The notes beneath the pieces were generated by a model. The model ran no database searches. It saw only the letters and a list, made by a program, of their open reading frames with translations, and was not told the DNA's origin. From a bacterium (GTDB taxonomy: Bacteria; Arandabacterota; Arandabacteria; Arandabacterales; JALGWA01): DNA of 29,341 nt. The DNA is taken from NCBI GenBank assembly GCA_050125095.1, contig JASFEA010000020.1:1-29341 (forward strand). The letters run 5' to 3'. A program made the position numbers and the translations under genes. Positions 1 through 29,341 of this stretch are shown here, in pieces; within the stretch, counting starts at the first letter, position 1, and every line of letters begins with the position of its first letter.

Positions 1-119
1 TAACTTTTCTTGCTGCGCGCATGCGGCCGCGGGCAACGGGAATGCAAGAACCGGGCCTCCGCCCCGCGCACAGTTGACGGCCCGGCCGTGTGGCCCTCTG
101 ATGTGCCCCGGAAGAGGGG

Positions 120-148
120 TTGTAGGAACCGCCGTTTACACGTATGCT
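120..148 (+). promoter_or_regulatory. Putative sigma70-type promoter for the GT4 gene
   Basis: TTGTAG (120-125), 17 nt spacer, TATGCT (143-148); lies 22 nt upstream of ATG 171. Confidence 0.45.
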
Positions 149-170
149 TACCTCGAGAAGCGGAGGGCGG

Positions 171-1352
171 ATGGAGGTCGCAATTGCACACTTCTGGCTG
201 ATCTTCTGGAGGGGCGCAGAGAAGGTCATCGACCAGATAGTGAAACTGTATCCCGACTGTGAGATATACACCCTCTTCCATGATGTCAGGGTCAGCAGCA
301 AGCGCTTCCCGGGCGTCCCGATCCACTCCTCGATTCTCAACAGGCTTCCCCATGCTAAGGACAACTACACCAAGCTGTTCCCACTGTACCCGTTGGGCGT
401 AAGAAGCCTGGGGGTGGCGGGGGGAAAGTTCGACCTGGTCATCTCATCGGAGGACGGTCCGATCAAGGGATTGAGGTTACCCGCGGGCATCCCTCACATA
501 TGCTACTGCCATTCACCCATGAGGTATGTATGGGGCATGACCGACGTCTATACCCGGTACGTCCCCTTCCTGCTCCGGCCGCTTTTCCGTCTATTCATAG
601 CCATGCTCAGGGTCTGGGACCGGCGCACCATCGACGCTCCTGACGTCTACATAGCGAATTCCGAGCATGTGGCGAAGAGGATCAAGAAGTACTACGGGAA
701 AGACTCGATAGTGATCTACCCGCCGGTTGACATAGTCCACTTCCGCTCTTTTCTGGAGGAAAGAAAGAAGCGCGAGAAACACCACTACATCTGGTTTGGC
801 GGCCTGATAACCTACAAGAGACCCGACCTCGCCGTGGAGGCCTTCAACATCAACTCGAAGGAGCTTCTGATGATAGGGGACGGCGATCTGGCATCGTCCC
901 TCAAGAGAAAGGCGGCCCGCAATATCAAGTTCACGGGATTCGTTCCCGATGAGGAGCTCCCGGGATACCTGATGGGGGCGCGTGCTCTGATATTCCCCGG
1001 AGAAGAGGACTTTGGCATAATACCGGTTGAAGTCATGGCTATGGGGATACCCGTAATCGCATACGGCGTTGGGGCGGCTCTCGAGACGGTCCCGTATGAC
1101 GAGAGTGATATACCGTCGTCCTCAGGCATACACTTCTATGAACAGACTGCAGATGCACTGAACGAAGCCATAGAGAGATTCGAGGAGGTAGAGAGCCAGT
1201 TCGATCCAGACCTCATATCGGAAAGAACAAAGAGGTTTGCCCCTGAGGTCTTCCGTGAGAAACTGCAGCATGTGGTGAACCGGGTCCTGAAATACCGCAT
1301 GTGCAGAAGTGCCGGAGCCCGGGACGGCGTCCCCGGCTACTCAAGACAGTGA
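171..1352 (+). CDS. Glycosyltransferase family 4 (GT-B fold, mannosyltransferase-like)
   Basis: GAEKV N-terminal motif, CYCHSPMRYVW, YKRPDLAVEAF, and EEDFGIIPVEVMAMGIPVIAYG GT4 signature. Start set at ATG 171 behind GGAGGG rather than 144. Confidence 0.92.
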   Translation: MEVAIAHFWLIFWRGAEKVIDQIVKLYPDCEIYTLFHDVRVSSKRFPGVPIHSSILNRLPHAKDNYTKLFPLYPLGVRSLGVAGGKFDLVISSEDGPIKGLRLPAGIPHICYCHSPMRYVWGMTDVYTRYVPFLLRPLFRLFIAMLRVWDRRTIDAPDVYIANSEHVAKRIKKYYGKDSIVIYPPVDIVHFRSFLEERKKREKHHYIWFGGLITYKRPDLAVEAFNINSKELLMIGDGDLASSLKRKAARNIKFTGFVPDEELPGYLMGARALIFPGEEDFGIIPVEVMAMGIPVIAYGVGAALETVPYDESDIPSSSGIHFYEQTADALNEAIERFEEVESQFDPDLISERTKRFAPEVFREKLQHVVNRVLKYRMCRSAGARDGVPGYSRQ

Positions 1353-1382
1353 CCATTAAAGACGACAGAAGAGGGAGACATC

Positions 1383-2579
1383 GTGAGAAATCTAATCATA
1401 TGTTGCGTGCTTGTTCTGGCACATAACGCGCTTGCGTCCGAGGAGCCCGCGCTGCCGGAGCCCACGGGGCCCTATGCCGTAGGGACCGCCGCCCTGCTGT
1501 TCACCGATATGGCAAGGCCCGAGATCTTCACCGATGATCCCGACGATCACAGGGAGGTGACCGCAAGAGCCTGGTATCCGGCTGAACCGGCACCCGAAGT
1601 CGCACCGGCTCCGTACTATGAGAATGGTGGGGACATAGTGCGGATGTTCGACTACCCGGCTTATCTCGCCAATCTGGTCACGCATTCACTTCCGGGGGCG
1701 CGCGTCGCGGAGGCGGAAGAGAGATATCCCGTCATCCTTAGCAATCACGGCTGGGGCGAGCATGCGGTTCAGAACACGGTATTGATGGAGGAGCTTGCCA
1801 GTCACGGATATGTCGTCTTCAGCCTGGCGCATCATTATGAGGCCAAGTTCTGGACCTATCCGGACGGGCGGGTGGAGTTTATCAACATGGGCAGTCCGAG
1901 ATTCCAGAGTATTATGCAGGAACAGAGTAAACCGGAGGCCATGCAGCTCCTCCAGGCGTCATTCGAGGCGCGAGAGGTCGCCGCCCAGGAGTCGCTTTTC
2001 CAACTGATGGTTGAGACCATGCCCACTCTCCTCGGGGAGACCCCTCGCCACTGGGCAGAGGACATCTCGTTCGTCATAGGCGAGCTGGATTCCCTCAACA
2101 AATCCAATGCGCTTTTTGCGGGCAGGCTCGACCTTGAGAAGCTCGGAGTGATGGGGATGTCGATGGGTGGCGCGGCGGCCGGGCAGGTATGCCTTGACGG
2201 CGACAGGATCAGGGCGGCCATAAACATGGACGGCGGGCTCCTGGGGGACCTGGCCGATACGGTCGTCGCCGTTCCCATGATGTATGTCGGGAGCAGACGA
2301 TTCATCGGCTATGACGAGGTCTTTTCCGCCCACGCTTCGAACGACTCCTACACGCTCATAATCGGTGAATCCGATCACTACGACCTCACGGACTTCACTC
2401 TGCTCAACCGCAACCATATGATGATCGGAACGGTTGACGGCGAGCGCATGCTGAAGATACTGAACGACTATACCCTCGCTTTCTTCGATTTCTACCTCAA
2501 GGGAATCGACTCGGGCTTGTTGACGGGTCAGAAGAAACCATACCGGGAGGCGGAATTCCAGGCTCACAGGAAGCATTAG
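1383..2579 (+). CDS. Secreted alpha/beta hydrolase, PAF-acetylhydrolase/carboxylesterase-like
   Basis: Signal peptide; LPEPTGPYAVG, WYPA, SNHGWG, ELASHGYVV, nucleophile elbow GMSMGG, INMDG, HYDLTD; RBS GAGGGAG before the GTG start. Confidence 0.88.
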   Translation: MRNLIICCVLVLAHNALASEEPALPEPTGPYAVGTAALLFTDMARPEIFTDDPDDHREVTARAWYPAEPAPEVAPAPYYENGGDIVRMFDYPAYLANLVTHSLPGARVAEAEERYPVILSNHGWGEHAVQNTVLMEELASHGYVVFSLAHHYEAKFWTYPDGRVEFINMGSPRFQSIMQEQSKPEAMQLLQASFEAREVAAQESLFQLMVETMPTLLGETPRHWAEDISFVIGELDSLNKSNALFAGRLDLEKLGVMGMSMGGAAAGQVCLDGDRIRAAINMDGGLLGDLADTVVAVPMMYVGSRRFIGYDEVFSAHASNDSYTLIIGESDHYDLTDFTLLNRNHMMIGTVDGERMLKILNDYTLAFFDFYLKGIDSGLLTGQKKPYREAEFQAHRKH

Positions 2580-2603
2580 CCTGAAAGAGCCTGAAGGCGT
2601 GTC

Positions 2604-4703
2604 CTAGCGGAGCGCGTCGAGAAGCGCGCCGGCATCGTAGCCGAGCTCTTCCATTCTGCGAGCGTATTCCAGCGCCGCTGCCCGATTTCCCATGGAGAGA
2701 TGTAGATTCCCCGCCTTGAGCATTACATCGGGCCGCCTGGGGTCGTGCTGAAGTCCCCGCTCATATGCCTCCAGGGCGGGCGCCGGCCTCCCTGTCTGCT
2801 GGTAGAGGTCACCCAGGCTGAACCAGGCCCGGGCATACGCGGGATCGACTTCGACTGCGCGCCGGAGCGCGTCCTCGCACTCATCGAACATGCCCGCATT
2901 CCCCATCGTCAGCGCGAGATTGTACCACCCCTTGCTGAGCGTGGGATCGACGCCGACCGCCAGCCGGAAGAGCCTGATCGCCTTGACGCTGTTGCGCATT
3001 CTGGAGACCGCGGTGCCGAGATTGACCAGGAGCTTGGCATTAGCCTGGCGGTCGGGCGACGTGAGCATGGTGTGAGTCAGGTCGGCCGGAAACACCTCGT
3101 CCGCGGCCGCTCCCGCCGGCTTCGCCATCCTGAAAATCTCGATATGCGGGCCCGAACCGCTTCTATCGTCGAACTCCATGACCAGCTCGCACCTGGCCTC
3201 CAGGCTGCGATAGAACTCCACATGGCCGGGGAACTCGGCGGGCTCGCCCATGTAGCGCCTGTAGACCTCGTCGCTGATGATGACATAGTCGAAGTCTTCG
3301 TACCAGCGCAGGTCATAGAAGGGCGCCGTACTCCTGGGGTAGAGGCTCGAAAGCGGGAGCTCGAACACCGCGTAGGCCCCCGGATCGAGGTCGGGCGTGT
3401 ACTTCTCTTTTACAATGCCCGCCCCCCCCGGGATATTCGCCATTATCCACTCCCTCGCAACGGTCCGGTTATCCGGGATGTCCTGCCTCGAATAGAAACC
3501 ATATATCCGGGTTGCGGAGGGAATGAGTAACAGGCAGGCGGCCCCGAGCACGATGAGGCCCCTTCTCGAAGACGGTATCCGCCCGAATACATAACGCAGG
3601 AATAGGGCCGCATAGATCAGCAGGAAAGGGAGAAGCGGGAATATATAGTGATCTGCAGCCGTCTTCCAGCTTCCCACAACGGCGAAATAAACCAGCGGAA
3701 ACGCGAGAAGCACAATACTGGCCGCGCGATACTTCATCACGGCGTACACAAGACCCAGCAGCGCGAGAACGGCTATGGGCACGGTGAGAACCGCGGGGAA
3801 AACGGAGACAAGATACCTGTGATAGGAAACCACCTGATCGGGCGCGCCGAAGTGGCCGATCTTCATATGCGTCTGCTCGAAGCGGAAGTCCCTCAGGAAG
3901 CCGGAAAAATCTAGAAAGCAGTAGGGAGAGACGGCGAAAAACGCGAGTAACGCGACCGCGCCGCTCATATATACGCGGGGATCGGACACAATCACCTTAT
4001 AGTCGTGCTTTTGCGTTGAGTGGCGGTAGACATGCGCCGCAATAATGCCGGCGGCGGTCAGGAACCCTGGATATTTAACGCCGGCCGCCAGCCCCACGCA
4101 TATGCCCGCCCAGATGTAGTCCTTATTGCGTCCCTCCATGGCGATCCTGCAGATGGGAACGAAAGCGAGCATGACGAAGAAGAGAAGCGGAACATCGGTG
4201 GCTATGAACTGGCCGCGCCTTATGTGCGCGAAGTTGAAAGCGAGGAAGAGAGCCGCGGTGAGTCCGACGACAGGAGAAAATACGTCCCTGGCCACCCTGT
4301 ATGCCAGGTATATGGTCCCAATGCCGAAGAGGGTGGTTATGAGGCGCCCCACTACTATGAACCTGCCCGGGTTCGCCTCGACCTGCATCTGCATCTGCTG
4401 AATGGAAGAGAACTCCCCCGTCGCTCTCCCCGCAAGGTATACAAAGGCCTGGCCTATCCACTGTATGTAAAAGGAGAAAGCAGGGTAGTTGAAGAAGTGG
4501 GGATTGAAATCAAGTGAGCCTGTCCTGCCGCCCCACATCCCCAGTGCCTGCCGCCACGGAGTGGCCTCCTCAAAGAAATCCGGGAGCCCCCAGCCCAGGG
4601 TGTTCAGGCGCAGGTAAGCCCCGGCAAGGACTATGAGGACGAGGAGTATATTCTCCCGCATCGAGGTCAGGCCGAACTCCGCTCTTTCTCTGTCATCGCC
4701 CAC
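2604..4703 (-). CDS. Membrane glycosyltransferase family 39 (ArnT/PMT-like, GT-C) with C-terminal TPR repeats
   Basis: Multiple hydrophobic helices, PDFFEE acidic loop, NPHFFNYP, GLAAGVKYPG; C-terminal TPR-like repeats (AWFSLGDLY...ALEAYERGL). Exact start uncertain. Confidence 0.82.
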   Translation of the reverse strand: MGDDRERAEFGLTSMRENILLVLIVLAGAYLRLNTLGWGLPDFFEEATPWRQALGMWGGRTGSLDFNPHFFNYPAFSFYIQWIGQAFVYLAGRATGEFSSIQQMQMQVEANPGRFIVVGRLITTLFGIGTIYLAYRVARDVFSPVVGLTAALFLAFNFAHIRRGQFIATDVPLLFFVMLAFVPICRIAMEGRNKDYIWAGICVGLAAGVKYPGFLTAAGIIAAHVYRHSTQKHDYKVIVSDPRVYMSGAVALLAFFAVSPYCFLDFSGFLRDFRFEQTHMKIGHFGAPDQVVSYHRYLVSVFPAVLTVPIAVLALLGLVYAVMKYRAASIVLLAFPLVYFAVVGSWKTAADHYIFPLLPFLLIYAALFLRYVFGRIPSSRRGLIVLGAACLLLIPSATRIYGFYSRQDIPDNRTVAREWIMANIPGGAGIVKEKYTPDLDPGAYAVFELPLSSLYPRSTAPFYDLRWYEDFDYVIISDEVYRRYMGEPAEFPGHVEFYRSLEARCELVMEFDDRSGSGPHIEIFRMAKPAGAAADEVFPADLTHTMLTSPDRQANAKLLVNLGTAVSRMRNSVKAIRLFRLAVGVDPTLSKGWYNLALTMGNAGMFDECEDALRRAVEVDPAYARAWFSLGDLYQQTGRPAPALEAYERGLQHDPRRPDVMLKAGNLHLSMGNRAAALEYARRMEELGYDAGALLDALR

Positions 4704-4782
4704 GCGGCATTTTACCTCCCCTGATCGACCCGGTGAGCACAGTCTATGCGCATGCCCGGCCGGGGCGCCGGTCTCCCGGACA

Positions 4783-5211
4783 TCACTTGATATAATATCC
4801 CGAGACTCTCCAGGTCCCGTCTTCTCCGAGCATGGGAGTCACGGTTTCGGTCGCGCTGGCCTTGTTCTCGAAACTGGTTTCGAACTGGATAACCACGTAC
4901 TCGCCGTCGGGGGCGCCGGGAAGCGATGTAGTGTGCTCCGCCGACTTGACCTCGCGCGATACCAGGCCTCCAAGCGGGACCCTTGCGGCGGCCATGGTCT
5001 GCGTCCAGGCCTCACTGGATACGGCGCCCTTGAAATAGGGCGCGGCCTGCTCCCAGCTGCCGGGGTGGTTACCGGCGTCGACCAGAGACAGCCACTTCGT
5101 CGCCGCGTCGATTGCCGACTGCTCGGCTTGGGTGTAACCGCCGGGCTTCTCCGAGCAGGCTGAGACAGCCAGCAGAAGCCCGAAAAGCAAGAGAAGCAAA
5201 TGCGCCTTCAT
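4783..5211 (-). CDS. DUF4019 domain lipoprotein
   Basis: Lipobox-like VSAC; WLSLVDAG, SLPGAPDGEYVVIQFETSFENK and WRVSGYYIK match my recollection of DUF4019. Confidence 0.85.
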   Translation of the reverse strand: MKAHLLLLLFGLLLAVSACSEKPGGYTQAEQSAIDAATKWLSLVDAGNHPGSWEQAAPYFKGAVSSEAWTQTMAAARVPLGGLVSREVKSAEHTTSLPGAPDGEYVVIQFETSFENKASATETVTPMLGEDGTWRVSGYYIK

Positions 5212-5519
5212 GTGATGCCCTCCTGTTCACGGGTGAACCGCTTTTCCTTCCCATGCATAGCACTTTTGCCTCAAGCCGTCAAAGCATCGCGTACATCGCG
5301 CCATGCCGTCTCGCAATTCCTGCCCGACTTTCGTCCCGGCGCTTCGCGCGGCTCCTGCGATGCCCCGGCTCGGCCTTATGATGTGTCATTTCAACCTTAA
5401 GTTGTGGCACTACCTTACACCTCGCCGGCATGCGAGATACGGTCGCCGCTATGCCGGGCCTATCTTGTTGTCTTACAGGCGGTTATGGGCGCGGAGTATA
5501 ATCCGGCATTGCTGGCTAC

Positions 5520-5535
5520 TGGCACAGGCTTTGCA
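5520..5535 (+). promoter_or_regulatory. Sigma54 (-24/-12) promoter upstream of the aspartyl protease gene
   Basis: TGGCAC-AGGCT-TTGCA is an exact match to TGGCAC-N5-TTGCA, in a 440-nt intergenic region, oriented toward ATG 5651. Confidence 0.75.
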
Positions 5536-5650
5536 TGATGACAGGATGGGGATGTTCGTCTTTTCCGATTAGAAGGCTGAGAAATAAGAAAAAAAGTACG
5601 TTGACTCAATTCACCTGAATGGCCGGTGAAAAGGGATAGGAGGCGAAGTT

Positions 5651-7534
5651 ATGAATACCGTGAATTCCCGCAGGCTGATGAGGGCACTTGAAATTACTGC
5701 GCTCATGGGCGCCCTGATCTGGGCCGGGACCGCGACCGGACAGAATCTGACTGACCCGCAGGAGATACTGGGAGGATACCTGGAGGCCTCGGGGGGGCTT
5801 ATGCGCCTCAAGGCCGAGCGGACTCAGTACTTCGAAGGCACCATCTCAGTGGCGGGGATGGAGGGCCCGATAAGGGCATGGACCGAGAAACCGCACTTGA
5901 GCAGAGTAGAGGTCGAGCTGGGCCCCCTGAACATAACCCAGGGAGACAATGGGGAGGCCACCTGGATACTGGACGCTAACGGGAAGCTGCAGGTGACCAC
6001 TAAAATGGATGAGGCTACCGCGAAGCGCAGAGAAGTTCAGAGCCTCATGGCCGAATACGAATACGCCGACCCGGGGTCGGACATCTTCTCTCTGGCTTTG
6101 GAGGGCACCGAGGAAATCGAAGGCGTTCTTTGCTACGTCGTCAAGATAACCAACACTATCAACTCGGACTATTACATCTATTACATAGGGGTCGACGAAT
6201 TCCGGCTCGAGAAGAGTACATCCTCTGAGGGAGAAAACAGCGCCGACACTTATTTCGGCGACTATCGCGCAGTCGACGGCCTGATGGTGGCGTTCTACAG
6301 CAAAGAGACTCATCTCCAGACGGGTCAGACTCAGGAAGTCAATATTGCGACTTACGAGTCGAACCCGGTTATCGATCACGCGACTTTCGATCCTCCCGAG
6401 GAAGGCGGCAAGGATTACGAATTCGCGTCAGGCAATTCGGCGGAGAACCTCCCCTTCAAGTTTATTGAGAACCATCTTTTCATACCGGTCACAGTCGGCG
6501 ACAGGACGGATCTGTGGATACTTGACACAGGCGCGGGCATGAGCGTCATAGACCAGGCATTCGCCGATGATCTGGGCCTTGCGACCGAGGGAAATCTCAA
6601 GGGCCAGGGGGCCGGCGGCACTGTAGACATTGCCATCACCACGCTGCCCCCGTTCGAGCTCGAGGGCGTCAGTTTCAATGAGCAAAAGGTCGCCGTCATC
6701 GACCTGGCAGAACTCATCCGGAGAATCGGGATAGAGAGCCCGGGCATTCTCGGCTTCGACTTCCTGTCCCGCTTCGTCACCAAAATAGACTTCGCAAACG
6801 AACTCATATCCTTCTACGACCCGGACTCCTTCACGTACTCGGGTACGGGCACACCGGTTGATCTCCATATGAAAGAGGGGGTGTTCGAAACCCACGCAAC
6901 GCTCGACGGGCACCTTTCCGGGACATGGCTTTTCGATATCGGGGCGTCGTCATTGAGTCTGAATGCATCCCGCGCGGTGCGCAAGGGATACACCGAGAAG
7001 AAAGGCGTTCTCAGGATGGCCCATGGCGCGACACACGAATACCAGGTAAAGGGCGTCCGGGGCGAGAAAATCGAGTTCGGCGGCTTCATCCTTGACGACC
7101 CCGTAATCAGTTTCCGCCATGGGGTAGATGACACGACAATCTATGTGGACCGGCTCGGCATACTGGGCAACACCATCTTCCGGAATTTCGTCGTGTTCGT
7201 CGACTACGCCAATGAGCAGGTCATACTCGAGAAGGGCGACAAGTTCAACCAGCCCTGGCCGCAGGACCATTCGGGCCTCAATATCGGCTGGACCATGGAT
7301 CACGGCGGAGTCGAAGTCATTTACGTATCGCCCGACACGCCCGCCGAGGCGGCCGGTTTCAAAAAAGGCGACATTCTGAAGTCGGTCGACGGCGCTCCGG
7401 TCGAGCCCGAAGCCGACCTGCTGGCAGTGCGCTCGCGTCTGCACGAACCCGTGGGCACAACGCTCGAGATAGTGGTCGACCGCGAAGGAAAGAGCAGGAC
7501 TCTCAGCCTCACCCTGGCGGACCTCTACGAATAG
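5651..7534 (+). CDS. Secreted protein: LolA-like N-terminal domain, two retropepsin-like aspartyl protease domains, C-terminal PDZ
   Basis: Signal peptide; WILDTGAG and GILGFDFL (lobe 1); WLFDIGAS and GILGNTIF (lobe 2); PDTPAEAAGFKKGDIL PDZ; RBS AGGAGG. Confidence 0.85.
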   Translation: MNTVNSRRLMRALEITALMGALIWAGTATGQNLTDPQEILGGYLEASGGLMRLKAERTQYFEGTISVAGMEGPIRAWTEKPHLSRVEVELGPLNITQGDNGEATWILDANGKLQVTTKMDEATAKRREVQSLMAEYEYADPGSDIFSLALEGTEEIEGVLCYVVKITNTINSDYYIYYIGVDEFRLEKSTSSEGENSADTYFGDYRAVDGLMVAFYSKETHLQTGQTQEVNIATYESNPVIDHATFDPPEEGGKDYEFASGNSAENLPFKFIENHLFIPVTVGDRTDLWILDTGAGMSVIDQAFADDLGLATEGNLKGQGAGGTVDIAITTLPPFELEGVSFNEQKVAVIDLAELIRRIGIESPGILGFDFLSRFVTKIDFANELISFYDPDSFTYSGTGTPVDLHMKEGVFETHATLDGHLSGTWLFDIGASSLSLNASRAVRKGYTEKKGVLRMAHGATHEYQVKGVRGEKIEFGGFILDDPVISFRHGVDDTTIYVDRLGILGNTIFRNFVVFVDYANEQVILEKGDKFNQPWPQDHSGLNIGWTMDHGGVEVIYVSPDTPAEAAGFKKGDILKSVDGAPVEPEADLLAVRSRLHEPVGTTLEIVVDREGKSRTLSLTLADLYE

Positions 7535-7675
7535 GGGCGCGGGCGAGGCGGACGTCAGTCACCATCCTGCCGGCACGGGGTCAGCTGCGCCCCGTATATC
7601 CGCCGAATCCCCGACGGTTTCCCCGCTGCGCTGCGTCTAACCATCGAACGCAGTGGACCGTTCAAGGGAGGGCAC

Positions 7676-8419
7676 ATGCGATATCTTACAGTCCCGGTCA
7701 TCGTATTCGCAGTCGTTTCATGTGTTTTGGTCAGGGAAGCGGTGGCTCCGACGGTGAGCGCCGAGGACCTGCCCGCCGCATCGCAGGTGATCGAGCGTTA
7801 CATGGAGGCTCTTGGAGGGCGTCCGGCCATTGAAGGGCTCAAGACCCGGGTGTGTATCGGAAGGATGATATATGACCTTGATTGGAAGCGGCCGCCTTAC
7901 GAGGTCGTGCCCGTAGCCGGATACGCGACGTCAACCGGCAAAGTCCTCATGGTCGAACACGGTGCGGATGGAATACGTTGCGAGGGTTTCGACGGCAGGT
8001 CCACCTGGGTGCAGGACGCCGGCGGGATCCAGGTTCGCGAGGAACCCATCCGGTCCAAGATCGCCTGGCTGCTCGATCCCCGGGGCGCGCTCAGGCTGGA
8101 GGCCTATTTCCCGGGCCTGCACGTGACGGCCAGGGAGAACATCGACGGACGGGCCTTATATGTCGTCGAGCCGGACGAACTGGACCGGGCATATTACGCG
8201 CTCTATTTCGACGTGGAGACGGGGCTCCTGGTCCGGATCGGCTACTACTGGGAAATAGAGGACTACCGGGAAGTCGATGGCGTCCTTGTCCCTTTCCGCG
8301 TAGACATGAGCAGAAAGGGAGGTTCCACCACCTTGGTGCTTGACCTGGTCCGGCACAACCTGCCTCTTGAGCCGGGGCTCTTCGCCCTGCCCGGCGGCGT
8401 CAATACTCCGGCGGAATGA
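7676..8419 (+). CDS. Secreted hypothetical protein, LolA-like/lipoprotein-sorting-like fold, similar to the N-terminal domain of the upstream gene
   Basis: Signal peptide; YMEALGG and DYREVDGVLVPF parallel YLEASGG and DYRAVDGLMVAF upstream; RBS GGGAGG. Confidence 0.75.
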   Translation: MRYLTVPVIVFAVVSCVLVREAVAPTVSAEDLPAASQVIERYMEALGGRPAIEGLKTRVCIGRMIYDLDWKRPPYEVVPVAGYATSTGKVLMVEHGADGIRCEGFDGRSTWVQDAGGIQVREEPIRSKIAWLLDPRGALRLEAYFPGLHVTARENIDGRALYVVEPDELDRAYYALYFDVETGLLVRIGYYWEIEDYREVDGVLVPFRVDMSRKGGSTTLVLDLVRHNLPLEPGLFALPGGVNTPAE

Positions 8420-8455
8420 CATCGGCCTGCGGCTCAGCGCTCCTCGGGGACCGGG

Positions 8456-8812
8456 TTACTGCCGGCGATAGCTGGAAAGCGCTCCTTCCAGCGCGCTCTT
8501 GAAAGCGTCGAGGTCGTCCGGCGTGAAGAGCACGCGTTTTATAAGTCCTTCGCTCTTGTCGAGCACGACATGCTCGACAAAGTTGGCCCAGTCCAGCTTC
8601 AACGCCGGCCTGAATCCCTTGAGATGAAGGTCTCCCTTGAGAAGCCCCTCCACCTCGGACTCTGAGATCTCTATCCTCTCTATGCGGTCGAAGGGGATGG
8701 TCATTTTGCCGAGATGCGTATCGAACTCCACGCGGTCGTCATATATGCGGTATTCCTGCCATATGCTCTTTACCGTGCTCCTGGAAGTATATACAGGGGT
8801 GTCGCTCATCAC
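8456..8812 (-). CDS. Hypothetical protein, possibly bacterial PH-like fold
   Basis: 118-aa ORF with RBS AGGAG; beta-rich pattern (YRIYDDRVEF, TIPFDRIERIEI) ending in FTPDD plus a helix. Confidence 0.65.
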   Translation of the reverse strand: MMSDTPVYTSRSTVKSIWQEYRIYDDRVEFDTHLGKMTIPFDRIERIEISESEVEGLLKGDLHLKGFRPALKLDWANFVEHVVLDKSEGLIKRVLFTPDDLDAFKSALEGALSSYRRQ

Positions 8813-8883
8813 TTGGCTCCTCTCTAAGCTCGCTGCAAAAAGGACAACCGGGAGAGTCTGCTATTACCTCTCATGGCCGGGCC

Positions 8884-9354
8884 TCAGAGCTCGAGGCGCA
8901 GCACGGCCTCGCCTTCCTCCATATCCCCGGTCAACTTGAATCCCGTACTCTCATAGAAACCCTGGGGCCCCCCTTCTGCCTGATGGACACTGGTGAATAG
9001 CTCCTTTGCATTCGGCCTGGCCCTTACGTGCTCAATCAGAAGCTCCAGAGCGCGACGGCCGAAACCCATGCCTTGATAGCGGGCGTCGATCATGAAACGC
9101 CATAGATAGTACTCAGGCTTCTCTGTGTCGTCATAGAGCATCAGGAACCCGACCGGTGTGTCATCCGCGTATATCGCCCGGAACCAGGCATGCTCAGAAA
9201 AATAAGCCTGCGCGATCGAGACAGCGTTGGGGGCGACGAACTGTCTCTGCTCTTCCCTTACCGAGAGATCGCAGATCGGCCGCACGGTGTCGGCGGTTAT
9301 TTCCTTAAGGCTCACATGGCTGTCTGATGACGGCCCGGCATTGTCGCGGTTCAC
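8884..9354 (-). CDS. GNAT N-acetyltransferase, spermine/spermidine acetyltransferase (BltD)-like
   Basis: QRQFVAPNAVSIAQAYF, YLWRFMIDARYQGMGFGRRAL acetyl-CoA motif; start set at GTG 9354 behind AGAGGA. Confidence 0.88.
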   Translation of the reverse strand: MNRDNAGPSSDSHVSLKEITADTVRPICDLSVREEQRQFVAPNAVSIAQAYFSEHAWFRAIYADDTPVGFLMLYDDTEKPEYYLWRFMIDARYQGMGFGRRALELLIEHVRARPNAKELFTSVHQAEGGPQGFYESTGFKLTGDMEEGEAVLRLEL

Positions 9355-9467
9355 GGCATTCCTCTCTTTGACGCTAATCATTATGACACATCTGGCGGCC
9401 GCTGGCAAACGCATGGTTCGCACGGCAAGCTGCGGCGCTTCTCATGCGGATTCCATTCATATCGAGC

Positions 9468-9520
9468 TTGACAAACGCATTTAGTCGTATTAATTCTTAG
9501 TTACAAATAACTCCTATTTG
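9468..9520 (+). promoter_or_regulatory. Sigma70 promoter and putative PerR operator upstream of perR-catalase
   Basis: Perfect TTGACA (9468-9473), AT-rich -10 region near 9488-9496, then palindrome CAAATA-N5-TATTTG (9504-9520). Confidence 0.6.
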
Positions 9521-9538
9521 GAGTACGAAGCATCTATT

Positions 9539-10006
9539 ATGAAAACAGGCCACGGCGAAATCGATTCCAGGATGCGTGACTTCAGGCGGGCTTTCGGGCG
9601 CTCGGGGGCCAGGGTGACCCAGCAGCGGATCGAGATCTTCAAAGAGGTGGCCCGTACCGAAGAGCACCCGGACGCCGTGACTGTGCACAAGCGGGTGCGG
9701 AAGCGCCTGCCCACGATTTCACTGGACACCGTCTACCGCACCCTGTGGATGCTGATGGACATGGGGCTGATAAGCACTCTCGGAGTTTACCGCGAACGAG
9801 TACGATTCGATGGAAACACCGACGCCCACCACCATTTCATCTGCACGAGGTGCGGCATGGCAAGAGATCTATACAGCGGTGATCTTAGCAAATTGCGGGC
9901 TACAGAGGAGGTGAAGCGCCTGGGCAGCGTGGATACATCCCACGTGGAGTTCAGGGGAGTATGCTCTGAGTGCCTGAAGGCCGGGCGCCGAAAGGGCGGG
10001 AAATAG
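9539..10006 (+). CDS. perR: Fur-family transcriptional regulator, PerR-like
   Basis: TQQRIEI, HPDA, ISLDTVYRTL, RFDGN, HHHFICTRCG and CSEC zinc site; directly upstream of catalase. Confidence 0.85.
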   Translation: MKTGHGEIDSRMRDFRRAFGRSGARVTQQRIEIFKEVARTEEHPDAVTVHKRVRKRLPTISLDTVYRTLWMLMDMGLISTLGVYRERVRFDGNTDAHHHFICTRCGMARDLYSGDLSKLRATEEVKRLGSVDTSHVEFRGVCSECLKAGRRKGGK

Positions 10007-10043
10007 CGTGTTCACAACATCTCAAGTGTAAGGAGGTGCCGAG

Positions 10044-11585
10044 ATGGCGGAGAAGAAGAAAAAGAAGGAACCGACAAAGAAGAAGGGGAAGAAACTCACA
10101 ACCGCATTCGGAATCCCGGTTGGCGACGACCAGAACAGCCTCACGGCGGGCGAGCGCGGGCCGGTGCTGATGCAGGACGCCCACCTGCTTGAGAAGCTGG
10201 GCCACTTCGATCGTGAGCGCATACCCGAGCGCGTAGTCCATGCCAAGGGCGCGGGTGCGCACGGCTACTTCGAAGTCACGGCGGACGTCACCAAGTACAC
10301 CAAGGCCGCATTCCTGTCCAAAGTCGGAAAGCGCACCGAGGTATTCGCGCGCTTTTCAACCGTCGGCGGGGAGCGCGGTTCTGCCGACGCGGCGCGCGAC
10401 CCCCGGGGTTTTGCGGTGAAATTCTACACCGAAGAGGGCAATTACGACTTCGTGGGCAATAACACCCCCGTGTTCTTCATCCGGGACCCCCTCAAGTTTC
10501 CGGACTTCATACACACCCAGAAGCGGAATCCCGCTACAAACCTGCCGGATCCGGATATGTTCTGGGACTTCCTTTCTCTTACGCCGGAGTCCATCCATCA
10601 GGTCACGATCCTCTTCTCCGACAGGGGGACGCCGGCCACTTACCGCAACATGAACGGCTACAGCAGCCACACCTACAAGTGGTACAATAAGAAGGGCGAG
10701 TATTGCTGGGTGCAGTATCATTTCAAGACCGACCAGGGCATAAAGAACCTGACCCGGCAGGAATCCAAACGGCTCTGCGGCGAAGACCCGGACCATGCAA
10801 CCCGGGACCTTTATCAGGCGATAGAAAGGGGCGAGTACCCGTCATGGACCCTCGAGATGCAGATCCTGACTCCGGAGATGGCCAAGGACTTCGGATGGGA
10901 CATCTTCGACATTACCAAGGTATGGCCACACGGAGAGGTCCCTCCCATCAAGATCGGCAAGCTGGTCTTAAACCGCAATCCCGAGAACTACTTCGCCGAG
11001 GTGGAGCAGGCGGCCTTCTGCCCCGGCAACGTGGTGCCCGGCATAGCCGTTTCACCCGACAAGATGCTGCAGGCGAGGGTGTTTTCATATCATGACACCC
11101 ATCTGCACAGGCTGGGACCCAACTATCACCTCATTCCCGTAAATGCGCCGAGAAATGCGCCCGAGACCAGCTACCAGCGCGACGGTCTCATGCGCGTCGA
11201 CGGCAACGCGGGCGGCGGGCCCAATTACTGGCCTAACAGCATGGGAGGTCCCGAGCCGGATCCGGCGGTGGGCGAGCCCGAGTTCGATCTCGAAGGCAAG
11301 GCGGGCCGGTACCCGTTCACGTTTCCCAATGACGACTTCGTTCAGCCCGGCAACCTGTACCGCAAGGTCATGACGGATGAGGCCCGCGAACACCTGGTGG
11401 GCAACATAGTGGATCACCTGGGAAGGGCGCAGAAGCGCATTCAACTACGCCAGACGGCGCTGTTCTACAAGGCCGACAAGGACTACGGTACGGGCGTGGC
11501 CAAGGGGCTGGGTCTTGACGTCAAGGAGGTGAAGCGCCTGGCGGACATGTCGCAGGAGGCCCGGGCCAAAGCGACCGCCAGGTGA
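10044..11585 (+). CDS. katA: Monofunctional heme catalase (small subunit)
   Basis: [17 protein letters not shown] active-site signature, [21 protein letters not shown] proximal Tyr motif; RBS AAGGAGGT. Confidence 0.97.
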
Positions 11586-11655
11586 GTCTCTACCGGACGG
11601 GTCGCCGCCGGATGACTCCCCAGCGGACGAGCCTCTGCCAGACGAGTCCCCGCGG
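11581..11655. repeat. Degenerate 15-bp tandem repeat, 5 copies
   Basis: GGTGAGTCTCTACCG / GACGGGTCGCCGCCG / GATGACTCCCCAGCG / GACGAGCCTCTGCCA / GACGAGTCCCCGCGG. Confidence 0.7.
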
Positions 11656-11688
11656 CGGATTACGTGAGGCCGCGAGAGAATAAACGGA

Positions 11689-11716
11689 AGGGGAAGCTCC
11701 TTACGGGGCTTCCCCT
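11689..11716. terminator. Hairpin, likely terminator between convergent katA and prxU
   Basis: AGGGGAAGCTCC-TTAC-GGGGCTTCCCCT, 12-bp stem with one wobble; U-tract is weak. Confidence 0.65.
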
Positions 11717-11757
11717 CCTTAAAGAGGCAGATTACCCTCTGCCGATTGCACGGAATG

Positions 11758-12459
11758 CTAAGGCTTCCAGACCTCCCACACTCTTCCAACCAGGTCGGGT
11801 CCCGGGGTAAGCGTTTTGTCTCCGGGCCCCCAGCCCGACGGCGTTACCTCACCGGTTGCCGCAACGTGCTGGAATGCCTTGACCTGGCGCGTGAGCTCGG
11901 CGGGATTGCGCCCCACTTCGGGCGTCAGGACTTCCATGGCCCGAATAATGAAGTCGGGGTCGATTATGAAACGTCCGCGAATGTCGACACCCGCCGCCTC
12001 GTCATAGACCCCGTATGCGGCGCCTATATTGCCCCCGGCATCCGAGAGCATGGGGAAGGGGACACCGCCCTCCACCATCTTGGACAGCTCCTGCTCCTGC
12101 CAGATCTTATGGGTGAAGCGGCTGTCGGTGCTCATCGAGAGAACTACAACGCCAATCGACTTGAATTCATCGTAGCTGGCAGCGACCGCTGCCAATTCGG
12201 TAGGTCACACGAATGTGAAGTCGCCGGGATAGAAACACAGGACTATCCACTTGCCCTTGTAGCTTGAGAGCTTGATCGGCTTGAAACCCTCACCCGCGAT
12301 AAAGGCATTGGCCTCGAAATCAGGCGCCTCCGCGCCGACCCTTGCTCGCACCACCTTCACCTCCTCCTTTGGTATTGCCTTGTCCGGCCCCGAAGATCCA
12401 GCGTCGGCCTTGATGACTCCGCGCGCGGCTTTCACGCAACCGTCCTTCATCTTCGCCAT
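11758..12459 (-). CDS. prxU: Selenocysteine-containing peroxiredoxin (AhpC/TSA family), 233 aa; in-frame UGA at 12205-12207
   Basis: ORFs 12205..12465 and 11758..12195 are in one frame; read-through gives [13 protein letters not shown] where AhpC has FYPxDFTFVCPTE; RGRFIIDPD and GRN motifs; SECIS-like hairpin follows; ATG 12459 behind GGGAGGTG. Confidence 0.95.
12177..12194 (-). promoter_or_regulatory. Bacterial SECIS element of prxU
   Basis: After UGA: 10 nt, then stem UGGCAGC / loop GGUC / GCUGCCA; loop at +18 to +21. Confidence 0.85.
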
Positions 12460-12571
12460 AGGCACCTCCCTTCACGAGGCCACATGCCGACCCCCCGGTG
12501 CGGTTCCCTGGTTGCGGCCCTGTCATGGCAAATGGCCTGAAAGGCCATATAATCTCACTCCCTTTCAATAC

Positions 12572-12634
12572 CACAAATTCGACCCCTCAGTCAATGCTCG
12601 CTTTTGGCATCACAAATCAGACCCCTCAGTCAAT
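12572..12634. repeat. 24-bp direct repeat (2 copies, 39-bp period) containing a -35 hexamer facing prxU
   Basis: CACAAATTCGACCCCTCAGTCAAT (12572-12595) and CACAAATCAGACCCCTCAGTCAAT (12611-12634), 22/24 identical; the minus strand reads TTGACT in each. Confidence 0.8.
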
Positions 12635-12743
12635 CGCACGGGCTTGCCTTCCCACACTCGCCGTCCTGACACGACGCTTGCACCCTGATCAGAGCCGCTG
12701 TATCATCGTGCCTGAAGTCAGGGCCGCGGGAGAGTGCAGAGCA

Positions 12744-13478
12744 ATGAGGACAAGACTTAAGCTCAAGCCGATAATCAGCATGGCATGCGTGTCGGCTGTA
12801 GTCGCCCTGCTCGTAATACTCATAGATGCAGCCGTGAGGTCAGATCCGAACGCTCTGAGCCTGATAGAGGCCAATCCCTGGCTATTCGCGCACCTGGTTC
12901 ACATACCCCAGTTCCTCATACCATTCCTGATCATTCTCTATCTGACCAAGGGCAGACCTCAGGAATACGGCTTCAATCTGCGGCAGGATTCACATATCAC
13001 CCACAAGCGCGTGCTGGCCACGGGCTTATTATTTGGTCTCCTGTTTTCATTTAAATACATGCCCCAGATCTTTCGGACGGGAGGCGTAGAGGTCGCCCAG
13101 CCCGTCAATGCCGCCAATATCGTGGGGCGGATGACATTTCAGTGGATCGTCGTAGGCTTAAGCGAAGAGACCATGTTTCGCGGGTTGATTCAGACATACC
13201 TGATGAAGAACCTCGAGGGGGAGGTTCGGATTCTGGGGCATGATTTCCACATAGGGACGGTCATCGGGGCGGTCTTATGGGGCCTGTTCCACTTCCTGAA
13301 CGTTCTCATAATGCCTATCGGGCCCGTCGTATTTCTGGTTGTGCTCACGACGGCCATCGGCCTTATTCTGGGTTATGCATACCAGAGAACGGGAAGCCTG
13401 CTCACCACCATCATCATGCACAATACCATTTTCGGAGTTCCCCTCACCATAGGTTACCTGTTGAACTGGCTTCTGTGA
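12744..13478 (+). CDS. CPBP family intramembrane glutamic endopeptidase (CAAX/Abi)
   Basis: SEETMFRG, WGLFH, and HNTIFG motifs with multiple TM helices; start set at ATG 12744 (uncertain). Confidence 0.88.
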   Translation: MRTRLKLKPIISMACVSAVVALLVILIDAAVRSDPNALSLIEANPWLFAHLVHIPQFLIPFLIILYLTKGRPQEYGFNLRQDSHITHKRVLATGLLFGLLFSFKYMPQIFRTGGVEVAQPVNAANIVGRMTFQWIVVGLSEETMFRGLIQTYLMKNLEGEVRILGHDFHIGTVIGAVLWGLFHFLNVLIMPIGPVVFLVVLTTAIGLILGYAYQRTGSLLTTIIMHNTIFGVPLTIGYLLNWLL

Positions 13479-13632
13479 AAGCATGGCGGCGGCCATGTCC
13501 CGGGACCCATTCCCCGGTTAACACGCCGAACAAAATAATGAGCAGGTACAGAAGCCCCGCGATTCTGGCATAAACCAGGGGCGGTGCCTGTGCTGTCCGG
13601 GTTGTCAAATCGAATCCTCCCTTCAGCCGGGC

Positions 13633-14253
13633 CTATTTCGCTCCCTTTATTACGACAAACGCACCACGCCCGGACCCCTCAAGAATAGTACTCGCCGGCT
13701 CTCCGGGAATGAGTGTCTGCACAACGTCGGCGATCTCGAATCCCGATTCCCGGAGATGCCCAAGCACCTCACTGGTGGAGAAAAAGCGCGCAATATTATA
13801 AAACCTGCTCTTATCTTTTCTGGCGGCATACTGCTTTCCAAGTTCGCTCTCTTTGTCCACGAATCCCACGATGATGCACCCGCCATCCTTCAGCACCCTG
13901 AAGGCTTCTTTGAAGGAAAGGGCGATATCGTCCACAAAACAGATAGTCGTCACAAAGAGTATGAAGTCGAACCTGCCGTCCGGAAATGGCAGGTCCTCCG
14001 CCACATTGAGGTGAACGTCGACACCCTGCTTCCTTGCTTTGCCCGCCATCTTTTCCGAGGGCTCCACCCCGGTCTTTATGCCAAGCGGCACGGCGAATTT
14101 CCCCGAGCCCACGCCGACTTCCATACCCTCGGCGCCGGGCGGGGGCATGAGCCGGCGTACTGCTTCCAGCTCGGCTTCATACAGGTTCGCGTTCTTCTCG
14201 AACCATTCGTCATACGAATCGCTGTACTTTTCAAACGGCTCGATGTTGGGCAT
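13633..14253 (-). CDS. Class I SAM-dependent methyltransferase
   Basis: MEVGVGSG motif I, AEDLPFPDGRFD, EAFRVLKDGG; RBS AGAGG. Confidence 0.92.
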   Translation of the reverse strand: MPNIEPFEKYSDSYDEWFEKNANLYEAELEAVRRLMPPPGAEGMEVGVGSGKFAVPLGIKTGVEPSEKMAGKARKQGVDVHLNVAEDLPFPDGRFDFILFVTTICFVDDIALSFKEAFRVLKDGGCIIVGFVDKESELGKQYAARKDKSRFYNIARFFSTSEVLGHLRESGFEIADVVQTLIPGEPASTILEGSGRGAFVVIKGAK

Positions 14254-14850
14254 ATCAAACCTCTCTTCTGCTCAAGGCGCCGGAGCTTTCCACCGACCAC
14301 GCGGGTCATGCACGCCCGAATTACAGCGACTGCTGCAGATTAGCGCCTGCCGCAATCCCCCCCGGCAGCACCAGGTGCCTAAGCAATACCCACCAGAGCT
14401 TCGGCAGAGGACTGCATCGCCCTTCGATACGGAGAGTACCGAGCAGCCCGTAGGACTCTCTCCGTAAGAAGCCAGTCCGGCCGATTGGCCGGTATTGCGG
14501 CAGAATCCCGATTCAGACAGCGGGAAGGCCGGCAACAACATCGTGACCGGTAAGAGAAGAGACCGAACTCGCAACGCAACGTGCTCCATGGCCCCCCTTT
14601 GCATTGAATATCTAAGTCTACACAGGAAAACGGCCGTTAGGAACCCCAATATACGGCACGGTGGCAATACTGATTGTAATGAACGCCAGGGCGGTTCTGC
14701 TCTCATAAAGAGACCGCGGATTGCTTGTTATGAGACCGGCCGTCACTTAATATAGAGGAGCATAAGCCAGCGGACCTGTTTGCGCTGCTGTCTCCGGTGT
14801 TTGGGCGCGTTGCTCGCGGGTCTGCTCATTGAATCAAGGGAGGCGCGAGA

Positions 14851-16074
14851 ATGCTTTATCGAACCATGGAAAAGACAGGAGACAGACTATCAATTCTCGG
14901 GTTCGGCGCAATGCGTCTCCCCCAGCTGAACGGCAAGATCGACGAGGACAGGGCAACGCGCCAGATCCGCCATGCTATAGACGAGGGCGTCAACTATGTC
15001 GACACGGCATGGCTGTATCACGGGGGAGCGAGCGAGCCTTTCCTGGGGCGCGCCCTCGGGGATGGATACAGGGAGAAAGTCAAACTGGCGACCAAACTCC
15101 CCCACTGGGCGGCGAGAAGCCGGAAGGACATGGACCACTACCTCAACCAGCAGCTCGGGAAGCTCCAGACAAGCCACATCGATTATTACCTCATACACTC
15201 GCTTGACGGTCCGAGCTGGGAGAGATGCAAGGACCTGGGAGTGGCGGACTTTCTCGACAGGGCCAAGCAGGACGGGCGCATCGTCAATGCGGGATTCTCC
15301 TTCCACGGCAACAGGGAGCACTTCAAGGGTATAGTCGATGGGTACGACTGGGACTTCTGCCAGATCCAGTACAACTACCTTGATGAGCACCGGCAGGCCG
15401 GCAGGGAAGGACTCGAGTACGCCGCATCCAGGGGACTGGGAGTTATAGTCATGGAACCCCTTCGGGGCGGCCACCTTGCGGGCGAATTGCCCGCCGAGGT
15501 CGGGTCCATTCTACAGCAAGCCGACGCCAAACGAACGCCTGCCGAATGGGCCTTCAGGTGGGTCTGGAATCATCCCGAGGTCACCCTCGCGCTCTCGGGC
15601 ATGAACGAAGAGAGCCACATCGAGGAAAACCTCAGAATAGCCGGCGAAGCCCATCCGAACTCACTGACGGATGAGGAGCTTAAGCTGACGGAGCGTGCGG
15701 CGCAAACCTACGGCAGACTCATGAAGATAGGCTGTACGGGCTGCCAGTACTGCATGCCCTGCCCGTTCGGTGTCGACATCCCCGGATGCTTCGACAAGTA
15801 CAACCATGTCAATATGTTCGGTGACAAGCGCGTCATGAAGTTTCTATATATGGCGCAGATGGGTGGCGCCATGTCCGGAACGCCGTCCAGGGCGTCCCTC
15901 TGCACAGAATGCAGCAAATGCGTCGAGGCATGCCCGCAGAACCTCAAGATCCCGGAGCTTCTCAAGGACGTGAGCAGAGAATTCGAAGGCTTCTGGTTCA
16001 GGCCCACGGTCTGGTTCCTCAGGCAGGGAGTAGCGCTCCAGAACTGGTGGGCCATGCACAGGCCGGGACGTTAG
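14851..16074 (+). CDS. Aldo/keto reductase with C-terminal 4Fe-4S dicluster domain
   Basis: SILGFGAMRLP, YVDTAWLY, LATKLP, YYLIH, MEPLRGG; CTGCQYCMPCP and CTECSKCVEACP; RBS GGGAGG. Confidence 0.93.
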   Translation: MLYRTMEKTGDRLSILGFGAMRLPQLNGKIDEDRATRQIRHAIDEGVNYVDTAWLYHGGASEPFLGRALGDGYREKVKLATKLPHWAARSRKDMDHYLNQQLGKLQTSHIDYYLIHSLDGPSWERCKDLGVADFLDRAKQDGRIVNAGFSFHGNREHFKGIVDGYDWDFCQIQYNYLDEHRQAGREGLEYAASRGLGVIVMEPLRGGHLAGELPAEVGSILQQADAKRTPAEWAFRWVWNHPEVTLALSGMNEESHIEENLRIAGEAHPNSLTDEELKLTERAAQTYGRLMKIGCTGCQYCMPCPFGVDIPGCFDKYNHVNMFGDKRVMKFLYMAQMGGAMSGTPSRASLCTECSKCVEACPQNLKIPELLKDVSREFEGFWFRPTVWFLRQGVALQNWWAMHRPGR

Positions 16075-16088
16075 CGGGTAAACAGCAA

Positions 16089-16673
16089 ATGCCATTTCCC
16101 TACTACGAAAATCTGAGCGAGGCCAGCAAGAGAATCTACAGGAAGAGCGATGCGATTGAGAGCATTCCTGTTGAGGACCCGGGCAGCATACACCCGGTTA
16201 TTATGAAACTGAAGAGAGCCCTTGAGGATAACGGCCGTCGAGATGTGGCGAAGCACGCCTCTGAAATCTGCCGCGTGGTATGCGAGGGCCTGGGCGCGGA
16301 AACGCTCGTTGTGAGAATCAGATCGCGGCGCCCATCAAGGTCGGCTGAAGAGCTCCAGGGCCTTTATGAGCGGACGGAGGGAGAAGCATGCGTGCTCACG
16401 GTATGGATGAAAACCGCCGCTAGGGGGCAGGTGGTAGCGTTCAAGTCCTTCATAAGGACGGTGCTCCATGAGCTCTGCCATCACCTGGACTATACCTACT
16501 TCAAATTGGCTGACTCCCTGCACACAGAGGGATTCTTCAAAAGAGAGTCTTCTCTCTACAGACAGATAGTCCCCATTGAGCTCCAGAGAAGGGAACCGAG
16601 GCAAAAGAAGTCACCCAGGAAGAAGGTCAGTAAACAAGTAAGTGAAGAGCCGGAGCAATTCAGACTACTTTGA
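16089..16673 (+). CDS. Hypothetical protein with HExxH zinc-metallopeptidase motif (SprT/zincin-like)
   Basis: TVLHELCHHLD plus downstream LHTEGF; start set at ATG 16089, just after the AKR stop. Confidence 0.7.
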   Translation: MPFPYYENLSEASKRIYRKSDAIESIPVEDPGSIHPVIMKLKRALEDNGRRDVAKHASEICRVVCEGLGAETLVVRIRSRRPSRSAEELQGLYERTEGEACVLTVWMKTAARGQVVAFKSFIRTVLHELCHHLDYTYFKLADSLHTEGFFKRESSLYRQIVPIELQRREPRQKKSPRKKVSKQVSEEPEQFRLL

Positions 16674-16817
16674 TGCCGATATTGTCCACGCAGCTCCCCG
16701 AACAGGATTCCAACCTGAAGTGCTACGAATAAAGAAAGGCGCGCCCCCTGCCCCGCCATCGCGAGCCAGTAGCGCGCCTTAAAAATCTCCATATAGCCAG
16801 GTCGTCCCGAAGACGGC

Positions 16818-19217
16818 CTAGCGCTGTATTATGACTTTCTCCGCGAGCGTCCTCGTCTCCCCCTTGAAAACAACGAAGTAAGTGCCCGGGGAGACCCTGC
16901 GCCCGGCCCGGTTGTAACCCTGCCAGTTGAGCTGCTCGACGCCCCCGTCCACGCGGCCGCGGAACAGGGTCTTGATGAGCTCGCCCCTCACGGAATATAC
17001 ATCGAGCGTCACTTCCTGCGCCATCGGGCTCGCGAACTCCACTGTAAGCCCGGCCGTCGTCGGGTTGGGGCTCAGCGAGAGCCGGAAACCGGCCACCGGT
17101 ATATCGTCCACTCCGGCCGAAGTCGTAATAATCAGAGTCCCGCTATAAATGCTGTGCTCAACGCCATACCGGTCCACACAGGTGACCTTCAACACGCCGT
17201 CATCGGTAGAGACATCCGGGACCACCCAGTCATACGACCGGCCCTCTATGAAGCCGCTGACCAGTTCCCAGGTCAGCCCGCCATCTGCCGAGAATGAAAG
17301 GGCGTAAGGATACATGGACTCGCAATCGAATCCCTCCCATGTAACCGGGTAAGTGCTTCCGCCCAGGAGCTCCGGCTCGACCGCGACTTCGATTTCGGGA
17401 AACACGACTTCGACGCCGGCCACGGCCCGGATCTCATAGCCTTCCAGGAAGCAAGTGACCAGAACATTCGCGGGACCCGATTCCTCAAAGGCCTCTTCCA
17501 CGTCGCCCTGGCGGAACACCGCGCGGATCTCGACCTCACCGTCGTCGTCATGGTCGGCGACGGAAAGCGAACCCGGCACGCACTTGGCCATCCCTTCCAT
17601 ATACACGCAGTCCTCGTCGACCGTAAACGGGTCAAGGCCCTCCGGGACTTCCAGCACCGCGCCTATGAGCAGGCCGGGCACACCGACACGTATGACCTGG
17701 GGATCGACCTCGGCCGAGGTCATGATCGCCTCGTCGTTGGAGTACCTCAGGCTGAACGCCAGGGTGTGGGCGCGGCTGATTATGCGCCCCGCCAGATTGG
17801 TGCCGGGATTGCCGGGGTCAAAGGTGTGAGGAATAGCCGGGTTGGCCCTCACTATCGCCTCCAGGTCACCGAGCAGGGCTTGGGCGGCAAGCGGCCGGCC
17901 CTGGCAATAGGCCACCTCGGCCGCGTCGAGAGCTGCCATGATCCCGGCCAATGCCCCTGCCGGGATGGAGTCCTGGCCTGACTCTATATGACCTCTGAGG
18001 TTGCCGAATTTGACCTCCACCACCTCGGCGGGAGTCCTGTTGTCCGCGGCTATGGCGAACCACGAGAACTCATCGTCCTCGGACCTCGACCGCCTGTTGA
18101 TCTTCAGGGTCGGAATCTCTTCCACGTACTCCACCGTCGCGTCGCGCCACACACCGCAGGGCCCGGACGGGCGGGTAAACACGCGCACTTTCTTGTCGGG
18201 CACGCCCGGTGGAAGCACCGTATCGATTACAGCCACCTCGACTACGAAGTCGAAGAAAGCGCTGGTGTTTACTTCATAGAACTCCGGGAAGAGCTGCACG
18301 CCCGGCGGCGCGGGACACGGGTCCTCGTCCGTTTTCTCATCTATATAGAGCAGCCCCGAGTCAATCACGGACTCAAAGGTGAACTCGAGCTCGCCCGGAA
18401 TACCGACTGCGACACTGTCACCCTCGGGGATCACGATGCCGCTGTCCGCGAAAGCGAATATGCTGATCGAGTCCTCGCTTCCCCCAAGGTAGAGGAGCCC
18501 GTCATGGAACGCGGCCGAGTGAAGGGTCGGACTGCAGAAGCCCTTCATGCCGTCATTGAGCTCGTGGACTTCAACCAGTTCGGCCTCCGTGGTCATCTCG
18601 TAGACGACACCGTCGTCGACGGCCGTAGCAAACAGGTTGCCGCCGTAGCCGGCCAGACCGGTGGGAATACCAATGCCCGGCAGGGCATATGATTCCTCCA
18701 CCTCGCGCGTGGCGCCTATCACAACGAGCCTCTGGAACAGCGCATCCAGAGCGTAGATGTCGGCCCCCCCGGCGAAGTCGAGGCCTGAGGGAACGAGCAG
18801 GTCTTCGGGATCGAAGCAGTCCTCGACCTGGATTTCGTGATCTGAGACCCAGGTGAAGGCGATGAACCTGCCGCCTATATCGCCCACCCAATACTGCTGC
18901 CCCTGAGCATCGTACGCGGCGGATATCAGCTTGGGGCAGGAGCCGGCACAGGGAACCATGCCGGTGGTCAAACGCGCGCTCTTTAAGATCTCGCCCGTCT
19001 CAGGTGAAAGGAGATACACGCAGGTCGAACCTACATGGCTCGTGGCGACAAGGAGGTTGTCCCCATCGCTCCCGAGACCGGTGACATAGTCGAACCAGCC
19101 GCCGTCATTAGGAGCGGGTATCTTGCCCACGAGATCGAAATCCGCGTGGACGGCGCTCGTGATCAGAAAACAAAGACAGGAGAGTACAACAATGGAATGC
19201 GATAATAATGACTTCAT
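16818..19217 (-). CDS. Large secreted protein with C-terminal FlgD-Ig/T9SS type A-like sorting domain
   Basis: Signal peptide; N-terminal beta-propeller-like repeats (PSGLDF, PTGLAG); C-terminal SPNP...VTLDVYSVRGELIKTL...WQG...SPGTYFV. Confidence 0.8.
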   Translation of the reverse strand: MKSLLSHSIVVLSCLCFLITSAVHADFDLVGKIPAPNDGGWFDYVTGLGSDGDNLLVATSHVGSTCVYLLSPETGEILKSARLTTGMVPCAGSCPKLISAAYDAQGQQYWVGDIGGRFIAFTWVSDHEIQVEDCFDPEDLLVPSGLDFAGGADIYALDALFQRLVVIGATREVEESYALPGIGIPTGLAGYGGNLFATAVDDGVVYEMTTEAELVEVHELNDGMKGFCSPTLHSAAFHDGLLYLGGSEDSISIFAFADSGIVIPEGDSVAVGIPGELEFTFESVIDSGLLYIDEKTDEDPCPAPPGVQLFPEFYEVNTSAFFDFVVEVAVIDTVLPPGVPDKKVRVFTRPSGPCGVWRDATVEYVEEIPTLKINRRSRSEDDEFSWFAIAADNRTPAEVVEVKFGNLRGHIESGQDSIPAGALAGIMAALDAAEVAYCQGRPLAAQALLGDLEAIVRANPAIPHTFDPGNPGTNLAGRIISRAHTLAFSLRYSNDEAIMTSAEVDPQVIRVGVPGLLIGAVLEVPEGLDPFTVDEDCVYMEGMAKCVPGSLSVADHDDDGEVEIRAVFRQGDVEEAFEESGPANVLVTCFLEGYEIRAVAGVEVVFPEIEVAVEPELLGGSTYPVTWEGFDCESMYPYALSFSADGGLTWELVSGFIEGRSYDWVVPDVSTDDGVLKVTCVDRYGVEHSIYSGTLIITTSAGVDDIPVAGFRLSLSPNPTTAGLTVEFASPMAQEVTLDVYSVRGELIKTLFRGRVDGGVEQLNWQGYNRAGRRVSPGTYFVVFKGETRTLAEKVIIQR

Positions 19218-19326
19218 GATCTTGCCCCTTTCGCAGCCTGCCCGGCGCCGCAGGGTACACCTTCCCCGCGGCTACCCTAACAAAGGAGTTAGGTAACAAA
19301 ATGAGTGACTTTAAACTCCATCGAAG

Positions 19327-19356
19327 ATTATACCACGAAACGGGAAGTCAGTTCAA
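19327..19356 (-). promoter_or_regulatory. Sigma70 promoter with extended -10 for the sorting-domain gene
   Basis: Minus strand TTGAAC-N18-TATAAT with TG at the extended -10 position; overlaps the kinase stop codon. Confidence 0.65.
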
Positions 19357-22300
19357 GCCGAATTGAGCCCTATATCGGGCGGCATCGGCCTGTTGGCCGG
19401 ATGACTCCAGGTGCGATATGAGTTCCCCCGCACGTGCGATAAGGTCCCCGTGCCTGAGATAGTGCCTGCGGAGCCTCGGAGGGCATTTATCCAGGATGCC
19501 GGCGGCCTCGGCCAGCGCGCGCCTGGAGTACTCCAAGCCGCCGCCCGCGTCCCCCAGGGCCTTCTCGAGATCAGCGCAGAGGAACAGATAGTCCACCTGG
19601 ACGATCCTCAGCTCCTCTGAGCGGGCCAACGCCTGTCCGGCCAGAACCAGAGCCTGCGAGGGGTCACCCGCCTGGGAAGATATCACGGCCAGTGCCCGCA
19701 GGCACTCGCATTCGGTGTCAGCGAAGCCATACCGGCGGCACTCGGCCAGCGCGCCCTCAGCCATTTCCCGCGCGCGCGCGGGCTCGCCGCGCCGGCTCTC
19801 GGCCTGTGCCGTCAGAAGCGCCACTTCTATCTTGGCCTTGGCGTGGCCCTTGCCCGGCACCTCGAGAACGCATTCGACCTCCGAAACCGCCCTGGCATCA
19901 TCGCCGTCCGAGAAATATCTCTTGCCCTTCTGCAGCTTGATGAGGCACTTGGTCTCTGCCCCCATGGCCTCGTCCTCATAGTCTATGAGCTTGGCCAGGG
20001 CCGAGTCGCGCCCGGCCTCATAGCCGATCTCGCAGAAAAGAGCGGCCTTGCCGATCTGTGCGCCCGCGGCCACCTCCACTTCGTCGGTCTCGATCGCGAG
20101 GTCATAGCACCTGTCATAGCTCGAGAGAGCGCGGCCGTAGTCGCCCGTCTTGGTGTATACGTCGCCCAGCCCCCCAAGCGTAACCGCCACCGACGGCTTC
20201 TCCCCCATTTCTTCCTGGATTGCCAGGGCCATATTGAGGTAATGCTCGGCGCTGTCCATGACGCCGCGCGATGTGTAGTATCCGCCGTAGGTCTGGTAGT
20301 CCCTGGCTATGAGCCGCTCATTCTCTATTCTCCTGTCTATGGCAAGCGCCTTTTCGAGATTGACTCTCGCGCGTTCATGAAGCCCCTGGTTCACCAGGAT
20401 CTCCGCGATGTTCCGCAGGCTCATTGCCTCGCCCTGCTCGTCGCCGATCTCCACCCTGAGCGCCAGGGCCATCGAGTCCATTTCGGCGGCCTTGTCATAG
20501 TCTCCCATCAGAGCGTAGATATTACCCATGTCCGAAAGCGAAGAGGCCATGAGATGCTTGGATCCGATCTCCTCCCTGATCTCATAGCTTCTCTGGAAAT
20601 GGAACAGGGCCTCGTCATACCTGCCGTAAGACTGGTACACCTGGCCTATCTTGTTAAGCGTATGCGCGATACCGCCCTGGTCGCCGATCTCCCGACGAAT
20701 CTCCAGCGAGCGGTTGAGCACTTCGAGCGCGCGGTCGGCGTCGCCTGCCGTCTGATATATCAGCCCGAGATTGCCGAGGCTCACCGCGATGCCCCGCAGA
20801 TCACCCAGCTCCTCCTTTATCGCGATTGAGGCCTCCAGGAACTCGATGGCCTTGTCTATCTCGTTTTTCCGGCGGTGAGCCACGGCCATCGCATTTAAGA
20901 CCCGCGCCTCGCCCTCGCGATTGCCTATGTCGCGGTAATATGTGAGCGCCTGTGCGAACTCCATGAGCGCGGCATCGAGGTCGTTCTGGTAGATGAGCAC
21001 CCGCCCCAGCTCGTACCGCACGGAGCCCGCCTTGGGGTCTATCTCGAGCGCTTTCCTAAGGTTGTCCGCCGCAAGATCCCATTCGCTGACATCCATGTAA
21101 ACCAGCGCCAGCCTGAGATAGCCTTCGGGGTCGTCGGGGTACTCGGCTATGAACTCGCTGTAGGACTCGACCGCCTGATCGGTATTGTACGTGACAGCAG
21201 CTTGCGTGGCCATTATGTAGGTTCTGTCACTGGGGGGCACGCGGTCCATGTTCTTAACGAGCTTCTCGACCGCGGCGGCCGCAAGCTCCTCCGCCCTGTC
21301 GTCGTAGCCGAGTTCCATATAGGCATCCGCCGCGCGGGCGTAAGCGATGGCAAAGTCCTCATCGTCACTGATGGCCTTCTCGAATGCCTCGGCGGCCTCA
21401 AGATAGGCGCCGGTAAAGGCCAGGTCGAGTCCCTTGCTGTAATTGGAAGCCGCGCTTACCGACCTTGTGCGCTGGACGCCCACCTCCCGGTCGAGATCCT
21501 CGTCGATATCGCTCTGGCTCAGGTTGAAGATCTGCTTGGTGCTGCGGGTAAGATCGTCGATCATGGCGAGAAGCTCTTCCTCTTTCCCGTCCACCGAACG
21601 CGAGCCGATCATCTCCTGGCTGTTGGCATCCTCTACCTTGAGAGTGATCCTGATCTTATCCCCGATCCGGGCGAAGCTGCCCGCGGCCACGGCGTCGAGG
21701 TCGGTCGCCCTGCCTATTTGCGCCATCAGGGCCCCCGTGTCGTTGCCGTTGGCATCACCCCCCAGGTCGCTGACTATATGCCTCAGACGGTCGGTGCTCA
21801 TGACGCGGAAGAACTTGGACTGGGCAAGATCCGCAGTGAGGTTTTCGGGGATACCCGATGAGAGCCAGTTGAGCTCGTCGTCCCCCGTGAGGTTCTCAAA
21901 CGGCAGCACGGCTATGAAAGTCCGTTCCCGCTCGAAAGTAAGCCGCGGACCCAGGCCGAAATAGAAGGCCGCCGCAGCCGCCACAGCCAGTCCCGCCACG
22001 GCGAAGATGAGATTCCTGCCGCGCAGGCGCATCTTGCGCCTGACATGCGCGTGTTCTATGTCATGCAGGATGTCGTCGGCCGACGCGTACCTTTCGTCGA
22101 CGTTCCGCTCGAGCGATCTCATGACCAGGCGGTCGACCCATGCGGGCACATCTGGATTGGTCGCCGATGGCGCATCGGGGATCTCCCTCAGCCTGAGCAT
22201 GAGAGTCGTTATTATGCTGTCGGCCTTGAAGGGGACGTGCCCGGTCAGCATCTCGTAGAGGACGAGGCCGAAAGAGTAGAGGTCGCTCCGGCCGTCGACG

Positions 22301-23046
22301 TCCTTGCCCTCCGCCTGTTCGGGCGACATGTAGTCGGGCGTTCCCACGATCTGCCCGGTCATGGTGAGACCGCCGGCGTCCATGCTCTTGGCGATTCCGA
22401 AGTCGGTGACGCAGGCGTTGCCGTCGGCGTCTATGAGGATGTTATGGGGCTTGAGGTCCCGGTGGACGACGCCCACGTCATGCGCGCTCTTGAGGGCCTC
22501 CAGCACCTGAACCGCGATATCAAGGGCCTCATCCACGGTCATCTTGCCCTTCTCCAGGATGATCGCCTTGAGATCCTTGCCCTCTATATAGGGCATGGAG
22601 ATGAACTTGAAGCCGTCGGCCTCGGCTATGTCGAAAATGCGGAGGACATTCTTGTGGGTGACTTTTCTCGCGAGGATGATCTCGTCTCTGAAGCGGGCGA
22701 TAACGGTCTCGTCGCGCGCGAGGTCGGGCTTAATGACCTTGATGGCGACAACGCGGTCGATCTCGCGGTCCCGGGCCTTGTACACCCAGCCCATGCCGCC
22801 CTTGCCGATGACGCCGAGGATCTCATATCGGTTACCGAGAACCCTGCCCGCTGCAAAAGCTTCTTCGTCTCCCGCGGCGCCGGCGGGCCGGCCAGGCACC
22901 GTCTCGCCCGAGAAGTCGGTGAGCTTGGTCATGTCGGTCTCGGGAAGCGTCAGGCCGCACTGAGGGCACTCATCCTCATCGTGAATGGGCCCTCCGCACT
23001 TGGGGCATTTCGCCGGACCTTTGCCTGGCAGGGTCTCATCCGCCAC
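19348..23046 (-). CDS. Hanks-type Ser/Thr kinase with zinc ribbon, TM helix, TolB/FlgO-like domain and long TPR array
   Basis: CPKCG...CPQCG; GKGGMG, VAIK, HRDLKPHN, DFG, GTPDYMSPE; TM helix; IAVLPFENL; many TPRs; RBS GGAGG. Confidence 0.93.
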   Translation of the reverse strand: MADETLPGKGPAKCPKCGGPIHDEDECPQCGLTLPETDMTKLTDFSGETVPGRPAGAAGDEEAFAAGRVLGNRYEILGVIGKGGMGWVYKARDREIDRVVAIKVIKPDLARDETVIARFRDEIILARKVTHKNVLRIFDIAEADGFKFISMPYIEGKDLKAIILEKGKMTVDEALDIAVQVLEALKSAHDVGVVHRDLKPHNILIDADGNACVTDFGIAKSMDAGGLTMTGQIVGTPDYMSPEQAEGKDVDGRSDLYSFGLVLYEMLTGHVPFKADSIITTLMLRLREIPDAPSATNPDVPAWVDRLVMRSLERNVDERYASADDILHDIEHAHVRRKMRLRGRNLIFAVAGLAVAAAAAFYFGLGPRLTFERERTFIAVLPFENLTGDDELNWLSSGIPENLTADLAQSKFFRVMSTDRLRHIVSDLGGDANGNDTGALMAQIGRATDLDAVAAGSFARIGDKIRITLKVEDANSQEMIGSRSVDGKEEELLAMIDDLTRSTKQIFNLSQSDIDEDLDREVGVQRTRSVSAASNYSKGLDLAFTGAYLEAAEAFEKAISDDEDFAIAYARAADAYMELGYDDRAEELAAAAVEKLVKNMDRVPPSDRTYIMATQAAVTYNTDQAVESYSEFIAEYPDDPEGYLRLALVYMDVSEWDLAADNLRKALEIDPKAGSVRYELGRVLIYQNDLDAALMEFAQALTYYRDIGNREGEARVLNAMAVAHRRKNEIDKAIEFLEASIAIKEELGDLRGIAVSLGNLGLIYQTAGDADRALEVLNRSLEIRREIGDQGGIAHTLNKIGQVYQSYGRYDEALFHFQRSYEIREEIGSKHLMASSLSDMGNIYALMGDYDKAAEMDSMALALRVEIGDEQGEAMSLRNIAEILVNQGLHERARVNLEKALAIDRRIENERLIARDYQTYGGYYTSRGVMDSAEHYLNMALAIQEEMGEKPSVAVTLGGLGDVYTKTGDYGRALSSYDRCYDLAIETDEVEVAAGAQIGKAALFCEIGYEAGRDSALAKLIDYEDEAMGAETKCLIKLQKGKRYFSDGDDARAVSEVECVLEVPGKGHAKAKIEVALLTAQAESRRGEPARAREMAEGALAECRRYGFADTECECLRALAVISSQAGDPSQALVLAGQALARSEELRIVQVDYLFLCADLEKALGDAGGGLEYSRRALAEAAGILDKCPPRLRRHYLRHGDLIARAGELISHLESSGQQADAARYRAQFGLN

Positions 23047-23091
23047 GGATACAGACCTCCTCCATGTATTCGCGCAGCCTGCCCTACAGGG

Positions 23092-24339
23092 CTACGCGCT
23101 CTCTATGAATGCCTCGCGGCTGTCACCGGTGATCTCGTAAACCTTCTTGAGAACCGCCTCCACCTCCGGCCCGGGCTCCACACCTCTCCGCCGCATCGCG
23201 CGGCCGGCCGTCTCGATAGCGCTGGAAAGATCGTACTCCTCGAAGCCCTGACTCCCGCCCCAGGAGAAGGATGCAATGAACTTGGGAGGATAACCCGCTC
23301 CGAATATATTGCAGCACGCGCCGACCACCGTTCCGGTATTGAACGTGGTGCCTATGCCGCACTTGGAGTGATCGCCCATGTAAAGCCCCACGAACATCTC
23401 GCCAGAGTCGACGGCCTTATCGTCAAGCCGCACCCTCACCGTCGAGTAATTATTCTTAAGGTCGCTCGTTTCCGTACCCGCGCCCAGATTGACCCACTCT
23501 CCCAGATACGAATGGCCGACAAAGCCCTCATGCTGCTTGTTGGCATAACCGTGCACGATGGTCTCGGCGACCTCGCCGCCGATCTTCGAGACCGGGCCGA
23601 TGGACGTCTCGCCGTAGATCTTGGCTCCCATCTTGATGGTGCTGCCCTCGCCGATATGGACCGGACCCTTGAGGCATGCATTGGCCATGACGGAGGCTCC
23701 GTTGCCGATGTGTACGGGTCCCTCGGACGCGTCGAGCACGACGCCGGGAGACAGTGACGCTCCCTCGCCGACGTATATGTCCGCCTCGTTTACGAGCCAT
23801 ACCCCGTCCGGGACCTCCGCGTGGATCCCCTTAAAACCGAGAAGTCGATGATCGCTTTCGATCTCAGGGCCGTTCAAGTTCACAAGGTCCCACGGGTAGT
23901 CGATGAACGCCGCCTCCACTTCGCGCACCGGGAGTCCGTCGAAGAGGCTCCCGGCGAGGGCCGAACCGACGGCCTCGTCCAGCGCCCCGGCGTGCTCCCT
24001 GCCCACGGCCGCGGCCACCACGGTCCCGCCGGACACATAAGCCCCACGCCAACCCGGCTCGAAAGCCCCGGCGAGGGCCGGCGTCATAACCACCCGGCCG
24101 TTTAAGAGAAGCGCCGGGTCTCCCTCTCCGAGCAGGTCGCTGTAGGACTTGACGGCGCCGCCGGCGACCGGCGCGAGATAGTCTCTCATGTGATAGCCGG
24201 CCACGGCTCCCAGCGCCATCTCAGACTTGCGCGCCAGCGTGAGAATGCCGCATCTTAAGCCGAACACGGGCCGTGTGAGAGCGAGGGGATAGAGGTTCTT
24301 AAAACGCTCGTCTTCAAAGATGATTACTGGGTTCGGCAC
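23092..24339 (-). CDS. GlmU-like putative sugar nucleotidyltransferase with hexapeptide-repeat domain
   Basis: LYPLALTRPVFGLRCGILT, PWDL, left-handed beta-helix repeats, NKQHEGFVGHSYLGEWVNLGAGT...SDLKN; RBS GGGAGG. Confidence 0.85.
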   Translation of the reverse strand: MPNPVIIFEDERFKNLYPLALTRPVFGLRCGILTLARKSEMALGAVAGYHMRDYLAPVAGGAVKSYSDLLGEGDPALLLNGRVVMTPALAGAFEPGWRGAYVSGGTVVAAAVGREHAGALDEAVGSALAGSLFDGLPVREVEAAFIDYPWDLVNLNGPEIESDHRLLGFKGIHAEVPDGVWLVNEADIYVGEGASLSPGVVLDASEGPVHIGNGASVMANACLKGPVHIGEGSTIKMGAKIYGETSIGPVSKIGGEVAETIVHGYANKQHEGFVGHSYLGEWVNLGAGTETSDLKNNYSTVRVRLDDKAVDSGEMFVGLYMGDHSKCGIGTTFNTGTVVGACCNIFGAGYPPKFIASFSWGGSQGFEEYDLSSAIETAGRAMRRRGVEPGPEVEAVLKKVYEITGDSREAFIESA

Positions 24340-24377
24340 TCAACCCTCCCATAAAGGTAATTAGCTTCCTGTAATTT

Positions 24378-24406
24378 ACTTTAGACGCTCACTTTTCGGC
24401 GGTCAA
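24378..24406 (-). promoter_or_regulatory. Sigma70 promoter for the GlmU-like gene
   Basis: Minus strand TTGACC-N17-TAAAGT. Confidence 0.55.
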
Positions 24407-24408
24407 CA

Positions 24409-24438
24409 TGAAACCTCTGGCACCCTAATGCCGTCCAA
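24409..24438 (+). promoter_or_regulatory. ECF sigma-type promoter upstream of the FmdB gene
   Basis: TGAAAC (24409-24414)-N17-CGTCCAA, resembling SigW/SigM-class promoters. Confidence 0.55.
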
Positions 24439-24464
24439 ATGCCGAGACCGAAGGGGTTCATGAA

Positions 24465-24656
24465 ATGCCAATACGTGAATATGAATGCAAAGACTGCCAA
24501 CTGAAGTTCGAGACTATCGAATTAGGCACAGACTCGGAAAAGCCAAGTTGCCCCCGCTGCCACTCCGAAAACGTGGAGAAAAAGCTGTCGCTCTTCTCAG
24601 GCTCCTCGGCGATGGGCGCTTCCTGCAAGATCACGCGGGGGTTCGGCTGAGGCTAG
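24465..24656 (+). CDS. FmdB-family zinc-ribbon protein, probably a selenoprotein ending ...C-K-I-T-R-G-F-G-U-G (end is 24650 if UGA is a stop)
   Basis: MPIREYECKDC...CPRCHS family motif is clear; the 3' end reads GGC TGA GGC TAG followed by a SECIS-like hairpin. Confidence refers to the gene; Sec read-through is inferred. Confidence 0.8.
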
Positions 24657-24660
24657 CCGC

Positions 24661-24681
24661 CTGCGGCGGTCAGCCGCTCAG
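24661..24681 (+). promoter_or_regulatory. Candidate SECIS element of the FmdB gene
   Basis: CU-GCGGC / GGUCA / GCCGC-(UC bulge)-AG; GGUC at +18 to +21 after UGA, the same offset as in prxU. Confidence 0.62.
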
Positions 24682-25496
24682 TTCTCCTTCCATTCTCCGT
24701 GGCCGGGAACCGGCGCCCTCAGACCCTTCTGCCGCCTGACAAGGTTCCGGAAGTAAGGGCCCAGTGTCCTGAGCTCGTCCGGAGTCGGAAAGAGTATGTT
24801 GTTGGTCTTGAAGTTGAAAACCCCGGACCTCCCCTCTCCTCCCGGCCCATAGCCCGCAGCGATCCCGTGCCAGGCTTCGTCGTACCTGAAAAGCGCCAGC
24901 ACCACGAGCCACGTGTCATCGAGGCGCCCGCCCAGGAGTTTGTCTATCCAGGCATCGATGTCCACTACCGCCCAGCCGTCTGCCGTCCCATACACATGAA
25001 TACGGGTCAGGGTGATGCGGGAGCCCTCGCCAACCCAGATTGACTTCTCGGGAAGATACCACTCGTGGAAAGTCACTGCCGTGTCCGCCCATACCGAACC
25101 GGGATGATATCCAAGTATGCTGTAGGGAACCGGCGTCTTGAGCTCCTCCAGGAAGGATATTCTCACCACGCCGGGCTTTCCGCGCTCGCCGCGCCGCCGC
25201 TCGATCTCGGTCACGAGCTCAAACGGAACGCGCGTCTTCCCCCCGAAGTCACCGAGGGCACTGCCTATGTCTTCGGTGCTGAGCTTCCCGTAAGCGTCGG
25301 CCTCGGCGAGCCCTATCAGGTACGCGAAGAAACGGTCCTTTACTTCCTCTTCGGGGAGAACGATCTCAGAGCCCGGGAGGGAAGTCTCGGGAGGCGTTTC
25401 CGAATACGCCGGCCCGCTTATGGCCCCGGCCAGCAGGACAGCGCAGACAAACACCGGGGTCGCGGGCGAATTGCCCAGAATCTTAAGCTTGTGCAA
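24678..25496 (-). CDS. Secreted hypothetical protein
   Basis: 272-aa ORF with signal-peptide-like N-terminus and protein-like composition (PVPYSILGYHPGS, DIDAWIDKLLGGRLDD); no family recognised. Confidence 0.7.
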   Translation of the reverse strand: MHKLKILGNSPATPVFVCAVLLAGAISGPAYSETPPETSLPGSEIVLPEEEVKDRFFAYLIGLAEADAYGKLSTEDIGSALGDFGGKTRVPFELVTEIERRRGERGKPGVVRISFLEELKTPVPYSILGYHPGSVWADTAVTFHEWYLPEKSIWVGEGSRITLTRIHVYGTADGWAVVDIDAWIDKLLGGRLDDTWLVVLALFRYDEAWHGIAAGYGPGGEGRSGVFNFKTNNILFPTPDELRTLGPYFRNLVRRQKGLRAPVPGHGEWKEN

Positions 25497-25520
25497 ACCT
25501 CACCCCCGCACAATTATGCC

Positions 25521-25549
25521 TTGACATTGAGAGCAACGGCAAGCGTAAT
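25521..25549 (+). promoter_or_regulatory. Putative sigma70 promoter for the cytochrome c gene
   Basis: TTGACA (25521-25526)-N17-CGTAAT. Confidence 0.5.
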
Positions 25550-25576
25550 ATGGATAACGGCTTCGTAGAGGTTGAT

Positions 25577-26062
25577 ATGAAGAGAATTGTTATCATCGCG
25601 GTTATCCCTCTCGCGCTGGCGGCTCTCATTCTTGCCGCCGAAGAGAGGGAACAGGCCGAAGAGAAACCCGTCCCCGCCTTTGTGGGCGACAGAAGATGCA
25701 AGGTCTGCCACCTGGCCACGTTCAAGGCCTGGGAGAAGACCGCGCATGCAAACGCCTTCGAGACCCTTAAGCAAGACGAACGCAAGAACCCCATCTGCGT
25801 CGCATGCCACACGACGGGTTACGCCGCAGGGGGTTATGGAAGCAAGGAGATGGTGATCGACCTCACCAACGTGCAATGCGAGTCGTGCCACGGGCCGGGC
25901 TCGCTCTATTCCAGATCGTCGGTGATGCGTGACCGCGGGCGCTCCGAGGAACTCGGGCTTGTGAAAATCGGCCCCGAGACATGCACGCGCTGCCATAACG
26001 AAAACAGCCCCACCTTCCGCGTATTCGACTACAAGGAATTCCTCAAGACCGGCACCCACTAG
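25577..26062 (+). CDS. Periplasmic tetraheme cytochrome c (c554-like family)
   Basis: Signal peptide; four CxxCH motifs (CKVCH, CVACH, CESCH, CTRCH); FVG...W..T.HA.AF and VQCESCHGPGS; ATG 25577 behind AGAGG. Confidence 0.92.
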   Translation: MKRIVIIAVIPLALAALILAAEEREQAEEKPVPAFVGDRRCKVCHLATFKAWEKTAHANAFETLKQDERKNPICVACHTTGYAAGGYGSKEMVIDLTNVQCESCHGPGSLYSRSSVMRDRGRSEELGLVKIGPETCTRCHNENSPTFRVFDYKEFLKTGTH

Positions 26063-26113
26063 GGGTCAGGTCTTGAAATGCACACCACCAGGGGTCAGGT
26101 CTTGAAATGCACA
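26061..26113. repeat. Perfect 24-bp direct repeat (2 copies, 29-bp period), REP-like
   Basis: AGGGGTCAGGTCTTGAAATGCACA at 26061-26084 and 26090-26113. Confidence 0.9.
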
Positions 26114-26119
26114 TCCTCC

Positions 26120-26249
26120 ATGGATCGGATCCCATCCGGCCGCAAATCGGCGGCATTTCCAGCCGCTGATTAAGAGTGGATTGGAAGCGGAGGGGGTGCG
26201 GCGCTGCTGTTTGAGAGAAGGGAAGCAACGCCGCACAAGACCGATCCAT
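26120..26249. other. Highly foldable intergenic element (candidate ncRNA or REP/MITE-like element)
   Basis: Closing stem ATGGATCGG/CCGATCCAT encloses four further stems identified by manual pairing. Confidence 0.45.
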
Positions 26250-26271
26250 TCAGAGTTGTGCTCGCCCCGGT

Positions 26272-27387
26272 CTATTCCTTGAGCTTCTCGATTTCCTTAC
26301 GAAGCTCATCCATATCCTTCTTGAGGTCCTTGATCATTTCCTGCATTTCTTCAAGATCCTCAAAATCCTCGAGGTGGAGGTCCTTAAGCCCTTCGAGTTC
26401 CTCGAGCTTCTCAAGATCATCCAGATCCTCTATGATCATCCTGTGGGTTCCGGGCCTTTGCATATGCGGCATATACATATACTCCGAGCCCGGAATATCA
26501 TAGACCTCCACCTCACCGTCCTCGTCTTCTATCATGATCCGGCCCCGGCCCGCCTTCCTGGCGTGGGGCATATGGAAGCTCTCCATGAACTGGCCCACGG
26601 GCGATTCCATCTCGCCTATTTCGACTTCGAAGGTCTTGGTTCTGCCCTTCCTCTTCACCACCAGCGACACTTCCTCGCCGGGCTCGGTGCGGGCAACGTA
26701 CTTGCGGAACTTGCCGGTGCCCGTGACCTCCTTGCCGTCATACTCGAGAACGACGTCGCCGGCCATGAGGCCCGCGTCCTCGGCCGGGCTGTCATCGGCG
26801 ACTTCCGTAATCAAAACACCCTCGCCCTCCTTGACCTTGAAGTACTGCCCCAGATCTTCGTTCAGGTCGAGAATGTGGACCCCGAGATAACCGCGATCGT
26901 CCTTCCATTCCCGGACCCACTTGTGAACATCGTCGCCGATATGGCTCATGTCCGGGATCGTGATTCTCTTGACTCCGTAATCCATATCGCTTTTGCCGAG
27001 CTGTACTTCAAATGTCCGGCGGCGTCCGTCGCGGATGACATCGACACGTATCTCATCGCCCGGCGAGTGGTCCTTTATTGTCGCAACCAGGTCGGTAACG
27101 GACTCCATCTCCTCCCCGTCGATTGCGGTCACCACATCCCCGTCTTCCAGCCCCGCCTCATCGGCCGGGCTGTCATCGAGAACTTCGGCTATCAGCACGC
27201 CCTCGACGTCATCATCCATGTCCATTGCCTCTTTGAGGTCTTCGCTCAGCGCCTGGAGCTGGACTCCCAGCCAGGCGCTTTGCTCATCAGTCCTGCTCTT
27301 GGCCAGCGGCATGCTAGAAACCGCAAAAACAAGCAAAAGTAGGCCAAGGCAGACGCCGACTGCCTTTGGGTTAATCAGTGCCTTCAT
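26272..27387 (-). CDS. Periplasmic protein with two HtrA-type PDZ domains and a C-terminal coiled coil; no protease domain
   Basis: Signal peptide; AWLGV...DDSPADEAGLEDGDVV and GYLGV...DDSPAEDAGLMAGDVV; acidic Leu-rich tail; RBS AAGGAG/GGAG. Confidence 0.88.
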   Translation of the reverse strand: MKALINPKAVGVCLGLLLLVFAVSSMPLAKSRTDEQSAWLGVQLQALSEDLKEAMDMDDDVEGVLIAEVLDDSPADEAGLEDGDVVTAIDGEEMESVTDLVATIKDHSPGDEIRVDVIRDGRRRTFEVQLGKSDMDYGVKRITIPDMSHIGDDVHKWVREWKDDRGYLGVHILDLNEDLGQYFKVKEGEGVLITEVADDSPAEDAGLMAGDVVLEYDGKEVTGTGKFRKYVARTEPGEEVSLVVKRKGRTKTFEVEIGEMESPVGQFMESFHMPHARKAGRGRIMIEDEDGEVEVYDIPGSEYMYMPHMQRPGTHRMIIEDLDDLEKLEELEGLKDLHLEDFEDLEEMQEMIKDLKKDMDELRKEIEKLKE

Positions 27388-27444
27388 TATCTCCGACTCC
27401 TTTCACAGGGGTCCACTGGGTCTGAATCGTCCCACACCCCGGTA

Positions 27445-27470
27445 TAACCCGGCACCCCAGTCGGGGTTCC
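27445..27470 (-). promoter_or_regulatory. ECF sigma-type promoter upstream of the PDZ gene
   Basis: Minus strand GGAAC-N17-GTTA. Confidence 0.45.
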
Positions 27471-27471
27471 C

Positions 27472-27855
27472 CTATTTTCCGGGCTTTGCATGCTTTTTCT
27501 TTCTGATGCGGAACCTAGCGTCGAGAGCCTCCATTTTCCTGACTATTCCGCCGTATTCGAGCTCCGAATACGGCAGCATGGCGCAGCCGGAGAAGCCCTG
27601 CTTGTCTGCCTCCCGCGACGCCGAGACGAACGTGTCCCAGATGAATTTGTGAACTCGGCGGGCGTCTTTTCCCTTCCTGTGAACGAGCAGCATCGCGATG
27701 TCGTCGCCGGTATGGGACACGTGGAAATCGCTTATCAGCCCCGCGCTTTTGCGCTTTATCGAGCGCGTTACGGCTTCGATGATCTTCCGGCTCGGCTTTA
27801 TATGCCCGCCTATGCTCCCGATATCCGCCTTTGCCAGCGTAAGAGTGGTTTTCAT
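27472..27855 (-). pseudogene. fbp: Fructose-1,6-bisphosphate aldolase/phosphatase (class V FBPase) with large in-frame internal deletion, 127 aa
   Basis: N-terminus KADIGSIGGH...HTGDDIA...VHKFIWDTF is joined directly to the family C-terminus GFSGCAMLPYSELEYGGIV...LDARF; full-length members are roughly 360-385 aa. Confidence 0.8.
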
Positions 27856-27952
27856 ACTCACACCTCCGATCGTCTCATTGCTCACACCAGCACCATTGTT
27901 GGGCATCGCGGTACGCAGTTCAAGACGATTCGGGGGATATCAACGTAGGGCA

Positions 27953-27981
27953 TTGCAAACTCGCGCGAATGGCTGTAGAAT
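27953..27981 (+). promoter_or_regulatory. Sigma70 promoter for the TlpA operon
   Basis: TTGCAA-N17-TAGAAT, 29 nt upstream of ATG 28011. Confidence 0.55.
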
Positions 27982-28010
27982 CAGCCGGGAAATTTCAAAC
28001 GGGAGGAGAT

Positions 28011-28580
28011 ATGCCGAAAACAAGACACAGGTCCATCGCTATCATCGCGCTTGCCTCCGTCATGGCGCTTGTCTCCGCCATGGCACTCTCCTGCTCGCAG
28101 TCCGGGATGTCATCCGCGGACCGCCTCAGACCGGGCGATGCTGCGCCCCTCACAAGCCTTCCGGAACTGGACGGAAACAAGGAGGTCGTCCTCCCGAAGG
28201 AGGTCCATGACGCGTATGCATCGGTCTTGATATTCTGGAGCATGACCTGCCCGAGCTGTAAAGAGGCCCTCCTGGACTGCCAGAAGGTGTACGAGGATTA
28301 CAGCAATACCGCAACCGTCTTCTACGGAATCAACTTCGACATCGAAGACACCCAGGGCGTACGCGCTTTCATCAAAGGCGAGAGAGTCACCATCCCCCAT
28401 CTATGGGACAGAGGGCAGAGAATGACCCGCGATTTCAAGGCGCTCGATTACACTTTCAGCGTCTTCGTGATCGACCGCGAAGGCAAGATCGTGCTGGCGC
28501 AGTACGACCACCCGCCTGACCTTGCGGACATACTGCGCGAGTCGATCGAGTCGCAGTTTCCGAGCAGGGACGGGCGATGA
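28011..28580 (+). CDS. TlpA/ResA-like thiol-disulfide oxidoreductase lipoprotein
   Basis: Lipobox ALSC, GDAAP, FWSMTCPSC redox motif, FVIDREGKI; ATG 28011 behind GGGAGGAG. Confidence 0.87.
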   Translation: MPKTRHRSIAIIALASVMALVSAMALSCSQSGMSSADRLRPGDAAPLTSLPELDGNKEVVLPKEVHDAYASVLIFWSMTCPSCKEALLDCQKVYEDYSNTATVFYGINFDIEDTQGVRAFIKGERVTIPHLWDRGQRMTRDFKALDYTFSVFVIDREGKIVLAQYDHPPDLADILRESIESQFPSRDGR

Positions 28581-29341
28581 TGAATTTAATACCAGATTCG
28601 ACGGTCCGCATAATATCGCTTTTCGCCCTGGCTGCCGCGCTCGCCGCCGGCCTTCTCGCCGGGACTGCTTCGGCCTCACCCCTGGACGAGATAGATTTTT
28701 CGAGCGACATCAGGCTGAGATGGAGATGGGTCGACTCCGGAACACCGGGGCCGCTTAGAAGCACATACGGGGAGTTCATACAACGCGGTATCTCGCTCAA
28801 GCACCGTTTCGTCTTCGACCTCGCTTACCCGGTGACCCCCGAGATCCGGGTCGGAGGCCGCGTAAGGGTGAGTAACGAGCCCGAACGCGTGCTCGTGACC
28901 GGTCCCGATTACTATTCCTCGGAGTACGGAAGCGCATTCATCGCCTACGAGACGCCGTCCCTCAGGTCGCGATTCGGCTTCTATGAAACCAACTACACTC
29001 CGCTCACCCTAATGAGATGGGACCTCAAGGACGACGCCGAGGGGGGCGGCTGTGCCGTATGCTCATCGACACCCGGGACCGCGGGCGCCATACTCGGCGA
29101 GAGCCTCGAGATCCTGGGGCCCGTGCTCACGTTCGAAGGGGTCAGGTTCCAGGCGTCCCATGGATCGGCCCTGGGGCTGGACGCCTTCTACGCAAGGCCG
29201 AAAGCGGCGGGCGGAGACGAATACGAACTCACGAGGCAGGTGAACACATACGGCGCCCGCCTGGACCTCTCACATTACCTCTCACATGCCTCGGGCCTCC
29301 TGAAGGGCAGTCTTATCGTGGTGAGGTCTGAGGAGGATGAG
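28577..29341 (+). CDS. Secreted, probable outer-membrane beta-barrel protein with internal CxxC; partial at window edge
   Basis: Manual translation gives 255 open codons from ATG 28577 (ATGA overlap with the TlpA stop): signal peptide, alternating strands (DIRLRWRW, IRVGGRVRV, LGLDAFYAR, YGARLDL) and GGGCAVC. Not in the ORF track because it has no stop. Confidence 0.75.
   Translation, partial: MMNLIPDSTVRIISLFALAAALAAGLLAGTASASPLDEIDFSSDIRLRWRWVDSGTPGPLRSTYGEFIQRGISLKHRFVFDLAYPVTPEIRVGGRVRVSNEPERVLVTGPDYYSSEYGSAFIAYETPSLRSRFGFYETNYTPLTLMRWDLKDDAEGGGCAVCSSTPGTAGAILGESLEILGPVLTFEGVRFQASHGSALGLDAFYARPKAAGGDEYELTRQVNTYGARLDLSHYLSHASGLLKGSLIVVRSEEDE

Follow-up and report, generated by a model that had tools for sequence, protein, structure and literature searches.

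The FmdB-family gene that starts at position 24465 of the 29 341-nt stretch of DNA analysed here (the window) very likely encodes a selenoprotein of 63 residues, in which selenocysteine (Sec) and a final glycine follow what appears to be the end of the ORF. The annotated gene closes with a UGA that is followed by a GGC codon, a UAG and a short hairpin; this arrangement is conserved at two related loci (L001 and L002) and is rare among the other TGA triplets of the same DNA, and from it we infer insertion of Sec at the UGA. The features involved are as follows.

24465..24650 (+): FmdB-family ORF, 61 residues under table 11 and 63 with the UGA read as Sec
24465..24647 (+): FmdB zinc-ribbon CDS to Gly61, the part visible to annotation (PF09723, TIGR02605)
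24624–24626 (+): tail Cys54, nearly invariant (conserved in ≥90 % of an alignment of 50 sequences)
24648..24650 (+): UGA, the proposed Sec codon (U62); TGA also follows ...GFG in L001 and ...GFT in L002
24651..24653 (+): GGC, the proposed last residue (Gly63), identical in the window, L001 and L002
24654..24656 (+): UAG, the proposed true stop; TAG in the window and L001 and TAA in L002, so that the stop function is kept
24657–24662 (+): 6-base spacer from the TAG to the hairpin
24663..24677 (+): hairpin in the 3′ untranslated region, proposed as the SECIS, with stem GCGGC (24663–24667)/GCCGC (24673–24677) and loop GGUCA (24668–24672)
24678..25496 (−): convergent 272-aa ORF, whose stop codon abuts the hairpin; it lies outside the element but limits its space

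The original prediction, made from the sequence of the window, had assigned the gene product to the FmdB family, and this assignment holds, as the protein scored above the cut-off for both Pfam PF09723 (Zn_ribbon_8; 44.6 bits, cut-off 34.4) and TIGR02605 (45.4 bits, cut-off 31.3). FmdB proteins begin at an initiator Met in the context MPIxEYxC and carry two CxxC motifs approximately 17 residues apart; the window protein has the N-terminus MPIREYEC and the knuckles C8-x2-C11 and C29-x2-C32, with 17 residues between them. All four zinc-knuckle positions are Cys, and a Ser-rich linker follows the knuckles. A PDB sequence search with the protein returned generic zinc fingers and ribbons only and no solved member of the family. 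AlphaFold2, using a 50-sequence alignment, modelled the ribbon with modest confidence (pLDDT ~70–84) and the tail from residue 43 with a pLDDT of ~50, a value that predicts a disordered or flexible segment, in line with the flexibility first proposed for it. An Atlas search with the table-11 protein returned Zn_ribbon_8 clusters, which were commonest in Thermodesulfobacteriota, a weak lead.

The 3′ codons of the gene read TGC AAG ATC ACG CGG GGG TTC GGC TGA GGC TAG, confirming that a UGA (24648–24650) lies two codons, itself and GGC (24651–24653), before a UAG (24654–24656). Translation with TGA as Sec yields 63 residues and the C-terminus ...SCKITRGFGUG, i.e. the C-x7-U-G tail that had been proposed (C54-x7-U62-G63). 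The hairpin begins 13 bases 3′ of the UGA, is held in the 21-base gap between two convergent stops and displays GGUC at +18..+21 after the UGA. Its GCGGC/GCCGC stem and the offset of GGUC were described correctly at the outset, but the loop is GGUCA, of five bases rather than four. The convergent gene noted at the same time is also present (24678..25496, minus strand). It belongs to no Pfam or NCBIfam family and is conserved in L001 (3226–4047, minus strand; 272 aa in the window and 273 aa in L001).

SelB recognises the classical fdhF loop, which is GGUC. Both the bSECISearch spacing rules and the bacterial SECIS consensus place a stem-loop just 3′ of the UGA, its first loop positions being occupied by G. 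We scored a TGA as having a SECIS-like structure if it was followed by a perfect Watson–Crick hairpin (stem ≥5 bp) whose loop begins with GGT or GT at +14..+24. The two strands of the window contain 917 TGA triplets, and only 3 of these are followed by such a hairpin, namely the FmdB TGA, the Sec TGA of a prxU gene described below and an out-of-frame TGA at 24188 (−); in L001, the FmdB TGA is the single case among 181. The TGA at 24188 lies inside a glmU-like gene, has a GT-starting loop at +18 and is taken as chance background. The TGA-GGC-stop triplet series is similarly scarce, occurring at 2 of 920 TGAs in the window, 1 of 181 in L001 and 1 of 130 in L002, with one occurrence in each source being the FmdB site. 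Nine of the 20 gene models in the window end in TGA, and the FmdB gene alone has a stop two codons later. The combination of UGA-GGC-stop and hairpin is not a chance arrangement.

A terminator reading of the hairpin was considered and rejected, as no terminator-like site was called on either strand in 24250–24800 and no T-run follows the hairpin. The possibility raised with the original prediction, that the hairpin serves only as a terminator for the convergent gene, was accordingly not upheld, the more so since L002 has a comparable 3′ end with no convergent gene.

The window also contains an intact selenoprotein gene for comparison.

11758..12459 (−): prxU selenoprotein gene, with the Sec codon at 12205–12207 and a SECIS hairpin at ~12177–12194

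The PrxU protein matched NCBIfam NF040737 (peroxi_PrxU) with 362.4 bits against a cut-off of 270, and its UGA is located at the peroxidatic position in the context GDFTFVUPTE. The SECIS of prxU has a 7-bp stem, the loop of which presents GGUC at +18..+21 from the UGA; GGUC is thus found at the same offset behind both UGAs, as was claimed when the FmdB hairpin was first reported. The intact prxU gene constitutes indirect evidence, from within the window, that the source organism reads UGA as Sec. No selA, selB, selC or selD was detected among the ORFs scanned in the 29 kb window, and no tRNAs were found in it (0). The prxU gene is part of a peroxide-stress cluster at 9518–12459, together with genes for a PerR-like Fur-family regulator (9518..10006, +) and a catalase (10044..11585, +).

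A scan of genome contigs returned three loci (L001, L002 and L003) among 10 pattern matches. L001 comes from an uncultured-bacterium MAG, encodes an FmdB protein with 61 % identity to that of the window and has the same gene order. Its 3′ end reads ...RGFSRGFG TGA GGC TAG followed by GGCGGC-GGUCC-GCCGCC, with GGUC at +18. Comparison of the two loci revealed 120/183 identical bases across the CDS and 30/61 at CDS third positions, whereas TGAGGCTAG is identical at 9/9 bases and the hairpin at 14/15, and the spacer at 24657–24662 retains only 1/6. That the codon triplet and the hairpin have been kept when the spacer and the synonymous sites have diverged argues for present selection on the element.

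L002, from a Bacillota MAG, encodes an FmdB protein with 52 % identity in a gene context unlike that of the window. Its gene ends ...GSRGGFT TGA GGC TAA, and the sequence behind it adopts, as its minimum-energy fold, a long hairpin that begins immediately 3′ of the UGA and presents a GUGA loop at +18..+21; the apical stem comprises 3 bp and a bulge, and the structure fails the strict 5-bp hairpin test. The gene downstream is co-directional and encodes a DUF302 protein, and there is no convergent gene, so a terminator-only reading fails to explain the conservation. The region after TGA GGC TAA in L002 (955–990) carries an imperfect tandem direct repeat of ~16 bases, the copies of which pair into the one long hairpin of the minimum-energy fold. 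Across 312–1436 of this locus, the FmdB gene is positioned between genes for a YgaP-like membrane protein and the DUF302 protein.

TGA-GGC-stop is therefore kept in 3/3 loci of the C-terminal tail type for which DNA was obtained (the window, L001 and L002), a set that represents two independent lineages only. The earlier suggestion that homologues should show a conserved TGA-GGN-stop with a hairpin was borne out at both L001 and L002, and their conservation supports the interpretation as a whole, i.e. an FmdB zinc ribbon with a C-x7-U-G tail and a SECIS past the true stop. The third locus, L003 (Daviesbacteria), serves as an outgroup; it encodes a classical FmdB protein with a ...KGKGFFSTDYK... 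tail and ends in TAA.

Searches of plasmids with tblastn, returning four records per search, recovered distant FmdB types that we used as controls only. Among these, the Methylococcus gene stops at TAG, the Paraburkholderia gene at TAA and the Legionella gene at a TGA with no structure behind it. Thermomicrobium roseum (L004/L008, plasmid NC_011961.1, 817991–820912) encodes an FmdB-type protein with a single-Cys tail, ...SCSTGGG, that stops at TGA. A strong hairpin (−27.5 kcal/mol, z −2.07) follows this TGA, its GUG loop being located at ~+24; the frame behind the TGA runs for four codons before a stop, with no GGN-stop. The T. roseum gene is located in a cluster of the order ArsR–zinc ribbon–DUF302–MBL-fold hydrolase–rhodanese, and the pairing of zinc ribbon and DUF302 in both L002 and T. 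roseum hints at sulfur or persulfide handling for this class of tail.

Upstream of the FmdB gene, the 5′ leader (24380–24464; L001 2917–3000) is intergenic and separates this gene from the divergent glmU-like gene. It is identical to L001 at 69/84 positions, above the 120/183 of the CDS. We detected no significant fold in it (z −0.45) and one promoter-like site, on the minus strand. The leader contains CGGCGGTCA, which resembles the core of the 3′ hairpin.

The protein homologues were inspected at the positions where their annotation ends. The annotated C-terminus is GFG in 13 of 15 close homologues (one of them the window protein), RFG in one and SPT in one. An exhaustive search of representatives yielded 1148 matches at E ≤0.001, of which the best 150 were examined. 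Among these best 150 of 1148, 59 have a single tail Cys, 39 of the 59 are annotated as ending 6–8 residues after it (any linker length), and the ends are typically ...C-x(4-6)-G-F-[STGKR]. Multi-Cys classes of FmdB tail, including ...CGxCGDPRGPGxCxxN and ...CGCTPxxCGCH, were also seen in this set. Genes neighbouring those of relatives encode DUF302, rhodanese, MBL-fold hydrolase and ArsR proteins. In the FmdB loci with 7- or 11-residue Cys spacing (window, L001 and L002), the annotated ‘end’ proved to be UGA-GGC-stop in 3/3 cases; the spacing in the tail of T. roseum is 5 residues. The window gene could tentatively be regarded as belonging to a large class of selenoproteins that annotation does not show, a possibility that we consider worth stating and, on balance, doubtful.

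Homologues with Cys in place of Sec were suggested as a further line of support when the gene was first described, and none was encountered: no Cys aligned with U62 among the 15 close homologues or the best 150 of 1148 representatives, and tail-focused searches (with read-through residues 22–63 or with the read-through protein of L002) recovered nothing beyond the protein used as query. Nor did a Cys-Gly follow the GF motif in the best 150 of 1148 or in the tail-focused searches. Since only the best 150 of 1148 were examined, the absence of Cys forms is not established.

Folding of the free window RNA with RNAfold gave a different hairpin, GCCGCC-UGC-GGCGGU, as the minimum-energy structure, and on account of this more stable competing fold the pair probability of GCGGC-GGUCA-GCCGC was 0.01. 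When the UGA and the next 6–10 bases were held single-stranded, a constraint that mimics a ribosome on the UGA and is based on the size of the ribosome footprint, the FmdB hairpin became the minimum-energy fold (−10.3 kcal/mol, p ~0.78). The competing fold of the window makes use of the non-conserved spacer and is therefore not the conserved structure. RNAalifold, applied to four sequences, returned four pairs and no compensatory changes, from an alignment in which PrxU aligned poorly and the sequences were too few; the bases of the FmdB stem, which in the window is only 5 bp long, are conserved and do not covary. At the gathering threshold, Rfam gave no match in the window. In E-value mode, its only match at the FmdB hairpin was to a miRNA, by chance, and the true SECIS of prxU went undetected, so that the Rfam result is uninformative.

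Several readings that dispense with a functional Sec codon have to be weighed against these data. The gene could encode an ordinary FmdB protein of 61 residues that ends at the UGA, the hairpin being a 3′-end or stability element common to the convergent transcripts and GGC-TAG merely a part of it. The placement of the hairpin in the 21-base gap between convergent stops is compatible with such an element, the convergent synteny recurs in L001, and neither a Cys form (15 close homologues, best 150 of 1148, tail-focused searches) nor covariation (RNAalifold, four sequences) was found. However, L002, in which the downstream gene is co-directional, still has TGA-GGC-TAA followed by a hairpin at an unchanged offset, and the window has no T-run behind the hairpin and no terminator-like site in 24250–24800. 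An ordinary FmdB gene would also leave unexplained why the second stop stays in frame even though TAG has changed to TAA, and why the loop and its offset equal those of the PrxU SECIS, and we regard this account as unlikely.

It is less probable still, and in our view quite improbable, that the element is a relic of a lineage in which Sec was once inserted, now inefficient and with the 61-residue product as the functional one. The short stem (5 bp) and the greater stability of the competing fold in free RNA speak for a decayed element, but the conservation of triplet and hairpin against a diverged spacer and diverged synonymous sites indicates selection at present. Finally, the UGA might be read through by a near-cognate Trp or Cys tRNA without Sec, or might form half of a fail-safe tandem stop, a second in-frame stop behind a leaky UGA being a known safeguard. 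Neither version needs a conserved GGC between the stops or a GGUC-loop hairpin at the SECIS offset, and the likelihood of this reading is very slight. The doubt that remains over insertion of Sec stems from the few loci for which DNA was obtained, the lack of a Cys form and of covariation, the short stem and a Sec machinery unseen in the window.

With Sec inserted at the UGA, as we favour, residues 1–42 would form the four-Cys FmdB zinc ribbon, and residues 43–63 a flexible tail ending S-C54-KITRGFG-U62-G63. A ribosome positioned at the UGA at 24648 would draw the bases just 3′ into the mRNA channel, leaving GCGGC-GGUCA-GCCGC as the remaining fold; SelB with Sec-tRNA(Sec) would bind the GGUC loop and deliver Sec, after which one Gly would be added and translation would end at the UAG. 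Because the SECIS lies wholly beyond this UAG, it would never be translated. An untranslated SECIS supports near-C-terminal Sec insertion in E. coli, with truncation by RF2 in competition, in the account given in PMC3834832, and the part of the description of SaoC used here (10.1101/2022.07.06.499078) provides a natural case of UGA-UAG with a 3′ hairpin and a GGU loop. RF2 would compete at the UGA of the FmdB gene too, so that a 61-residue form without Sec is expected alongside the full form, and its share would be higher when selenium is scarce. More speculatively, a reversible selenenylsulfide may link Cys54 to Sec62, or the pair may bind a metal or a persulfide, and the zinc ribbon may dock the Cys54/Sec62 tail onto a partner.

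FmdB selenoproteins have been predicted previously from the GOS metagenome (Zhang and Gladyshev 2008), with Sec in the zinc knuckle and the motif CxxU as given in PMC2398784; the motif is listed as U/CxxU in the table of a 2022 review (PMC9312934) and as UxxU in that of a 2026 review (PMC13188914). These proteins share with the window protein a COG2331/TIGR02605 zinc ribbon and a predicted Sec, but in the GOS type Sec replaces a knuckle Cys, whereas the window protein retains four knuckle Cys and has a penultimate Sec in its tail. A GOS-type FmdB selenoprotein was consequently rejected for the window, as there is no UGA at a knuckle CxxC.

Other bacterial proteins carry Sec at or next to the C-terminus, as the window protein would. 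SaoC ends Cys-Sec-COOH with its real stop directly after the UGA, and KCU-star ends Lys-Cys-Sec-COOH, according to the sections of the Haft and Gwadz preprint drawn on here (10.1101/2022.07.06.499078); from this ending, the SECIS of KCU-star is presumably untranslated. Both belong to unrelated families in which Cys adjoins Sec (CU) and Sec is the last residue, whereas the tail of the window protein has C-x7-U and a Gly after Sec. We rejected KCU-star (NF033934), UXX-star (NF041114 and NF041211) and SaoC (NF040734) as identities for the read-through proteins of the window, L001 and L002, none of which listed these families at E ≤10; NCBIfam release 20 gave TIGR02605 only for the read-through proteins, in searches where HMMER filters drop most matches with E above ~0.1.

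A man-made counterpart is the Sel-tag, the motif of which is Gly-Cys-Sec-Gly. Recombinant TrxR and Sel-tag proteins produced in E. coli have a near-C-terminal Sec and an untranslated SECIS of bacterial type, as set out in PMC3834832. The element in the window differs from the Sel-tag in being natural and in having no adjacent Cys. The tails of animal SelS, SelK and TrxR (GCUG) are flexible and Gly-rich, with a penultimate or near-terminal Sec followed by Gly and a partner Cys upstream. In SelS, the pair is Cys174–Sec188 (PMC3628699). These proteins are eukaryotic, use another type of SECIS and have no sequence homology to the window protein, so that the likeness concerns only the possible working of the tail; the comparison with TrxR drawn in the original prediction stands as an analogy only.

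The dual CXXC motif small (seleno)protein family NF041197 resembles the window protein in its small size, two CxxC motifs and single Sec. Its Sec is found near the CxxC motifs (RxU or GxU) and not at the C-terminus, going by its entry in the review table (PMC13188914). This family was also rejected, as the window protein had no match to it at E ≤10 and the relative P0052 matched with an E value of 0.28 (11.4 bits, cut-off 40). The same table includes KCU-star, UXX-star, SaoC and other families, and the rows of it consulted here contain no C-terminal-Sec form of FmdB (PMC13188914). A full-text literature search, with supplements and the latest selenoprotein surveys outside its scope, likewise found no description of a C-terminal-Sec FmdB tail. 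FmdB selenoproteins and the recoding mechanism are already known, and what is new is the position of Sec, here in the tail, with the proposed SECIS in the 3′ untranslated region, a prior description being possible.

There are methods of selenoprotein discovery that rely on homology past the UGA or on Sec/Cys pairs, as outlined in PMC13188914 and PMC12013277. Because a single codon follows its UGA and no Cys form is known, the FmdB gene is likely to be missed by either approach, and annotation probably overlooks a type of selenoprotein here because the ORF looks complete at the UGA. We know of no established function for FmdB-type zinc ribbons. If the reading proposed here is true, these proteins gain a chemical handle in the form of a Cys...Sec tail, selenoproteome counts would be too low for Thermodesulfobacteriota-like and some Bacillota genomes, and the FmdB gene would offer a natural bacterial SECIS located wholly outside the reading frame, the counterpart in nature of the engineered Sel-tag. 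Should it prove general, the C-x(6-8)-U-G tail of these zinc ribbons would rank with the more widely distributed selenoprotein modules of bacteria and could represent a Cys/Sec selenenylsulfide or persulfide-carrying arm.
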